Part shown: positions 1 to 64,000 of the stretch, piece by piece
Layout: each line of letters opens with the position of its first letter
Position numbering within the stretch: the first letter of the stretch is position 1
Assembly (NCBI GenBank): GCA_047947115.1
Contig: CP170459.1
Coordinates: forward strand, 5,600,001 to 5,664,000
Direction: 5' to 3'
Length of the DNA stretch: 64,000 nucleotides
DNA from: Verrucomicrobiota bacterium
GTDB taxonomy: Bacteria; Verrucomicrobiota; Verrucomicrobiia; Limisphaerales; AAA164-E04
Notes under the pieces: model-generated
The model's database searches: none
Told to the model about the DNA's origin: nothing
What the model saw: the letters and a program-made list of their open reading frames with translations, nothing else
Position numbers and translations under genes: made by a program

Positions 1-246
1 AAAGGTCAAACGGAAATGGATTGCTTCGGAAGGTTGTTCTTCGGCAATTTCCACACTACCACTTCCAATGATCTTTCCGTCCCACGCATAACTTTTACCG
101 TTATCCGCATAGGTCATTTGGCAATCAGGTTCACAAATCACCCAGGGAGACCACCGATTCCATTGATGAAAATCGCGAATGGTTTCATAGGCTTTATCAG
201 GAGAGACAGCTACGACGATCGATTTGTTTACAGCAATCTTTGGCAT
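1..246 (-). CDS. SRPBCC/polyketide cyclase-like protein (runs off the window start)
   Basis: Not in the ORF track. Manual translation from the ATG at 246 gives MPKIAVNKSIVVAVSPDKAYETIRDFHQWNRWSPWVICEPDC...YAWDGKIIGSG, a typical SRPBCC N-terminus. AAGGAAG lies upstream. Confidence 0.8.
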   Translation of the reverse strand, partial: MPKIAVNKSIVVAVSPDKAYETIRDFHQWNRWSPWVICEPDCQMTYADNGKSYAWDGKIIGSGSVEIAEEQPSEAIHFRLTF

Positions 247-362
247 AAGAACTTCCTTTTTCTTTACAGTTCATGATTTTTGATTGGGTCTCCTTTTGAC
301 GGGAGATCTTACCAATGAATGTGGCTTTGAACAGACCTATTGTTGGAATAAGGAAATACGAG

Positions 363-1698
363 AAGCTTCTGGCCTTGGTAGGGATGAGCTGCCGCTCGTC
401 CGTCGCTCAGCGTGGTGGTGTGCTTGAACCTTTATCACCCCCTCGCGTTATAGCTTGCGCCCGCGGCCCTGCGGCAGCAGGGCCCTACCGGAAGCATAGC
501 TTCTGGCGTTGGTAGGGATGAGCTGCCGCTCGTCCGTCGCTCAGCGTGGGGGCTTACTCGAACCTTTATCATCCCCTCGGCGTTACAGCATGCGCCCGCG
601 GCCCTGCGGCAGCAGGGCCCTACCGGAAGCAAAGCTTCTGGCCTTGGTAGGGATGAGCTGCAGCTCGTCCGTCGCTCGGCGTGGTGGTGTGGTTGAACCT
701 TTATCACCCCCTCGCGTTACAGCACGCGCCTGCGGCCCTGCGGCAGCAGGGCCCTACCGGAAGCAAAGCTTCTGGCCTTGGTAGGGATGAGCTGCAGCTC
801 GTCCGTCGCTCGGCGTGGTGGTGTGGTTGAACCTTTATCACCCCCTCGCGTTACAGCACGCGCCTGCGGCCCTGCGGCAGCAGGGCCCTACCGGAAGCAA
901 AGCTTCTGGCCTTGGTAGGGATGAGCTGCAGCTCGTCCGTCGCTCGGCGTGGTGGTGTGGTTGAACCTTTATCACCCCCTCGCGTTACAGCACGCGCCTG
1001 CGGCCCTGCGGCAGCAGGGCCCTACCGGAAGCAAAGCTTCTGGCGTTGGTAGGGATGAGCTGCCGCTCGTCCGTCGCTCGGCGTGGTGGGGTGCTCGAAC
1101 ATTTATCATCCCCTCGCGTTATAGCTTGCGCCTGCGGCCCTGCGGCAGCAGGGCCCTACCGGAAGCAAAGCTTCTGGCGTTGGTAGGGATGAGCTGCCGC
1201 TCGTCCGTCGCTCGGCGTGGTGGTGTGCTCGAACATTTATCATCCCCTCGCGTTATAGCTTGCGCCTGCGGCCCTGCGGCAGCAGGGCCCTACCGGAAGC
1301 AAAGCTTCTGGCCTTGGTAGGGATGAGCTGCCGCTCGTCCGTCGCTCGGCGTGGTGGTGTGCTCGAACATTTATCATCCCCTCGCGTTATAGCTTGCGCC
1401 TGCGGCCCTGCGGCAGCAGGGCCCTACCGGAAGCAAAGCTTCTGGCGTTGGTAGGGATGAGCTGCCGCTCGTCCGTCGCTCGGCGTTGTGGTGTGCTCGA
1501 ACATTTATCATCCCCTCGCGTTATAGCTTGCGCCTGCGGCCCTGCGGCAGCAGGGCCCTACCGGAAGCAAAGCTTCTGGCCTTGGTAGGGATGAGCTGCC
1601 GCTCGTCCGTCGCTCGGCGCGGTGGTGTGCTCGAACATTTATCATCCCCTCGCGTTATAGCTCGCGCCCGCGGCCCTGCGGCAGCAGGGCCCTACCGG
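363..1698. repeat. Tandem array of 10 x ~134 bp units of paired REP-like hairpins (BIME/REPIN-like)
   Basis: GGTAGGGATGAGCTG recurs at 377, 511, 646, 780, 914, 1048, 1182, 1316, 1450 and 1584. Each unit ends GGCCCTGCGGCAGCAGGGCCCTACC. Confidence 0.95.
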
Positions 1699-1700
1699 TA

Positions 1701-2894
1701 TCAATGTCCTACGTATCGGACTCGATAAATCTTGTTCATGGTGTCGTCGGTAAACAAAATCGATCCGTCAGGGGCTTGTTCACAATCTGTGGGACGACCA
1801 AGAATTTCTGTTCCGTCCTTCAGGAAGCTGACGATTTTTTGTTCACCGAATGGATGACCAAATTCGAACAGAATGCGAGACAGGCTATAGCCTACTTTCT
1901 GGGTGGCGTTCCATCCTCCTTTGAACGCTACAAATGCATCACCATGTGCTCCGGGAATACCGTCTCCTTCGTAAAACATCATGCCGTTCCCGGAGCAATG
2001 GGCAGGCATGACCCATTCCGGTATAACAGTTTTGGACGCCATTTCAATCAGGTCCGGATGATCCAGAAAATTGAGATTCGGCATGTTTTTACCCAAAATG
2101 TAAGGGTGTCCGTAAAAGCCGCCTTTGACGTAATGATTCAATTCAGCAGGCGGGTTGTGGTCGGTGATGGGCTGTCCGAACTTTGGGTTCTTCAACTCCA
2201 GGTTCATCGCCATGCGGTCGATATCATGATCCACGCCCCAGACTTCATCCGTACCAGGACGGATGCAAAGCTCTTCGGTATTACGAATGCCGGTGGCGAA
2301 GAGTTCCTTGCCACTTCCGTCCAGATTGAAGGTCCAGATCTTTTTGCGATCATTCTCCATGATCGGCTCATCCGTGGCATTGTCTTGATCGCCAACATGG
2401 GTGTAGATCACATCTTTGTGGATCAACAAAGCGCGCCATTTATGGCCACCACCAGTGATGGGCAACTGATCTTCTCCAATGACTTCAATAACTTCGTCCG
2501 CTTTGCCGTCATGGTCTTTGTCCCGAGATTTATAGATTCCCGTCATGTCGGCAAACCAAAGCCAGCCTTCGTAAAACTGCATACCTTGAAGGATTTTCCC
2601 TTTTTCATAACCTTCGACATACGTCGTCAGGCTCTCATAAACGCCGTCACCGTCTTTGTCCCGGCAGCTCTGAATCATGCCGTTGTTGGGCACACTGACG
2701 TAAAGGGTTCCCCTATCATCAAACTCCAGAAAGCGTGGCTTTTTGATGGTACTTTCCGCAACCGTCAATTCATAGCCATCACGCACCCAAACTCCATCGG
2801 GAATTTCCTGTGCGCCGATAGAAGATGCGGCATAGATGGACATTACCATCAGGGAGCTGGCGAAAACGTTGCTTCGATTTGAAGGAAGATTCAT
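1701..2894 (-). CDS. Secreted glucose/sorbosone dehydrogenase-like beta-propeller protein
   Basis: Signal peptide; motifs PRFLEF, GGGHKWR, FATGIRN, GGFYGHPY, AFKGGWN, GRPTD..QAPDGSILFTDD. Start chosen at MNLPS (alternative 2903). Confidence 0.85.
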   Translation of the reverse strand: MNLPSNRSNVFASSLMVMSIYAASSIGAQEIPDGVWVRDGYELTVAESTIKKPRFLEFDDRGTLYVSVPNNGMIQSCRDKDGDGVYESLTTYVEGYEKGKILQGMQFYEGWLWFADMTGIYKSRDKDHDGKADEVIEVIGEDQLPITGGGHKWRALLIHKDVIYTHVGDQDNATDEPIMENDRKKIWTFNLDGSGKELFATGIRNTEELCIRPGTDEVWGVDHDIDRMAMNLELKNPKFGQPITDHNPPAELNHYVKGGFYGHPYILGKNMPNLNFLDHPDLIEMASKTVIPEWVMPAHCSGNGMMFYEGDGIPGAHGDAFVAFKGGWNATQKVGYSLSRILFEFGHPFGEQKIVSFLKDGTEILGRPTDCEQAPDGSILFTDDTMNKIYRVRYVGH

Positions 2895-3020
2895 ACGGGC
2901 CATTGTAATAGCCTGAAAAATGAAATCAAGATCCAGAAACAGTCGAACGGACAATGATGTTGCGCATTGAGGCTGGCATGCCAAAATCAGGACAGATCGT
3001 TCAGGATAAGGAATCATCAG

Positions 3021-3230
3021 ATGAAATATACTGCCATCACCAGGAATATAGGATGGGCCTTTGCCAGCATATTCATGGTGGTTTCTCTGATTTTCCTGCC
3101 TCTGATATTGAGTGGCATTGAACACTTTTTACTTGGCTCCCACAAAGTGGAAGATGGCCTGAGAAGACTGGGCATCCACGATGATCTCGGCAAAATATAC
3201 GAGCCCATTCTGAAAGTATTCGGACTCTAG
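3021..3230 (+). CDS. Small membrane protein, hypothetical (69 aa)
   Basis: ATG preceded by AAGGA; one hydrophobic helix followed by a charged tail. Confidence 0.6.
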   Translation: MKYTAITRNIGWAFASIFMVVSLIFLPLILSGIEHFLLGSHKVEDGLRRLGIHDDLGKIYEPILKVFGL

Positions 3231-3597
3231 CGCCCTCTGACTTCCACTTCAAACCCCACGGGGTTGGCAATCAATTTCAGACTACAAGGAAATGAAGGCC
3301 CTCCGATCGCGTTATAATCCTACTAAAGAAAAACTTCGCGGCTCAGTGGCTTTGTGTGAGACTAAGCCCCCCCCCATAAGCAGCATCATTAAAAAATCTA
3401 CTTTCACGCATTAGACAACTTGCCGATTCTTTCTTTACTGATCACCACTTCATTCATAAAAAGGTGCATATCGGAGGGAGACCTTAAGGCGTGACAGGAA
3501 TGGTCTAAATATCATGTGAAATGTGTATTTTGTGAAATCCGTAAAGCCAATAGCACTTGCCCCATCCAAAAACTGGATGAATCTTCGAGGACGCCCT

Positions 3598-4026
3598 ATG
3601 ATCACTGACCAGATCATGCAAGATATAACATGCAATCTACTATTTGTTTATGGAACCCTGATGCGGGGAATGGGCAATCCCTTTTCCGAGCAATTGTCAG
3701 CAGCCTCTGATTTCCTTTGCCCGGCAACCGTACAAGGACGCTTATACGATGTCCGGGGAGAATACCCATGTGCCGTCGCCAGTTTGGATCCCAACGAGTT
3801 GATTTATGGCGAATTATATCGACTCAATGATCCAGCAACATTGTTCCAGGCATTGGACCCATATGAGGACTGCTACCCGGAGGATGGGTCCCGTTCCCTT
3901 TTTATTCGAATGATCACTCCCGTCACAACCAGGAGCAACGATAAAGTAAACGCCTGGATCTACTTCTGGAACAGTTCATTGAATGGGTTAACCCGTATCG
4001 CAAATGGAGATTACCGATGTCACTAA
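3598..4026 (+). CDS. Gamma-glutamylcyclotransferase (AIG2-like) family protein
   Basis: LFVYGTLMRG, YP, GELY, LDPYE and AWIY motifs. Confidence 0.9.
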   Translation: MITDQIMQDITCNLLFVYGTLMRGMGNPFSEQLSAASDFLCPATVQGRLYDVRGEYPCAVASLDPNELIYGELYRLNDPATLFQALDPYEDCYPEDGSRSLFIRMITPVTTRSNDKVNAWIYFWNSSLNGLTRIANGDYRCH

Positions 4027-4170
4027 CCCCATTGGAACATCGCAACCAAACAGCAAGGCAAGCGCAATAAAGGTGGAAGCGGATACAAGTCAAATTGCCG
4101 AGCCCCTCCTTGAATGTTGCCTCCTGATGATTCAATCTTTCACCCCATGTGGGCGGTTTCCGATAAACCG

Positions 4171-4199
4171 TTGATTTGCCTCGCATTCCAATCTATAAA
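4171..4199 (+). promoter_or_regulatory. Candidate sigma-70 promoter for the pfkB-like operon
   Basis: TTGATT-N17-TATAAA about 30 bp upstream of the ATG at 4231. Confidence 0.4.
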
Positions 4200-4230
4200 A
4201 CCGGATCAAAGTTAATTGTTAGCAGAATTT

Positions 4231-5130
4231 ATGAGTATTTTAATTGTCGGCACCACAGCACTGGATTCCATCAAGACACCTCACAGCGAAAATCCCCGTC
4301 TTTTGGGAGGCTCTGCCAGTCACGCAGCCGTGGCGGCCAGCTTCTTTGCTCCCGTCAACCTGTTGGGAGTGGTCGGGGACGATTTCCCCGATGAATACAT
4401 CGATCTTTACAAGAAACACGGCATCGATCTGACCGGACTCGAAAAAGCCTCGGGCAACACCTTCCACTGGGAAGGTGAGTACGAAGTCAACATGAACAAT
4501 CGTCAGACACTGGAAACCGACCTGGGTGTCATCGAAGAATGGATGCCCACTCTGGGGGACGATCTGACGGACAAAGATTACGTATTATTGGCAAACTGCG
4601 CTCCCCAGCTTCAACACCACGTCCTGAAGCAAATGAAACAGCCCAAGTTCGTGGTCGCCGACACCATGGATCTTTGGCTGAACATCGCGCGCCACGAACT
4701 GGAAGCCCTGCTGAAAGAGGTCGACTGCCTCGTATTGAACGACAGTGAAGCACGTCAATTCATGGAAGAAGACAACGTGGTCGTAGCAGCCCAGCGTCTG
4801 CACAAGTTCGGCCCCAAATACGTGATTGTCAAAAAAGGAGAGCACGGCTCCATCCTGTCCGGCCCGAGCGGACTGTTCATCGCTCCGGCCTTTCCTTTGA
4901 ACAAGGTGATTGATCCGACCGGTGCCGGAGATTCGTTTGTGGGAGGATTGGTCGGTTATCTGGCCAGCCACGAAGGAGACATTGAAAAAAACCTGCGTCA
5001 GGCCATTATCCACGGCAGCGTCACCGCATCCTTCTGTTGTGAAGGATTCGGACTGGCCGCCACCACCGAAGCCACCCGCGAACAGATCGATCAACGCATT
5101 GAACAACTAAAAGAGATGATCGCGTTTTAA
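4231..5130 (+). CDS. PfkB family carbohydrate/nucleoside kinase
   Basis: GGSASHAA, LNDSEA, KKGEHG and DPTGAGDSFVGG signatures. Confidence 0.92.
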   Translation: MSILIVGTTALDSIKTPHSENPRLLGGSASHAAVAASFFAPVNLLGVVGDDFPDEYIDLYKKHGIDLTGLEKASGNTFHWEGEYEVNMNNRQTLETDLGVIEEWMPTLGDDLTDKDYVLLANCAPQLQHHVLKQMKQPKFVVADTMDLWLNIARHELEALLKEVDCLVLNDSEARQFMEEDNVVVAAQRLHKFGPKYVIVKKGEHGSILSGPSGLFIAPAFPLNKVIDPTGAGDSFVGGLVGYLASHEGDIEKNLRQAIIHGSVTASFCCEGFGLAATTEATREQIDQRIEQLKEMIAF

Positions 5131-5152
5131 CATCGATGAATCGACATCCAAT

Positions 5153-5326
5153 ATGAAACCAAAAGGCAACGGACTCGTTGAACTTCTGAAAGAGTTTGGT
5201 CAGTTCCTGAAGCAGGAAAAGAAGTGGTGGCTGTGGCCACTGGTGATCATCCTCCTGTTGTTGGGCGCCTTGATCGTTTTTGCTTCCAGCAGTGCGCTGG
5301 CTCCGTTCATGTATCCGTTTATGTGA
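5153..5326 (+). CDS. DUF5989 / SxtK-like small membrane protein (57 aa)
   Basis: Missed by the ORF track (<60 aa). MKPKGNGLVELLKEFGQFLKQEKKWWLWPLVIILLLLGALIVFASSSALAPFMYPFM matches the KKWWLxP...APFxY pattern and sits next to a carbamoyltransferase. Confidence 0.88.
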   Translation: MKPKGNGLVELLKEFGQFLKQEKKWWLWPLVIILLLLGALIVFASSSALAPFMYPFM

Positions 5327-5354
5327 TGTCGCGCTCCATGACCAATTTGGCCTC

Positions 5355-7184
5355 ATGAAATACATCCTTGGCATTTCGGCGTTCTATCACGATGCGGCAG
5401 CCGCTTTGCTGAAGGATGGGGTCATCATCGCCGCAGCCCAGGAAGAAAGGTTTACTCGCCGCAAAAACGATGAATCGTTTCCTGAAAACGCCATTAAGTA
5501 TTGTCTGCAGGAAGCTGCGATCAAAACAGAAGACATCGATGCCGTCGCCTTTTACGACAAACCCATCACCAAGTTTGCTCGCATGCTGGAAACCTACCTG
5601 GCAGTGGCGCCCGGAGGTTGGAGCACCTTCCCGCGCGTTTTGCCAAACTGGTTGTCAGAAAAACTGAATCTGAAATCCACACTTCGGGACGCGTTGCCGG
5701 ATTTCCCGGAAGATCGCCCCATCCTGTTCACCCAACACCATGAATCCCATGCCGCCTCGGCATTTTACCCATCACCCTTTGACGAAGCTGCCATCCTGAC
5801 AGTCGACGGTGTCGGGGAATGGGCCACCACCACCATGGCCCACGGCAAGGGACACGAGATCGAGGTGTTGAAGGAGATCCGTTTCCCTCATTCGCTGGGG
5901 CTGCTCTATTCGGCATTTACCGCTTACTGCGGATTTCGGGTGAATTCCGGTGAATACAAACTCATGGGCCTGGCCCCCTACGGGGAACCCAGGTTCGTCC
6001 AGCAAATTTACAACGAACTGATCGATGTCAAACCGGACGGTTCGTTCTGGTTGAACATGGAGTATTTTGATTTCCTGCGATCCAACCGAATGAGCAACGA
6101 TCGATTTCATCATCTGTTCGGAGGCCCACCCCGCCAAGCTGAGACGGAAATGCAACCTCGGTTCATGGATGTCGCCCGTTCCATCCAGCAGGTAACCGAA
6201 GACATCATGCTCAAATTGGCTCATCACACTCGGGAAGTGACCGGTCAGCGCAATCTCTGCCTGGCGGGCGGCGTGGCGCTGAACTGTGTGGCCAATGGAA
6301 AAATCCTTCAAAAGGAATGGTTCGACCGTCTATGGATTCAACCCGCGGCGGGTGATGCAGGAGGGGCTTTGGGTGCGGCATTATCCGTATGGGCAGCACA
6401 CCAGAACGAGAATCAAGTTCCAGCCGCCCCTAAAAATGGCGAGGACCTCATGATGGGATCCGTGTTGGGCCCTGCGTTTGATACGCCAACCATCCGTCGA
6501 TGCCTCGATTCGCATCAAGCGGTTTATCACACATTTGAAGGTAGAACACAGCTCAACCAACAAACGGCCGAATGGCTGGCCAATGAAAAAGTGGTCGGAT
6601 GGATGCAGGGACGTATGGAATTCGGGCCACGCGCTCTGGGCAATCGATCCATACTAGGAGACGCACGCTCACCCAAAATGCAGAGCCTGATCAATCGAAA
6701 AATCAAGTTCCGCGAATCCTTCCGCCCCTTTGCCCCCATTGTTCTGAAGGAAAAAGCAGGAGAATTTTTCGACCTGAAAGGACATGACTCTCCTTATATG
6801 CTGCTCGTTGCCGACCTCTTGGAAAACCGGCGCAAAAAGGTTTCGCAGAATCTGATGGGATTGGAACGATTACATGCCGAACGTTCCGATCTTCCCGCGA
6901 TCACTCATGTGGACCATTCTGCCCGAATCCAAACCGTCGAGGAAACCCGCAATCCCGAATTATACCGCTTGCTCAAAGCATTTGAGTCTCTGACAAGCTG
7001 TCCCGTGTTGATCAACACCTCATTCAACGTACGTGGCGAACCCATCGTGTGCTCCCCGAACGACGCTTTTCGCTGTTTCATGAACACGGAAATGGATTAT
7101 CTGGTGATCGGAAATTTCTGGATGTCCAAAGCCGAACAAAAACAGAATCGCCCCAAACAACAATTCATCCCTGTTCCCGATTGA
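5355..7184 (+). CDS. O-carbamoyltransferase (NodU/CmcH/SxtI family)
   Basis: ILGISAFYHDAAA, EERFTRRK, HHESHAASAF, GEYKLMGLAPYG, GPRALGNRSI, RESFRPFAP and NTSFNVRGEP motifs. Confidence 0.95.
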   Translation: MKYILGISAFYHDAAAALLKDGVIIAAAQEERFTRRKNDESFPENAIKYCLQEAAIKTEDIDAVAFYDKPITKFARMLETYLAVAPGGWSTFPRVLPNWLSEKLNLKSTLRDALPDFPEDRPILFTQHHESHAASAFYPSPFDEAAILTVDGVGEWATTTMAHGKGHEIEVLKEIRFPHSLGLLYSAFTAYCGFRVNSGEYKLMGLAPYGEPRFVQQIYNELIDVKPDGSFWLNMEYFDFLRSNRMSNDRFHHLFGGPPRQAETEMQPRFMDVARSIQQVTEDIMLKLAHHTREVTGQRNLCLAGGVALNCVANGKILQKEWFDRLWIQPAAGDAGGALGAALSVWAAHQNENQVPAAPKNGEDLMMGSVLGPAFDTPTIRRCLDSHQAVYHTFEGRTQLNQQTAEWLANEKVVGWMQGRMEFGPRALGNRSILGDARSPKMQSLINRKIKFRESFRPFAPIVLKEKAGEFFDLKGHDSPYMLLVADLLENRRKKVSQNLMGLERLHAERSDLPAITHVDHSARIQTVEETRNPELYRLLKAFESLTSCPVLINTSFNVRGEPIVCSPNDAFRCFMNTEMDYLVIGNFWMSKAEQKQNRPKQQFIPVPD

Positions 7185-7188
7185 TTTC

Positions 7189-7587
7189 ATGAAACTACAA
7201 CTCAAGGAAAACCCCATCGAATGGCTCAAATTCACCGTGGTGATCGGATCCATGATCGGATTGGTCTGGACCTTGGGCGCCTACAAAGGGTGGCATGTGC
7301 AATCGTGGTGGTGGGGTTGGATTCCGGGTTTGGCCGGCACGGCATGCTGCGCAGCTTTCCCCAAATATTTCAGGGGATTTTACCGAACCGGCACAACCTT
7401 CTTTTTCCATGTCGGCCAAGTCATGGGCAAAGTAATGTTGACTGCGTTTTTCGTATTGATTGTCACCCCCTTGGGGCTCGCCTTGCGGGCAACCGGCAAG
7501 GACTTGCTCAAACTCAAAAAAAATCCCAATACGGACACATACTGGCGCTCCCCCGGAAAAACGGGTGGTCACGACAAGATGTTTTGA
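7189..7587 (+). CDS. SxtJ family membrane protein
   Basis: TM helices; FFVLIVTPLGL..R..GKDLLKLK...DTYW; starts 4 bp after the carbamoyltransferase. Confidence 0.85.
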   Translation: MKLQLKENPIEWLKFTVVIGSMIGLVWTLGAYKGWHVQSWWWGWIPGLAGTACCAAFPKYFRGFYRTGTTFFFHVGQVMGKVMLTAFFVLIVTPLGLALRATGKDLLKLKKNPNTDTYWRSPGKTGGHDKMF

Positions 7588-7612
7588 CCTTCAGACAACC
7601 CTGATCACCCCA

Positions 7613-8761
7613 TCAAAACACCTTGGACAACTTTACCACTTTGACGTTTTGTTTCCAAGGATTCGGATCCTTGCGATCCTGATCAGGTATGGCCAACAAA
7701 CAAGAACCATCATCCAGCACCATCAAACGATGATCTGCCGGTGCTGCAAAGGATCCTGCTGACTGCACCACAAAAGGTTCCCCTCGGGAGGGAACCGCAA
7801 GAATATCCCCGGAAAACCTTGAAGTAATAATGGTTCCCGAGGGGGTAAAGGCAATGCCATCTGCCGTGCCAACATCCGATTTCAAAGGCAAAGGCAAAGT
7901 TGTGCGGGGAAAGGTTTCCTCAGGAATGACATAGATGGCGGTCCCTTCCGGCGACTGCCCTCCCATGGTCACGATACATATGGCTTGTTTATCCGCCCAG
8001 TATCCAACACCGTTCGGGACGCCTGGAACAGGCGTGAAGCTCACCTGACCAAACACCTCGTCCGCCTTGGTTTTATCCTGGCGGGTCAAGGCATCAATTG
8101 CACCGTGTTCAATGCGAATCAGCCCGGGATGTCCGCCCGTTTTAGGTTTCAACCGGTCGCCACCCTTGGCGGTATCTGTGACATAAAGATTTCCGGCTGC
8201 ATCGAAAGCAATACTGTTTGGCAGCAACGTGATGTGTCCCAGAATCTGCGCCACTTTGGATCCCTCACCCAAAGCCAGTTCACCAAGTTGCCGCCCGTTT
8301 TTCGGATCGAAAAACCGAACACCTGTTCTCTGACTTCCTAGACCGGTGATGGGCCTGCCATTCGCATGGACCTGCAAAGCAATCCCATGATTCACCATCA
8401 AGGTTCCTTTTGGAAAAAGATCGGTAGCCTTCGGGAGAACGGCAATTCCGACATTCCCACTCAAACCCTCAATGAAACGTAAATCATCCACAGAAACATG
8501 CCCCGATGCATCGACAGATAATTTGCTGATCGCCCCATTTCCTCTGACAAAACCGACAAAATCCAGGTCCGGACCGAACACATCCGAACCGCAGTTGGAA
8601 ACGAACAGGTTTTTCCCGTCCAAACTGAATGCAACGCTTTCAGGCCGGTGAAATAAGGATAATATCTGGATATCCCCGGACTGAGCGACGCAAGAAAATG
8701 CCTGCATGCAACCAGTCGCTATGAGGGATGCCAGTATTCGTCGGAGCTTGAAAATTTTCAT
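7613..8761 (-). CDS. Secreted SMP-30/gluconolactonase-like beta-propeller protein
   Basis: Signal peptide; PESV, PNSIAFDAAGNLYVTD, PNGV, ADGI and PAD blade motifs. Confidence 0.7.
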   Translation of the reverse strand: MKIFKLRRILASLIATGCMQAFSCVAQSGDIQILSLFHRPESVAFSLDGKNLFVSNCGSDVFGPDLDFVGFVRGNGAISKLSVDASGHVSVDDLRFIEGLSGNVGIAVLPKATDLFPKGTLMVNHGIALQVHANGRPITGLGSQRTGVRFFDPKNGRQLGELALGEGSKVAQILGHITLLPNSIAFDAAGNLYVTDTAKGGDRLKPKTGGHPGLIRIEHGAIDALTRQDKTKADEVFGQVSFTPVPGVPNGVGYWADKQAICIVTMGGQSPEGTAIYVIPEETFPRTTLPLPLKSDVGTADGIAFTPSGTIITSRFSGDILAVPSRGEPFVVQSAGSFAAPADHRLMVLDDGSCLLAIPDQDRKDPNPWKQNVKVVKLSKVF

Positions 8762-8976
8762 GATGAGTGAACAAAAGCAAATGTTTAAGCATTGGTAAAA
8801 CGAAAAAGAAGCGATCTTGATTGTATCCTTCCAATCCGGTTTATAGAAAAAAAGCCGACCACAGCCAGCCGCATGCGACAAGCAACTCTTGAAAATCTGC
8901 TTTATTCCCCGGACAATGCCCTGTGTGATTATTTCTGGATTAATAAACCGTTGATTTTTTCATGCAAGAAGCAACC

Positions 8977-9360
8977 ATGACGCAATCCGATTACAAAGAA
9001 ACCCTATACGCACGCATAGGAGGTTACGAAGGCCTTCGGAAACTGCTGACACATTTTTACGCAGATGTGCGGCAGCACGCGGTGATCGGCCCTATTTTCC
9101 AGGCTCGCATTCAGGACTGGCCGGCTCATATCGAGAAGATTGCCGGATTTTGGTCCGGATTAACAGGTGGCCCTGCCTTATATGGCGGTGGACTAATGGC
9201 AAAACACATGCCTCTGGGACTCGCGGAAGAACATTTCGGTCACTGGTTGACTTTGTGGGCGTTCCACTGCGACAGGCAACTGAAATCAAAGGATGCCGAT
9301 ATGCTCAAGGCCCTGGCACACCAAATCGGAGGGCGATTAAAACACCACATTGTGAATTGA
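8977..9360 (+). CDS. Group III truncated hemoglobin
   Basis: FYADVR..IGPIF, DWPAHIEKIAGFW, KHMPL (proximal His), HFGHWLTLW. Confidence 0.9.
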   Translation: MTQSDYKETLYARIGGYEGLRKLLTHFYADVRQHAVIGPIFQARIQDWPAHIEKIAGFWSGLTGGPALYGGGLMAKHMPLGLAEEHFGHWLTLWAFHCDRQLKSKDADMLKALAHQIGGRLKHHIVN

Positions 9361-9366
9361 ACTACT

Positions 9367-9918
9367 ATGGCAAAAGTCTTCGAAACCATTGACGACTCCA
9401 TCCGTGAGTGGATCAACAACCAGAAAATATTCTTTGTTGCATCGGCACCTCTCTCGGGAGATGGCATGGTCAATTGCTCTCCCAAAGGATTGGACACCTT
9501 CAGGATACTTGGCCCGAGGAAAATCGCTTATCTCGACTACACAGGCAGCGGGGCGGAAACCATCGCACACCTCCGAGAAAACGGACGTATCGTCATCATG
9601 ATGTGTGCCTTCGAAGGTCGACCACGTATCATGCGATTTCATGGAGTAGGTAAGGCACATGAAACAGGTTCCAAGGAATTTGAATCCCTGTCCCAACATT
9701 TCGACAACCTCACAGGCGCCAGGGCAATGATTGTCATCGAAATCCATCGCATCGGAGACTCCTGCGGATATGCCGTCCCACGCTATCAGTATGTGGATAA
9801 CAGAGATGGATTGAACAAATGGGCAGAACAAAAGGGTGAGGAAGGGATTACTCGATACCAGCGTGAGAAAAACCGGGTAAGCTTGGATGGTCTTCCGGCC
9901 ATGCACTTTCCAGACTGA
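9367..9918 (+). CDS. Pyridoxamine 5'-phosphate oxidase-like FMN-binding protein
   Basis: FFVASAP, NCSPKG, YLDYTGSGAETIAHLRENGR, SCGYAVP and SLDGLP motifs. Confidence 0.9.
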   Translation: MAKVFETIDDSIREWINNQKIFFVASAPLSGDGMVNCSPKGLDTFRILGPRKIAYLDYTGSGAETIAHLRENGRIVIMMCAFEGRPRIMRFHGVGKAHETGSKEFESLSQHFDNLTGARAMIVIEIHRIGDSCGYAVPRYQYVDNRDGLNKWAEQKGEEGITRYQREKNRVSLDGLPAMHFPD

Positions 9919-10059
9919 TCAACCGGGTAAATAAAGATCAGGAACAAGTTATGGATGAGCGTCTCAATGACACTCACCCACGCTGAGATCTTGTGAAACA
10001 TGGTTGGTTTCAACATTTTTAAAGCCATATGAAACATCTGGCATGCAAGGACTTCAAGG

Positions 10060-10479
10060 TTACAAAGCCTGCTTCCAATGCATCATTGCCTGAGTCAAAT
10101 GTGCTGACAAGTTGGCGAAAGAGCTTCCAAGCCCCAGCGCATGAGATGCTTCATCTTTCTTTCCGGCCAGAGCCAACTGCATGATTCGCGCGGTCTCTTC
10201 ATGGACTTTGGCATGCAGATCAAAGACTTTTGAATAATCGGGAAATTTGAGCAAGCTGGCTTTTTCACTGTTCAGCCATTTCCCCAACTCACAATGATGG
10301 GGTGACAGGACATGGTTGACTTCGAACTCACTGGATTGTTTGATAGTGGCGTCTTTCAAACGAACTTTCCACATCCCGTGCGCCGAAATGGCCTTCGTAA
10401 TCTGTTTCTTGATTTCGTCGTTCTTTATTGTTGATAGATGTTCAAACCAGATGGAGAAACTCATCTTCCCCACATCCAC
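10060..10479 (-). CDS. Stand-alone CZB (chemoreceptor zinc-binding) domain protein
   Basis: AHGMWK, HHCELGKWL and LHAKVHE give the 3His/1Cys ligand pattern. Start codon uncertain. Confidence 0.85.
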   Translation of the reverse strand: MDVGKMSFSIWFEHLSTIKNDEIKKQITKAISAHGMWKVRLKDATIKQSSEFEVNHVLSPHHCELGKWLNSEKASLLKFPDYSKVFDLHAKVHEETARIMQLALAGKKDEASHALGLGSSFANLSAHLTQAMMHWKQAL

Positions 10480-10509
10480 CTATCGGAACCATGAGGACGA
10501 CCATAAAGC

Positions 10510-10531
10510 CATAATCGACATATCGATTGTG
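10510..10531. promoter_or_regulatory. Candidate operator palindrome
   Basis: CATAATCGA-CATA-TCGATTGTG (9 bp arms, 1 mismatch) between divergent genes. Confidence 0.45.
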
Positions 10532-10591
10532 TATTGAACGTTCAGAAGCTTATGCTAGCATGGTCTTGTTTCACGACCCGCCCTAAAGAAT

Positions 10592-11353
10592 ATGAATACA
10601 GACAAACGCATTTTGGCCGGGAGAACCGGAGCATTTACACTGATCGAGCTACTCGTGGTGATTGCCATCATCGCCATCCTTGCCGGGATGCTTCTTCCTG
10701 CATTGAGCAAGGCAAAGCTGAAAGCGAACCAGATTTATTGCCTGAACAACGAAAAGCAAATGGGCATCGCCATAGCCATGTATTCGGGGGACTACGACGA
10801 ACGATTTCCGTTGGCAAAAAATTGGGGCAGATCCTGGGGGGAATCCTTTGTTCAAAAAGGAGCCACCCAATGGCTCCCTGCCCTGCTTGAACCTTATTTA
10901 ACCCGAAACAACATGACCAACCATGTCGAAGACGCGGACCACTCGGGTCCTCACCCCGTGCCTGAGAAAAGCATCTGGGCATGCCCCACCGGAATCAAAA
11001 CCAAGGATCCCGACGTACCCCGTCTGGATGACTTTCTGGCGGCCAATGATCATGTCACCTATGTCTGGAATCATATTTACTTAAAAAAAGACAACGCCTC
11101 CTATGAAGTGGACCGACCGGTCAGCGGCCGTCGGACAGCGGCAGTGTCATCCCCATCGCGAGCAGTGTTGTTATGGGAAATGCCCTACTGGAACCCACAG
11201 ATCTCGGCACACAAGGACGCACTGAACCTCGTCTTCGCTGACACCCACGCTGAACTGGAGAAACGAAAACTCGACGAGCAGGACTGGTGGCGCTATCACA
11301 GTCGCCGAGGATGGGATGACTCAGACCCCACCGGTAACACCGATTTACAATAA
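10592..11353 (+). CDS. Prepilin-type N-terminal cleavage/methylation domain protein (DUF1559-like)
   Basis: [36 protein letters not shown], and C-terminal H-X9-DT. Confidence 0.9.
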
Positions 11354-11382
11354 AACACATCGAATTCATCGAACACTCAATC

Positions 11383-12375
11383 ATGAAGGCAGCATTCATT
11401 CAGGAAACCGGACTACCCGATGTCATTCAATATGGGGAGTTCCCCTCACCCACCCCGGGACCGGGCCAGATCCTGATTCAAACCGAAGCCTTATCCATCA
11501 ATCCTATCGACACCTACATCCGAGCCGGAAAAATTCCGATGGAGATTCCCATGCCATACATTCCCGGATGTGACTTCGCGGGGAAAGTGATCGGATTGGG
11601 AGAAGGGGTCACACAGTTCAAGGAAGGTGACCGCGTTTGGGGGAGCAATCAGGGTTTATTGGGCCGTCAGGGCACCTTTGCTGAACAAATTGCCGTTGAC
11701 GCTTGCTGGGCATATCCCATCCCTGAACCAGTCAAATCCGAGGATATCGCCGCGGTTTCATTGGTCGGCATCACCGCCCATCTGGGGCTCTTTGCGGAAG
11801 CAAACTTGCAGGCTGGTCAGATTCTCTTTGTTCAAGGTGGCAGTGGTGGTGTGGGTTCCATGGTGGTCCAAATGGCAAAAATCGCGGGTGCACGCGTCAT
11901 TACCACTGCTGGCAGCCAGGCAAAAGCCGAAGTCTGTCGATCCTTGGGCGCGGACGAAGTCATTCTTTACAAGGAGTCATCCGTGGCCGATCAGCTCAAG
12001 AACCTGGCTCCCGAGGGTGTTTCTGTCTGGTGGGAAACATTGAGGGAACCTGACTTTGATCTGGCAGTAGCATCCATGGCACCTCGAGGGTGCATGATCC
12101 TCATGGCAGGCCGAGATGCACGCCCCTCGTTCCCGGTGGGTCACTTCTATGTGAAACAATGCCGTTTGCACGGTTTCGTGATGTTTGGAGCCACACCGGA
12201 AGCACAGGCCGACTGCGCGAAGGACATCAATCAATGGATGTCTGAAGGAAAGTTGAAGGCCCGAATTGATCGCGTTTTGAAGCTTTCAGACACAGCAGAA
12301 GCACACCGCCTTCAGGGAGCCAATACTGTGGAAAACTCAGGTGTATTGGCTGGCAAAATCGTTTTGACACCTTGA
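11383..12375 (+). CDS. qor: NADPH:quinone reductase (zeta-crystallin/MDR family)
   Basis: INPIDTYIRAG, PGCDFAG, GGSGGVG, GKIVL; no Zn-ligand cysteine cluster. Confidence 0.85.
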   Translation: MKAAFIQETGLPDVIQYGEFPSPTPGPGQILIQTEALSINPIDTYIRAGKIPMEIPMPYIPGCDFAGKVIGLGEGVTQFKEGDRVWGSNQGLLGRQGTFAEQIAVDACWAYPIPEPVKSEDIAAVSLVGITAHLGLFAEANLQAGQILFVQGGSGGVGSMVVQMAKIAGARVITTAGSQAKAEVCRSLGADEVILYKESSVADQLKNLAPEGVSVWWETLREPDFDLAVASMAPRGCMILMAGRDARPSFPVGHFYVKQCRLHGFVMFGATPEAQADCAKDINQWMSEGKLKARIDRVLKLSDTAEAHRLQGANTVENSGVLAGKIVLTP

Positions 12376-13041
12376 TCACCCGGGGGCGTTACCCTCTTTC
12401 CATTTCACATAAGCATCATGGAACGAACGGGCTGCCGCTTCAATGGCAGTCCAGTCCCCCTGCTTGACAGCTTCTGCAGGAAAAAGAGGCGTGCCCAAAC
12501 CAAAGGCATCCGCCCCAGCATTCAAATACTCGACCATCCGCTCAACCGACACCCCACCAGTCGGCGCGACACGCACTTCCGGCATAGGCGCTTTGATGGA
12601 CTTGATGTAACCCGCTCCAAGCGTATCCGCCGGAAAAATCTTGGCAGCAAGCGCACCGGACTCGTAAGCCCGATACACTTCGGTCGGGGACATCGCCCCC
12701 GGGATGAATGGGATCCGCGACTCCTGACAACATCGAATCACTTGCTCGTTGAAGTTCGGCGTCACGATGAAATTGGCGCCAGCTTCCACGGCTTGATGAA
12801 ACCGCTCACATGTGGTGACGGTCCCGGCGCCAATCTGCATACTGGTTCCCCCTGCCGCTTGAATGGCATGCCGAATTTGCTCCGTCGCTCCATCTGTGTT
12901 CATGGTAATCTCCAACTGGCTTAATCCACCCTTGGAAATCGCCTGGACAATCGGCGCCACGGAATCCAATGGAAATCCCCGCATGATGACCACCAATGGC
13001 ATTTCCCAAAAGGTCGTCTCGTTGAAGGCTGGCTGTTTCAT
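12376..13041 (-). CDS. dgoA: 2-dehydro-3-deoxy-6-phosphogalactonate / KDPG-KHG aldolase
   Basis: LEITMN, IGAGTV, PGAMSPTE, KIFPA and PTGGV motifs; downstream of dgoK. Confidence 0.85.
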   Translation of the reverse strand: MKQPAFNETTFWEMPLVVIMRGFPLDSVAPIVQAISKGGLSQLEITMNTDGATEQIRHAIQAAGGTSMQIGAGTVTTCERFHQAVEAGANFIVTPNFNEQVIRCCQESRIPFIPGAMSPTEVYRAYESGALAAKIFPADTLGAGYIKSIKAPMPEVRVAPTGGVSVERMVEYLNAGADAFGLGTPLFPAEAVKQGDWTAIEAAARSFHDAYVKWKEGNAPG

Positions 13042-13072
13042 GGATATCATTGATTTGTAGATGACGGGAGTT

Positions 13073-14098
13073 TCAAATCAAGACCTTCTGTCCCAACCAG
13101 GAGGCATTATCCAAATCATCGGCGTCCACGAACTGAAGTCGCCCCGCTGTTTCCAAGTGATCGGCTGCCATTCGATACAGCTCGCTGAATCTTGCTCCGG
13201 CAGCGATCAACACAGGCAGAGCCTCAGGATGATGCCGATTGATTTGCAGCAACTCCTCGCCGATCAATAATCCCAACAAAAACCAGATATTGTCCTGCGC
13301 CGAAGCCGAATAAAGCACTCCACGCGTCCTGGCTTGAAACAAACCTCCAAGCAATCCGGTCTGCTTCGCACGCAACACTCCGCACTTGAATGACTCCTGT
13401 TGGGAATCCTGAATCATTTTAAATTTCTGTTCAAAAACGATCTTCAAATCAACCGTTGCCTGTAGAACGCTGTGTCTGGATAAAACCTCCAGCAGCTCAC
13501 CCGTCATGTAGGTTTGAACCGACTGCATCACCCCATCCCGAATCAACACATGCTTGGAATGCGTCCCAGGCACCACCGCGAGACAGTAACCAGACAGCGA
13601 ACGATAGGAAGGCAACGAAAAAACCCCCATCAATTCGGTTTCTTCGCCCCTCATCATTTCATCCTGTGAACAAACACCTGAAATGAGACGACACTCAATG
13701 ACGGTACCGGAATGACATAAAAGCTCCCTGGATTGAATAATCGCTCCGGAACCATCCAGTGGAAAAGGCATGCGGGCGTATGGAAGATCCACCCACCCGA
13801 TGGAAGAGGAGGCCATGCCGGATAGCATCATGCGAATGCTCGCTGCTTTAACACCCTTTGATTCGAGCATGTCCTGACATTCACGAATCAGAAAGTTTTT
13901 GAACAGATCCCCTCGATCAACTCCTTCCTTGACCGACTGGAGATAAATGGATTTCACCCCCACGTCTCGCCTGGTTTCGGCCAATTTTTCACCGCGTTGG
14001 ACATCGATCAGTCGAAGCCGAAAAGAAGAAGTCCCCCAATCGCAACTCAAAAAGAGAGACGAAGCCGGATGATCCTGTGCTGCAGTTTGATTACTCAT
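13073..14098 (-). CDS. dgoK: 2-dehydro-3-deoxygalactonokinase
   Basis: CDWGTSSFR, SGMASSSIGW, MMRGEETE, PGTHSKH, TYMTGE and GLLIGEE motifs. The ORF track start (14515) is overextended. Confidence 0.92.
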   Translation of the reverse strand: MSNQTAAQDHPASSLFLSCDWGTSSFRLRLIDVQRGEKLAETRRDVGVKSIYLQSVKEGVDRGDLFKNFLIRECQDMLESKGVKAASIRMMLSGMASSSIGWVDLPYARMPFPLDGSGAIIQSRELLCHSGTVIECRLISGVCSQDEMMRGEETELMGVFSLPSYRSLSGYCLAVVPGTHSKHVLIRDGVMQSVQTYMTGELLEVLSRHSVLQATVDLKIVFEQKFKMIQDSQQESFKCGVLRAKQTGLLGGLFQARTRGVLYSASAQDNIWFLLGLLIGEELLQINRHHPEALPVLIAAGARFSELYRMAADHLETAGRLQFVDADDLDNASWLGQKVLI

Positions 14099-14180
14099 CA
14101 TCATGTTGTTCAAATTCGAATTGCCTGCCCAACAAGACTTGGATACTGTGAAGCACAGATTCCCAATGAAAGAAAAAAAC

Positions 14181-15374
14181 ATGATCTCCCTGCGTTTCAC
14201 CCAAAATGAAATGGTTCGCCTTTGTTGTGGCGGCCTGCTCACCCTTTCCATTTGGTCGACACATTCTGTCTGCGGACAAATCATGTTGTCCGGCAACGAA
14301 AACAAAATCGACCTGAACTCTGGAGCTGCCGCCGTGGTGACCAATGCAGGCACGGATTCGATCACCATGCTGGATTTCTCAGAATTCCCCCCAAAGACCA
14401 CCCACCTGGACAACATCCCCAATTCGGTCATCGGCCCTCCCTCCAATATTGCCATTTCACCCGACGGAAACCTGGCCCTGATTGCCAATTCCTTGAAGAT
14501 CGATCCCAATGACAAAACAAATTGGGTTCCGGAGTCCTATGTGCATGTGATGAACCTTGATTGCCATCCACCCAAAATCATCGGGCGGGCAAGCACCCAA
14601 GATCAACCGTCCGGCATATCTTTCACGCCAGATGGGAAAATCGCGCTGGTTGCCAACAGGGCCAGCGGCAGCATCACATCGCTTGCGTTGTCTGAAGACG
14701 GTTCGGCCTATACCATTGGGCACACGCAGGTCTGTGAACCGGAACTAAGCCTCTCGGATATCGCCATCAGCCCCGACGGAACCACTGCACTGGCAAGCGT
14801 GCAAAAGGGAAGTTACCTGGCGGAACTAAAATTAGATGGCAATGAGCCGACGGTAACGGGACGCAAATACTCCGTGTATGGCCAACCTTATCGCGTGGTT
14901 ATTTCACCCGATGGACGATATGGCATCACGGCAGGCGCAGGCGCGGGGGGTGATCCCATCGACCCGGACGCGATCACCATCGTGGATTTGAAAGCTAATC
15001 CGCCCGCAGTCATCGATCACATCACTATTGATCCAATCACTGAATCACTGGAAATCAGTCCCGACGGCAAACTCATCGCCGCAGTCTGCATGTCCGGTTC
15101 GAACCTGGCCTCGGACAACCCTCACCGAACCGAAGCAGGAAGTCTTGTGATTTTGAAACGCACAAGAAGCGGATTCGAAGTGAGTCAAAAACTTCCCACT
15201 GGACGCATCCCGGAAGGTGTGGCTTTTACATCAGACGGCAAATACCTGGCAGTTCAATGCCACCCATCAAAGGAAATCTGGCTCTATAAAATCCGTGGAA
15301 CCAAAGTAAGAGACACCGGAGAACGCATCCAAACACCGGGATACCCATCCTCCCTAAGAGCGTCCTCCCGGTAA
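14181..15374 (+). CDS. Secreted beta-propeller lactonase / YncE-like protein
   Basis: Repeated IAISPDG / SFTPDGK blades and a signal-peptide-like N-terminus. Start could be 14166, 14181 or 14211. Confidence 0.8.
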   Translation: MISLRFTQNEMVRLCCGGLLTLSIWSTHSVCGQIMLSGNENKIDLNSGAAAVVTNAGTDSITMLDFSEFPPKTTHLDNIPNSVIGPPSNIAISPDGNLALIANSLKIDPNDKTNWVPESYVHVMNLDCHPPKIIGRASTQDQPSGISFTPDGKIALVANRASGSITSLALSEDGSAYTIGHTQVCEPELSLSDIAISPDGTTALASVQKGSYLAELKLDGNEPTVTGRKYSVYGQPYRVVISPDGRYGITAGAGAGGDPIDPDAITIVDLKANPPAVIDHITIDPITESLEISPDGKLIAAVCMSGSNLASDNPHRTEAGSLVILKRTRSGFEVSQKLPTGRIPEGVAFTSDGKYLAVQCHPSKEIWLYKIRGTKVRDTGERIQTPGYPSSLRASSR

Positions 15375-15391
15375 ACCAACCATCCATCAGA

Positions 15392-16216
15392 CTAATACCC
15401 GGCTTTCAAATCACTGGTGCGTTGAAGGAGCCAATCCCAATCCGTGGTCGGATCGGCGGCGAAACTTCCACCCACGCCTCCCTGAATCGGGGGACGCACG
15501 GTTCCTTCAGGACCATTCACCTGCCATCGATGCCCTTCGGAGTGTCCGTCTGCATAAGATAAGTTTGCGCCCCCGTTGTGGTAACTGGCAGGTAGATTCC
15601 CCCACTCATAATCGCCCAGGCGATTCATGAAAAAACCATCATTGATCGTATCCGGATGCTCCCCGAGGAAAACATGGATTTCCGAAGGACGGCGCACCGC
15701 TGTCGATTTGAAAAACTGCAGATATTTGGGATTAAATTCATCCACCAACACCCCAGGATCACCCACAAGATGGTTCAGGGAATAACTGCGAATGCGAGGA
15801 CCGTTTGCGGCGCGTGTCTTGTCGGAAGGACACCGAAAAACAGCCACCGAATGCCCGACATAAGGTCCCAGTTTACCATGGGTGACGTAGACGATGTTGG
15901 TGTTGTCCGGGGCATTTTCCCAATCCAGCACATGATTCACCCAATTATTGCGATCCTCACGTGTCTGGCCAATGCCATGGTTATTCATCAAACGGTCTTC
16001 ATTGTCATCCGCATACAAGGTCCACCCCAAACTCATTTGCTTGATATTACTAAGACAGGCAACCCCCTGCGCCTTGGCCTTGGCCTTGGACAACGCCGGC
16101 AACAACATCCCCGCCAGAATGGCAATGATGGCAATGACCACCAGCAATTCGATTAATGTAAACCCCGATCTCCGGCCTGACTCAGCGCGGATACGGCCTG
16201 ATAAATGACATCGCAT
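15392..16216 (-). CDS. Prepilin-type N-terminal cleavage/methylation domain protein with H-X9-DG C-terminus
   Basis: [26 protein letters not shown] and [13 protein letters not shown]. Confidence 0.9.
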
Positions 16217-16366
16217 TCGACAAGCCTGCTGCGCTGGCCCATTAAAATCAAGCTTGGGATTGAGGCAGTCAATCGGAAGAAAAACGGATATCAGGATGAC
16301 ACTCGCCCCGCCCCTTGTTCAATCGGCCCAATTCGGTCACACCCGAACATAAACCGCATAAAACAA

Positions 16367-16993
16367 TTAAGCACCAACTGCTTTAAGTGCGTTGTGAATG
16401 AAGGCTCGCATTTTAAGGGTGCATTTTCGCCCAGGTTCCGATTCGACACTTGAGGATACATCCACTCCGAATGGTTGGACAGACCGGATCGCATCCTCAA
16501 TGTTTTCAGGCTTCAAACCTCCCGCAAGAAAGAGTGGTTTGGCATAGGGACGAATTGTTTTCAGCACGTCCCATTGAAATGAGTGCCCCGTGCCCCCTCG
16601 CTCTCCGGGGTGATAGCTATCTACCAACCAGGCGTCGGTATTGAAGTCTTTCAAGGCAGCCAGGCTGGATGTGTCATGCACTCGAAACGCTTTCATGGTT
16701 TTCACGCGATAACCCGCACAATCCTCAGGTGATTCTTCGCCATGGAATTGCAACAGTTCGAGACCGCAGGTCTCCAGCGTTTTTTCAACTTCCTCGCGCG
16801 AGGCATTCACAAACACGCCCACCTTGGTTACGCAGGGTGGCAGGGCGGCACAAATCGCCGCAGCAGCATCCACCTCAATAAACCGTTTACTGGAACGGTA
16901 AAACATGAATCCCAACGCATCGGCTCCGCATGCCACCGCGTTTTCAGCGTCGCCCAGACAGGTTATTCCACAAATTTTAACTCGCACTCTCAT
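16367..16993 (-). CDS. trpF: Phosphoribosylanthranilate isomerase
   Basis: VKICGIT, VGVFVN, QFHGEE, GGTG, LAGGL and DVSSSVE. Confidence 0.96.
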   Translation of the reverse strand: MRVRVKICGITCLGDAENAVACGADALGFMFYRSSKRFIEVDAAAAICAALPPCVTKVGVFVNASREEVEKTLETCGLELLQFHGEESPEDCAGYRVKTMKAFRVHDTSSLAALKDFNTDAWLVDSYHPGERGGTGHSFQWDVLKTIRPYAKPLFLAGGLKPENIEDAIRSVQPFGVDVSSSVESEPGRKCTLKMRAFIHNALKAVGA

Positions 16994-17067
16994 CCGATCT
17001 TGCGGATTAAGCTAAGGAGCATTGATTCATTTGAAAAGCGAAAGTCACCCCACAGGCCGGAATGGAT

Positions 17068-17232
17068 TCAAGAAATCCCCTTTAAATCGAGCATACGTTC
17101 AATCACTTTGTCGGTCACCTCACTGATGGTCCGGTTTGGGTTGGTTGGATCGTTTCCACTTACGCCAACTACATTTCGGTCGGTTCCACGCCTCAGTCCT
17201 TTTCCTATTTTCTGCATCAATCGTATCAACAT
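17068..17232 (-). CDS. Possible small hypothetical protein (54 aa)
   Basis: ATG-initiated ORF upstream of trpF in an otherwise empty interval; no family recognised. Confidence 0.3.
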   Translation of the reverse strand: MLIRLMQKIGKGLRRGTDRNVVGVSGNDPTNPNRTISEVTDKVIERMLDLKGIS

Positions 17233-17708
17233 ACACCCATAATACGGTTGAGAGGGGTATTTGGTTACGAACATTTCATGACATTTTTGTCATGTTTTTT
17301 GCGAAAAAGCAAAACACCCCAGCTGATTGAACCGTGTTCAGACGGATAAAAGACGTTCAAATCTGTTAAAGCCATTCAATAAAAACAGGCCCACCGAATG
17401 GTAGATTGCTGCTGATCCAGTAATACTCCCGCTTTCTGATCTCCCGAAAATGGATGTGATAAATGCGCGGAACATAAGGAGAATCACCTCCCAACAGTCC
17501 ACTGGCAAATTCCACATTGGCTTTATCTATGCCTGTTTTAATTTCATTGGAAAGGCTCTTTATCACCACACTGTTTCCTTCCTCCCCCAACACTCCACAC
17601 CATCCCCATATCGGATGAAGAGCCATCACAGAAAACCCCACATAAAAAACGTTTTCGCAGGGCATCCAGAGCGGTGCTGCTCACCGCACTCCTGGGACGG
17701 ACCAGCGC

Positions 17709-19241
17709 TTACCCGGTCGTGATGGAGCGGTGGTCGGTGAACACTTTCTTCAACGAAGTCGCCGCCTTGTCTTGCAAGGCCTGTAAGGTCTCGTAAGCAG
17801 CCACATGTTTCTCGTTGGGCTGGGCTGTTTCCCTGGTGTTGACCTTCACAAATTTATCGGTGATTTCATCGATGGAAATGATCTCGCCCTGTCGCTGACG
17901 CCAACACCACATCGCCTGCAATGCAGCTCCGTAGGCGGCGCCCTCCGCCACTTGCAAGGTCACTACTTCGGCGTTGAACACATCGGCCATGATTTGTCGC
18001 CAGACTTTTGATTTGGCGCCACCACCGGTGGCTCGAATCTGGGTGGGTTTCAGCCCAAGCTTACGCAATCGGTTCAAGCCGTAGTTCATCCCCAAGGTCA
18101 CCCCTTCGATGGCTGCGCGCGCGCGGTGGCTGGCTGAGGAGGTCTGATGTCGATAACCGATCCAAACGCCGGTTCCATCGGGTAAATTAGGTGTGCGTTC
18201 CCCTTCGAGGTAAGGCAGCAACAACAGACCATCCGAACCTGCAGGAACTTTGGCTGCGGCTTTGGCGTATTGATCGTGGGTCCAACCCAACTCCGAACGC
18301 ACCAACTCAGTCGCAACGGTGACGTTCATCGTGCAAAGCAAGGGCAACCATTGGTTGGTGGAATCACAGAAGGCGGCAATGTCACCTTTGGGATCGACCA
18401 CGGGATTGTCGGAACATGCGTAAATGGTACCACTGGTTCCAAAACTTGCCGTCACCACACCGCTGCGGGTGTTTCCGGTCCCAATGGCTCCCATCATGTT
18501 GTCTCCTCCACCGGCGCTGACGAGAACTTCTTCGTTAAGGCCAAGTGCGGTGGCTGTTGCTGATTGCAAGTTGCCTGCCGGTTGATCACTGGAGATGAGT
18601 TCAGGCAACATACCGGGCAACTTGTCGTCAATGGTGGCCATCACCTTGTCCGACCAGGCGCGTTGACGCACGTCCAGCAAGGCTGTTCCACTGGCATCCC
18701 CGTATTCCATGACGGCACGTCCTGTCAGCCAATGATTCAGGTAATCATGCGGGAGCAGGACAGTTTTGAGTCGCTTGAAATTTTTGGGCTCATTCTTCTT
18801 GAGCCAAAGGATTTTAGGTGCCGTGAATCCGGGCAGGATGGCATTGCCGATTTCCTTGATAGCGGATTTCACACCGCCCAAGGCTTCGGTCATTTCCTCA
18901 CACTCGGCGGAAGTGCTGGTATCGCACCAAAGTTTGGCAGGGCGGATCACTTCTCCGGATTTATCCAGAGGCACAAATCCGTGTTGCTGACCGCTGACAC
19001 CGATGGCGCGGACTTCATCTTTGGAGGCCTTGGCAAGTTTGAGGGCTTTCTTGATCGATTTCTCAGTCGCCTCACGCCAGGTATGCGGATGTTGTTCCTT
19101 GGCGCCGGGAGGCAATCCCTCGATCAAGCCATAGGCTTGGGAAGCCTCGGAAACAACCTTTCCGGAACGCCCGTCCACCACCAAAACCTTGGTGGACTGA
19201 GTTCCGCTATCTATACCAATGAACAAGTTTCGCTTTGCCAT
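17709..19241 (-). CDS. xylB: Xylulokinase (FGGY family)
   Basis: GIDSGTQSTK, SGQQHG, LWCD, GGGDN, GTSG, PYLEGERTP and GGGAKS. Confidence 0.93.
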   Translation of the reverse strand: MAKRNLFIGIDSGTQSTKVLVVDGRSGKVVSEASQAYGLIEGLPPGAKEQHPHTWREATEKSIKKALKLAKASKDEVRAIGVSGQQHGFVPLDKSGEVIRPAKLWCDTSTSAECEEMTEALGGVKSAIKEIGNAILPGFTAPKILWLKKNEPKNFKRLKTVLLPHDYLNHWLTGRAVMEYGDASGTALLDVRQRAWSDKVMATIDDKLPGMLPELISSDQPAGNLQSATATALGLNEEVLVSAGGGDNMMGAIGTGNTRSGVVTASFGTSGTIYACSDNPVVDPKGDIAAFCDSTNQWLPLLCTMNVTVATELVRSELGWTHDQYAKAAAKVPAGSDGLLLLPYLEGERTPNLPDGTGVWIGYRHQTSSASHRARAAIEGVTLGMNYGLNRLRKLGLKPTQIRATGGGAKSKVWRQIMADVFNAEVVTLQVAEGAAYGAALQAMWCWRQRQGEIISIDEITDKFVKVNTRETAQPNEKHVAAYETLQALQDKAATSLKKVFTDHRSITTG

Positions 19242-19368
19242 GCGCGCATCCTAATAAGTAGAGCAACACTACATCAAGCAGAACTGAAGGAGTGATGAAC
19301 AGGTGGTGGTGTGTGTGTAGTTGCTGAATTGGATCGTATTATTCCATTTCTCTTACGATTCACCTATC

Positions 19369-19396
19369 TTGACAATGAGGTAGGAATTCTTACTTT
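19369..19396 (+). promoter_or_regulatory. Sigma-70 promoter with overlapping palindromic operator for the vapBC operon
   Basis: TTGACA-N16-TACTTT; near-palindrome GTAGGAATTCTTAC at 19380-19393. Confidence 0.65.
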
Positions 19397-19402
19397 GTAT
19401 GT

Positions 19403-19627
19403 ATGAACGCGGTGGTATCGGAAAAAGGACAAATCACCATTCCTAAAAAGCTAAGGCATGATCTTGGTCTGGAGCCAGGGTCGGTGATAGAGTTTATGGA
19501 ACGGGACGGATCCTTAATCCTAACAAAAAGGATGGATACGGATCCGGTGGACGACTGGCTGGGTTTTGCAAAAATGCCAAAAGGCAAGACCGTGGATGCC
19601 TATATAAAATCAATTAGAGGTCGATGA
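19403..19627 (+). CDS. AbrB/MazE/SpoVT-type antitoxin (VapB-like)
   Basis: VSEKGQITIPKKLRHDLGL; 4 bp ATGA overlap with the PIN gene. Confidence 0.92.
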   Translation: MNAVVSEKGQITIPKKLRHDLGLEPGSVIEFMERDGSLILTKRMDTDPVDDWLGFAKMPKGKTVDAYIKSIRGR

Positions 19628-20019
19628 TTACCGCAGTAGATTCTTGTGTCTTGCTAGACATTGCTGTGAATGATGCAAGGCACAGCGCAAAGTCCTCGGA
19701 GGCCTTAAAAAAGGCGAGAAAGCAAGGGCGAGTCATCGTAAGTGAATGCGTGGTTTCTGAAATCAGCCCTATTTGCGGCTCTCAGACGGAAGAATTTTTG
19801 GATTCGCTAAACATTGGTTTCATCCCAGTATCCAAGGCAGGATCACTTCTGGCTGGACAAATGTTCTCGAATTATTTGGCGCGAGGAGGCAGGAGGGGGC
19901 GAGTCGTCGTCGATTTCCTTATTGGCGCCCACGCTGAAGAAAATTCCGACAGGCTTCTGACTCGTGATGCAGGATTTCTTAGAGATTACTTTGCAAAGTT
20001 AAAAATCTGGCAACCATAA
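19624..20019 (+). CDS. vapC: PIN-domain toxin (VapC family)
   Basis: VDSCVLLD, VVSEI, DFLIGAHA and LLTRD supply the acidic active-site residues. Confidence 0.92.
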   Translation: MITAVDSCVLLDIAVNDARHSAKSSEALKKARKQGRVIVSECVVSEISPICGSQTEEFLDSLNIGFIPVSKAGSLLAGQMFSNYLARGGRRGRVVVDFLIGAHAEENSDRLLTRDAGFLRDYFAKLKIWQP

Positions 20020-20035
20020 ATTTAAGCAAGCCGAC

Positions 20036-20437
20036 TTACCTCAACACAATTTTGTTTGCCACCCCTGCCCCCATCCACACGAATAGCAAACACGAAAGCA
20101 CCGATAACAGCACATTACCGATCGCCAAGCCGTGATGTCCCTGTTGGGCGAGTTGCAGAGTTTGGAGACTGAAGGAGGAGAAGGTCGTGAACCCGCCGAG
20201 TAAGCCGACAATGAAGAATCGCTGTGCATTTGGATGGCTCATCCAATGGCCTTCGTTTCCGGACAGCATGGCCAGAAATCCAATCACGAAGGACCCAACC
20301 ACATTGACGGCCAAGGTTCCCCAGGGGAATTCATGTGGAAATTGACGTTGCACCCAAAGCGACACGCTGTATCGCCCCATGCCACCGATGGCGCTGCCGA
20401 GTCCCACCCAAAACAGCGTTGTCAATGTGGGAAGCAT
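20036..20437 (-). CDS. crcB: Fluoride efflux channel
   Basis: GGMGRY, FPWGTLAVN and GLLGGFTTFSSF. Confidence 0.96.
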   Translation of the reverse strand: MLPTLTTLFWVGLGSAIGGMGRYSVSLWVQRQFPHEFPWGTLAVNVVGSFVIGFLAMLSGNEGHWMSHPNAQRFFIVGLLGGFTTFSSFSLQTLQLAQQGHHGLAIGNVLLSVLSCLLFVWMGAGVANKIVLR

Positions 20438-20454
20438 GAGAATAGTAAAGAACC

Positions 20455-21432
20455 TTAGGGTTTGAGAGCTTCAGCGAGTTGAATTCCGAGAGCTTCGGCC
20501 TGGCCGGCTTTTCCTTCCAGTTCGGCGTCATGGCAGGCGCCTCCGTGGAATGCGCGCCCCAGCAGTTTCAAACGTTCGCCATCCAAAGTTCCGTAGGCGG
20601 CATAAGGAGTTTGGCAACCTCCCCCCATGTGTTTCAAGAATGCCCGTTCGGCCGTGGCGGCGATGGTGGAGGGTTCATGAGAGAGAGCCTGAATGATGTT
20701 GCTGATGCGCTCATCGTTTTTCCGGATCTCAATTCCCAGGCATCCCTGCCCAACGCAGGGCAGCATTTGGTTTACCTCGATGACGACGGCGAACAATCCT
20801 TCAGGAACGTCATTCCCAGTCAGACGTCCATCCCCATCGATGGAATACCCCAAACGATTCAACCCAGCTTTAGCCAGAATCGTCGCATCGAGCTCTGCGT
20901 TTTCGGCCAATTTGCGCAGTCGTGTGGGGACGTTGCCTCGCATAGGCACGACCTTCAGATCCTTGTTCCACTGTTTCAATTGCACCTGACGCCGTGGACT
21001 ATTGGTCGCCACACAGGCTTTGCTGCGAAGGAACTGACCGGGATTCGCCACTTGGTTGACTTTGGGCGCTTTCTTGAAAATCAACACCTCACGCACATCT
21101 TCACGCTCTGTGACAGATCCTAGTTCGAGCCCTTCAGGCAATTCAGTTGGAAGGTCTTTCAGGCTGTGAACCGCGAGATCGGCTTCGCCACTCAACAAGG
21201 CTGCTTCCAGTTCCTTGGTGAATAATCCCTTGGGCAGCATCGGAGAATGGGCATCCGCTTCGGCGACTTTCTGAAGATGATCCCCGGTGGTCTTCATGAT
21301 GCTGAGTTCAAAACTCAGACTGGGGAAGAGACGCTGGCATTCGGATTGAATGAATCGCGATTGAACCAATGCCAGGGCGCTGCCGCGCGTTGCAATGATG
21401 ATGTTGTCCCTCTCGTTGGATGCTGCTCCCAT
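20455..21432 (-). CDS. hemC: Hydroxymethylbilane synthase
   Basis: ATRGSALA, GLFTKELE, AVHSLKD, RGNVPTR and GGGCQTP. Confidence 0.97.
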   Translation of the reverse strand: MGAASNERDNIIIATRGSALALVQSRFIQSECQRLFPSLSFELSIMKTTGDHLQKVAEADAHSPMLPKGLFTKELEAALLSGEADLAVHSLKDLPTELPEGLELGSVTEREDVREVLIFKKAPKVNQVANPGQFLRSKACVATNSPRRQVQLKQWNKDLKVVPMRGNVPTRLRKLAENAELDATILAKAGLNRLGYSIDGDGRLTGNDVPEGLFAVVIEVNQMLPCVGQGCLGIEIRKNDERISNIIQALSHEPSTIAATAERAFLKHMGGGCQTPYAAYGTLDGERLKLLGRAFHGGACHDAELEGKAGQAEALGIQLAEALKP

Positions 21433-21489
21433 GATTTTGTCTCTGATTTAAAATTCGATTCGGGTCTGTTTTACTCGGTGACCTGTGTC

Positions 21490-22563
21490 TCAACCGGCTT
21501 CACGCGCATCTACCTGAATCATGGCACCCTCCCTGGCTGCATGTCCTGGCGGATGGAGCGATTCCAACACTTCGGAGGCTTTTTCCTTGATAAATGCTTC
21601 ACAAGTGTCGATTTCCTTTTGCCGTTGCTCAAGATAATCCTGAGCGATGGACTGAAGGTGGTCAATGTTGTAGACGTAGACATTGTCCAGTTCATTGATC
21701 TCGGGATCAATATCCCGCGGAACGGCAATGTCAATCAACAGCAATGGTCGTGACTTGCGGGGCAAGATCAGCTTCTCAAGCCGCGCGCGATCGAGCACAT
21801 ATGTCGGCGCAGAAGTGCTGCTGATAACGATATCCAATTCTTCAAACTCGGCTTCCCATTCCTGGAAACGAACAGCGCGACCATTCAAGTTTCCGGCCAA
21901 TTCCTCAGCGCGTTCGTAAGATCGGTTCGTCACCGCCACTTCGGATGCTCCTCTTGAAAGCAGCGAACGAGCTGTCTTCTCACTGGTATCCCCCGCTCCG
22001 ATCACCATCACGCGCCGCCCCTTGAGCCCATCAAAAATCTTGTCCGCCAGCTCTACGGCAACAGATCCCACGGAAGTGCTTCCGCGTTGAATTCCGGTAT
22101 TGGATCGAATGTGCTTGGCGACGTTGAATGCCTTCTGGAACACTTTGTTCAATCGACCGCCGGTAAACTTCATCTCCATAGCCAGGTGATAAGCCTTCTT
22201 CAATTGGCCAAGGATCTCCGTTTCCCCCAGCACCAGCGAATCCAATCCGCTTGCCACTCTGAAAAGATGTTCCACGCTGAGAGGATTGGCATGGCAATAC
22301 ATCTCGTCCCGGATCACACCCTGATACTGACGGTTTTCGATCAGGAACTGCTTGATGGCATACAGGGCCTCTGTGGCCGGCAGACGGGTTGAAACGTAAA
22401 GTTCCACCCGATTACAGGTGGACAGCAAAACACTTTCCTGCGCCAAACCTTTATCTGTCAGGCTTCGCAACACATCATCAATTTCGGACTCGGCAAAAGC
22501 AAAACGTTCACGGACAGATACCGATGACGAATGATGACTGATACCAACAACGATAATTGACAT
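21490..22563 (-). CDS. hemA: Glutamyl-tRNA reductase (short form)
   Basis: LSTCNRVE, SGLDSLVLGETEILGQ, IGAG and DIAVPRD. Confidence 0.96.
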   Translation of the reverse strand: MSIIVVGISHHSSSVSVRERFAFAESEIDDVLRSLTDKGLAQESVLLSTCNRVELYVSTRLPATEALYAIKQFLIENRQYQGVIRDEMYCHANPLSVEHLFRVASGLDSLVLGETEILGQLKKAYHLAMEMKFTGGRLNKVFQKAFNVAKHIRSNTGIQRGSTSVGSVAVELADKIFDGLKGRRVMVIGAGDTSEKTARSLLSRGASEVAVTNRSYERAEELAGNLNGRAVRFQEWEAEFEELDIVISSTSAPTYVLDRARLEKLILPRKSRPLLLIDIAVPRDIDPEINELDNVYVYNIDHLQSIAQDYLEQRQKEIDTCEAFIKEKASEVLESLHPPGHAAREGAMIQVDAREAG

Positions 22564-22630
22564 ATTACCGGCCTCCTCCCTTCATCGTTGGAACATTTCC
22601 ATTTTTCATCTTCTCTGGCTCAATCTTCAC

Positions 22631-23461
22631 TTAACGATGCAAGTCTGACATCATGTTCGTTGCGGAAAAAGTGAGGATTAAAAAGATGAATCCGGCAATC
22701 AGGCACCAGGCCAGACGCTTGCCGCCAAATTGCCATTTCCATCGGGCTCCGACGATCACGGCATAGGCCGCCCACACAAGCATTGACCACAATATTTTGG
22801 CATCTTCATAAAAGACCAGGTTCTCCTTGTCCTTCATAATCAAAGGAGCCAAAGCCAGCCCCAGCGTCAACAGAACCAGCCCCCCGACGAGCAATTTTCC
22901 GGCAACTGCTTCAAGCCGTTGAATGGGCGGCAGCACCGACAGAATGGCGGAGATGTCATGTTTCTTTAAATGACGTTCCTGCATCAAAAACATACAGGAC
23001 GCCACAGCACACAATCCAAAGGAACCATAGGAAACCAGGATCAGCACAGCATGAAGGCTGACCGCCCAATTCTTGGTGATGTCACCGTCCGGATCGTGAT
23101 GATCCAGCCCAGGCATCAGGGCATAGATCCCCAGGAAGAAAAAGATAGGGGAAGCAAAGGCTCCAAGAAAACGAATCTTGGGAATCAGCCCGAGAGCCAG
23201 ATAAACACCCACCGCTGACCAATCCACAAACATGGTGGCTTCGAAAAGATTGTTCACGGGGCATCGATTGAAAGAGAAACCGCGTAACATCAAGGCGGTG
23301 GTATGCATGACGAACCCAGCCAGAAGAAGTACGTAATTCACCCAATCATCCTTGCGAAACCCTTTTCGCCAAAGGAAGACCGAATAAATAACGCTCACTC
23401 CATACATCAGGATGGCGCAGAAAAACCACTGTCGATCCGTTAACATGACCAAAGGCCCCAT
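22631..23461 (-). CDS. Cytochrome c assembly / HemX-like membrane protein (CcsA family)
   Basis: Multiple TM helices; SLHAVL..VSYG, FLMQERHLKKH, LPPIQRLE, DAKILWS; upstream of hemA. Confidence 0.85.
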   Translation of the reverse strand: MGPLVMLTDRQWFFCAILMYGVSVIYSVFLWRKGFRKDDWVNYVLLLAGFVMHTTALMLRGFSFNRCPVNNLFEATMFVDWSAVGVYLALGLIPKIRFLGAFASPIFFFLGIYALMPGLDHHDPDGDITKNWAVSLHAVLILVSYGSFGLCAVASCMFLMQERHLKKHDISAILSVLPPIQRLEAVAGKLLVGGLVLLTLGLALAPLIMKDKENLVFYEDAKILWSMLVWAAYAVIVGARWKWQFGGKRLAWCLIAGFIFLILTFSATNMMSDLHR

Positions 23462-23532
23462 CTTGAAGGAAAAAAACCGCTATTGGCAAGCCATTGAATG
23501 GGGATTTTGTGAGATAGGTGGCAATGGTCCGT

Positions 23533-24588
23533 CTATTCCAAGTGGCCAAGCGCCGAAGGAAGTCCAATGATTCTGACCTTTATTTCACTTCCCGAAAGAT
23601 CTTTGCAGGTCAAAGGCGCATCTGAGTCCAAAAAAGCTCTTTTGACATATCCCAAGCCACGTAAGCGACAGGGATCATCAGGAATCAATGCAGCACTTGT
23701 CACGGTTCCAGCCACCTGATCATCCGAAATCAGGCAAAGTTCCATCCCGGTTTCAAGCTGAGGGGAACCCTGAAACTCCAGAAGCCTCAGTGCCTTATTA
23801 ACTTTCCCCACCGTCCGAATACGTGAAATCACTTCCTGTCCAATATAACAGCCCTTTTGATAGCTCACTGTTTGCAATTCCAAACCCGTTTCCTGCACCA
23901 AAATTTCATCGCTCATATCCCTCCCCATCAACGGAACACCCGCCTCAATGCCCGCCAGGCGCAACGCAGGATCTTCCACAACGCCCCCACCCAACTTTTC
24001 TACAGCGGATAGGAGGTCACTGGATTTCCGCGGCGCAATGGATTTTGGAATGAACAGATCATATCCCGCCGCGCCACATCGAGGTCGATGGCAGACATAG
24101 ATGCCCCCACCGTTACCGTCAGTAACTTCTACAAAATTCCAGGGTTCGACTGGCAAGGAAATGTCAGGAAAGGCGTTGGACATGGCCTCGACGGCTCGAG
24201 GCCCCTGAACACTGATCATCGTATAGAACTCAGATGGGTCGATGATGTCCACGTCCTCGGAAACAAGGTAGCGCTCAAGTCGTTGCGTGACCATATCGGT
24301 CAATCCCGCGTCAAAATCCAGCAACAGCTCATCGGTTAGGCAATAGATATTCAGATCCGCCTGAATTTTACCCTTCCCATCCGCCAACGCGGAGAACGTT
24401 CCGGCACCTGCGGTAAGGTTTTTCACATCCTGGGTAACCTGCCCATGCAGAAAAGCCTTCCGGTCTTCCCCTGTCAGACACAAACGCCCCCGTGCTTCAA
24501 AATCAATATAGCCACACGTTTGCGTAAGAAATCGATACTGCTTCTTTACCTGTTCCGATTCATCGTTGATCCAACATAATTTATTCAT
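23533..24588 (-). CDS. ygfZ: Folate-binding YgfZ/GcvT family protein
   Basis: KGCYIGQE signature; GEDRKAFLHGQVT. Confidence 0.9.
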   Translation of the reverse strand: MNKLCWINDESEQVKKQYRFLTQTCGYIDFEARGRLCLTGEDRKAFLHGQVTQDVKNLTAGAGTFSALADGKGKIQADLNIYCLTDELLLDFDAGLTDMVTQRLERYLVSEDVDIIDPSEFYTMISVQGPRAVEAMSNAFPDISLPVEPWNFVEVTDGNGGGIYVCHRPRCGAAGYDLFIPKSIAPRKSSDLLSAVEKLGGGVVEDPALRLAGIEAGVPLMGRDMSDEILVQETGLELQTVSYQKGCYIGQEVISRIRTVGKVNKALRLLEFQGSPQLETGMELCLISDDQVAGTVTSAALIPDDPCRLRGLGYVKRAFLDSDAPLTCKDLSGSEIKVRIIGLPSALGHLE

Positions 24589-24643
24589 GTCAAAACGCTA
24601 ATTTGAAATCATTTCCCATCCAGATCGAACAACATAGTTTTGT

Positions 24644-25177
24644 TCATCCTGCTCGATCCAAAGCACGGGCTTCCAGCCACAGCCAATCACTCAGCCGGTT
24701 AAGATAAACGATGATCGATTCATTCGACAATGGTTCCACCGCATGCAACTGACAAACCGACCTCTCCGCCCGCCGGCAAACCGTCCTCGCCCAATCAGCC
24801 AGGGAACCGGCTTCGGAACCTCCTGGAAGACACCAATCATTAAACGGGCCCAGTTCCGCCTCCAGGACCCCGATCCGTTGTTCCACTTCGGAAACGTCGG
24901 CCTCGGACAAGCTGGCATACCCGGCGGATCGATACTTTTCAACGGAGTCACTTGGAGTGGACACCTCCCCCATCACACCAATCAAATCCTTTTGAACATC
25001 CAATGCCCGCTTTTTAAGTTCCACAGGCGTTCCCCTGTGGGCGCGAACCACACCCAATGCCGCATTGAATTCATCGATCGCACCATACGCATCCACCCGC
25101 GGATCATGCTTCGCGGTTTCACGGTTGAACATCAATCGCGTCTGCCCTTTGTCCCCTGTTTTGGTCACAATACTCAT
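24644..25177 (-). CDS. pduO: Cob(I)alamin adenosyltransferase (PduO type)
   Basis: SIVTKTGDKGQT, AYGAIDE, RTVCRRAER and YLNRLSD. Confidence 0.92.
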   Translation of the reverse strand: MSIVTKTGDKGQTRLMFNRETAKHDPRVDAYGAIDEFNAALGVVRAHRGTPVELKKRALDVQKDLIGVMGEVSTPSDSVEKYRSAGYASLSEADVSEVEQRIGVLEAELGPFNDWCLPGGSEAGSLADWARTVCRRAERSVCQLHAVEPLSNESIIVYLNRLSDWLWLEARALDRAG

Positions 25178-25428
25178 AAAGGCCCACCTTAACCCGCATT
25201 CCTTCGAACGCAAGTCGGAGAAGAAACGATCAAAACAATTCCACGCCCCGGAATTCAGCAGGTCAAAAATCCCGCGCATCCTGCTGATCTCTTGGATCCC
25301 GCGATTGTGGTGGCTGTCAAAAGACAAATCAACCAACCTTCCTCAAAACTCAATGGGACCGCCCCATGGTTGGCCCCTGCCCCTTTTTCCGTTGGCATTC
25401 CGGCTAACCAGTCTGTAGGTTGAACACC

Positions 25429-26808
25429 ATGTCAAAGGAATGCATTCAATACCTGGAAGACAAACAAGCCCAATTTCTAGAGGAACTTAAGGAATTCTTG
25501 CGAATTCCCAGTGTGTCGGCGCAATCCGCCCACAACGAGGATGTCAAAAACGCCGCCACCTGGCTGGCGAACCATTGCAAATCCATTGGACTCAAAACCC
25601 GTGTCATTAAAACCAGCGGCCACCCCATTGTCCTGGCAAAAACCCCGCGCAAAGGCAAATCCAAGAAACCTCATTTCATGGTCTACGGGCACTACGACGT
25701 TCAGCCACCCGAGCCTCTGAACCTGTGGACTTCCCAGCCATTCGAACCACGCATTGAGGGTGACAATCTGTTTGCACGCGGGTCCACCGATAACAAGGGA
25801 CAACACTTCGTCCATTTGAAAGCGGTCGAATCCTATCTGAAAACCGGAACGGAATTGCCCTGCGACATTACCTTCCTCATCGAAGGCGAAGAAGAAGTCG
25901 GCAGCGAATCACTCGCCCCGGCTCTGGAAAAACTGAAGCCGGAACTGGATGTTGCCGCCATTGTGGTTTCCGACAACGGCATGCCCGACCTGAAACATCC
26001 GGCCCTGACCTACGGACTCCGCGGCGTGGCGGCCTGCGAGATCACCTTGACCGGTCCCAACCGGGATCTGCATTCGGGCATTTACGGAGGTGCGGTGGAC
26101 AATCCGGCCATGGTCCTTTGCCAGATGTTGGCCCAACTGAGAGACGCCGACGGACGCATCACCGTCCCTGGATTTTATGATGATGTCTCTCCTCTCAGCA
26201 AACTGGAACGTGACCAGGCCAAACGCTTCCCGCACAAAGACGCAAAACTTGCGCGTGACCTGGGCGTGCGCGAATTGTTCGGCGAACGCAACTTTAACAC
26301 CGTGGAACGTCGGTCCGCCCGACCAACCCTGGAGATCAACGGCCTGACATCCGGTTATCAGGGAGAAGGAAGCAAAACCATCATTCCAAGCGTCGCATCG
26401 GCAAAGATCACCTGCCGATTGGTTCCCAACCAGAAACCTGAAAAAATCCTGAGACTTCTCGAAAGACACCTCAAACGGCTCTGTCCCAAATCCGTTAAAA
26501 TGTCGTTCGAAAAAGGACACAGCGGCAGGGCATACGTCACCGCTCCCGATGGACCCTTTGCCGGAGCAGCCCTCGAAGCTCTGGAAGAAGCTTTTCAATA
26601 CCCGCCCGTGCTCATGCGCGAGGGGGGCTCCATCCCCATCGTCACCGATTTCAAACGCGTCCTAAAAGCCGACACCCTGCTGCTTGGTCTCGGGCTGCCG
26701 GACGACAATGCCCATTCTCCCAACGAAAAAATGAGCCTGACCGCATTCCGAAAAGGGATGAAAATGAGCGCTCTGCTGTGGGAAAAACTGGCCAGAGCGG
26801 CGAAGTAA
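25429..26808 (+). CDS. M20 family dipeptidase (ArgE/DapE-like)
   Basis: YGHYDVQP, ARGSTDNKGQ, EGEEEVGS, DLHSG, GGSIP and HSPNE. Confidence 0.93.
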   Translation: MSKECIQYLEDKQAQFLEELKEFLRIPSVSAQSAHNEDVKNAATWLANHCKSIGLKTRVIKTSGHPIVLAKTPRKGKSKKPHFMVYGHYDVQPPEPLNLWTSQPFEPRIEGDNLFARGSTDNKGQHFVHLKAVESYLKTGTELPCDITFLIEGEEEVGSESLAPALEKLKPELDVAAIVVSDNGMPDLKHPALTYGLRGVAACEITLTGPNRDLHSGIYGGAVDNPAMVLCQMLAQLRDADGRITVPGFYDDVSPLSKLERDQAKRFPHKDAKLARDLGVRELFGERNFNTVERRSARPTLEINGLTSGYQGEGSKTIIPSVASAKITCRLVPNQKPEKILRLLERHLKRLCPKSVKMSFEKGHSGRAYVTAPDGPFAGAALEALEEAFQYPPVLMREGGSIPIVTDFKRVLKADTLLLGLGLPDDNAHSPNEKMSLTAFRKGMKMSALLWEKLARAAK

Positions 26809-26825
26809 TCTGCCTTAGACCGATA

Positions 26826-27563
26826 ATGAGCCGCAACCTCTTGGTCCACGAAATCTACCTGAGCATCCAGGGCGAAAGCACTTTTGCCGGATTGCCCTGT
26901 ATTTTCATCCGCTTGACCGGATGCGATCTGCGTTGCTCCTATTGCGACACCGCCTATGCGTTTAAAGGCGGTCAAACCATGTCCATCGAGGCCATCATTC
27001 AAACCGTGGAGAACATGGCACAACCCTTCGCAAGAAATGGTACACTCGGACACAAACTGCCACTGGTCGAGCTGACCGGTGGTGAACCCCTCCTGCAAAA
27101 GGAAAGTCCTGCACTGGTGTCTCAGTTATGTGACCGCGGATATACCGTCTTGATCGAAACAAGCGGGGCACATGACATCCGAAAGCTCGACCCGCGCAGC
27201 CATCGCATCATGGATCTCAAATGCCCCAGCAGCGGTGAATCGGATCGAATGTTTGCGGAGAATATCGAACACCTCAGCCCTCGCGATGAAGTGAAATTTG
27301 TCATTTCCACTCACGAAGACTACCGCTGGTGCAAATCACAGATAGAAAAATGGCAGTTGAATGAACGCTGCGAGATCCTGGTTTCCTGGTGCGCCCCATT
27401 GGCCGCCTCCCAACAGGATCCCAATCTGAAACCCGCTCCCAGCCCGGAAACACTGATCTCGCGGCAGGAAATCATCGATCAGATGATGAAAGATGCGCTC
27501 CCGGCACGCTTCCAGGCGCAACTGCATAAAATCATCTGGCCCGCCGACGCCAAGGGTGTTTAA
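26826..27563 (+). CDS. queE: 7-carboxy-7-deazaguanine synthase (radical SAM)
   Basis: EIYLSIQGE, RLTGCDLRCSYCDT, TGGEPLLQ, ETSG and QLHKIIW. Confidence 0.9.
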   Translation: MSRNLLVHEIYLSIQGESTFAGLPCIFIRLTGCDLRCSYCDTAYAFKGGQTMSIEAIIQTVENMAQPFARNGTLGHKLPLVELTGGEPLLQKESPALVSQLCDRGYTVLIETSGAHDIRKLDPRSHRIMDLKCPSSGESDRMFAENIEHLSPRDEVKFVISTHEDYRWCKSQIEKWQLNERCEILVSWCAPLAASQQDPNLKPAPSPETLISRQEIIDQMMKDALPARFQAQLHKIIWPADAKGV

Positions 27564-27571
27564 CCACTGCC

Positions 27572-28912
27572 ATGCCCCCCAAACGCCCAACAAAGACCGG
27601 CAAGATCCTTCAAAAGCTGAAGGACCATGAATCCCAAAATGTCACCTTCATGGCGCCGGACGGATCGTGGCCTATCGTTTGGAAGAAAGCCAAAGGGATG
27701 CATGTTTGGGATGTGGAAGGAAGGAAATACCTGGACCTGACCGCTGCTTTCGGCGTCGCCGCCTGCGGTCATGCCAGCAGGGAAGTCACCAAAGCAGGCA
27801 CTCAGCAAATGCGCACCCTGATGCATGCCATGGGAGACGTTCATCCGCATGCAGGCAAAGCGAATCTCGCCCGGGAACTCAGCCGATGGACCTTTGAACG
27901 CTGGTCGCGCACTTCGGCCAAAGTCTCTAAAAAAAACATCCACGCCAAAACCATTTTCTGCAACTCCGGATTCGAAGCCGTGGAATCCGCGCTCAAAACC
28001 GCGCACCTGGCCACCGGCAAACAGGGAGTCATCGCATTTGAAAGCGGCTACCACGGACTCGGCTACGGGGCGCTTTCCGTCACCCATCGCATACATTTCA
28101 GGGGTGGATTCCTGAGCCAATTAAAACAGTTTGGTCAATTCGTTCCTTTCCCCACGAACGAATCCGAAGCAAGTGAATCGATCAAGGCCATTGAGTCGAT
28201 ATTGAAAAAAAAATCAACCGGCGCCATCATTCTGGAACCTATCCAATCCCGCGGCGGATTGCGTATTCCGCCGGCAGGTTTCCTGAAGCAGTTGCGCATT
28301 CTTTGTGACCAGCACGAAACCTGCCTGATTCTCGACGAAATCTATACCGGCTTCGGACGCACCGGCAAATGGTTCGCCTGCGAACACGATCCCGTTATCC
28401 CGGATCTCATCTGTGTCGGCAAAGCCCTGACCGGCGGATTCCCCATGTCCGCCTGCATCGGCCGATCGGACCTGATGGACAAAGCCTGGCCCCCCTCAGA
28501 AGGCGAAGCCATCCACACCAGCACCTATCTCGGACACCCCGTAGGATGTGCGATGGCCCTGGCTCAGTTGAAACAATTGAAATCAAACAAACTCACTCAA
28601 GCCGCCCAACAAAAAGGAACGCGTTGGCTGCGAGTGTTGAAGCAAACCTTTGAACCTTGGAAGGAGAGGGTCATCCCACGCGGCAGAGGTTTGATGCTCG
28701 GGCTGGAACTTCGTGACGAACACGGTAAACCCGACGGAAGAACAGTCATCCGGTGGACCAACGAGCTTCTCCAAAACGGAGTGATCGTTTTACCCGAGGG
28801 AGACCACGGAGAGGTCCTCGGCATCTCCCCTCCATTGATTATCTCGGAAAAAGAAATGAACCAGGCAACGCATAAGCTGGTGAAGACATTTCGGAAAGTC
28901 ATCCGATCATGA
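27572..28912 (+). CDS. Class III PLP-dependent aminotransferase
   Basis: DVEGRKYLD, NSGFEAVE, YHG, EPIQ, DEIYTGFGRTG and GKALTGG. Confidence 0.92.
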   Translation: MPPKRPTKTGKILQKLKDHESQNVTFMAPDGSWPIVWKKAKGMHVWDVEGRKYLDLTAAFGVAACGHASREVTKAGTQQMRTLMHAMGDVHPHAGKANLARELSRWTFERWSRTSAKVSKKNIHAKTIFCNSGFEAVESALKTAHLATGKQGVIAFESGYHGLGYGALSVTHRIHFRGGFLSQLKQFGQFVPFPTNESEASESIKAIESILKKKSTGAIILEPIQSRGGLRIPPAGFLKQLRILCDQHETCLILDEIYTGFGRTGKWFACEHDPVIPDLICVGKALTGGFPMSACIGRSDLMDKAWPPSEGEAIHTSTYLGHPVGCAMALAQLKQLKSNKLTQAAQQKGTRWLRVLKQTFEPWKERVIPRGRGLMLGLELRDEHGKPDGRTVIRWTNELLQNGVIVLPEGDHGEVLGISPPLIISEKEMNQATHKLVKTFRKVIRS

Positions 28913-29742
28913 AACTGAACGAGATCAAATCCATTCTGGCAGAGCGAAACATTCTCCTGACCAAATCCCTTGGTCAAAACTTTCTACACGATCAAAACCA
29001 GATCAAGCGCATCGCAGACGCCGCCGACATCCAACCCGGCGAGCAAATCCTTGAGATCGGCCCCGGTCTGGGACCACTGACGCGTGAGCTATTGAACCGG
29101 CAAGCAAAGCTCACCTCGGTTGAAATCGACAAACGCCTCGTCGAAGCTCTCGAAGTCCTTTTCGAAAACGAACCGAACTTCACACTTAAGCACACCGATG
29201 CATTGGCGTGGTTGAAAAAAGAACCGCAGAACTGGGACGACTGGAAACTGGCTGCCAACCTCCCCTACTCGGTCGGTTCCCCCATCCTGATTGAACTAGC
29301 ACTGAACGAGCATCCTCCCAAACGCATGACTGCGACACTGCAATCCGAAGTCGTCGACCGCATCGTTTCCTCCTACAACAACAAGACCTACGGCGTGATG
29401 ACCCTGCTCCTCCAAGCTCGCTTTAAAGCCATTGACAAATTCAAGATCCCGGCCGGCTGCTTTTTCCCCGAACCCGATGTCGAATCCTCCTGCGTCACCC
29501 TCGAACGCTATCCGGAACCACTCTTGACCCACGACGAACTCAAGACCTACGTCCAACTCGTCAAACTCGCCTTCTCCCAGCGCCGCAAAATCGTCTGGAA
29601 ACTCCTCAAACAACGCTGGAAACCAGAGGCGCTGGAAGCAGCCAAGGACCAACTCAATCTCGACCCCATGGTCCGCGCCCAGGCCATCAAATTCGAACAA
29701 TTCGTCACCCTGGCAAAAGCTCTTCACCAATCACCTCAATAA
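28909..29742 (+). CDS. rsmA: 16S rRNA m6,6A dimethyltransferase
   Basis: KSLGQNFL, LEIGPGLG, ANLPY and FSQRRK. Confidence 0.97.
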   Translation: MKLNEIKSILAERNILLTKSLGQNFLHDQNQIKRIADAADIQPGEQILEIGPGLGPLTRELLNRQAKLTSVEIDKRLVEALEVLFENEPNFTLKHTDALAWLKKEPQNWDDWKLAANLPYSVGSPILIELALNEHPPKRMTATLQSEVVDRIVSSYNNKTYGVMTLLLQARFKAIDKFKIPAGCFFPEPDVESSCVTLERYPEPLLTHDELKTYVQLVKLAFSQRRKIVWKLLKQRWKPEALEAAKDQLNLDPMVRAQAIKFEQFVTLAKALHQSPQ

Positions 29743-29822
29743 GATAGGGTTTCATTGAACACATTGCGTTGACGGCTGATGATGAACCAACTTAAATGAG
29801 CCATATCAACCACCTCCAAACT

Positions 29823-31277
29823 ATGAAAAACTCGTTTTCTTTCCTGATTCTTGCGGGTCTGTTATTGAATCTTTCACTTTCGGCACAGAGCAAGGAACAT
29901 CCCAACATCCTCTTCATTTTTCTGGATGATTTTGGGTGGAAGGATACCAGTTACATGGGATCCGATTTTTACGAGACCCCCACTCTGGATCGCCTGGCGC
30001 GTGAGGGGATGATTTTCACCAACGCCTATTCTTGCGCAGCCAATTGCGCTCCTGCCCGGGCATGCCTCTTGAGCGGGCAGTATACGCCGCGTCACGAAGT
30101 CTACAACGTTGGCACCGGACCGCGAGGTAAGTCCGAGCACCGTCGACTCAAACACATCCCGGGCACCGACACCTTGCGCACCGACATCCAGACCTGGGCG
30201 CATCGGATCCAAAAGGCCGGATACAAAACGGCCACCATGGGGAAATGGCATCTGTCAGACGATCCCATTCCCTACGGCTTTGACGTAAACGTCGGCGGCA
30301 CGCATTCCGGCGGCCCACCCCGCGGCTACTACCCGCCACACGGCAAGGTTCCCGGATTGCAGGACGTGCCCAAGGACGAGTTTGTCACAACCACCATCTG
30401 TAATCGTGCCGCAAGCTTCATCACCGAAAACAAAGACCAACCCTGGTTCCTTTACCTGACCCTTTTCGCCGTACACACCCCCATTCAGGCCAAGAACGAT
30501 CTGCTTCCGAAATACGAAGCCAAAACACCCGGCCAGCTTCACAACAACACCAAAATGGCCACCATGATCCAGGCGGTTGACGACGGCGTTGAGCATATTG
30601 TGGAACGACTCGAAACGCTGGGATTGACCGATAAAACTGCCATCGTGTTCTTTTCCGACAACGGAGGATACGGTCCCGCCACAGACATGCATCCTTTGAA
30701 AGGCTACAAGGGCACCTATTACGAAGGAGGCATCCGGGAACCTTTCTTCATCAAATGGCCCGGCGTTGTAAAACCCGGAACACAAAGCGACACCCCCATC
30801 ATTGGCGTCGATCTTTACCCTACCTTTCTGGAAATGACCGGGGCGAGCGCGGCCGAAGACCAGCCACAGGACGGGGTTAGTCTCGTGTCGCTTTTTAAGG
30901 GAGGTGAACTCCAACCCCGTTCACTTTTCTGGCATTTCCCGGCCTACCTGCAGAGTTACGGTGGCAAAACCGCCATCGAACAACGCGACCCTCTTTTCAG
31001 GTCACGACCTGTCGGCGCCATACGCCATGGCGATTGGAAACTGCTGGAATATTTTGAATCCGGCGATCTGGAACTCTTCAATCTGAAAGAAGACATTGGT
31101 GAAACAAACAACCTCGCATCCGATCGCCCTGAAAAAATGAAGGAACTGCATGAACTGATGAAAGCCTGGCGTAAACATATCAAAGCTCCCGTCCCATCAG
31201 AAAGAAATCCAGACTTCGATGCCGAAGCAGAAAAAAAAGCCATTGAACAAGACCTGAAAAGACGAGGCCTATTTTAA
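29823..31277 (+). CDS. Secreted sulfatase (FGly-dependent)
   Basis: PNILFIFLDD, CAPARA, GKWHL, SDNGG and YEGGIREP. Confidence 0.95.
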   Translation: MKNSFSFLILAGLLLNLSLSAQSKEHPNILFIFLDDFGWKDTSYMGSDFYETPTLDRLAREGMIFTNAYSCAANCAPARACLLSGQYTPRHEVYNVGTGPRGKSEHRRLKHIPGTDTLRTDIQTWAHRIQKAGYKTATMGKWHLSDDPIPYGFDVNVGGTHSGGPPRGYYPPHGKVPGLQDVPKDEFVTTTICNRAASFITENKDQPWFLYLTLFAVHTPIQAKNDLLPKYEAKTPGQLHNNTKMATMIQAVDDGVEHIVERLETLGLTDKTAIVFFSDNGGYGPATDMHPLKGYKGTYYEGGIREPFFIKWPGVVKPGTQSDTPIIGVDLYPTFLEMTGASAAEDQPQDGVSLVSLFKGGELQPRSLFWHFPAYLQSYGGKTAIEQRDPLFRSRPVGAIRHGDWKLLEYFESGDLELFNLKEDIGETNNLASDRPEKMKELHELMKAWRKHIKAPVPSERNPDFDAEAEKKAIEQDLKRRGLF

Positions 31278-31373
31278 AAAAGCCATCCAAAAAGGGTATG
31301 GCGCGCCACCCTCAGAACCACCGAATCCACGAGTGACCCCATTTCGGGAAGCCTTCGGTTTTCGATCCCCAGA

Positions 31374-32273
31374 TTACAAAGCCGCCAACAGATTTTTCCG
31401 ACTTCGTATGTGAGCCTCTACAGCGCTCAATGTATCAGGTGTCTTTTCTTCAATCGCCTGCTCCAATACCATGTGTGGCTGTATCCCCCATCCGGTGAGT
31501 TGACCGAACAGTCGGCGATAATCAATGTCACCGTCCATTTTGAACACTTCGGTCCAAACTCCGCCCTCTGATTGCCTTAGGTGCAACTCGACGATACGTT
31601 CATGATAATGCTCGACGGCATCAAACAGCGCGATCTGAGAATTGCCGCAACCTCTGTATACCCAGTGGGCATCGAGACAGAGTTTGACATTGGCCGGATC
31701 GGTTGCGGTCAGCATGTGATGAAATTCACGTGCTCCCTCACGCAGTTCGGCGTCGTGGTTGTGGTAAGCCAGGATCATCCCACGCTCGCGCAGCCGTGCC
31801 CCTAAATGATCAAGTGCAGTGGCCTGGGTATGTAATTGAAGATCGTTCTTATTTTCGGGTCCGCCCCATCGGATCGGGCTCGGATTGGTCACCACAATCT
31901 TTGCCCCAGCCTTGGCGGCTTCCGCGGCTATGGACAACACCAAATTAATGGACGCCTTGGCCTCCTCCTCCTCATGCAACTTGCTGTTCACATAAAGCGA
32001 GCGCATCTCCAGTCCATTGTCCCTGAGCAAAGTCGCCAGCTTACGGATCTGATCAGGCGAATCGCCGATAGGTTCAAAACCTTGCACGCCCGTTGACGCC
32101 ACAGCGCCAATCCCCTCAGGCCCCTGCTCTGTCCAGTTTCGATCCTTCCGCCGCGCGAAGGTCATCCACGGGTAAACATTGGACGCAATATGAGGAGCCT
32201 GTGCGGCAAGCCCTTGAATGGCAAAGGCCGAAGTGGCCATGGTTGCGGTCGTGATAAATTGCCTGCGGTTCAT
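31374..32273 (-). CDS. Tat-exported sugar phosphate isomerase/epimerase (xylose isomerase-like TIM barrel)
   Basis: MNRRQF Tat motif; YHNH, LDAHW, HLRQ, GDIDY and LEQ. Confidence 0.85.
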   Translation of the reverse strand: MNRRQFITTATMATSAFAIQGLAAQAPHIASNVYPWMTFARRKDRNWTEQGPEGIGAVASTGVQGFEPIGDSPDQIRKLATLLRDNGLEMRSLYVNSKLHEEEEAKASINLVLSIAAEAAKAGAKIVVTNPSPIRWGGPENKNDLQLHTQATALDHLGARLRERGMILAYHNHDAELREGAREFHHMLTATDPANVKLCLDAHWVYRGCGNSQIALFDAVEHYHERIVELHLRQSEGGVWTEVFKMDGDIDYRRLFGQLTGWGIQPHMVLEQAIEEKTPDTLSAVEAHIRSRKNLLAAL

Positions 32274-32693
32274 ACGGACCATTAGATTCCCATTGAGGAC
32301 ATTTTTCAAGCGTGCGATACCGAAACAAGCATGCAAATTGCAGCCAATCGAATCCAAGAAAAGCGACCAACGGTCAAACAACGTTTGGCTCCGAGTCATA
32401 AGAACTTTGGATAGGGTCCGCATGCCCGATCGATATGCTTCACATGTAATGGCCTCGATCACCGGTTCGCACGTGTGCAATCAGAGCTTCCGGCAAAGAA
32501 AAGAATTGGAAAAGCAGGGATGCCGGAACGTTTCCCTAACCTATCCAAAGCGGCATCGAGTTACCGCAGTCCAAAAGGGGCTACAGGTTTGGCCCGCACC
32601 TTTCTTTTTACTTTTGTTTTACCAACGAAGCAAACGCTCGCACACGCTGTGCGAGATTAAATCCGCCAGTAACTTATCCCAGTTCGGCCCGCA

Positions 32694-35600
32694 TCAATAT
32701 GAAGGCATATCCACCCAAATCCCGTTCAACATCACAGCGCTCACTTTGTTCAAATCACCCATGTCCTTTGATGGATCACCATCGATCAGAATCAAATCAG
32801 CCAGCTTGCCTTTTTCGATTGTTCCAAGGCGGTCCTGGATGTTGAAGAATTCCGCGTTGTGATGCGTTGCTGCCTGGATCAATTCCATGGGAGACAAACC
32901 GCATTCTTTCAAAATTTCCAACTCACGCTGATACGCCCTCCCCTTTTCGGCAAATGGAGCGGTTGTGTGGGAGCTCACCACAATTCGAACGCCCGCTTGG
33001 TGACACATGCTCACGAAGCGTTTCATGTTATTGAAGGCTTTTTCTTTTTCTTCGGTTCCATCATTTTCTCCTTGTCGCGCCTCAAAAATAGCCAATGTAG
33101 GCGACACCACCACATCCTTTTCGACAAGCAACTGTATTAAAGATTCGACCCGACTGGACCGTTCCAGATCCAAGGTTGACCATAGCCAATGCCGCAACCT
33201 GCGACGCGCGTTCGAATCTTCCTGAACCGAATCCTTGAAGTGCTTCACATGCTCAGGATCGGCGAGGGCAGTCCCAAAGGAGGTCACGTGTTCGATGCCT
33301 CTCACCCCAGCCCGGATCGCTGCATCGGCATCCACCAGTTCCAAGTGAGCCGTCACCAAAACCCCTTGGTTTCCAGCTTCTTCACAAACAGCCTTCACAT
33401 GTTCCAGTGGCAAACGAAAGTAAACTTTGATGGCTGAAGCCCCCTGGCGAACATGTTCCCGAACAGTTTCCCGGGCGTGTTGAACATCCCGCACCACCAC
33501 TGCTTGATCCGGCCAAACAGGAGGCGGCCCGTCCAGATGTGCTCCGCACAAAAACACTCTGGGAAGCATCCCGTCGAAATCCATCACCGGTTGATAGTAT
33601 TTGAAAGGATGTCCCGGATCGCGAAAAGATGTGATTCCATGGTGTAATTCGTAAGTAACCGGCGTATCGATGTTATACATCGAGTGAAAGTGGGAATCGA
33701 TCAGTCCTGGCATTACACTCTTCCCTGCGGCATCCACTCGCCTGGCTCCAGCGGGAACAGGTACTTTGTCAGCCGATCCTGCTTCGAGAATCGTATCCCC
33801 TCGAATCAGGATCGTGGCGTTCCCGACCGGCTCCCCGCCAAATCCATCGATGAGTCTGCCTCCTACGATGGCGGTGATTTGCTCATCTGATGGCGATAGA
33901 GGAGGATTGATTTCACTGGCAACCCGGTGAAGCTCGATGGAGTGCACATCGATGGCTTCACCTCCAACAATCTGTGGAGCCGTCAAGCGAAGCACCCCAC
34001 GTCCCTCCTTCAAGTGAAGCATCCCGAGCGAAAGAGGCTGAAAATCTTTCACAAAATAATGCGATATTTCAACTCGCTCGGTCGATTTGTCATAGAGCGG
34101 AGGATCGAATAACTCACTCACCGCAGCTTCCACAAACGCCTGGTGTCCCTCCATTGAAAGTCGCACCTTCGTGCCCACATTTTTCTCCGCACAGGTGTAA
34201 AACACGACCGCTTTATAGATCCCCTGTCCTACCACATCCACATCCCAGGTAATCGAATCCTCCTCATGCGTCCAATTCTCAAAAAAGGAATGATTGGGAG
34301 CTTTGGCGCTCCGCTGAATCGTGCCATGTTCCACTCCGTCGCGAGCGGGCAGGACAGTGCGAGGACCGAAGCCAACCGTGAAGGGACGATCCTTGAAGGA
34401 TTCGAATGCCTGACTCATCTCGGCAATGTGCGCCTTCAATGCTTCAGCTAATTGGTGTTTAGTTTCAGGGTAATCCACGGACACATCGACGGTTTGTCCC
34501 CGATCTTTTTCGATATCGAACAATTGTCCGGTCTGATCAAGACGAAATCGCCCGGACCGAACGCTGGCTTTCTTCTGCCATTCACTGAACAACAAGCGCG
34601 GTCGCAACTGAGTCCGCTTTTCAACAAGCAGATCGGCCACACTGCGTCCATCCAAGGGAAATCGGGTTTCCAGCGGAATCCCCGCCAACTGTGCCAAGGT
34701 CGGCAATAAATCAATTGCTCCGGAAACCTGTTCAACCATCTTTCCTCCGGCAATTTTTCCAGGCCAACGCAGGAAAAAAGGAGATCGCACTCCACCTTCA
34801 TCCACCGCTCCCTTTTTCCCCTTCATTCCTCCGTTCCATCGCCATGAATTCGGGCCGTTATCCGAGAAATAAATCACGATCGTATTCTCGCTCAATTGAA
34901 GATCATCCAAACGCTGTAACACCCGGCCTACATTCCAGTCGATATTTTCACACATGGCCAACGCGGCGCGCGTCATCATCACATCTTCCTTATTCGGATC
35001 ACGATGACGCATTCTCGGATCAAGTTCCGCAAATTGATCGTAGAACGCGTCGTCGATCATCATCGGCGAATGAGGCGTGTTATAGGGGATGTAGCAAACA
35101 AAGGGTCTGTCTTGATTTGCGGTGATAAAGTCCAGAGCGTGATCCGTGAAATCATCCGCCACGTACCCCTTGCCTCTCACTTTTTTCCCATTGTGTTCCA
35201 ACGGCGGGCTGAAGTAATGCCCCCAGTGCCCGGAAGTAAAACCATAAAACTCATCGAATCCGCGATCATTAGGATGATAGGGAGATTGAGTCCCGTTATG
35301 CCATTTTCCAAAAGCACCCGTTGCATAACCGGCACGCTTGAACACGTCGGCGAGTGTGGTTTCCTCCGGATTCAAACGCTCCTCCCCCCGACTGACACCG
35401 CTAACACCGGTTCGGGGATGGTATCTTCCAGTCAAAAACTCCGCTCGCGTCGGCGCGCAAACAGCGCAGACATAAAAATGATTCAAGGTCACTCCATCTC
35501 GGGCCAACGAATCGATATGTGGCGTGGATAAATTAGTGTTTCCGTTCACACTCAAATCCCCCCACCCTTGATCGTCGGCCAGAAAGATAAGGATGTTGGG

Positions 35601-35726
35601 GTGTTTTTGGGATGCCGCCAGCGAGATGGGCCCAACGTTGAGCCATACCATGAAAGCCAACAGAAAGCATGTCAGGTTAAGCATGCACAATGAACAGCGC
35701 CTGAAAGCCGTAGAGAAATGATGCAT
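32694..35726 (-). CDS. Sulfatase + beta-sandwich + amidohydrolase fusion protein (1010 aa)
   Basis: N-terminal CAPTRA, GKWH and SDNGP; C-terminal PGLIDSHFH, VTAH, IEHV and GTIEKGKLADL; one continuous ORF. Confidence 0.9.
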   Translation of the reverse strand: MHHFSTAFRRCSLCMLNLTCFLLAFMVWLNVGPISLAASQKHPNILIFLADDQGWGDLSVNGNTNLSTPHIDSLARDGVTLNHFYVCAVCAPTRAEFLTGRYHPRTGVSGVSRGEERLNPEETTLADVFKRAGYATGAFGKWHNGTQSPYHPNDRGFDEFYGFTSGHWGHYFSPPLEHNGKKVRGKGYVADDFTDHALDFITANQDRPFVCYIPYNTPHSPMMIDDAFYDQFAELDPRMRHRDPNKEDVMMTRAALAMCENIDWNVGRVLQRLDDLQLSENTIVIYFSDNGPNSWRWNGGMKGKKGAVDEGGVRSPFFLRWPGKIAGGKMVEQVSGAIDLLPTLAQLAGIPLETRFPLDGRSVADLLVEKRTQLRPRLLFSEWQKKASVRSGRFRLDQTGQLFDIEKDRGQTVDVSVDYPETKHQLAEALKAHIAEMSQAFESFKDRPFTVGFGPRTVLPARDGVEHGTIQRSAKAPNHSFFENWTHEEDSITWDVDVVGQGIYKAVVFYTCAEKNVGTKVRLSMEGHQAFVEAAVSELFDPPLYDKSTERVEISHYFVKDFQPLSLGMLHLKEGRGVLRLTAPQIVGGEAIDVHSIELHRVASEINPPLSPSDEQITAIVGGRLIDGFGGEPVGNATILIRGDTILEAGSADKVPVPAGARRVDAAGKSVMPGLIDSHFHSMYNIDTPVTYELHHGITSFRDPGHPFKYYQPVMDFDGMLPRVFLCGAHLDGPPPVWPDQAVVVRDVQHARETVREHVRQGASAIKVYFRLPLEHVKAVCEEAGNQGVLVTAHLELVDADAAIRAGVRGIEHVTSFGTALADPEHVKHFKDSVQEDSNARRRLRHWLWSTLDLERSSRVESLIQLLVEKDVVVSPTLAIFEARQGENDGTEEKEKAFNNMKRFVSMCHQAGVRIVVSSHTTAPFAEKGRAYQRELEILKECGLSPMELIQAATHHNAEFFNIQDRLGTIEKGKLADLILIDGDPSKDMGDLNKVSAVMLNGIWVDMPSY

Positions 35727-35871
35727 GCAGATAATTATGAAGCAACCCTCTGAACGGTCAACGCCTCAATCAGAAAGCGCAACTGTCCCCACCTCCAAAC
35801 AGCCAATCAATGACTCATCCGTTGAACTTGCTTAAATCCGTGGTCTTGATAACCTCAGTCCATAGCTTCTC

Positions 35872-38610
35872 ATGAAAACGCGATGGCCACGAATTCTTTT
35901 TTGCTTATTGTTCATAACCAACGGAATATCACGCGCGGCGAATGCCCCGAACGAGGGCGAAAAGTTGTTCGCGTTAAAAGTGAAACCTCTCTTCGCAGAG
36001 AAATGTTTGGCCTGTCATGGCAACGATCCTGACAACATCAAAGGAGGCTTCGACATGCGGACCCGCCCTGCCATGTTGAGAGGTGGCGACACCTTTCTGA
36101 ACGACGCACTGATACCGGGCAAGGGAGAAGAAAGTTACCTTTACATACTATCAACCCGCACTGAGGAAGATTATGAGATGCCCCCAAAGGAAGCGGATCA
36201 ACTCACCCAAGAGCAAACCTGGTGGATCCGGGACTGGATCAATGCCGGAGCACCCTGGCCGGATGAGAATCGTGTGGCAGGAATCCAATCGGAATTCGGC
36301 GAAGGCGTCCAGGTTGTCACTTCGGGTGGGCTTTCCGATGATTGGGACAACCGACGTTACCTAAAGGAAGACCTTTGGGCCTACCAACCGTTGAATCCCG
36401 GTGAACACGATCACATTGACGCCTTCATCGAAGCTAAGTTAAACGAAGCCCAACTTCCCCCCGCTCCTGCAGCGGATGCGCGCACACTCATACGACGAGC
36501 AACTTTCGACCTGACAGGCCTGCCTCCAACTCCCGAGGAAGTCGAAGCCTTCGAATCAGCCTACGCAACGGACGCAGAAGCCTGGCCTAAATTAATCGAT
36601 CGACTGCTCTCCAGTCCACACTACGGCGAACAATGGGCGCGCCATTGGCTGGACGTTGTACGCTATGCCGACAGTTCAGGTTATGCCAACGATTGGGAAC
36701 GTCCGAATGCGTGGCGGTACCGGGATTATGTCATTCGCAGTTTCAATTCCGACAAACCCTACGACCAATTCATCCGTGAACAGATCGCGGGAGACGAAAT
36801 CGGGAAGCGGGATGATGTTGAAATGTTGATCGCGACCGGATTCCTTCGAATGGGAGCCTGGGAACATACGGGCATGAGCGTTGCCAAGGTCACGCGCCAA
36901 TTGTTTCTGGACGACGTGACGGATTCGGTCAGCCAGGTTTTTCTTGGGCATGCCCTGCGCTGCGCAAAATGCCATGACCACAAATTTGATCCGGTGCCCA
37001 CCAGGGACTACTACGCCTTTCAGGCCAACTTTGCCACCACCCAGTTCGTGGAACAACCCACCGAATGGTTGCCGGATGAAAACATCTCAGGACTGGAGGA
37101 GGACCGGCGCTATCACCTCATGCGCCGGGAAGCCAATCAGGAACGGCTGGATGCACTGGACGATTTGCAAAAGCGATACCAGGCCAAATGGTTTGCAGAA
37201 CGCAATCTCCCCTACCCATCCGTGGTCGAAGCCAGAAAGGCGGGAGAGACCAACCTACCGAAAGGTCGATTGTTTGAAAAACCGGAGGAATTCGGAGCCG
37301 AACGTATCGAGCGTAAATGGAAAGCACGATTCGACTGGGAAATGGATCGATACAAACCCGTCGTGTTCACCGTTTACAACGGCAAAACACGCTCCGCAAA
37401 AAATCAAAGCGGTCCCCTCCGCATGCCTGAGAACCCAATGGACCAGGGTGAACTGGAACAAACAAGCATTCTGGACAACGGGGATATATTTGCTCCGACG
37501 GAACCGGTTGCCCCTGGTGTCATCAGCGCGCTCCAATCAGGACCGGAAGCCAGCATACCCCAAGCAGTCGAAGGGAGGCGCTCAGCACTGGCAGACTGGA
37601 TAGCCAGCCCTGACAATCCCCTGACCTCGCGTGCCATTGTCAACCGCATCTGGCAATACCACTTCGGCAAAGCCATCGCGCAAAACCCAAACAACTTTGG
37701 CGCTACCGGCAAAAAACCGACCCATCCCGAACTATTGGACCGCTTGGCCAAACAATTTGTTGAGCAGGGATGGTCCATCAAAAAGCTGCATCGCACCATC
37801 ATGATGTCCAAAGCATACCAACGCGCCTCGACACATCCGGACCTACAACAACTCAACGCAAAGGACAGCGCACGCAACCTTTACGCGGTGTTCCAGCCAA
37901 AACGCCTGGCGGCCGAAGAACTGAGAGATGCCATGCTGGCCGTTTCGGGCGAACTCAATCCGGAAATGGGCGGCATCCCGGTCCGACCCGACATCAACCT
38001 CGAAGCGGCCCTCCAACCACGCATGATCATGGGAACCTTTGCACCCAGCTACGTTCCGAATCCAAAACCCGAGCAACGTAATCGACGGACCATTTACGCC
38101 CACAAAACCCGTGGTCACAGGGATCCCTTTTTGGAAACATTCAATCAACCCAACACCGAACTCTCCTGCGAAATGCGCGACAATTCCAACATCACGCCCC
38201 AGGCCTTCACGCTTTTCAACGGCGAAGAAACACGCGACCGATCCCTTGCCTTTGCATCTCGCGTGCTCAATGAAACGAATGATGACGAACAGGCCATTCA
38301 ACGCGCCTTTAGACTGGCGTTCGGACGCGATCCCTCTTCCCGGGAATTGCGCGTGTCGCTCGATCATTGGAAACTAATGACGAAACAGCAAACCGCACTG
38401 AACTTCGAACCACAGGTTTTTCCCACCGAAGTCATCCGAGAAGCCCAGGAAGAAAACACCGGCGAAAACTTCGAGTTCACCGAAACTCTTTTCGTTTTCA
38501 AAGACTACATCCCGGACCTTCAACCACATCAACTGAACGCCAAAACGCGCGCGCTGGCAGACATATGCCTGGCTCTATTGAATGCCAACGAATTCATATA
38601 CATCGACTAA
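35872..38610 (+). CDS. Planctomycete cytochrome c + DUF1549/DUF1553 domain protein
   Basis: CLACH..MPP; HYGEQWARHWLDVVRY; CAKCHDHKFDP; VNRIWQYHFG; PTHPELLD. Confidence 0.93.
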   Translation: MKTRWPRILFCLLFITNGISRAANAPNEGEKLFALKVKPLFAEKCLACHGNDPDNIKGGFDMRTRPAMLRGGDTFLNDALIPGKGEESYLYILSTRTEEDYEMPPKEADQLTQEQTWWIRDWINAGAPWPDENRVAGIQSEFGEGVQVVTSGGLSDDWDNRRYLKEDLWAYQPLNPGEHDHIDAFIEAKLNEAQLPPAPAADARTLIRRATFDLTGLPPTPEEVEAFESAYATDAEAWPKLIDRLLSSPHYGEQWARHWLDVVRYADSSGYANDWERPNAWRYRDYVIRSFNSDKPYDQFIREQIAGDEIGKRDDVEMLIATGFLRMGAWEHTGMSVAKVTRQLFLDDVTDSVSQVFLGHALRCAKCHDHKFDPVPTRDYYAFQANFATTQFVEQPTEWLPDENISGLEEDRRYHLMRREANQERLDALDDLQKRYQAKWFAERNLPYPSVVEARKAGETNLPKGRLFEKPEEFGAERIERKWKARFDWEMDRYKPVVFTVYNGKTRSAKNQSGPLRMPENPMDQGELEQTSILDNGDIFAPTEPVAPGVISALQSGPEASIPQAVEGRRSALADWIASPDNPLTSRAIVNRIWQYHFGKAIAQNPNNFGATGKKPTHPELLDRLAKQFVEQGWSIKKLHRTIMMSKAYQRASTHPDLQQLNAKDSARNLYAVFQPKRLAAEELRDAMLAVSGELNPEMGGIPVRPDINLEAALQPRMIMGTFAPSYVPNPKPEQRNRRTIYAHKTRGHRDPFLETFNQPNTELSCEMRDNSNITPQAFTLFNGEETRDRSLAFASRVLNETNDDEQAIQRAFRLAFGRDPSSRELRVSLDHWKLMTKQQTALNFEPQVFPTEVIREAQEENTGENFEFTETLFVFKDYIPDLQPHQLNAKTRALADICLALLNANEFIYID

Positions 38611-38615
38611 TCAAC

Positions 38616-40007
38616 ATGAACACCCGACGCGATTTCCTCTACGGCCTGACAACCAGTCTGGGCAGCCTCGCCTTTACCTCGATGCTGAAACAGGAAGCCA
38701 GGGCCTACCCCGGTCCCGGCGCGCGCAAGATTCATCACCCCAAAGCCAAGGCGAAACACTGCATCTTCCTGTACATGGAAGGCGGGCCGTCCCACATCGA
38801 CACCTTCGATCCCAAACCCAAATTGAATGAACTCCACCTGCAGGAGTTCACGCGCAACGGCGAAAAGCAATCCGCTATGTCCAGCGGCAAACGTTATTAC
38901 GTCCAATCCCCTTTCGAGTTCATCAAAGCAGGCCAATCCGGCGCGGACATGTGCACGCTTTGGAAACATTTGAAGGGAGTGGCGGATGAGATGTGTTTTT
39001 ACCGTGGCATGCAGGTTGATTCGGTAAATCACCCCACCGCCAACTACCAGGCCAATACCGGCAACCGTTTTGGTGGCGATCCGGGGATTGGAGCCTGGGT
39101 GACTTACGGACTGGGGTCGGAAAACAAAGACTTACCTGGATTCATTGTTCTCCCTGAACGTGCCTACCCTCAGGGAGGCGCTGCAAACTGGGGTAATGGA
39201 TACCTGCCGACGAGTTTTCAGGGAACACCGCTTCGCCCCAAAGGTTCTCCCATTCTCGACATTCATCCACCGGCGGGGATCACACCCTCGCACCAACGAA
39301 AGAATCTGGACTACCTCAACCAGCTCAATCAAATCCATGCGAACCAGCACCCGCAAAACGATGAACTGAAAACACGCATGCAAAATTACGAACTCGCGTT
39401 TCGCATGCAATCCCAAGTACCGGACGTGGTCAACATCAACTCCGAATCAGACCACATCAAAAAACTCTATGGTATCGGTGATCAAGTGACGGACGAGTTC
39501 GGACGCCGCTGCCTGCTTGCTCGAAAGCTTGTGGAAAAAGGAGTTCGTTTCGTTCAAGTCTATGCAAGCACCTGGGATTCCCACGACTACATCGCAAAAG
39601 CCCATGGATCGCTTATTCCGCGAGTGGACAAGCCCATTTCGGGTTTGATCCAGGATCTCAGACAACGTGGTCTGCTCGATGAAACCCTCATTGTCTGGAT
39701 GGGGGAATTCGGCCGTACCCCCGACAACGGTGTCCGTGGGGGAGGCGTCGCCTACGGACGCGATCATAACCCAAATGCCATGACCGTCTGGATGGCCGGA
39801 GGCGGCGTCAACGCAGGCCACACCATCGGCGCCACCGACGAGATCGGCGACACCGCCGTGGAAGAAGTGCACCACATTCGCGATTTCCACATCACCCTGC
39901 TGAGACTGCTGGGGCTGGATGACAACAAGCTCACCTATTTCCACGCCGGCCGATTCAAACAACTCTCTCAGTTCGGAGGAAAAGTCATCGACAACCTGAT
40001 CGGCTGA
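38616..40007 (+). CDS. DUF1501 domain protein (Tat-exported)
   Basis: MNTRRDFL; MEGGPSHIDTFDPKP; LARKLVEKGVRFV; GEFGRTP; GRDHNP. Confidence 0.93.
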   Translation: MNTRRDFLYGLTTSLGSLAFTSMLKQEARAYPGPGARKIHHPKAKAKHCIFLYMEGGPSHIDTFDPKPKLNELHLQEFTRNGEKQSAMSSGKRYYVQSPFEFIKAGQSGADMCTLWKHLKGVADEMCFYRGMQVDSVNHPTANYQANTGNRFGGDPGIGAWVTYGLGSENKDLPGFIVLPERAYPQGGAANWGNGYLPTSFQGTPLRPKGSPILDIHPPAGITPSHQRKNLDYLNQLNQIHANQHPQNDELKTRMQNYELAFRMQSQVPDVVNINSESDHIKKLYGIGDQVTDEFGRRCLLARKLVEKGVRFVQVYASTWDSHDYIAKAHGSLIPRVDKPISGLIQDLRQRGLLDETLIVWMGEFGRTPDNGVRGGGVAYGRDHNPNAMTVWMAGGGVNAGHTIGATDEIGDTAVEEVHHIRDFHITLLRLLGLDDNKLTYFHAGRFKQLSQFGGKVIDNLIG

Positions 40008-40153
40008 TTAACCAGCCGCAATCTGAATCTCAAAGATGAACAACCCTTCCCACCAATGATGACTGCACTGGCCAGCCACTTCATTGCAGTATAGCAAGGA
40101 ATGCGGATGTATGCCTATGATCTTGATACCTGTTAGGTCAAACTATTTGCCAC

Positions 40154-41953
40154 TTATGGCTGCAAGTTCTCGGAAGTCTTTCCTTCAGTCATTTTTGACA
40201 TCGCCGAATCCAGATTGAATTGGTCACGTTGACGGTTTGAGGGATCTCCATGCTGAAGCGCCAGTCTGAAATGATGAACTGCCGATTCATACAATCCCTC
40301 CTCCTCAAGCAGCAACCCTAAATTACAGTGAGCGTTGGCATGAGCAGGATTCTTTTCAAGCGCTTGTTGATAATGAGTTTTAGCTTCATAACTCCGCCCA
40401 ACGAGGTGAGCGGCCAATCCTGCTTGATATTGCATCGATATGCTGTCTGGGGCAATCTCAAGTCCCTTGAGGATGGCCTGGTATGCTGCCTGATGTTTTC
40501 CTGCCCACCCGAACACTTTAGAAAGGTTCATCATTGCCACACCGTGCTCTCCCGGCTCGATACCACTTAATACGTCCTGAGTCACAGCAGTGATACTTTG
40601 CTCATTCCACAAGGGTTTGATCCAGCCTTCTGATTCCAATGTTCTAATAATTTCAAGAGCAAGTAGGCGGTTGGATTCAATGGTCGGATGTACATGATCC
40701 AGAAATACGGATGCACCTGGAATGCCGTTGGGGGAATGGGTTTCTTGTATCTTGATGAAATCCACGATGGGAATGTTATACTCCTTCCCAACTTGCCGGA
40801 TGATTTCAGAAACAGGACTCAAGGCTCGCAGTGGGCAGACATCCTCATCTTTGGCTTTCATGTAAGATTCTTTGGCTTTATAAAACTTCCCGGTTGCTTC
40901 CAATGCTCTGCCTTTTGAGAAATGGAGCAAAGCTGGCATGGGATCAATTTTCTCAGCTTCTTCCAAAGCAGCGAAAGTAACCACAGGATCCCTCCGTTCA
41001 AAAGCATCACGGGCTCGATCATAGTGGGATTGCCATGTTTGCTGCTCTTCTTTGGAAAGAGAACTGTCAAAACTGCTCTTGAAAGGTGTAACATCCCGCA
41101 AATTACTCGATGGATTGACGAATACGACTTTTGCACCGACTGAGGTGGCGATATCCACCATGCGATGTAAGTTAAACTCAAAATGCTTAAGCACTTTTTC
41201 TTGTCCGTCCTTGTCGCGTTTATAAGTGTCGGGACCTTTTGTGTGATCCAAAATAGCGTCAACATCACCTTTGAGTAGTTTTGATACTGACTTGTCTTCC
41301 TGTCCGGACCGGATCCAAGGATTAACCGCACGTTTTAAAAGAGTCGCTGAACGCAAGCGCCGGGCAAATCTGGTCAAAGGCTTCAAGGAATTCGGAATTT
41401 GAGGGAGTTTATGATAAATCCGATCTTCAAGAAATTCATTGTGCCCCGTATATACCACAAAAAGATCCGGTTGGTATTCACTCAGTTCTTCCATTAATTT
41501 CGCTACTCGATAGCTCGCGTAACTCACCCCGCCCGCGTTGATAACTTCGATTTCCTTGTCGGGCACCATGACCTTCAAAAAAGCCCTCATCCAACCATTG
41601 AAGGAAGTTTGATCCCGATAAGGTCGTCCGAATGTAGTGGAGCCACCCATTGAGAAGATTCTGAAAACATTATTTTGTTTATCTCGTGCGAAGCTTTGTT
41701 GATTAAACAATTGGAGACGTTGAGGTAAAGTTTCCAGATGAGTCCCCGATTCAACAAACAAGCGCGAAGTTGATTCAAATCCCACATATGGATCGGGCAT
41801 AAAAGATTCTGGTTTGACTCCTAGCAGCAGTAGAATCAGTTCAATAAGCCCGAAACTCAACAAAATGGCTACACCGGAAAATATAAGACGTTTAAGCAAA
41901 CTCAATCTCGGATGGGATGGTTGATTTTCAACGTGACTTTTGTGTTTGCTCAT
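40154..41953 (-). CDS. Membrane-anchored SGNH/GDSL-like hydrolase with TPR repeats
   Basis: N-terminal TM; GGSTT, INAGG, YTGHNE and FLDHVHP; TPR-like helices. Confidence 0.85.
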   Translation of the reverse strand: MSKHKSHVENQPSHPRLSLLKRLIFSGVAILLSFGLIELILLLLGVKPESFMPDPYVGFESTSRLFVESGTHLETLPQRLQLFNQQSFARDKQNNVFRIFSMGGSTTFGRPYRDQTSFNGWMRAFLKVMVPDKEIEVINAGGVSYASYRVAKLMEELSEYQPDLFVVYTGHNEFLEDRIYHKLPQIPNSLKPLTRFARRLRSATLLKRAVNPWIRSGQEDKSVSKLLKGDVDAILDHTKGPDTYKRDKDGQEKVLKHFEFNLHRMVDIATSVGAKVVFVNPSSNLRDVTPFKSSFDSSLSKEEQQTWQSHYDRARDAFERRDPVVTFAALEEAEKIDPMPALLHFSKGRALEATGKFYKAKESYMKAKDEDVCPLRALSPVSEIIRQVGKEYNIPIVDFIKIQETHSPNGIPGASVFLDHVHPTIESNRLLALEIIRTLESEGWIKPLWNEQSITAVTQDVLSGIEPGEHGVAMMNLSKVFGWAGKHQAAYQAILKGLEIAPDSISMQYQAGLAAHLVGRSYEAKTHYQQALEKNPAHANAHCNLGLLLEEEGLYESAVHHFRLALQHGDPSNRQRDQFNLDSAMSKMTEGKTSENLQP

Positions 41954-42310
41954 AGGAGCTGCACATTATCGTTCCCGGGCAATTTTCTTGTCAATCCAAT
42001 TGATTTCCCCGCTTTTGACAGACTACTCATTCACAACCAAAAAGCTATGAATGTCTAGTCGGCAAAAGGCGGTCTCAACTCAGGTCAACCAAAAACGCCA
42101 ACAACAAAACCAAAGACAGCGCCGAGCAAAAAACTTGTTACAATCCATACAAGCGAGGAACCCTGGTCGCGTCAGCTTTGAACATTCCAGATCGCATAAA
42201 CCTCCCTATTTCAATCGCCCAGAGGCATGATAAACGTTCACAAGCACCCACCACCCCTGGATGCAGGAATCACCTCTGCGAGAGGGAGTCCCTTACACGT
42301 CACACTCCCC

Positions 42311-43156
42311 TTACTCCTGAACAGGTATCTTGTAAAAACAAAGCCAGCTACCAACCCTCGCGCCAAGATCGATCGAGGCCCGAGCGTTGTTGATGTTGAA
42401 CCGAAACCACTCGGCATGCCCATCTTCAAAAAGAAAATTGCCCCCCTCAGGCGAACCATCCTGGTTCCGATGTGTGGCGGCTGGAACACGTTTTCCATCA
42501 CTCTCCGTATACCAATCAACGGTTCCGGAATTATTGGCCACATTCCAATTTCCCAGTCCCTGCAGACGATCGGTCAAAATCGGTGCATTTTTGAAACGCC
42601 CGCCCAATTTTTTACGTTTCACCCAGTCTTCGACACCACTGACATTGTATTCAGCGCTGGAAGTCGTGCGTCCAGGCAAATAAAAGTATCCCGTCAGAAC
42701 TGGTTTGAGATGCGCCTGAGGATCGCCATTACGCCAGAGATCCGCGACACGATGCCACTTGTCCGTCGGACAAAAGATCAGGTGGAATTTGTCTTTCTCC
42801 TGTTCGGTTTTCTTGGATTCCATCAGGTAGTTCTTCCAGAAATCCGCCATCGATGGCCCCATCCAGCTCAAATGCTGACCTTGAGAATTATCCGGGAACG
42901 AATTATCCCAATCCGCCGCATACATCTGTATGGCAATCCCCCATTGCCGCTGGTTGCTGAGACATAATGTCTGGTTGGCCTTGGCTTTTGCCTTGCTCAA
43001 TGCGGGCAGAAGCATTCCCGCCAGAATAGCGATGATGGCAATGACGACCAACAATTCGATCAAGGTGAAACCGTGACGGCGGCATGCCCTGACACGATGA
43101 TTACGAGTCTTCTCACTCAAAGAGCAGACCATAGAAGTAGCGCATGGAATCTTCAT
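42311..43156 (-). CDS. Prepilin-type N-terminal cleavage/methylation domain protein
   Basis: [26 protein letters not shown] and [10 protein letters not shown]. Confidence 0.9.
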
Positions 43157-43428
43157 AAGGGTAACGGGATTTAAACGTTTCTAAGCACTATCATGAAAAA
43201 GGTCAACTCACATTCCTCTCAATGAAGCCATTCACCCAATTCACACATCAATCCACCTCATGCCCCCAATCGACGCAGGAATATAAAAAATTACTATGTT
43301 CCTATTCTTGGCCACGCCATCCCGCTCATCTCATCGCTCCACAACTGCAGTGGCTGCATATCCATATCCAGTCAAAACATCAATTATCTGGTGCTTCCCT
43401 GAACATCTGTCAAACTGGCGTCGACATT

Positions 43429-44262
43429 ATGGCAGAAATCGGTCGCCTCAACTCATTAACCATTCTCCACCGGACGCCCCAGGGATTCTACCTGGATGGC
43501 GCAGAGCACGGTGATATCCTGCTTCCTTCCCGCTACATCACCCCAGCAATGAAGGAAGGAGAAACCCTCACCGTTTTTGTTTATCGGGATTCCGAAGACA
43601 GATTGATTGCCACCACGGAACGTCCCAAAGCCATTGCGGGTGACTTTGCCTGTCTTGAAGTTACCAGCGTACATCCCAAAGTCGGCGCGTTTTTGAACTG
43701 GGGACTCTCCAAGGACCTGCTGCTGCCGTTTCGCGAGCAACCCAAAACCGTTCGCACAGGTCAAAAGGTCCTTGTCAAAGTGGCGCTGGATCCAAAATCC
43801 GAACGCATCATCGCCACCATGCGCCTGAATCGTTGGTTGGAAAAGCAAACACCCCACTACCGAAATGGGCAATCCGTGCGGTTGTGGATGATCGACACCA
43901 CCCCAATGGGCTGGAACGCACTGATCAATGAAAGTCACATTGGATTGCTTTATCACGACGAAAGCACCACCTCCTTGTCGTCCGGAATGAAAATTAAAGG
44001 CTACATCCAGCGCATGCGAGAGGATGGAAAAATCGACCTTACCCTGAATCCGGACCGAGGTGCACGTGTCACCACCCTCTCAACAAAAATCCTGGAATCC
44101 CTTGATCAAAATCAGGGCTACCTGCCACTCAACGACAAAAGCGCCCCGGAAGAAATTCGCGACACGTTCGGAGTCAGCAAAAAGGACTTCAAACAAACCA
44201 TCGGCACCCTCTACAAAGAACGAAAAATCAGCATTGATGCGGATGGGATTCGTTTGATTTGA
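43429..44262 (+). CDS. cvfB: CvfB/YitL family S1 RNA-binding protein
   Basis: VFVYRDSEDRLIATT, GAFLNWGLSKDLL, REDGKIDL and FGVSKKDFK..IG.LYK. Confidence 0.9.
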   Translation: MAEIGRLNSLTILHRTPQGFYLDGAEHGDILLPSRYITPAMKEGETLTVFVYRDSEDRLIATTERPKAIAGDFACLEVTSVHPKVGAFLNWGLSKDLLLPFREQPKTVRTGQKVLVKVALDPKSERIIATMRLNRWLEKQTPHYRNGQSVRLWMIDTTPMGWNALINESHIGLLYHDESTTSLSSGMKIKGYIQRMREDGKIDLTLNPDRGARVTTLSTKILESLDQNQGYLPLNDKSAPEEIRDTFGVSKKDFKQTIGTLYKERKISIDADGIRLI

Positions 44263-44291
44263 CTGGAAAGTTTTTTAGAACCGCAGATCGA

Positions 44292-45755
44292 TCAGATGGT
44301 CGAAGACTTTGAGATCATTCGCTTGAACGATCCGATAACATTCCCCTCATTTTGGTCAATGCGTTCGGGACGACCTTTGTAAGGGTAGATGAGTTCGGTA
44401 TGATCAACTCCAAGCAGGTGAAGAATTGTGGCGTGAAAATCATGCACGTGGGATATTTCTGTTACTGCATGCAATCCCAACTCGTCCGTTTCGCCGATCG
44501 CGGTGCCACCTTGAACTCCGCCTCCGGCTAACCACATGGTAAAGCCCGTTGGATTGTGGTCACGTCCATCCCCTTTTTCAGACATGGGGGTCCGGCCGAA
44601 TTCGCCACCCCAGATAACCAATGTTTCATCAAGCAGCCCTCGTTGTTTCAAATCTGTCAACAACGCCGCCACAGGTTGATCCATCTCCTTGCAAAGTCGG
44701 GTGTGGTTTTTTTCAATCTGGTCGTGACTGTCCCACTTGGATCCGGCCCCATGGTAAAGCTGAACAAAACGGACGCCTCGTTCAACGAGTCGGCGAGCCA
44801 GCAGGCAGTTTTGACCAAACACGGCGGTTTCTTTCTGATCCATGCCGTACATTTGGCGCGTCGTTTCGGTTTCTCCCGCAAGATGGATGGCTTCCGGAGC
44901 TTCGGCCTGCATTCGGAAGGCCAGCTCGTAGCTTTGAATTCGCGCGTCCAGATCGGTATTGGATGTGCGTCCCTTTTGATGCGCGCGATTAAGCTGTTCC
45001 AGGAAGGACAGCTTTCTGGACTGCCGGGATTCGGTGACTCCTTCAGGATTCTTCAAATTCAGGATGGGTTCGTCTCCCGGTTCAAAAAGGGTTCCTTGAT
45101 AAAGGGAAGGCATGAATCCGGCCCCCCAACTTCGCACACCATTGACGACCATGTTTTTGTTGTCCTTGATCACAACGAAACCCGGGAGGTTTCTGTTCGC
45201 CGTGCCAAGCCCGTAGGAAACCCAGGCACCGAGTGAAGGACGCCCCCCGAATACCGATCCGGTATTCATTTGGCAAACGCCGCCTGCATGGTTGATGCCA
45301 TCGGAAACACACGATCGCAGCACGCACAACTCATCGGCTTTCTGCGACAAATGAGGAAGCCAATCGGAAATCCACAAACCCGATTGGCCATGCTGTTTCC
45401 ATTCACGCTTGCATTCCAGCAGCGGGGAATTCTGCTCCCCCATCGCGGTGATGGGTTTAGGGAAACTCCCGGGTAATTTCTGACCGGCGAGTTTGTTCAA
45501 AAGCGGTTTGGGATCGAACAAATCGATGTGACTCGGCCCACCTTCCATGAAAAGAAAGATAACATTCTTGGCGCGCCCCGGGGCATGCGGCACCTTGGCC
45601 TGCATCGGATTTCCCCTCGCAAAAGGATCACTGATGCCGGCAATCAAATCCGCATCACGTGACATGGCTGCCAACGCCACCGCGCCAAAGCCCATGCCCG
45701 CACGTTGCAAAAAACCGCGTCGCGTCTGGATATTTTCATAGTGAGGCTGTTTCAT
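44292..45755 (-). CDS. DUF1501 domain protein (Tat-exported)
   Basis: TRRGFL; MEGGPSHIDLFDPKP; GGEFGRTP; GRDHNP. Confidence 0.93.
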   Translation of the reverse strand: MKQPHYENIQTRRGFLQRAGMGFGAVALAAMSRDADLIAGISDPFARGNPMQAKVPHAPGRAKNVIFLFMEGGPSHIDLFDPKPLLNKLAGQKLPGSFPKPITAMGEQNSPLLECKREWKQHGQSGLWISDWLPHLSQKADELCVLRSCVSDGINHAGGVCQMNTGSVFGGRPSLGAWVSYGLGTANRNLPGFVVIKDNKNMVVNGVRSWGAGFMPSLYQGTLFEPGDEPILNLKNPEGVTESRQSRKLSFLEQLNRAHQKGRTSNTDLDARIQSYELAFRMQAEAPEAIHLAGETETTRQMYGMDQKETAVFGQNCLLARRLVERGVRFVQLYHGAGSKWDSHDQIEKNHTRLCKEMDQPVAALLTDLKQRGLLDETLVIWGGEFGRTPMSEKGDGRDHNPTGFTMWLAGGGVQGGTAIGETDELGLHAVTEISHVHDFHATILHLLGVDHTELIYPYKGRPERIDQNEGNVIGSFKRMISKSSTI

Positions 45756-45757
45756 GA

Positions 45758-47899
45758 TCAGTGGAGGTAGAGAAATTCATTGGAACTCAGCAACATTTGA
45801 CACATATCCACAAGGCTGTCCCCTTCTGCGCGGTTGTCCTGAAGAAAAGTCACGGCCATGTGAATTTCTGCTTCACCCGCATGACGCCCGTAACACCGTT
45901 GATACGCCTCCCTGACCATCGCGACAACATCATCACCATGAGTCGAACGAAGCAGTTCGGCGAATTGCTGGGCGCGTTTAAGGATCCAATCGCCGTTCAT
46001 CAACAACAATGCCTGCCCCGGAGTCGTGGTCGCATCCCGAACAGGCGTACTATTGAACCCTGTGGGAGAATCGAAACCTTTCAGTATTTCGTCGGGCGTA
46101 TTGCGTATCTTCCGCACATAGATACTGCGGCGCTGCCGGTCACCCTTGACCGAAGGTCCACCCAGTGAACGGTCCAGTTCACCGCTGACAGTCAACATCG
46201 CATCACGCACTTGCGCCGCATCCAAACGCTGCGGAGGATAACGCCACAGCAGTCGGTTTATCGGATCGGTTTCCGATTCCCTTGCCCCGGGCTCGCGTCG
46301 GGCGGTTTGCTGATAGGTGGATGAATGAACAATCAAACGATGCATGTGCTTGAAACTCCAGCCGGAGGCCAGAAACTCGGAAGCCAGCCAGTCAAGCAAT
46401 TCAGGATGACTGGGCGCTTTTCCCAATTCACCAAAATCATTGGGAGACGCCACCAAACCATCTTTGAAGTGTTTGAGCCAAATGCGATTGACGATCACCC
46501 TCGGTGTCAGCGGATGTTTCTCATCGGTCAACCATTCTGCCAATGTGGAACGTCGACCGGTCGTGTTGCCATGAGCCGGAGATTGTATTGACTGGGAGGC
46601 CGGCTCCAGCACACTCAGAAAGCCGGGATCAATGTCTCGCGCTCCGGCGCGATTTTTGAGCAGGACCTTGGGTGCGTTCCTTCCCACATCCGATGCAACA
46701 AAAGCCGGCGTTAAGGAAGCAGGCTTGAGATAATCGTAAGCTTTCAACGCTGCGCGCAGTTGTTTGAGTTTCTCGGATTCTTCGCCCTTGATGGATTTGG
46801 TTTCATCAAAACGTTCCCGTTCGTATTCCACCTGGATATTGGCCAGGTCCATCAACTGCTGCTGATACGGTGTCCGCTGTTCTTTCGGCATCGCGAAGAT
46901 AGCCTGAATGGCTTCGGGAAACATGATGAGCGCGGCGTGTTGCCTGGCCTTGATCTGAGGCTCGACAATGGCGTCAATCTGTTCCCGTAAATCTTTGGTG
47001 GCCTCCAGCCAGACCTGAAGCTGGCGTTCATGTTCTCTCTTTTGCTTAGGAGTCGCCAGCGGCACATCGAACTTCCAACTGACCGGCGCCAACATGGCCT
47101 TGAGGCGGTAGTAATCTTCTTGGGGAATCGGATCGAATTTATGGTCGTGGCACTGGGCGCAACCGATACCCACTCCCATGAACACTTCGCCTGTCAACGA
47201 TGTCAGCTCGTCCACAATCAACTCCCAGTGCATTTCCACATTACGCTGATTATACTCGTAAATACCGTTTCTCAAATAGGCAGTCCCAATCATCACATCC
47301 GGATTGTCAGGAGCAATCTCGTCACCTGCCAATTGTTCCCTTACGAACTGGTCATAACGTTTATCCTGGTTGAATGAGTTCACCACATAATCGCGGTAAG
47401 GCCAGGCATGAGGCCGGAAAGCGTCCTGACGATACCCGTCGGATTCCGCCCATCGCGTCACATCCAGCCAATGCTGCCCCCAGCGTTCGCCGTAATGCGG
47501 ACTGTTTAGCAATTCCTCGACCAGGTTCGACCACGCTTTGGGGTTGGTGTCGTTGGCAAATTGTTCGACAGCATCCGCACTGGGCGGAAGGCCGATCAAA
47601 TCAAAATAAACGCGCCGAATGAGTTCACGACGATCTGCCTTTGGGCTGGGCGTCAGATCGGCATTCTGTAGTGCTCGATCCACAAATCGATCGATGGGAT
47701 TCTGACTCCATTCATCCCCTGCCCTCAACGGGACTTCCGGGCGTTCCACCGGTTTGACCGCCCACCAATGTGCGGATGCATCCTCGACCGCAGAGGCAGC
47801 CTGAGAAACCATGACACCCGTCATGAAAACCGAAGCGAGCACCCTGCCCATTGTCGAACACCAGCTTGAAACAAAGGAATGAGATCGAATTTTTGGCAT
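45758..47899 (-). CDS. DUF1549/DUF1553 domain protein (no N-terminal cytochrome c domain)
   Basis: HYGERWGQHWLDV, CAQCHDHKFDP and PSHPELLDWLA. ATG overlaps the upstream stop (TAATG). Confidence 0.92.
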   Translation of the reverse strand: MPKIRSHSFVSSWCSTMGRVLASVFMTGVMVSQAASAVEDASAHWWAVKPVERPEVPLRAGDEWSQNPIDRFVDRALQNADLTPSPKADRRELIRRVYFDLIGLPPSADAVEQFANDTNPKAWSNLVEELLNSPHYGERWGQHWLDVTRWAESDGYRQDAFRPHAWPYRDYVVNSFNQDKRYDQFVREQLAGDEIAPDNPDVMIGTAYLRNGIYEYNQRNVEMHWELIVDELTSLTGEVFMGVGIGCAQCHDHKFDPIPQEDYYRLKAMLAPVSWKFDVPLATPKQKREHERQLQVWLEATKDLREQIDAIVEPQIKARQHAALIMFPEAIQAIFAMPKEQRTPYQQQLMDLANIQVEYERERFDETKSIKGEESEKLKQLRAALKAYDYLKPASLTPAFVASDVGRNAPKVLLKNRAGARDIDPGFLSVLEPASQSIQSPAHGNTTGRRSTLAEWLTDEKHPLTPRVIVNRIWLKHFKDGLVASPNDFGELGKAPSHPELLDWLASEFLASGWSFKHMHRLIVHSSTYQQTARREPGARESETDPINRLLWRYPPQRLDAAQVRDAMLTVSGELDRSLGGPSVKGDRQRRSIYVRKIRNTPDEILKGFDSPTGFNSTPVRDATTTPGQALLLMNGDWILKRAQQFAELLRSTHGDDVVAMVREAYQRCYGRHAGEAEIHMAVTFLQDNRAEGDSLVDMCQMLLSSNEFLYLH

Positions 47900-49998
47900 T
47901 ATTTCTCCTTTTGTCGAATCCATTGGACAGCGTCCAGAATCACATAGCCATCCGTCCCGCCGTTCCCAATGCTTACCTTGCCTTGATTGTCGAACGTATA
48001 GCTCCCCAACGAAACCGCCGCCCCATCAATCTCTGGTTTTTCACGCTGATTCACGGTCACCCGAGCCACACCCGATGCATGATGCACTTCCACCGGCACA
48101 TTCGTCGCCCGGTTCGGGTTGGGGGTGTAAGTCATTCTTACTTCATAGATACCCGGTTTGAGTTCGGTTTCGAACTGAGCAGACTCATTCCCTTTGTTCT
48201 CATTATTGTCATGATGATAGCCCCGTTCATAAAAAGGCTGCACCGAATGACTCATCCGCCAACCACGGCTGCGTATAGCAGCGAAATCATCCACCAAGAT
48301 TCCCTCCAGTTGGGTTGCTCCAGACTGAATCTGTGTCGCAATCTCCAACACCTGACCATCCTCAAGCAAACGCTCGCGGAGCCGATCATAAGGCAGGTCC
48401 TGCACGGGAAGTTGACTCTGGGATTCCAAACACATCATGGCAGCCGTTGCGGCCGATTGACCGAGAATCATGAATACGGGTTCCATGCGAATCGAACCAA
48501 AAGCAATGTGCGAACTGGACACACAAACCGGCACCAACAAATTATCACACTGCTCCTTCTTGGGAATCAAGGAACCGTAACTGATCTCATAAGGGCCCTG
48601 GGTCGACACCCCGATGTCCCCTTCGTTCTGCACGAATCCGTCAGGCATGATATAGCGTTGGACGTTATGACTGTCCATGGTGTAGGATCCCATCCCAACT
48701 GAACGGGGCGTGGGACGCCGTTTGAGCAGTTCGTTTTCGGTCATCACAAAATCCCCCACCATTCGCCTTGCTTCACGCACATAAATTTGATGGGGCCATC
48801 CACCATTATCCTTGAACTCGTCTCTGGCCAATCCGTAGCGGGCCATCTTGGATCGAACGTCTTCCGGCACGCGCGGATCATTTGCGATGAAATACATCAA
48901 TCCTTTCTGATACTGTTCATGCTCTCGAATAATTTCTCGGCGTCGTTCATAACTGCCCTCAGGATAATCATAATTGAAACCGATGTTATCAGTGCTGAAG
49001 GGGCCATGATTATTGGTATCCGTCTTGTGATTGGGAATCGGATCAAATTTGTTGAATGTCTGCCGCCAACCTGCATCAAAGATGCGCAACAACAATTCAT
49101 ACTGCCCCGGATCATAACCTTCGGGTTTTGGAAAGGGGATGCGGTTTTCTGGATGTGCCGTCAGGCACATGCGAAAACAATAAGCCTGAATCCGATGATC
49201 CCCCGCACCATAATCTCCGGGCGGTTCGGATGAAACGCGAGGCAGCACACCACTGGATGGATCACCGGGAATCTGGTAAGGACTCAATGGTTTTTTCACA
49301 GCGCCAAAATGATGACCGTGATGCAGCACGCCTGTTTGAACACCATTCCACTGTTCGTCATAGGTGTCCGTGCTTTCGCGACCGACATGATAATCCACAC
49401 CCGAAGTCGCCAGCAGATCCCCCTCATAAGTTGCGTCGATAAACATTCGCCCCCGATAAGTCTTCCCGGAAAGCATACGAATGGATTGAATCCTTGCACC
49501 TTCTTTCACCACACTGGTTGCCACATTCCGATCCAACCATTCATTGCGATGCACCGGAATGTCCAGTTCTGCGATCCATTCATCGAACACTGTCTCGGCG
49601 ACGTGAGGTTCGAAAATCCACATCGTGCGTTGCGCACCATCAATCGCCGGCGTCCCCTGGCCCTTGTTGCCATACTCTTCACGTTTTTGCCAACGCCAGG
49701 CGTCATTCTTCTGATATTGCTGCCAGACACGGTGATAGAACTCACGGCTCAGACCACCAATCACCGCCTTGTTACCGGTATCCGTCCAACCAAGTCCACC
49801 ACTGGTCAAACCACCCAGATGCTGGTCCGGACATACGATGATCACCGATTTCCCCATCCGCTTGGCCTGCACGGCCGATGTCACAGCAGCACTGGTACTC
49901 CCATAAACCACCAGGTCAAAAACCGGTTCAGCGGCCTTTACTGACACAAGCACAAGCAAACCTGCCACCATCGAGGCAATCCATTTGGGAAAATTCAT
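47899..49998 (-). CDS. Secreted FAD-dependent oxidoreductase with C-terminal golvesin/xanthan-lyase-like domain
   Basis: DLVVYGSTSA, GGLTSGGLG, FIDATYEGDL, YVREARRM and SIRMEP; C-terminal YEV..Y....NRATNVPV..DAV. Confidence 0.88.
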   Translation of the reverse strand: MNFPKWIASMVAGLLVLVSVKAAEPVFDLVVYGSTSAAVTSAVQAKRMGKSVIIVCPDQHLGGLTSGGLGWTDTGNKAVIGGLSREFYHRVWQQYQKNDAWRWQKREEYGNKGQGTPAIDGAQRTMWIFEPHVAETVFDEWIAELDIPVHRNEWLDRNVATSVVKEGARIQSIRMLSGKTYRGRMFIDATYEGDLLATSGVDYHVGRESTDTYDEQWNGVQTGVLHHGHHFGAVKKPLSPYQIPGDPSSGVLPRVSSEPPGDYGAGDHRIQAYCFRMCLTAHPENRIPFPKPEGYDPGQYELLLRIFDAGWRQTFNKFDPIPNHKTDTNNHGPFSTDNIGFNYDYPEGSYERRREIIREHEQYQKGLMYFIANDPRVPEDVRSKMARYGLARDEFKDNGGWPHQIYVREARRMVGDFVMTENELLKRRPTPRSVGMGSYTMDSHNVQRYIMPDGFVQNEGDIGVSTQGPYEISYGSLIPKKEQCDNLLVPVCVSSSHIAFGSIRMEPVFMILGQSAATAAMMCLESQSQLPVQDLPYDRLRERLLEDGQVLEIATQIQSGATQLEGILVDDFAAIRSRGWRMSHSVQPFYERGYHHDNNENKGNESAQFETELKPGIYEVRMTYTPNPNRATNVPVEVHHASGVARVTVNQREKPEIDGAAVSLGSYTFDNQGKVSIGNGGTDGYVILDAVQWIRQKEK

Positions 49999-50098
49999 GT
50001 GGAAATCCTACCCAACAGAATCAAAAAAACCAGACCAAAACAGCCGGAGAGCTGACAGAGGATTTAGAAAGATCTATTGACCTTGTCCTAAATCACAA

Positions 50099-50137
50099 CA
50101 AAAAAACCAGCAACCCCTACCCAAATTGCGTAGGAGC
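50099..50137 (-). terminator. Probable intrinsic terminator
   Basis: Minus strand GCTCCTAC-loop-GTAGGGGT followed shortly by a T-run, just after the stop at 50163. Confidence 0.5.
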
Positions 50138-50162
50138 ACCATTCATCATGATTGAATTCGAT

Positions 50163-51470
50163 TTACCTGTTGCTCCTGTTCTGTAATTCGAAAAGAGCTT
50201 CAGAAGCTGCTGTCTGCAGCTCGGTAGAAGGCAGGCTTTGAATCCAGTCCAGAGCATTCTGCGAATCTTCCCGACCAATCATGCCTATGGCTTGACGCAT
50301 GACATGCCCTTGAATTTCATCGATGGATCGACCCTGCATCCATTGAGCCAAGCCCTGCGGATCTTTCTGCGCCCACTGCGCCGTCGAACTGGCCCATGCC
50401 TGACGACGCAACGATTCACTCTCGAACGACTCCGCCCATTCCGTCGCCGCCGCCGGATCCTTAACTGCCCACGAACGCGCCACCGACAACAACCCGCTTT
50501 CGCGCACCTTTGGATCCTCTAGTCCCAAAGCATAGTCCACAGCAGCCATCACATCTTTGTTCGCCCACTGAAACAACGAGTAGGACAAAGCTTGTTCGCG
50601 CTCCTGAGTTCCGGCAGGGAACTGAGCCGCCCACTCGGTTGTTCCTTCGGGATCTTTGAATGCCATCATTTTGGCTGCTGATAAAAACATCTGATTGCGC
50701 AAGTCATCATCCTCTATCTGAGAAGCATATTCATGAACAGCCTCCGGATCCTGTTGCGCCCAGGTCCAGGTAATGCCATCCAACGCTGTTGCCAAATCCT
50801 GACGATCCTCCAAACCGGCAGCCCACTCGATGACTCCATCCAAATCCTTCTCTGCCCAGGCAGCGCTCATGCGATTGACCGCCAGTCGTTTCAAACTGGC
50901 ATCCTGCAACCCCGTGCTCCATTCAGCCGCCAAATCGGGTTCCAATTCCACCATATATTGCACTGCCGACCGGACTACCATCCCTCGGTCCTGAAATGAA
51001 TCCAATCCCCCCAACACCTCCTCGGTAGCATCCGGGTGTAACGCCAGGATCTCCCCCACCCCCGCCAGGACTTTGGACTGATCTTTACGATCCAGACCTG
51101 GCAACACTTCCGCCAAAGAGGTCAATAATCCATCCACATCCAACTCCTCGGAATCCTTGAAACCACGCAGAACAGAAAGAAGCGATTCCACCGGACTCTG
51201 TGGTTGAGCTGGCATCGGGTTACCAGAGGTTGATTCAAACGACTCAGAAGCGATCAGTTTGTCCTGATCATTAGAAAGTGAATTTGCCTGGTCCAGGGAC
51301 GGCTTATTGGGTGTGATGGATTCGGATTTTTCAGGCAGTTCCGCGATATTTTTCGTTTCACCGACAATAGCAACCGGATCACCGCCTGATGGGTCATCGC
51401 CGCTAAACAAAAAGAAGACAGCAATTGTTCCCACCACCGCCAATCCCGAACCTACAATTAAATTTTTCAT
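50163..51470 (-). CDS. Membrane-anchored protein with tandem alpha-helical W-x3-DP-x5-W repeats
   Basis: N-terminal TM, low-complexity linker, and about 8 repeats of ~32-33 aa. Alternative start 51503. Confidence 0.8.
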   Translation of the reverse strand: MKNLIVGSGLAVVGTIAVFFLFSGDDPSGGDPVAIVGETKNIAELPEKSESITPNKPSLDQANSLSNDQDKLIASESFESTSGNPMPAQPQSPVESLLSVLRGFKDSEELDVDGLLTSLAEVLPGLDRKDQSKVLAGVGEILALHPDATEEVLGGLDSFQDRGMVVRSAVQYMVELEPDLAAEWSTGLQDASLKRLAVNRMSAAWAEKDLDGVIEWAAGLEDRQDLATALDGITWTWAQQDPEAVHEYASQIEDDDLRNQMFLSAAKMMAFKDPEGTTEWAAQFPAGTQEREQALSYSLFQWANKDVMAAVDYALGLEDPKVRESGLLSVARSWAVKDPAAATEWAESFESESLRRQAWASSTAQWAQKDPQGLAQWMQGRSIDEIQGHVMRQAIGMIGREDSQNALDWIQSLPSTELQTAASEALFELQNRSNR

Positions 51471-51763
51471 CGTCTCAAACGCCATTTGGCCTGTGGTGGT
51501 CACGACACCGCTCTCGATTCTTTAGGCAAAGGCTGCGATATTTCACCTATCCCAACCTAACCATTTTGTGAAAGTATTTGCCCGTAGCAGGTAGGCTGCA
51601 ATGCCTTTATTCCGTAAATTATTTTGGTATATACAGGTTTCCGCAGAGGTGTCGAGCCACCCCGCTCCAGAGCACGACAACGCTCCCCCACCCATCACCC
51701 ATTTCGTCTACAGAGCAACACTCCAATGCAAATAATGTCTCCCCTCAAACAATAATCAAACCC

Positions 51764-51795
51764 AAAAAAAGGGCGCCCCACAAAGAGACGCCCTT
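51764..51795 (-). terminator. Rho-independent terminator of the HYR gene
   Basis: Minus strand AGGGCGTCTC-TTTGT-GGGGCGCCCT followed by a T-run. Confidence 0.85.
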
Positions 51796-51843
51796 GATGT
51801 TCTTGTTAAACTAATGGGTGCAACCAATAGCTTTCAGGATGAC

Positions 51844-54264
51844 TTACTTATTCTTTCCACCGGGATTGCCTGGTGTGAATTGAGGATCATCGTTTCCTCC
51901 ATTGTCATCATGACCCGGGGTGTTTCCATCAACGCCATTGCCAACACCTTCATTGGCGAGAGCAACGTTGACCACTCTCTGAATCACGCTGGCGTTACCA
52001 CATTCATCGGTGACCGTGGCAGTGATGGTGAAGAAGTTCCCGATGCCCCCCTTCTTGGTGATGGTGATGGTATCGCCGTCTATGACGTATTCACAGGCAT
52101 TAGATTGATCAATAACTTTACCTGCAGGATTGATCCTCTGGCAGAGAACCTCAGTAATCTCCACGGTGAGATTGCCACAAGCATCGCCCTCAGCTCCCGC
52201 AGTGAAGGATACGGCGCCCTCACTTGGGTAAATGTCCCTGACTTCAAAGACTGCCAATGGTGCGATGGAGTCATGAACCGCAATCTCAACGGTGCAGTTG
52301 GCAACATTGCCTGCCTCATCAGCAACCGAGAAGGTAACGGTGCCAGATCCAGTCAATCCACAGTCTGCGGTCAACTGATGACTGAAAGTCTGCGAGACAA
52401 TTCCACAGTTGTCAGATGCCAACAAAACGGCTTCCGTATTTCCAGCCAGCACACTGTTGGCCCAAGCTTCAATCTGAGCCACGTAACCGGTGCCGTCACA
52501 CTCCAGAATGAACGCAGAACCATTGACCGGGGTCGGACAGCTGAGAACGGGAGCTTCGGAATCGGTCACGGTAATCATGGCGTTGCAACTGTCGGATGAA
52601 CCAGATGGGTCCGTCACTGTCAATGTCACCATTGTCTGCCCAACGGGGTAAGGTCCGGCAGGCGTCAGTGTATAAGTCAGCACATCACCGGCATCCGGAT
52701 CAAATGATCCGTTATCAACCAAGGCGGGCAGCACATCAGCAGCACACAACCCCGGATCATTCGCCACAGTAATGTCCTGACACTGGGCCACAGGAGGTTG
52801 ATTGGTGATCACGGTCACAGTGAATTCTTTGACCAATACGTTGCCATTGGCATCGGTGGCCGTGCAGATGACAACCGTGGAACCTTCATTGAAGACAGAT
52901 CCTGAAGCAGGATTAGTAACAACCGTTGCGGAACACTCATCAAAGGCCGTTACATTGAAAGCAACGCTGGCTGAGGTTTCACCTGGTGCCGCTTGTACCA
53001 GAATGTCTGTAGGGATGGTCAAGACAGGAGGGGTCACATCCAAAACAGTCACATTGAATGAGCTGGTGGAAACATTTCCTTCACCGTCGATCGCTGTGAT
53101 AAGAACAGGCGTGGTTCCGACAGGGAAAATGGATCCGGAGGCTGGCTCACTGGAGACCGTCACCGTTGAGCAAAGATCAAAAGCTTCCAAATCGAAATTA
53201 ACAACCGCGTGGCACTCGCCATCGTCCTGATTGATGGTGACATCATCCACTTCAGTGATCACTGGAGCTGCAGTATCAACAACCGTAATTACCTGTGGAA
53301 AGGTAAACGTGTTGCCCGCAGCGTCTGTGGCGGTCCAGTTAACAATGGTATCTCCCAATGGAAATACAGCGGGAGCATCGTTGGTGAGAATTGGGTCTTC
53401 GTCACAATTGTCGACCGCCATCAGTTGACCAATACTCACATTGCTGGCCTGGCCGAAGGCATCGCATTCCACGACCATGTCAACATTAACCGGAGCGACT
53501 CTCACACTGGCGAAGCGAGCAGTTTTTTGAGAGAAATCATAGAAAGCATACCGTCCATCTGGGAATGGATCGTTGGCGGGAGCAGCAATGTCGAACTCCA
53601 GAACACCGTCGACATATATCTGCAAACGATCTTCACTGTAATTGATGGAAAAAGAATACACTTGAATATCATTCCACCCTCTTCTCATCTCAGATGGAAA
53701 CACGGCTCTTGCAATTTCCGTAACCGTTCCGGTGTGCTGCCAGAGGTCGATATGATTGCTGATTCCTTTGACACGAGAAACAGAAAGACCAGCTCTGGTC
53801 CAGCCCCACCCATCTTGATTTTGAGCGTTCTGCTTCCAATCGATCAAGAGGTAATCTGCGTTGGGATTCGTTGTGTCTCCGGGGTTGAACCCAAGTGCAA
53901 TACCAATAAAGTCGTTGTCTTCTTGAGTATCCACCGACACGTGGGTAGTAAGCCTCAACCCTGCCTGACCTCCCATGGCGCTGAAATCACTGTAAAAAAA
54001 GGTAGGCAACCCGTTATCATTCTGCTGAACAGAGTTGCCATTGTCATAAACCGCCCAGTCCCCGTCATCATATGATTCGGTCATCCATGTGGTCAAATCG
54101 ACCCGTTCCGAAAGAGGTACAATGGCAGGTGGTTCCGTGTCGTTTACACACTCATCCTCGGGAACAGCTTGGGCAAAAGTGGCGTTTGATTGAAGAAGCA
54201 ACAAAGAAAGCAGGCAACCGCCCGTCCTATCGATTAGTGACCGTATCATATCTTTTTTATGCAT
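51844..54264 (-). CDS. Secreted surface protein: thrombospondin C-terminal-like domain + HYR repeats
   Basis: Signal peptide; DNDFIG.A.GF, DWKQ, GWND and GRYAFYDFSQ; several FPxGxTxVxxTATD..GN HYR repeats. Confidence 0.85.
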   Translation of the reverse strand: MHKKDMIRSLIDRTGGCLLSLLLLQSNATFAQAVPEDECVNDTEPPAIVPLSERVDLTTWMTESYDDGDWAVYDNGNSVQQNDNGLPTFFYSDFSAMGGQAGLRLTTHVSVDTQEDNDFIGIALGFNPGDTTNPNADYLLIDWKQNAQNQDGWGWTRAGLSVSRVKGISNHIDLWQHTGTVTEIARAVFPSEMRRGWNDIQVYSFSINYSEDRLQIYVDGVLEFDIAAPANDPFPDGRYAFYDFSQKTARFASVRVAPVNVDMVVECDAFGQASNVSIGQLMAVDNCDEDPILTNDAPAVFPLGDTIVNWTATDAAGNTFTFPQVITVVDTAAPVITEVDDVTINQDDGECHAVVNFDLEAFDLCSTVTVSSEPASGSIFPVGTTPVLITAIDGEGNVSTSSFNVTVLDVTPPVLTIPTDILVQAAPGETSASVAFNVTAFDECSATVVTNPASGSVFNEGSTVVICTATDANGNVLVKEFTVTVITNQPPVAQCQDITVANDPGLCAADVLPALVDNGSFDPDAGDVLTYTLTPAGPYPVGQTMVTLTVTDPSGSSDSCNAMITVTDSEAPVLSCPTPVNGSAFILECDGTGYVAQIEAWANSVLAGNTEAVLLASDNCGIVSQTFSHQLTADCGLTGSGTVTFSVADEAGNVANCTVEIAVHDSIAPLAVFEVRDIYPSEGAVSFTAGAEGDACGNLTVEITEVLCQRINPAGKVIDQSNACEYVIDGDTITITKKGGIGNFFTITATVTDECGNASVIQRVVNVALANEGVGNGVDGNTPGHDDNGGNDDPQFTPGNPGGKNK

Positions 54265-54408
54265 TGAAAACTTGTTGTTTAGGCTAAAACCCCAAGGGGT
54301 TGACTATTAATTTCTTTCCTCCCTGGTGTTTCTGGATAGCAGAAAAACCACCAAACCTTGACTCCAGGTGGCTAAGCAACCAAGTGAAGGCACGGCTGGT
54401 AAACCTTG

Positions 54409-54424
54409 AGCAACAAGCATACCA
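54409..54424 (-). promoter_or_regulatory. Sigma-54 (-24/-12) promoter
   Basis: Minus strand TGGTAT-GCTTG-TTGCT, with exact GG-N10-GC spacing, ~145 bp upstream of the HYR gene. Confidence 0.65.
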
Positions 54425-54767
54425 TTTATAAACCAACCAAAAAACAATCCAATCAATCATTGATTATCATACACTTGCATAAGAAATCTTTTTTAAACCC
54501 AATTGCCCTACTCTTTAAAATTTGCAGACGCATTACAATGCTTATGCATATACATGCAAGCCAGGTAAAAAAATGATTGCCTCAGCAATGAATGAGAAGG
54601 AAGCGAATATTCGCACTTAAGCCGAGAAACTCACTAAATGCTTATTATAATTAGTTTACTAATTTTATAACGAACTGATAAAAGCTCAAAGGAACCATAC
54701 GACGACAAAAAAACGCAGAAAACGCTCTACATTAGGGCATCTTATCACGCATCTAGTTCATTAGCCA

Positions 54768-56345
54768 TTACCTTGTGCGCTGTGGTTCAAAATCGCCAGG
54801 CTCCACCCAACCGGCTTTCATGGATTCGCCGGACATGAAGCGCTCGAAAAAATGAGCCGTGTTTTTATCATGGTAGGGGTAAGCATCAAACACATCACCT
54901 TCGCCAAACATTCGAGGATCCCCCTGACGCTTGAGATCAAGAATCAACAGGTCACGAAGATGGTCTTTGGTCGAGAGGTGACCATTGGATTCGGCAAGAT
55001 TGTTCAGGCAGTCTTCATCTTCGGAAACCCGATAGAATTCTTCACCAGGACGTTTACCAAAACTCAGTTGCCACCAGGTCTGGTTGGTTCCGCTTCGGCG
55101 CATTTCCAGGATCTGGGTTTTCATGGGACCACCATCACAGTTGAGGTAGCCGGTTTCCGGATTACCGGCAGGCCAGCGGTCTGTTTCGAAGTTTTGCAGG
55201 TAAAGCCATTCCCTGGTCAGGATACCACGAATCGGATAACCCCAATCGTTCGGACGCCCCACATCGTGACGCTCCTTGCCAACGATGACCCGGTTGCGTC
55301 CCGGATCCACCTGACCACTGATCCCGGATTGAAAGATGTCGAACAGACTCCGTCCACTCACAGATTGCATGATGGGCCCCGGATCTTGAATTCCCGCTGC
55401 CTGTAGAAAGGTCGGGGCCAAGTCCGTGAAGTTGACGAAATCTTCGATTACCCGGTTTGTACCAAGAATCCCCTTCGACCAACGCATGGCCAGTGGGATG
55501 TGATTGGAATGCAGATAAGCCTGTCCTTTGACGCGCGGAAACGGCATGCCGTGATCAGAAGTCGCCACCACCAACGTGTTGTCAAGTTGCCCTGATGCTT
55601 CGAGCATTTCGAGGATGCGCCCCAGATGTGTATCGTAGTGTTCGACTTCGATGGCGTAATCGAGCATGTCGTGACGGCTGGTCTCATTATTCGGCCAATA
55701 GCCCGGAACCCGGTCAATCTGGTCCAGTTTCTTACCAAGCCTTACCCCAGATTTGAATTCATAACCACGATGAGGTTCGGTTGCGCCATACCAGAACACC
55801 CAGGGTTTGTCCCTGGGTGTTTCTTTCAGAAAGTCGGAGAAATTGCCGGCGTAGTCATTGTTGGAAATACCCGAGGCAATGGGTTTTTCTTTTCGTTTTC
55901 CATAGTTTTTACCGGTGATCGCCCGTCGGTTTCCCTGAGTATCCAACGCAATCCCCGGCCCCCAGCCTTTGCCCGTATAGCCAGCCACATATCCAGCCGC
56001 GGCGAGCCGCTCCACGAATCCTCCAAACTTGGGAGGAAACACTGGCACATGGTTCCCGGCCTCTTCCAATTGCCAGGAGTAACGCCCCGTTAGAATTGTT
56101 GCGCGTGAGGGGGCGCATTTGGCATTGGGTGTGTAGGCGTGTTGAAACAACAACCCTTCTCGGGCCACCCGGTCAAAAGCGGGCGTTTCCACCCAGGCAC
56201 TTCCATACGCACCCGCGTGACCATAGGACCAATCGTCCGCAATGGCGAAAAGAATGTTGGGCCGCTCATCGGCAGATTGAGCCCGCATAGAATTCAGGTT
56301 GAAACAAACCAGCAAGCCACTAAGAAGAATTCGAGATACATTCAT
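54768..56345 (-). CDS. Secreted sulfatase (N-sulfoglucosamine sulfohydrolase-like)
   Basis: [37 protein letters not shown] and ERH. Confidence 0.93.
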
Positions 56346-56457
56346 GAATTTGGGATGGAAAGACCCTATCCCTCACGTCACGTTCTGGCAAACCTGTAAT
56401 CTCCCGTTCTTCAATGCCACTGATGACATTCAGAGGCCATGACATCACCCACCCTTC

Positions 56458-57891
56458 TCACAAAACCCAAACCATCCTCGAATCCTTCAACTCCATCATC
56501 GTAACGGGAATCTCATCGGGGTTTTCCCCGCTGAGACGATAATACTGATGCCCTTCATCATCCATTTCCGCCTTGATGACATAGGAATAATCTTCATGGT
56601 CGGCCAGAAAATGACACCCCGCCATGGCACTGACGGCCCAGTGCCCGCTGAGATCATGTTTCCTTACATCCCATTCGTTCAACCCATCCAGGAAATCCCC
56701 CAGCTCACCTTGGTCCCGGAGGTACTGCACAAATTGGTTATGGATCTCCAAATCCTCCCGCACGGCCTCGGAAATTGGATTTCCCATGAAAGCTTTCAAC
56801 TCTGCCATCGATCCATAGCGCAGACGCCGTAACACGGTGGCATGGGCGACCGGTTCTGCCAGCCATTGCATGGGAGCGGGCAAATGATCGCGAATGAAGT
56901 TCATCCCGGTATCAATCAGCATGCTATCCTGTGTATCAGGTTCGATCGATTCCCAATCCTCCACTTCCTCGGCCATATACCCCCGCAGCACGTGCCAGAA
57001 TTCAGCAAACAGCAGACGCCGTTCTTCGAGTTGGGTCTCCACAAGGGGCAACGCTCCCTCGAGATGCGGATAGGATTGCCAAACATACCTGATCTGTGTT
57101 TCACGAAACAGGTAAGCGGTCGGGTCGGCTTTGATCGATGCAGCCGTTTCATCGTCAATGGACAACCGGGATTCTTTGGTGACCATTTCAAACAACGCCA
57201 CGCCGGCAGCAAATATGTCCGAAGCCTGAGTGAGTGGAACGCCGCTTTGAATGTTGGATGAATCAATCAGAAGTTCGGCATAATCAGGCGTAGCCGAATA
57301 CATGTACTCTTTGGTTTTCCCATAATGCCTGGGCGTAAAGAAAGCGCCCATATCGACGAACTTGATGTTTCCATCAGAAAGGCGAACCACGTTCTCGGGC
57401 TTAAAATCAATCAGCACAATCCCGTTCGCATGAAACTGTTCCATGATCGAGAATGTTTCATAAATGGCTCGCCTGAACTCAGCCACCCACGCCTCCGAAC
57501 ATCCTTCACCGGCACCATCATCACACCACTCCAGAAGATTCTTCCCATTGAGAAATTCCATCGCTACCCAGGCAAACTTGCGCTCAAATTCCAGACCGGA
57601 ACCGTAATAAACGGGAATGAAGTTTTGTAGGGTTCCCAATGAACTGATCTCCTCAAAATTTGCCACTTCCAACTGAAAGGACACATAAGGACCATAGCTC
57701 ACCTCTTCTTCCATACCGCATTCCAGATCAAAGATCTTAATCACAATCTCGGGTCGGTCCGTCAGGAAAATGGCGGTTTCAGATGCCAAACGAAGGGCAT
57801 TGCCTAGAGTAACAGATCCGGACTCAGGCAAATCGATCTGCAATCCTGAGAAACGGCTCTCCGTAACGCCTTGCTGCATACTCTCATCCAT
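56458..57891 (-). CDS. Atypical Ser/Thr protein kinase-like protein
   Basis: VIKIF, AMEFLNG, IDFKPEN, VDMG, TPDYAE and SDIFAAGVALFEM. Confidence 0.82.
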   Translation of the reverse strand: MDESMQQGVTESRFSGLQIDLPESGSVTLGNALRLASETAIFLTDRPEIVIKIFDLECGMEEEVSYGPYVSFQLEVANFEEISSLGTLQNFIPVYYGSGLEFERKFAWVAMEFLNGKNLLEWCDDGAGEGCSEAWVAEFRRAIYETFSIMEQFHANGIVLIDFKPENVVRLSDGNIKFVDMGAFFTPRHYGKTKEYMYSATPDYAELLIDSSNIQSGVPLTQASDIFAAGVALFEMVTKESRLSIDDETAASIKADPTAYLFRETQIRYVWQSYPHLEGALPLVETQLEERRLLFAEFWHVLRGYMAEEVEDWESIEPDTQDSMLIDTGMNFIRDHLPAPMQWLAEPVAHATVLRRLRYGSMAELKAFMGNPISEAVREDLEIHNQFVQYLRDQGELGDFLDGLNEWDVRKHDLSGHWAVSAMAGCHFLADHEDYSYVIKAEMDDEGHQYYRLSGENPDEIPVTMMELKDSRMVWVL

Positions 57892-58627
57892 AAGTTTTGG
57901 GAAAGGATTGCAGATAGATTACTCATATTCTGCCTGGGTGCAAAGATCTAATATATCGTTATTTGACAACGTTTTTTGACGGCTCACTTTTGCAATCACT
58001 GCTTCCAGCAAACGTGTCACCCCATCGAGTTGTCGCATTTGAATCGCCGGATTCCAGAGCGGTTCAAACTTGTTCCACCCACTTGTGTAAAAGACAAGCC
58101 TCGCGCGATGCTTATACTGATTGCCAAAAGTATGTGCGCATAACGGCTCGCTGTTGCCTCTTATTCTCACGCCCGCTGCGCTAGGGACGCAGTGGCGCAG
58201 AGTTTTTTCTGAAATTACTTCTGGCAAACGTTATAACAGTTCCATGCGACAGAGTGCTTTGAAAGATGGCATTCCAGCGAGGTGAATCCGGCTGACATTG
58301 TTGTTCCATTCAGGATACAAAGATTGTATCTCCATCAAATGAGGGAAACCAGGCTGCCAGGCTATTCATTACTAATTCATTTTCTGACACTTACCACCCT
58401 CAAAACACCCCCAATCATTGTCCACCACTCAAAAAGAAAGCCATTTGAAGAATGGACCGGATTGTCAGGGATTTGCCATGTTTAATAATGGGCCGGAAAC
58501 GACAAACCGAACTTCCCAAATGCTCACCCGGTTTTTTGGATAGGTTAAACCGGAATTATCATAGGCAAGAGGCTCATGTTCTGACAGGATACCTGAAAGC
58601 AATGAGTAGAACAATTTCTGTGACACC

Positions 58628-61030
58628 ATGTTGTTTATGACAAACCTGAAACTTCAAACCAGAACGGCTTTTACAGCAATCTGTGTAGGCGTGATGCAGA
58701 TGGTTCCCCCCCCTTCTGTGAATGCTGATCCGCTTCCAGGCACCCAGGCTTTAACAACAGAGAGCGATATCGCTTCCGATTTGGTCGATGGGGTGGATCG
58801 ATTTCTTCTGAAGAAACTCAAGACTTCTGTCGATGACAGGGTTCGCCACTGGGCGAGAGATTTTTCCTCATTGCCCAACTACGTTGCCTCCGTCAATGAT
58901 CAACGAAATCAACTGAAGCATATCTTGGGGATAAAGGATGAACGTGTCTCCTTCCGTCAACCGATGTTTTCAATCAGCGTTGAGGAGTCGTCGCCGATCT
59001 ACATGAAAACCGAGACTTTCAACGCTTACCGCATTCAATGGCCGGTGATTGGAGATGTCGTGGCAGAAGGATTGATGTTGGTGCCCCATTTGCTCACGGT
59101 TCGAAACACCGACCTCCCCATCGAGCCGGAGTTTGCTCAATCCTACGCAGAACGTGCCCTGTCGGATTCTTCCTTTGCGATCGCTCACGTTATCGCCATT
59201 CCGGACGCCGATCAAACTCCCGAGCAACTGGCGGGATTGGCGCCGGGCATCAACGCGACATCACAATTCGCCCGACGCCTGGCCGAATCAGGCTGCCGCG
59301 TGATCATCCCGGATCTGGTCAGCCGCAAAGTGCGTCGCCGACAATCACCCTACGGCGGCTGGGGCTCCGAATTATCAGATCGGGAATTTTTGTACCGATC
59401 GGCGTTTGAAATGGGACGCGGTCTGGTGGGGTATGAGGTCCAATCCGTGCTGAGCCTGGTAGACTGGATTGAATCCAAACAAGGAGACCAACGACGCAGC
59501 ATCGGCGTGATGGGTTATGGCGAGGGAGGCATGATAGGTCTATACGCCGGCGCAGTGGACACGCGTCTGGATGCGGTCTGTGTCAGCGGCTATTTCGGCC
59601 CGCGTGAAATGATTTGGGAACAACCCATTTCCCGGAATCTCTTCGGACTACTGGAACAATTCGGCGATGCCGAGCTGGCTACCCTGGTGGCACCGCGTGG
59701 ATTGGTCATTGAAGCCGCCCCCGGACCAGTCGTCGAACTTCCCGGTAAAGGCGGTGCCCCGGCAAATCTATCAGGACCTGATTCCGGTCTGGTTTATCAG
59801 GAAGTGGCTCGCGCGCGGAAATTGCTTGCCGATTTACCCACTGAAATCCCCATTCGGCTGATCCTTGGAAGCGGACTCCCATTCGGCAGTGAACCCGCAC
59901 TGGAAAGTTTCCTGAACAGTCTCCTCCTCGGACTGAAGCCCGGAGCTGACAAACCCTTTTCAGCACCCATGCCGGATGAAGCCTACATGAGTGCCCGAAA
60001 AGACCGCCTCATCCAAGCCTGGGACAAACACACCCAAGGGCTTTTGTTGAAAAGCCCCTATGAGCGGAAGGCTTACTTCAATGACCTGAAAACCGACTCA
60101 CTGGAAGCTTTTCAACAATCCGTGGAATCCTACCGCGACATCTTTCGCGAGGAAATCATCGGTCAATTCAAGAACCCCCTGCTGCCATTCAACGCCCGAT
60201 CCCGTCAAACTTTTCAAGGGAATGGATGGACCGGTTACGAGGTGGTATTGGATGTGTTTGAAGATGTCATCGCCTACGGTATTTTGTGCCTGCCCGACAA
60301 TATTCAACCCAATGAAAAACGTCCCGTTGTCGTTTGTCAGCATGGACTGGAAGGCAGACCACAGGACATCATAAAGGGCGATCACGAAGCCTATCACGAC
60401 TTCGCCTCCAAACTGGCGGAACGGGGATTCATCACGTTCTCGCCTCAAAATCTTTACATCTTCCGGGACCGCTTCCGCACCCTGCAGCGCAAGGCCTATC
60501 CATTGAAGAAAACCCTTTTCTCCATCATCACGCCCCAACACCAGCAGATCGTCAACTGGCTGAAGACACAACCCAATGTCGATCCCGAACGCATCGCTTT
60601 CTATGGGCTGTCTTACGGAGGAAAAACAGCCATGCGCGTGCCCGCTTTGGTAACCGATTACTGCCTGTCCATTTGTTCGGCGGATTTCAACGACTGGGTA
60701 TGGAAGAATGCGTCAACCCTGACGCCCTACAGCTATGTCTGGTCCGGTGAATATGAGATTTTCGAATTCAATCTGGGGGGCACATTCAACTACTCCGAGA
60801 TGGCGGCCCTGATCGCACCCCGTCCCTTCATGGTGGAACGCGGCCACTTCGACGGCGTGGCACCCGACGAACGGGTGGCTTATGAATTCGCCAAAGTCCG
60901 CCACCTCTATCAGGCCAAACTGGGCATCGGAGATCGATGTGAGATTGAGTGGTTTCCCGGACCACACACCATCCACGGCGAAGCCACCTATGACTTTCTT
61001 CACAAGCATCTCAATTGGCCAAAACCATAA
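58628..61030 (+). CDS. Secreted tandem alpha/beta-hydrolase (dienelactone hydrolase-like)
   Basis: Two modules: GYGEGG..LVAPR and GLSYGG..LIAPRP..D..H. Confidence 0.85.
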   Translation: MLFMTNLKLQTRTAFTAICVGVMQMVPPPSVNADPLPGTQALTTESDIASDLVDGVDRFLLKKLKTSVDDRVRHWARDFSSLPNYVASVNDQRNQLKHILGIKDERVSFRQPMFSISVEESSPIYMKTETFNAYRIQWPVIGDVVAEGLMLVPHLLTVRNTDLPIEPEFAQSYAERALSDSSFAIAHVIAIPDADQTPEQLAGLAPGINATSQFARRLAESGCRVIIPDLVSRKVRRRQSPYGGWGSELSDREFLYRSAFEMGRGLVGYEVQSVLSLVDWIESKQGDQRRSIGVMGYGEGGMIGLYAGAVDTRLDAVCVSGYFGPREMIWEQPISRNLFGLLEQFGDAELATLVAPRGLVIEAAPGPVVELPGKGGAPANLSGPDSGLVYQEVARARKLLADLPTEIPIRLILGSGLPFGSEPALESFLNSLLLGLKPGADKPFSAPMPDEAYMSARKDRLIQAWDKHTQGLLLKSPYERKAYFNDLKTDSLEAFQQSVESYRDIFREEIIGQFKNPLLPFNARSRQTFQGNGWTGYEVVLDVFEDVIAYGILCLPDNIQPNEKRPVVVCQHGLEGRPQDIIKGDHEAYHDFASKLAERGFITFSPQNLYIFRDRFRTLQRKAYPLKKTLFSIITPQHQQIVNWLKTQPNVDPERIAFYGLSYGGKTAMRVPALVTDYCLSICSADFNDWVWKNASTLTPYSYVWSGEYEIFEFNLGGTFNYSEMAALIAPRPFMVERGHFDGVAPDERVAYEFAKVRHLYQAKLGIGDRCEIEWFPGPHTIHGEATYDFLHKHLNWPKP

Positions 61031-61079
61031 CCGGACCTTGCTGGGTTAACGGGATTGTTTGAAGGATCATCCATCGGGC

Positions 61080-64000
61080 ATGAATCATCGATCAAAATAC
61101 CTGCTGGCAACCATGGTGCACGCCACAACCGCATGGTGGTCCGGTTGCACGCCCGAATCGAACCTGCCCGCACCAGTTGAAACCGCAACCCCGAAGACTC
61201 TTCCCCCGAGCTATGAGGCCATTGCATTGACGGTTCCCTCAACAGGACAGGACGGATTCCGGCAAAAACTCCCCATCGAAACGGGATTCCAATTCACCAA
61301 TACACTCAACACAACAATCAACGAAAATGATTTCGATCTGTTGAACGGTTCGGGGGTGGCCCTGGAGGATTTTGACAAGGACGGACTTTGCGATATCTAC
61401 TTCGCAGCCATGTCGGGCAAAAACAAACTGTTTCGTAACCTCGGCAACTGGCGATTCCTGGACGTCACCGAATCGGCCGGTCTCCCGGCATCGATTCCCT
61501 ACTCCAGTGGCGCGGTATTCGAGGATGTGGACGGCGACTCGTATCCGGACCTGCTGGTTTCGGTGTTCGGCTCGGGAGTGAAGATGTTTCAGAATCAAAA
61601 AAACGGCCACTTCACCGACGTCACCCAAAACCATCTGCAAACCCAGACCGGCAGCGCTTCCCTGGCATTGGCCGATGTCGACGGGGATCGCGACCTGGAC
61701 TTGTATGTGGTGAACTACGGCGTCCATACCATGCGCACCAAACTGGACCTGCGTGTGCGAACGGTGCGGGGACAACCCCAGGTCGTGGGACGCTACCGGG
61801 ATTACTACAAAATCATCGACGGAAAACTCGTTGAATACGGAGAGCCGGACACCCTTTATCTCAACGACGGGTCCGGTCGATTCGAACCGGTCTCATGGAC
61901 CAAAGGCACTTTCAAAGACGAACAGGGCACCCCTCTTCAGCACATCTTTCACGATCTGGGACTCTCCGCCATGTTCCGGGATATGAATCACGACGGCCTC
62001 CCCGATCTCTATGTGTGCAACGACTTCCAGACACCCGACCGATGCTGGATCAATCTGGGTAGAGGCACATTTCAATTGATTGATCGGAGAGCCTTGAAAC
62101 GATCGAGTTACTCATCCATGGGAGTTGATTTTGCGGACATCAACCGGGACGGACTGGATGATTTCCTTGTCGTGGATATGCTGAGCCGGGATCACAAACT
62201 CCGCATGACGCAACAAAACGAACCCATCCCGTCAATCACCATCACCGGTGAAACGAAAGCGGATCGCCCCCAGGTCAGTCGCAACACCTTTTTCCTCAAC
62301 GAAGGCAATGGTCACTACGAGGAAGTGGCACATTATGCCGGACTCTATGCCAGCGAATGGGCCTGGTGCCCGGTGTTCCTGGATGTGGATCTGGATGGCT
62401 ACGAGGACGTGGTAATCGTCAACGGGCATGCTCAGGACAACATGGATCGGGACACCCTTCAAAAGCGAAAACAATTTCCAAACTTCTCACCCGAACAATT
62501 GGCGGTGACCTTTCCTGAACTGAAAACACCCAACCTGGCTTTCCGGAATCAAGGGGACATTCGGTTTAAAGAAGTCGGTGAACAGTGGGGATTCAACTCC
62601 AATCAAGTCTCCAACGCGATTGCACTGGCAGATCTGGACAACGACGGAGACCTGGACGCGGTCTTGAACTGCCTGGATGCTCCGGCCTTGATCTACGAAA
62701 ACACTTCCATCAAACCACGAATCGCGGTCAAGCTCATCGGCAAATCCAAAAACGCCCGAGGAATAGGTTCACGCATTGTTTATCGTGAGGGTTCTTTCAG
62801 CCAGAGCCAGGAAATCGTGAGCGGCGGCCGCTATCTTTCCGGAGATCAGGCAATAAGAACTTTTGCCATTATTGAACCGGATGGAAACGGCACCATTGAA
62901 GTTTTCTGGCGCAGTGGAGCGCACACATTGATTGAAAAAGTGAAACCCAATCACCTTTACCAAATCACCGAACCGGGTTTAGTGGACCTCCCCAACCGCG
63001 AGCAATCGCAAACAAACAGCTCGCCAACCTGGTTCAAGGATGTGACGGATCAAATCAAAGTTCCCATGACGGACTTAAGACCAGAAAAAACACCGGGCGC
63101 TACCAAACTGCAAGACATCCGCGCATCCGTCACACCCAAGATCATCTGGGCAGACATGGATAACGACGGAGATGATGATCTGGTGATCAGCGGGCAGAGC
63201 AATGCGACACAATGGTTGGAGAACGACGGATCAGGCAACTTTGCCGTGGCCCACGCCCCTGATCAAATATCCGAACTGACCCTGTATTCCCCCCTCGTAT
63301 CCTTTCAGCATCCGAATGGCACGACAGGCGCTCTGGCCATCCGTCAAGCATTCAGCCCGATACCGGGGGATCACTTGGTTCACTGGCATTCCGACACAAG
63401 GCTGGATTTCGTGTCAGTGGAAATCCCGAAAGCGACCACACTCATTAAAGCCGGTGACTACACCGGCGACAACCTACCCGACATCTATTTGAGCAATCAC
63501 TCCCCAACAACGCCGCTGCAGAACCCAAGCGCATCCCTGTTACTGAAAGCTACCGATGGCGGATACCAGTGGGATCAAACCAACCAACCCGCACTCGACA
63601 AGATCCAACGCGCCACCGATGCCGAATGGATCGATTGGGATCTGGACGGCGATCTGGATCTGCTGGTGGCCTGTGAATGGGGCAGCCTGGAGTTTTTACT
63701 CAATGAACATGGCATCTTCACCCGTTACACCGAAGAAATGGGATTTCATGACCTTAAAGGCATCTGGCTCTCACTGGGAACGGGAGATTTTGATGAGAAT
63801 GGTCGTCCCGACATCATCGCCTGCAACCTGGGGTCCAACACCCCTTGGGCCCAATGGGGCAACGGCCCATTCCGAATATACATCCCAGGCACAAATGACA
63901 ATACCATCCACTTTACCCTTGCCGGCTACAACAAAAACGAACAATGGTGGCCCATCTCGAGCATGGAAGAAGCCATGCCCTGGTTGTCCTTGACCGAAAG
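61080..64000 (+). CDS. FG-GAP/VCBS repeat + ASPIC/UnbV (CRTAC1-like) protein, possible lipoprotein; runs off the window end
   Basis: Not in the ORF track (no stop in the window). Manual translation gives MNHRSKYLLA..WWSGC..NGSGVALEDFDKDGLCDIYF, many DxDxDG loops, SMGVDFADINRDG and GGRYLSGDQ; still in frame at 63600. Confidence 0.9.
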   Translation, partial: MNHRSKYLLATMVHATTAWWSGCTPESNLPAPVETATPKTLPPSYEAIALTVPSTGQDGFRQKLPIETGFQFTNTLNTTINENDFDLLNGSGVALEDFDKDGLCDIYFAAMSGKNKLFRNLGNWRFLDVTESAGLPASIPYSSGAVFEDVDGDSYPDLLVSVFGSGVKMFQNQKNGHFTDVTQNHLQTQTGSASLALADVDGDRDLDLYVVNYGVHTMRTKLDLRVRTVRGQPQVVGRYRDYYKIIDGKLVEYGEPDTLYLNDGSGRFEPVSWTKGTFKDEQGTPLQHIFHDLGLSAMFRDMNHDGLPDLYVCNDFQTPDRCWINLGRGTFQLIDRRALKRSSYSSMGVDFADINRDGLDDFLVVDMLSRDHKLRMTQQNEPIPSITITGETKADRPQVSRNTFFLNEGNGHYEEVAHYAGLYASEWAWCPVFLDVDLDGYEDVVIVNGHAQDNMDRDTLQKRKQFPNFSPEQLAVTFPELKTPNLAFRNQGDIRFKEVGEQWGFNSNQVSNAIALADLDNDGDLDAVLNCLDAPALIYENTSIKPRIAVKLIGKSKNARGIGSRIVYREGSFSQSQEIVSGGRYLSGDQAIRTFAIIEPDGNGTIEVFWRSGAHTLIEKVKPNHLYQITEPGLVDLPNREQSQTNSSPTWFKDVTDQIKVPMTDLRPEKTPGATKLQDIRASVTPKIIWADMDNDGDDDLVISGQSNATQWLENDGSGNFAVAHAPDQISELTLYSPLVSFQHPNGTTGALAIRQAFSPIPGDHLVHWHSDTRLDFVSVEIPKATTLIKAGDYTGDNLPDIYLSNHSPTTPLQNPSASLLLKATDGGYQWDQTNQPALDKIQRATDAEWIDWDLDGDLDLLVACEWGSLEFLLNEHGIFTRYTEEMGFHDLKGIWLSLGTGDFDENGRPDIIACNLGSNTPWAQWGNGPFRIYIPGTNDNTIHFTLAGYNKNEQWWPISSMEEAMPWLSLTE

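Follow-up and report, generated by a model that had tools for sequence, protein, structure and literature searches.

Positions 363 to 1,698 of the window, by which we mean the whole 64,000-nt stretch of verrucomicrobial DNA analysed here (contig CP170459.1 of assembly GCA_047947115.1, positions 5,600,001 to 5,664,000), consist of a tandem repeat whose units resemble pairs of REP hairpins. Does this array belong to a REP/BIME-type system, dispersed through the genome and served by a RAYT nuclease encoded elsewhere, as a sequence-only reading had proposed, or is it a local repeat or a series of structured RNAs?

Structure and surroundings of the array

The sole strong array that TRF found in the window has a period of 134 bp, 10.0 copies and 96% matches, in agreement with the ten units first read; the proposed unit length holds for the period, with unit 2 measuring 135 bp. 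Each unit is an inverted pair of two different GTAG-footed 8-bp hairpins, in the order REP-A (plus strand), 63-nt spacer, REP-B (minus strand) and 23-nt linker. The features of the locus are as follows.

363..1698, no strand: ten REP doublets repeated in tandem with a period of 134 bp, as a BIME-2-like array or tandem-REPIN cluster
378..401, plus strand: REP-A, copy 1, with GTAG foot, 8-bp stem including one T-G pair, and 4-nt loop
512, 647, 781, 915, 1049, 1183, 1317, 1451 and 1585, plus strand: starts of the remaining REP-A copies, with a TGCA loop in those at 647, 781 and 915
402..464, no strand: first internal spacer of a doublet, 63 nt
465..488, minus strand: REP-B, copy 1, with GTAG foot, perfect 8-bp stem and TGCC loop
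623, 757, 891, 1025, 1159, 1293, 1427, 1561 and 1695, minus strand: ends of the remaining REP-B copies
488..506, plus strand: first of the hairpins that link the doublets, its stem of 8 bp including one G-T pair and its loop having 3 nt
1701..2906, minus strand: host gene upstream of the array, glucose/sorbosone-dehydrogenase-like (Pfam GSDH and DUF7133); its start codon is not fixed and the open frame extends to 3125
1..246, minus strand: host gene downstream of the array, SRPBCC/polyketide-cyclase-like (PF10604), truncated at the start of the window
G000:C1:5390959-5391420, minus strand, outside the window: cognate RAYT gene, 153 aa, HUH/Tyr, from the NCBIfam NF047646 search

The 20 REPs of the array match GTAG-GGnnnnGC-TGCY-GCnnnnCC with at most one mismatch (0.00 expected from 100 shuffles of the window) and stand at the positions and on the strands where hairpins A and B had been placed. 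GTAG lies directly 5' of the stem, and the REP length of 24 nt is within the 20-40 nt of the palindromes that define GTAG-family REPs. The idea that A and B share an 8-bp stem and a TGCC loop is right in outline, but the REP-A copies of units 3-5 carry TGCA and one stem pair of REP-A is T-G. Likewise, the AAA linker hairpin is present in nine full copies, but the loop of the first is ATA and the left end of the array retains only the right arm. Every doublet starts and ends with the same inverted 7-mer, and a long hairpin had been suggested as an alternative fold of the unit; such foot-to-foot pairing is predicted for the minus strand only, where its probability is 0.77 (DNA) or 0.60 (RNA), compared with 0.13 (DNA) or 0.08 (RNA) for the plus strand.

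Eighteen columns vary, and by sequence eight of the nine complete units differ from one another; variants cluster in blocks (units 3-5 and units 6-9), with an alternation of G,C,G,C at linker column 132 in units 6-9. The doublet spacers are 85-100% identical to one another, and in a BLAST search of the whole genome full-length copies of the 63-nt spacer were confined to the array. A CRISPR array was ruled out on this likeness of the spacers and on the flanking genes, which encode the dehydrogenase and the SRPBCC protein. These two genes are co-oriented on the minus strand, and the array between them lies in the 3' untranslated region of the dehydrogenase gene. Because the array starts 5 nt past a stop codon, the foot of the last REP-B beginning at that distance from the end of the dehydrogenase gene, it is probably transcribed.

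Near-identical DNA is present in marsh, estuary and seawater sequencing runs. Read depth over the spacer relative to the gene is 1.6-3x in run X1, 9-18x in X3 and 15-17x in X9, depth not being equal to copy number and so not counted as evidence. Contigs from three DNA runs leave the dehydrogenase gene and reach the last REP, extending 30 letters to the array side, 1 below the bridging threshold. The nearest relative has two units (see below), which would fit an assembly that had inflated a shorter array to ten. We consider such an artefact very improbable: eight of the nine complete units can be told apart, the genome is a single contig in which other multi-unit arrays are present, and contigs of other runs bear several of the same unit variants.

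The F1 family and its cognate RAYT

Using the above consensus (family F1) with at most two mismatches and a pairing filter, we scanned the closed 6.08-Mb single-contig genome and found 160 copies at 58 loci, as against none in a 6-mer block-shuffled control genome, so that the expected copies of the hairpins elsewhere in the genome do exist. The array, with its 20 REPs, is the largest F1 locus; 30 loci are single REPs, and six others are tandem with 6-14 REPs each. Inverted, feet-outward doublets number 55 and hold 110 of the 160 REPs, the remaining 50 lying outside doublets, and the two stems differ in all 55. Doublet length is 100-102 bp in 39 cases, 111-112 bp in the 10 of the array and longer in 6. 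Outside the array, 39 of 45 doublets have a spacer of 52-54 nt, whose sequence differs from locus to locus. Between F1 loci, the foot, the stem ends and the loop are constant, and spacers and linkers vary; when the foot was left free, 151 stem-loop cores were recovered, 124 of them with GTAG and 8 with GCAG. In a set gathered with no pairing filter, comprising 63 distinct sequences with 32 different left arms, pairing holds at 239 of the 252 free stem positions (mean 148 and maximum 169 in 2000 shuffles, a control that ignores the kinship of copies), with G-T pairs tolerated. The stems thus covary, as the claim that structure is kept over sequence implied. By a crude in-house gene caller, 53 of the 58 loci are extragenic, and gaps between convergent genes are enriched (17/53 F1 loci vs. 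451/2883 intergenic gaps; odds ratio 2.6, p 0.003).

The third hairpin, in the linker, is real at the array and is not family-wide. The linkers of 15 F1 loci fold with a mean of -3.2 kcal/mol, compared with -2.3 kcal/mol in shuffles (3 of 200 shuffles as low). Abutting hairpins of at least 5 bp, however, were found in only 7 of 81 B-type and 3 of 40 A-type contexts, counts not significant against shuffle maxima of 8 and 6, and the linker hairpin was rejected as a defining part of F1. In IMG/VR contigs (L085-L136) we observed 53 exact F1 matches in 52 stretches, two contigs having 5 copies each, and all four free stem positions are paired in 40 of the 53; these contigs may be proviruses or host DNA.

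We also considered whether the array is a template for ten structured non-coding RNAs of about 134 nt, with an RNA function unrelated to DNA mobility. The tolerance of G-T pairs in the stems and the probable transcription of an array lying 5 nt past a stop codon would fit this, as would the contigs of one RNA run that cover the array, which is no proof of transcription. On the other hand, an Rfam scan of positions 1-3000 gave zero matches at E up to 1, whole-unit folding is no better than in shuffles (z -1.0 to -1.7), and scans for promoter-like (sigma-70) and terminator-like sites returned 0 and 0. The constancy of foot, stem ends and loop between loci with varying spacers and linkers, and the association of the motif with one RAYT clade (below), also speak against structured RNAs, an alternative that found no support here and that we regard as highly unlikely.

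The nuclease that had been expected elsewhere in the genome, flanked by the same hairpins, was found as a single-copy gene 209 kb from the array (G000:C1:5390959-5391420). A genome search with Pfam PF01797 (Y1_Tnp) returned five Y1 genes, missing the cognate RAYT, and no F1 REPs lie within 5 kb of these five; the search with NF047646 gave two further genes, including the cognate RAYT, which scores 58.9 bits (cut-off 80). F1 REPs occur on both sides of the RAYT gene, with one doublet upstream and two downstream, and its stop codon TAG is the TAG of a GTAG foot. The A-type REPs nearest to the gene (L008:1380-1410 and 2040-2075) share an identical alteration, in which the 5' arm and the loop are lengthened and the standard hairpin is lost.

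The catalytic motifs H69-L-H71 and Y125 are invariant in 10 of 10 aligned proteins. E. coli TnpA-REP (4ER8) is matched by phmmer at E 2.8e-6 and is the best Foldseek match (E 9.7e-7, TM 0.64) of the AlphaFold model (pLDDT 83), above the IS200/IS605 transposases. Residues F104, Q105, H110, H111 and R114 correspond to E. coli W94, Q95, E100, H101 and R104, a region named as the guide recogniser (PMC6006769); His110 takes the place of the guide-contacting Glu100 of E. coli, and the acidic residue is absent. Judged from its sequence, the cognate protein appears RAYT-like in its working, yet we assign it neither to the NF047646 equivalog nor to the described RAYT groups 2 and 3. Residue 134 is Trp in the assembly (L008:1533, G000:C1:5391021) and Gly in 9 of 10 aligned proteins, the Trp being either a strain allele or an assembly error; since contigs from three other DNA runs read Gly at this position, the population allele looks intact. 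One RNA-run contig of 136 bp falls on the RAYT gene and is not counted as expression.

The same genome carries other REP and Y1 loci. A second GTAG REP family, F2 (GTAG-CCGCnnnn-GCMA-nnnnGTGG), has 133 copies at 44 loci (0 in the control), many of which are head-to-tail arrays of single REPs, and it flanks its own RAYT-like gene (L004, G000:C1:2361010-2361822), one of the five PF01797 genes. A 351-aa Y1 protein (L003, G000:C1:774604-777927) is TIRYT-like, with 31-bp terminal inverted repeats on its flanks and its 3' end duplicated over 495 bp. Another short RAYT-like gene, the third of this genome (L006, G000:C1:1508055-1508432) has an early TAG relative to its homologues and other repeated segments in its flanks; no GTAG hairpin was detected near it. 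An IS200-like tnpA that apparently ends early (L001:1165-1473 and 1921-1950) has repeated palindromic segments of another type on its flanks.

Distribution in relatives and history of the array site

The exact F1 motif is present in 12 of the 41 genomes searched, which are kin, and in 7 of them at 13 or more copies. RAYTs of at least 60% identity were found in 4 of the 41, each with 21-113 exact F1 copies, and in 0 of the 29 motif-free genomes. With the cognate RAYT as query, no close RAYT was found in G001, G024 and G039, drafts of 220-640 contigs that bear 13-53 exact F1 copies; other RAYT-like genes are listed for these three and were not placed on the tree. In a class-wide sample, matches at E 1e-30 or better occur in 35 of 251 genomes, and loci were obtained for 30 of the 40 matches. 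We built a tree of 42 proteins from the class-sample loci, 10 from the 41-genome search (9 of them new), the named relative and two RAYT-like genes of the same genome. In this tree, 15 RAYTs form a clade (support 98/94), and the F1 motif lies within -600/+500 nt of 14 of the 15; the locus of the sole motif-less member is cut by a contig end. Two members of the clade have a TGCG-loop variant. The nearest named RAYT, from an uncultured Verrucomicrobiae genome, is 70% identical, has the REP upstream and is nested in the clade, which makes Verrucomicrobiae the probable lineage of the host. The His-His motif extends beyond the clade to nine sister proteins, with no such REP detected nearby.

Given the inverted 7-mer at both ends of each doublet, one could view the doublet as a MITE bounded by 7-bp terminal inverted repeats and mobilised by a DDE transposase, its link to the HUH gene being incidental. 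This is hardly credible, as 50 of the 160 REPs are not part of a doublet of this kind, no doublet has two like halves, either half folds alone with covarying stems, and the HUH gene is flanked by F1 REPs in 14 of 15 clade members. Dispersal, covariation and a flanked RAYT were all positive for the REP/BIME-type system first proposed.

Beyond the clade, hairpin-like repeats with a GGAG foot were seen beside RAYTs at 7 loci (5 well-paired) among 27 tree rows. In L066, L067, L081, L082 and L083, all with paired stems, the RAYTs are flanked by GG...CC hairpins; L069 and L074 are also GGAG-footed, with a loop that is read differently and 2 mismatches in the 8-bp frame. Four non-clade RAYTs that matched a loose F1 motif were rejected, having on inspection a GGAG foot and a different loop. 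The GGAG-flanked RAYTs are 39-52% identical to the cognate RAYT, and most have W-Q-x-D/N-x-W-D in the guide-contact region; the GGAG-GG foot is absent from Table S1 of PMC6006769. We tentatively propose, at rather less than an even chance, that the F1 REP is the sign of a RAYT radiation not yet described, in which the guide is read otherwise than by E. coli TnpA-REP and which includes a switch from GTAG to GGAG. On this reading, GTAG-footed REPs with a TGCY loop would pair with the clade motif F/W-Q-x-x-G/S-F-H-H-R-L-R (His for Glu100), and GGAG-footed hairpins of the same build would pair with related lineages having mostly W-Q-x-D/N-x-W-D-x-x-L-R.

For the array site itself, G001 is the informative genome. 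It belongs to the same genus, and its dehydrogenase is 93% identical. Between the same pair of genes it carries two decayed units, whose private spacer, linker (including the linker hairpin) and boundaries are those of the array. In six more distant genomes of the genus, the dehydrogenase site has neither REPs nor the SRPBCC neighbour, and none of the same-genus genomes offered an empty orthologous site framed by both genes. Because G001 shares the site, the spacer and the boundaries, and because the spacer is private to the locus, this comparison indicates that one doublet arrived before the split from G001 and that the unit number then changed in place, by gain to ten or by loss to two. The contrast of ten with two units is a single comparison with a draft that is 88% complete and in which no close RAYT was found.

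How the units multiplied is a separate matter. An old doublet could have expanded as a passive minisatellite by slippage or unequal crossing-over, with no RAYT action and no selected function; this explanation departs from the one we favour solely at the amplification step. It is in keeping with the block pattern of the variants, with column 132 alternating in units 6-9 as expected from a two-unit duplication, and with the G134W change in the RAYT of the assembly. However, at least six other F1 loci are tandem arrays of 6-14 REPs with a near-fixed doublet length, and the expansion is seen in the RAYT-bearing genome, whereas G001, subject to the limits just given, has two decayed units. We give the passive minisatellite a little less than an even chance.

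Proposed mechanism, known systems and significance

It is very probable that the array consists of ten tandem GTAG REP doublets of a genome-wide family, and that the RAYT 209 kb away likely binds, nicks and spreads these REPs. E. coli TnpA-REP binds the single-stranded hairpin with its GTAG, cuts at C|T and transfers the strand, and dispersal is described as followed by local amplification, with rolling-circle-like models for the second step (PMC3333891). By analogy, when the DNA is transiently single-stranded, each strand would present one REP hairpin with its GTAG guide. The RAYT would bind the hairpin, cut nearby C|T sites through a 5'-phosphotyrosine and rejoin the strands, and such cutting and rejoining, if it proceeds as in E. 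coli, would move doublets into new intergenic sites. Before the lineage of G001 split off, one doublet would have inserted 5 nt past the stop codon of the dehydrogenase gene; it would then have multiplied in place, either through rolling-circle-like extension primed by the RAYT or through slippage or unequal exchange brought about by the host. Between these two routes we see an even balance, as host recombination or slippage accounts for the block pattern equally well. Short perfect REPs are recognised via loop and stem (PMC8266576), which fits the fixed TGC loop of F1. As to the host, co-transcription of the array would be expected on the minus strand, and by comparison with the 3'-UTR stabiliser and partial terminator role described in a preprint for E. 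coli REP325 (10.64898/2026.03.23.713779), the array may, at about an even chance, stabilise the dehydrogenase mRNA and damp read-through into the SRPBCC gene.

The locus is similar to the E. coli BIME-2/REPtron (4ER8; PMC3333891) in its tandem inverted pairs of two different GTAG REPs, in the conservation of units within a locus, in a copy number that varies between relatives, and in a single RAYT gene flanked by the same elements and having the same fold (here predicted). It differs in that F1 has short 8-bp stems, a 4-nt loop and no bulge, whereas the E. coli enzyme needs a bulge (PMC3333891), and in that the RAYT, from a different lineage, is 22% identical to 4ER8 in the structural alignment, with F104 and H110 at W94 and E100. 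With the tandem REPINs of Pseudomonas fluorescens SBW25 (PMC3116915) it shares ordered repeats of near-identical doublets and flanks, and the presence in one genome of more than one REP group, every group lying beside a RAYT of its own (F1 and F2 in our case). The SBW25 maxima are four REPINs per cluster and 12 sequences in GI-GIII arrays (PMC3116915), compared with 20 REPs here; unlike in SBW25, all 55 F1 doublets are heterodimeric and the long doublet hairpin is only partly predicted.

GTAG REPs and their dimers are also on record in a verrucomicrobium, as GTAG-17, -18 and -19 of Opitutus terrae, in a paper that likewise describes heterodimer preference, tandem clusters and small spacer stem-loops (PMC3733652). 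None of six peptides that F1 would encode is among those listed for intragenic copies in supplement 3 of that paper, though F1 could conceivably still be one of its 24 GTAG families. Row 52 of Table S1 in Quentin et al. 2018 (PbraA01, subclass 2.2; PMC6006769) is of similar build, with a GTAG foot, a GG...GC stem and a short loop. The GC-TGCY-GC core is in no row of that table, whose 12 CTGCCG and 10 CTGCTG matches do not fit; the codes Oter and Caka have no match in it, and the word Verrucomicrobia appears nowhere in the main text. In a full-text literature search we found no paper devoted to verrucomicrobial RAYTs. Tandem heterodimeric arrays, spacer stem-loops, genomes with multiple REP-RAYT pairs and the GTAG REPs of Opitutus terrae are thus already in print in the sources cited; what appears to be new here is the REP sequence family, within the known type of REP/BIME system with a RAYT and absent from the literature searched.

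Three proteobacterial enzymes have been tested in vitro (PMC8266576), and the value of the present system is that of a clean new REP-RAYT example far from these three. It includes two REP families in one closed genome, each with its own RAYT, and a RAYT clade that follows one hairpin through at least ten families of one class. Testing would be no easier than in E. coli or Pseudomonas, because the host seems to have been recorded in metagenomes alone. The GGAG-footed relatives, if real, would extend the known guide sequences and are a more interesting lead than the array, though peripheral to it; the guide-switch series, if true, would be a natural test of how domesticated nucleases recognise the guide tetranucleotide and choose the cut site. 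The locus makes both the amplification of REP arrays and their role in the host testable, and the orthologous site with ten units in one genome and two in the other offers, if the reading is true, a ready test of RAYT-driven amplification.
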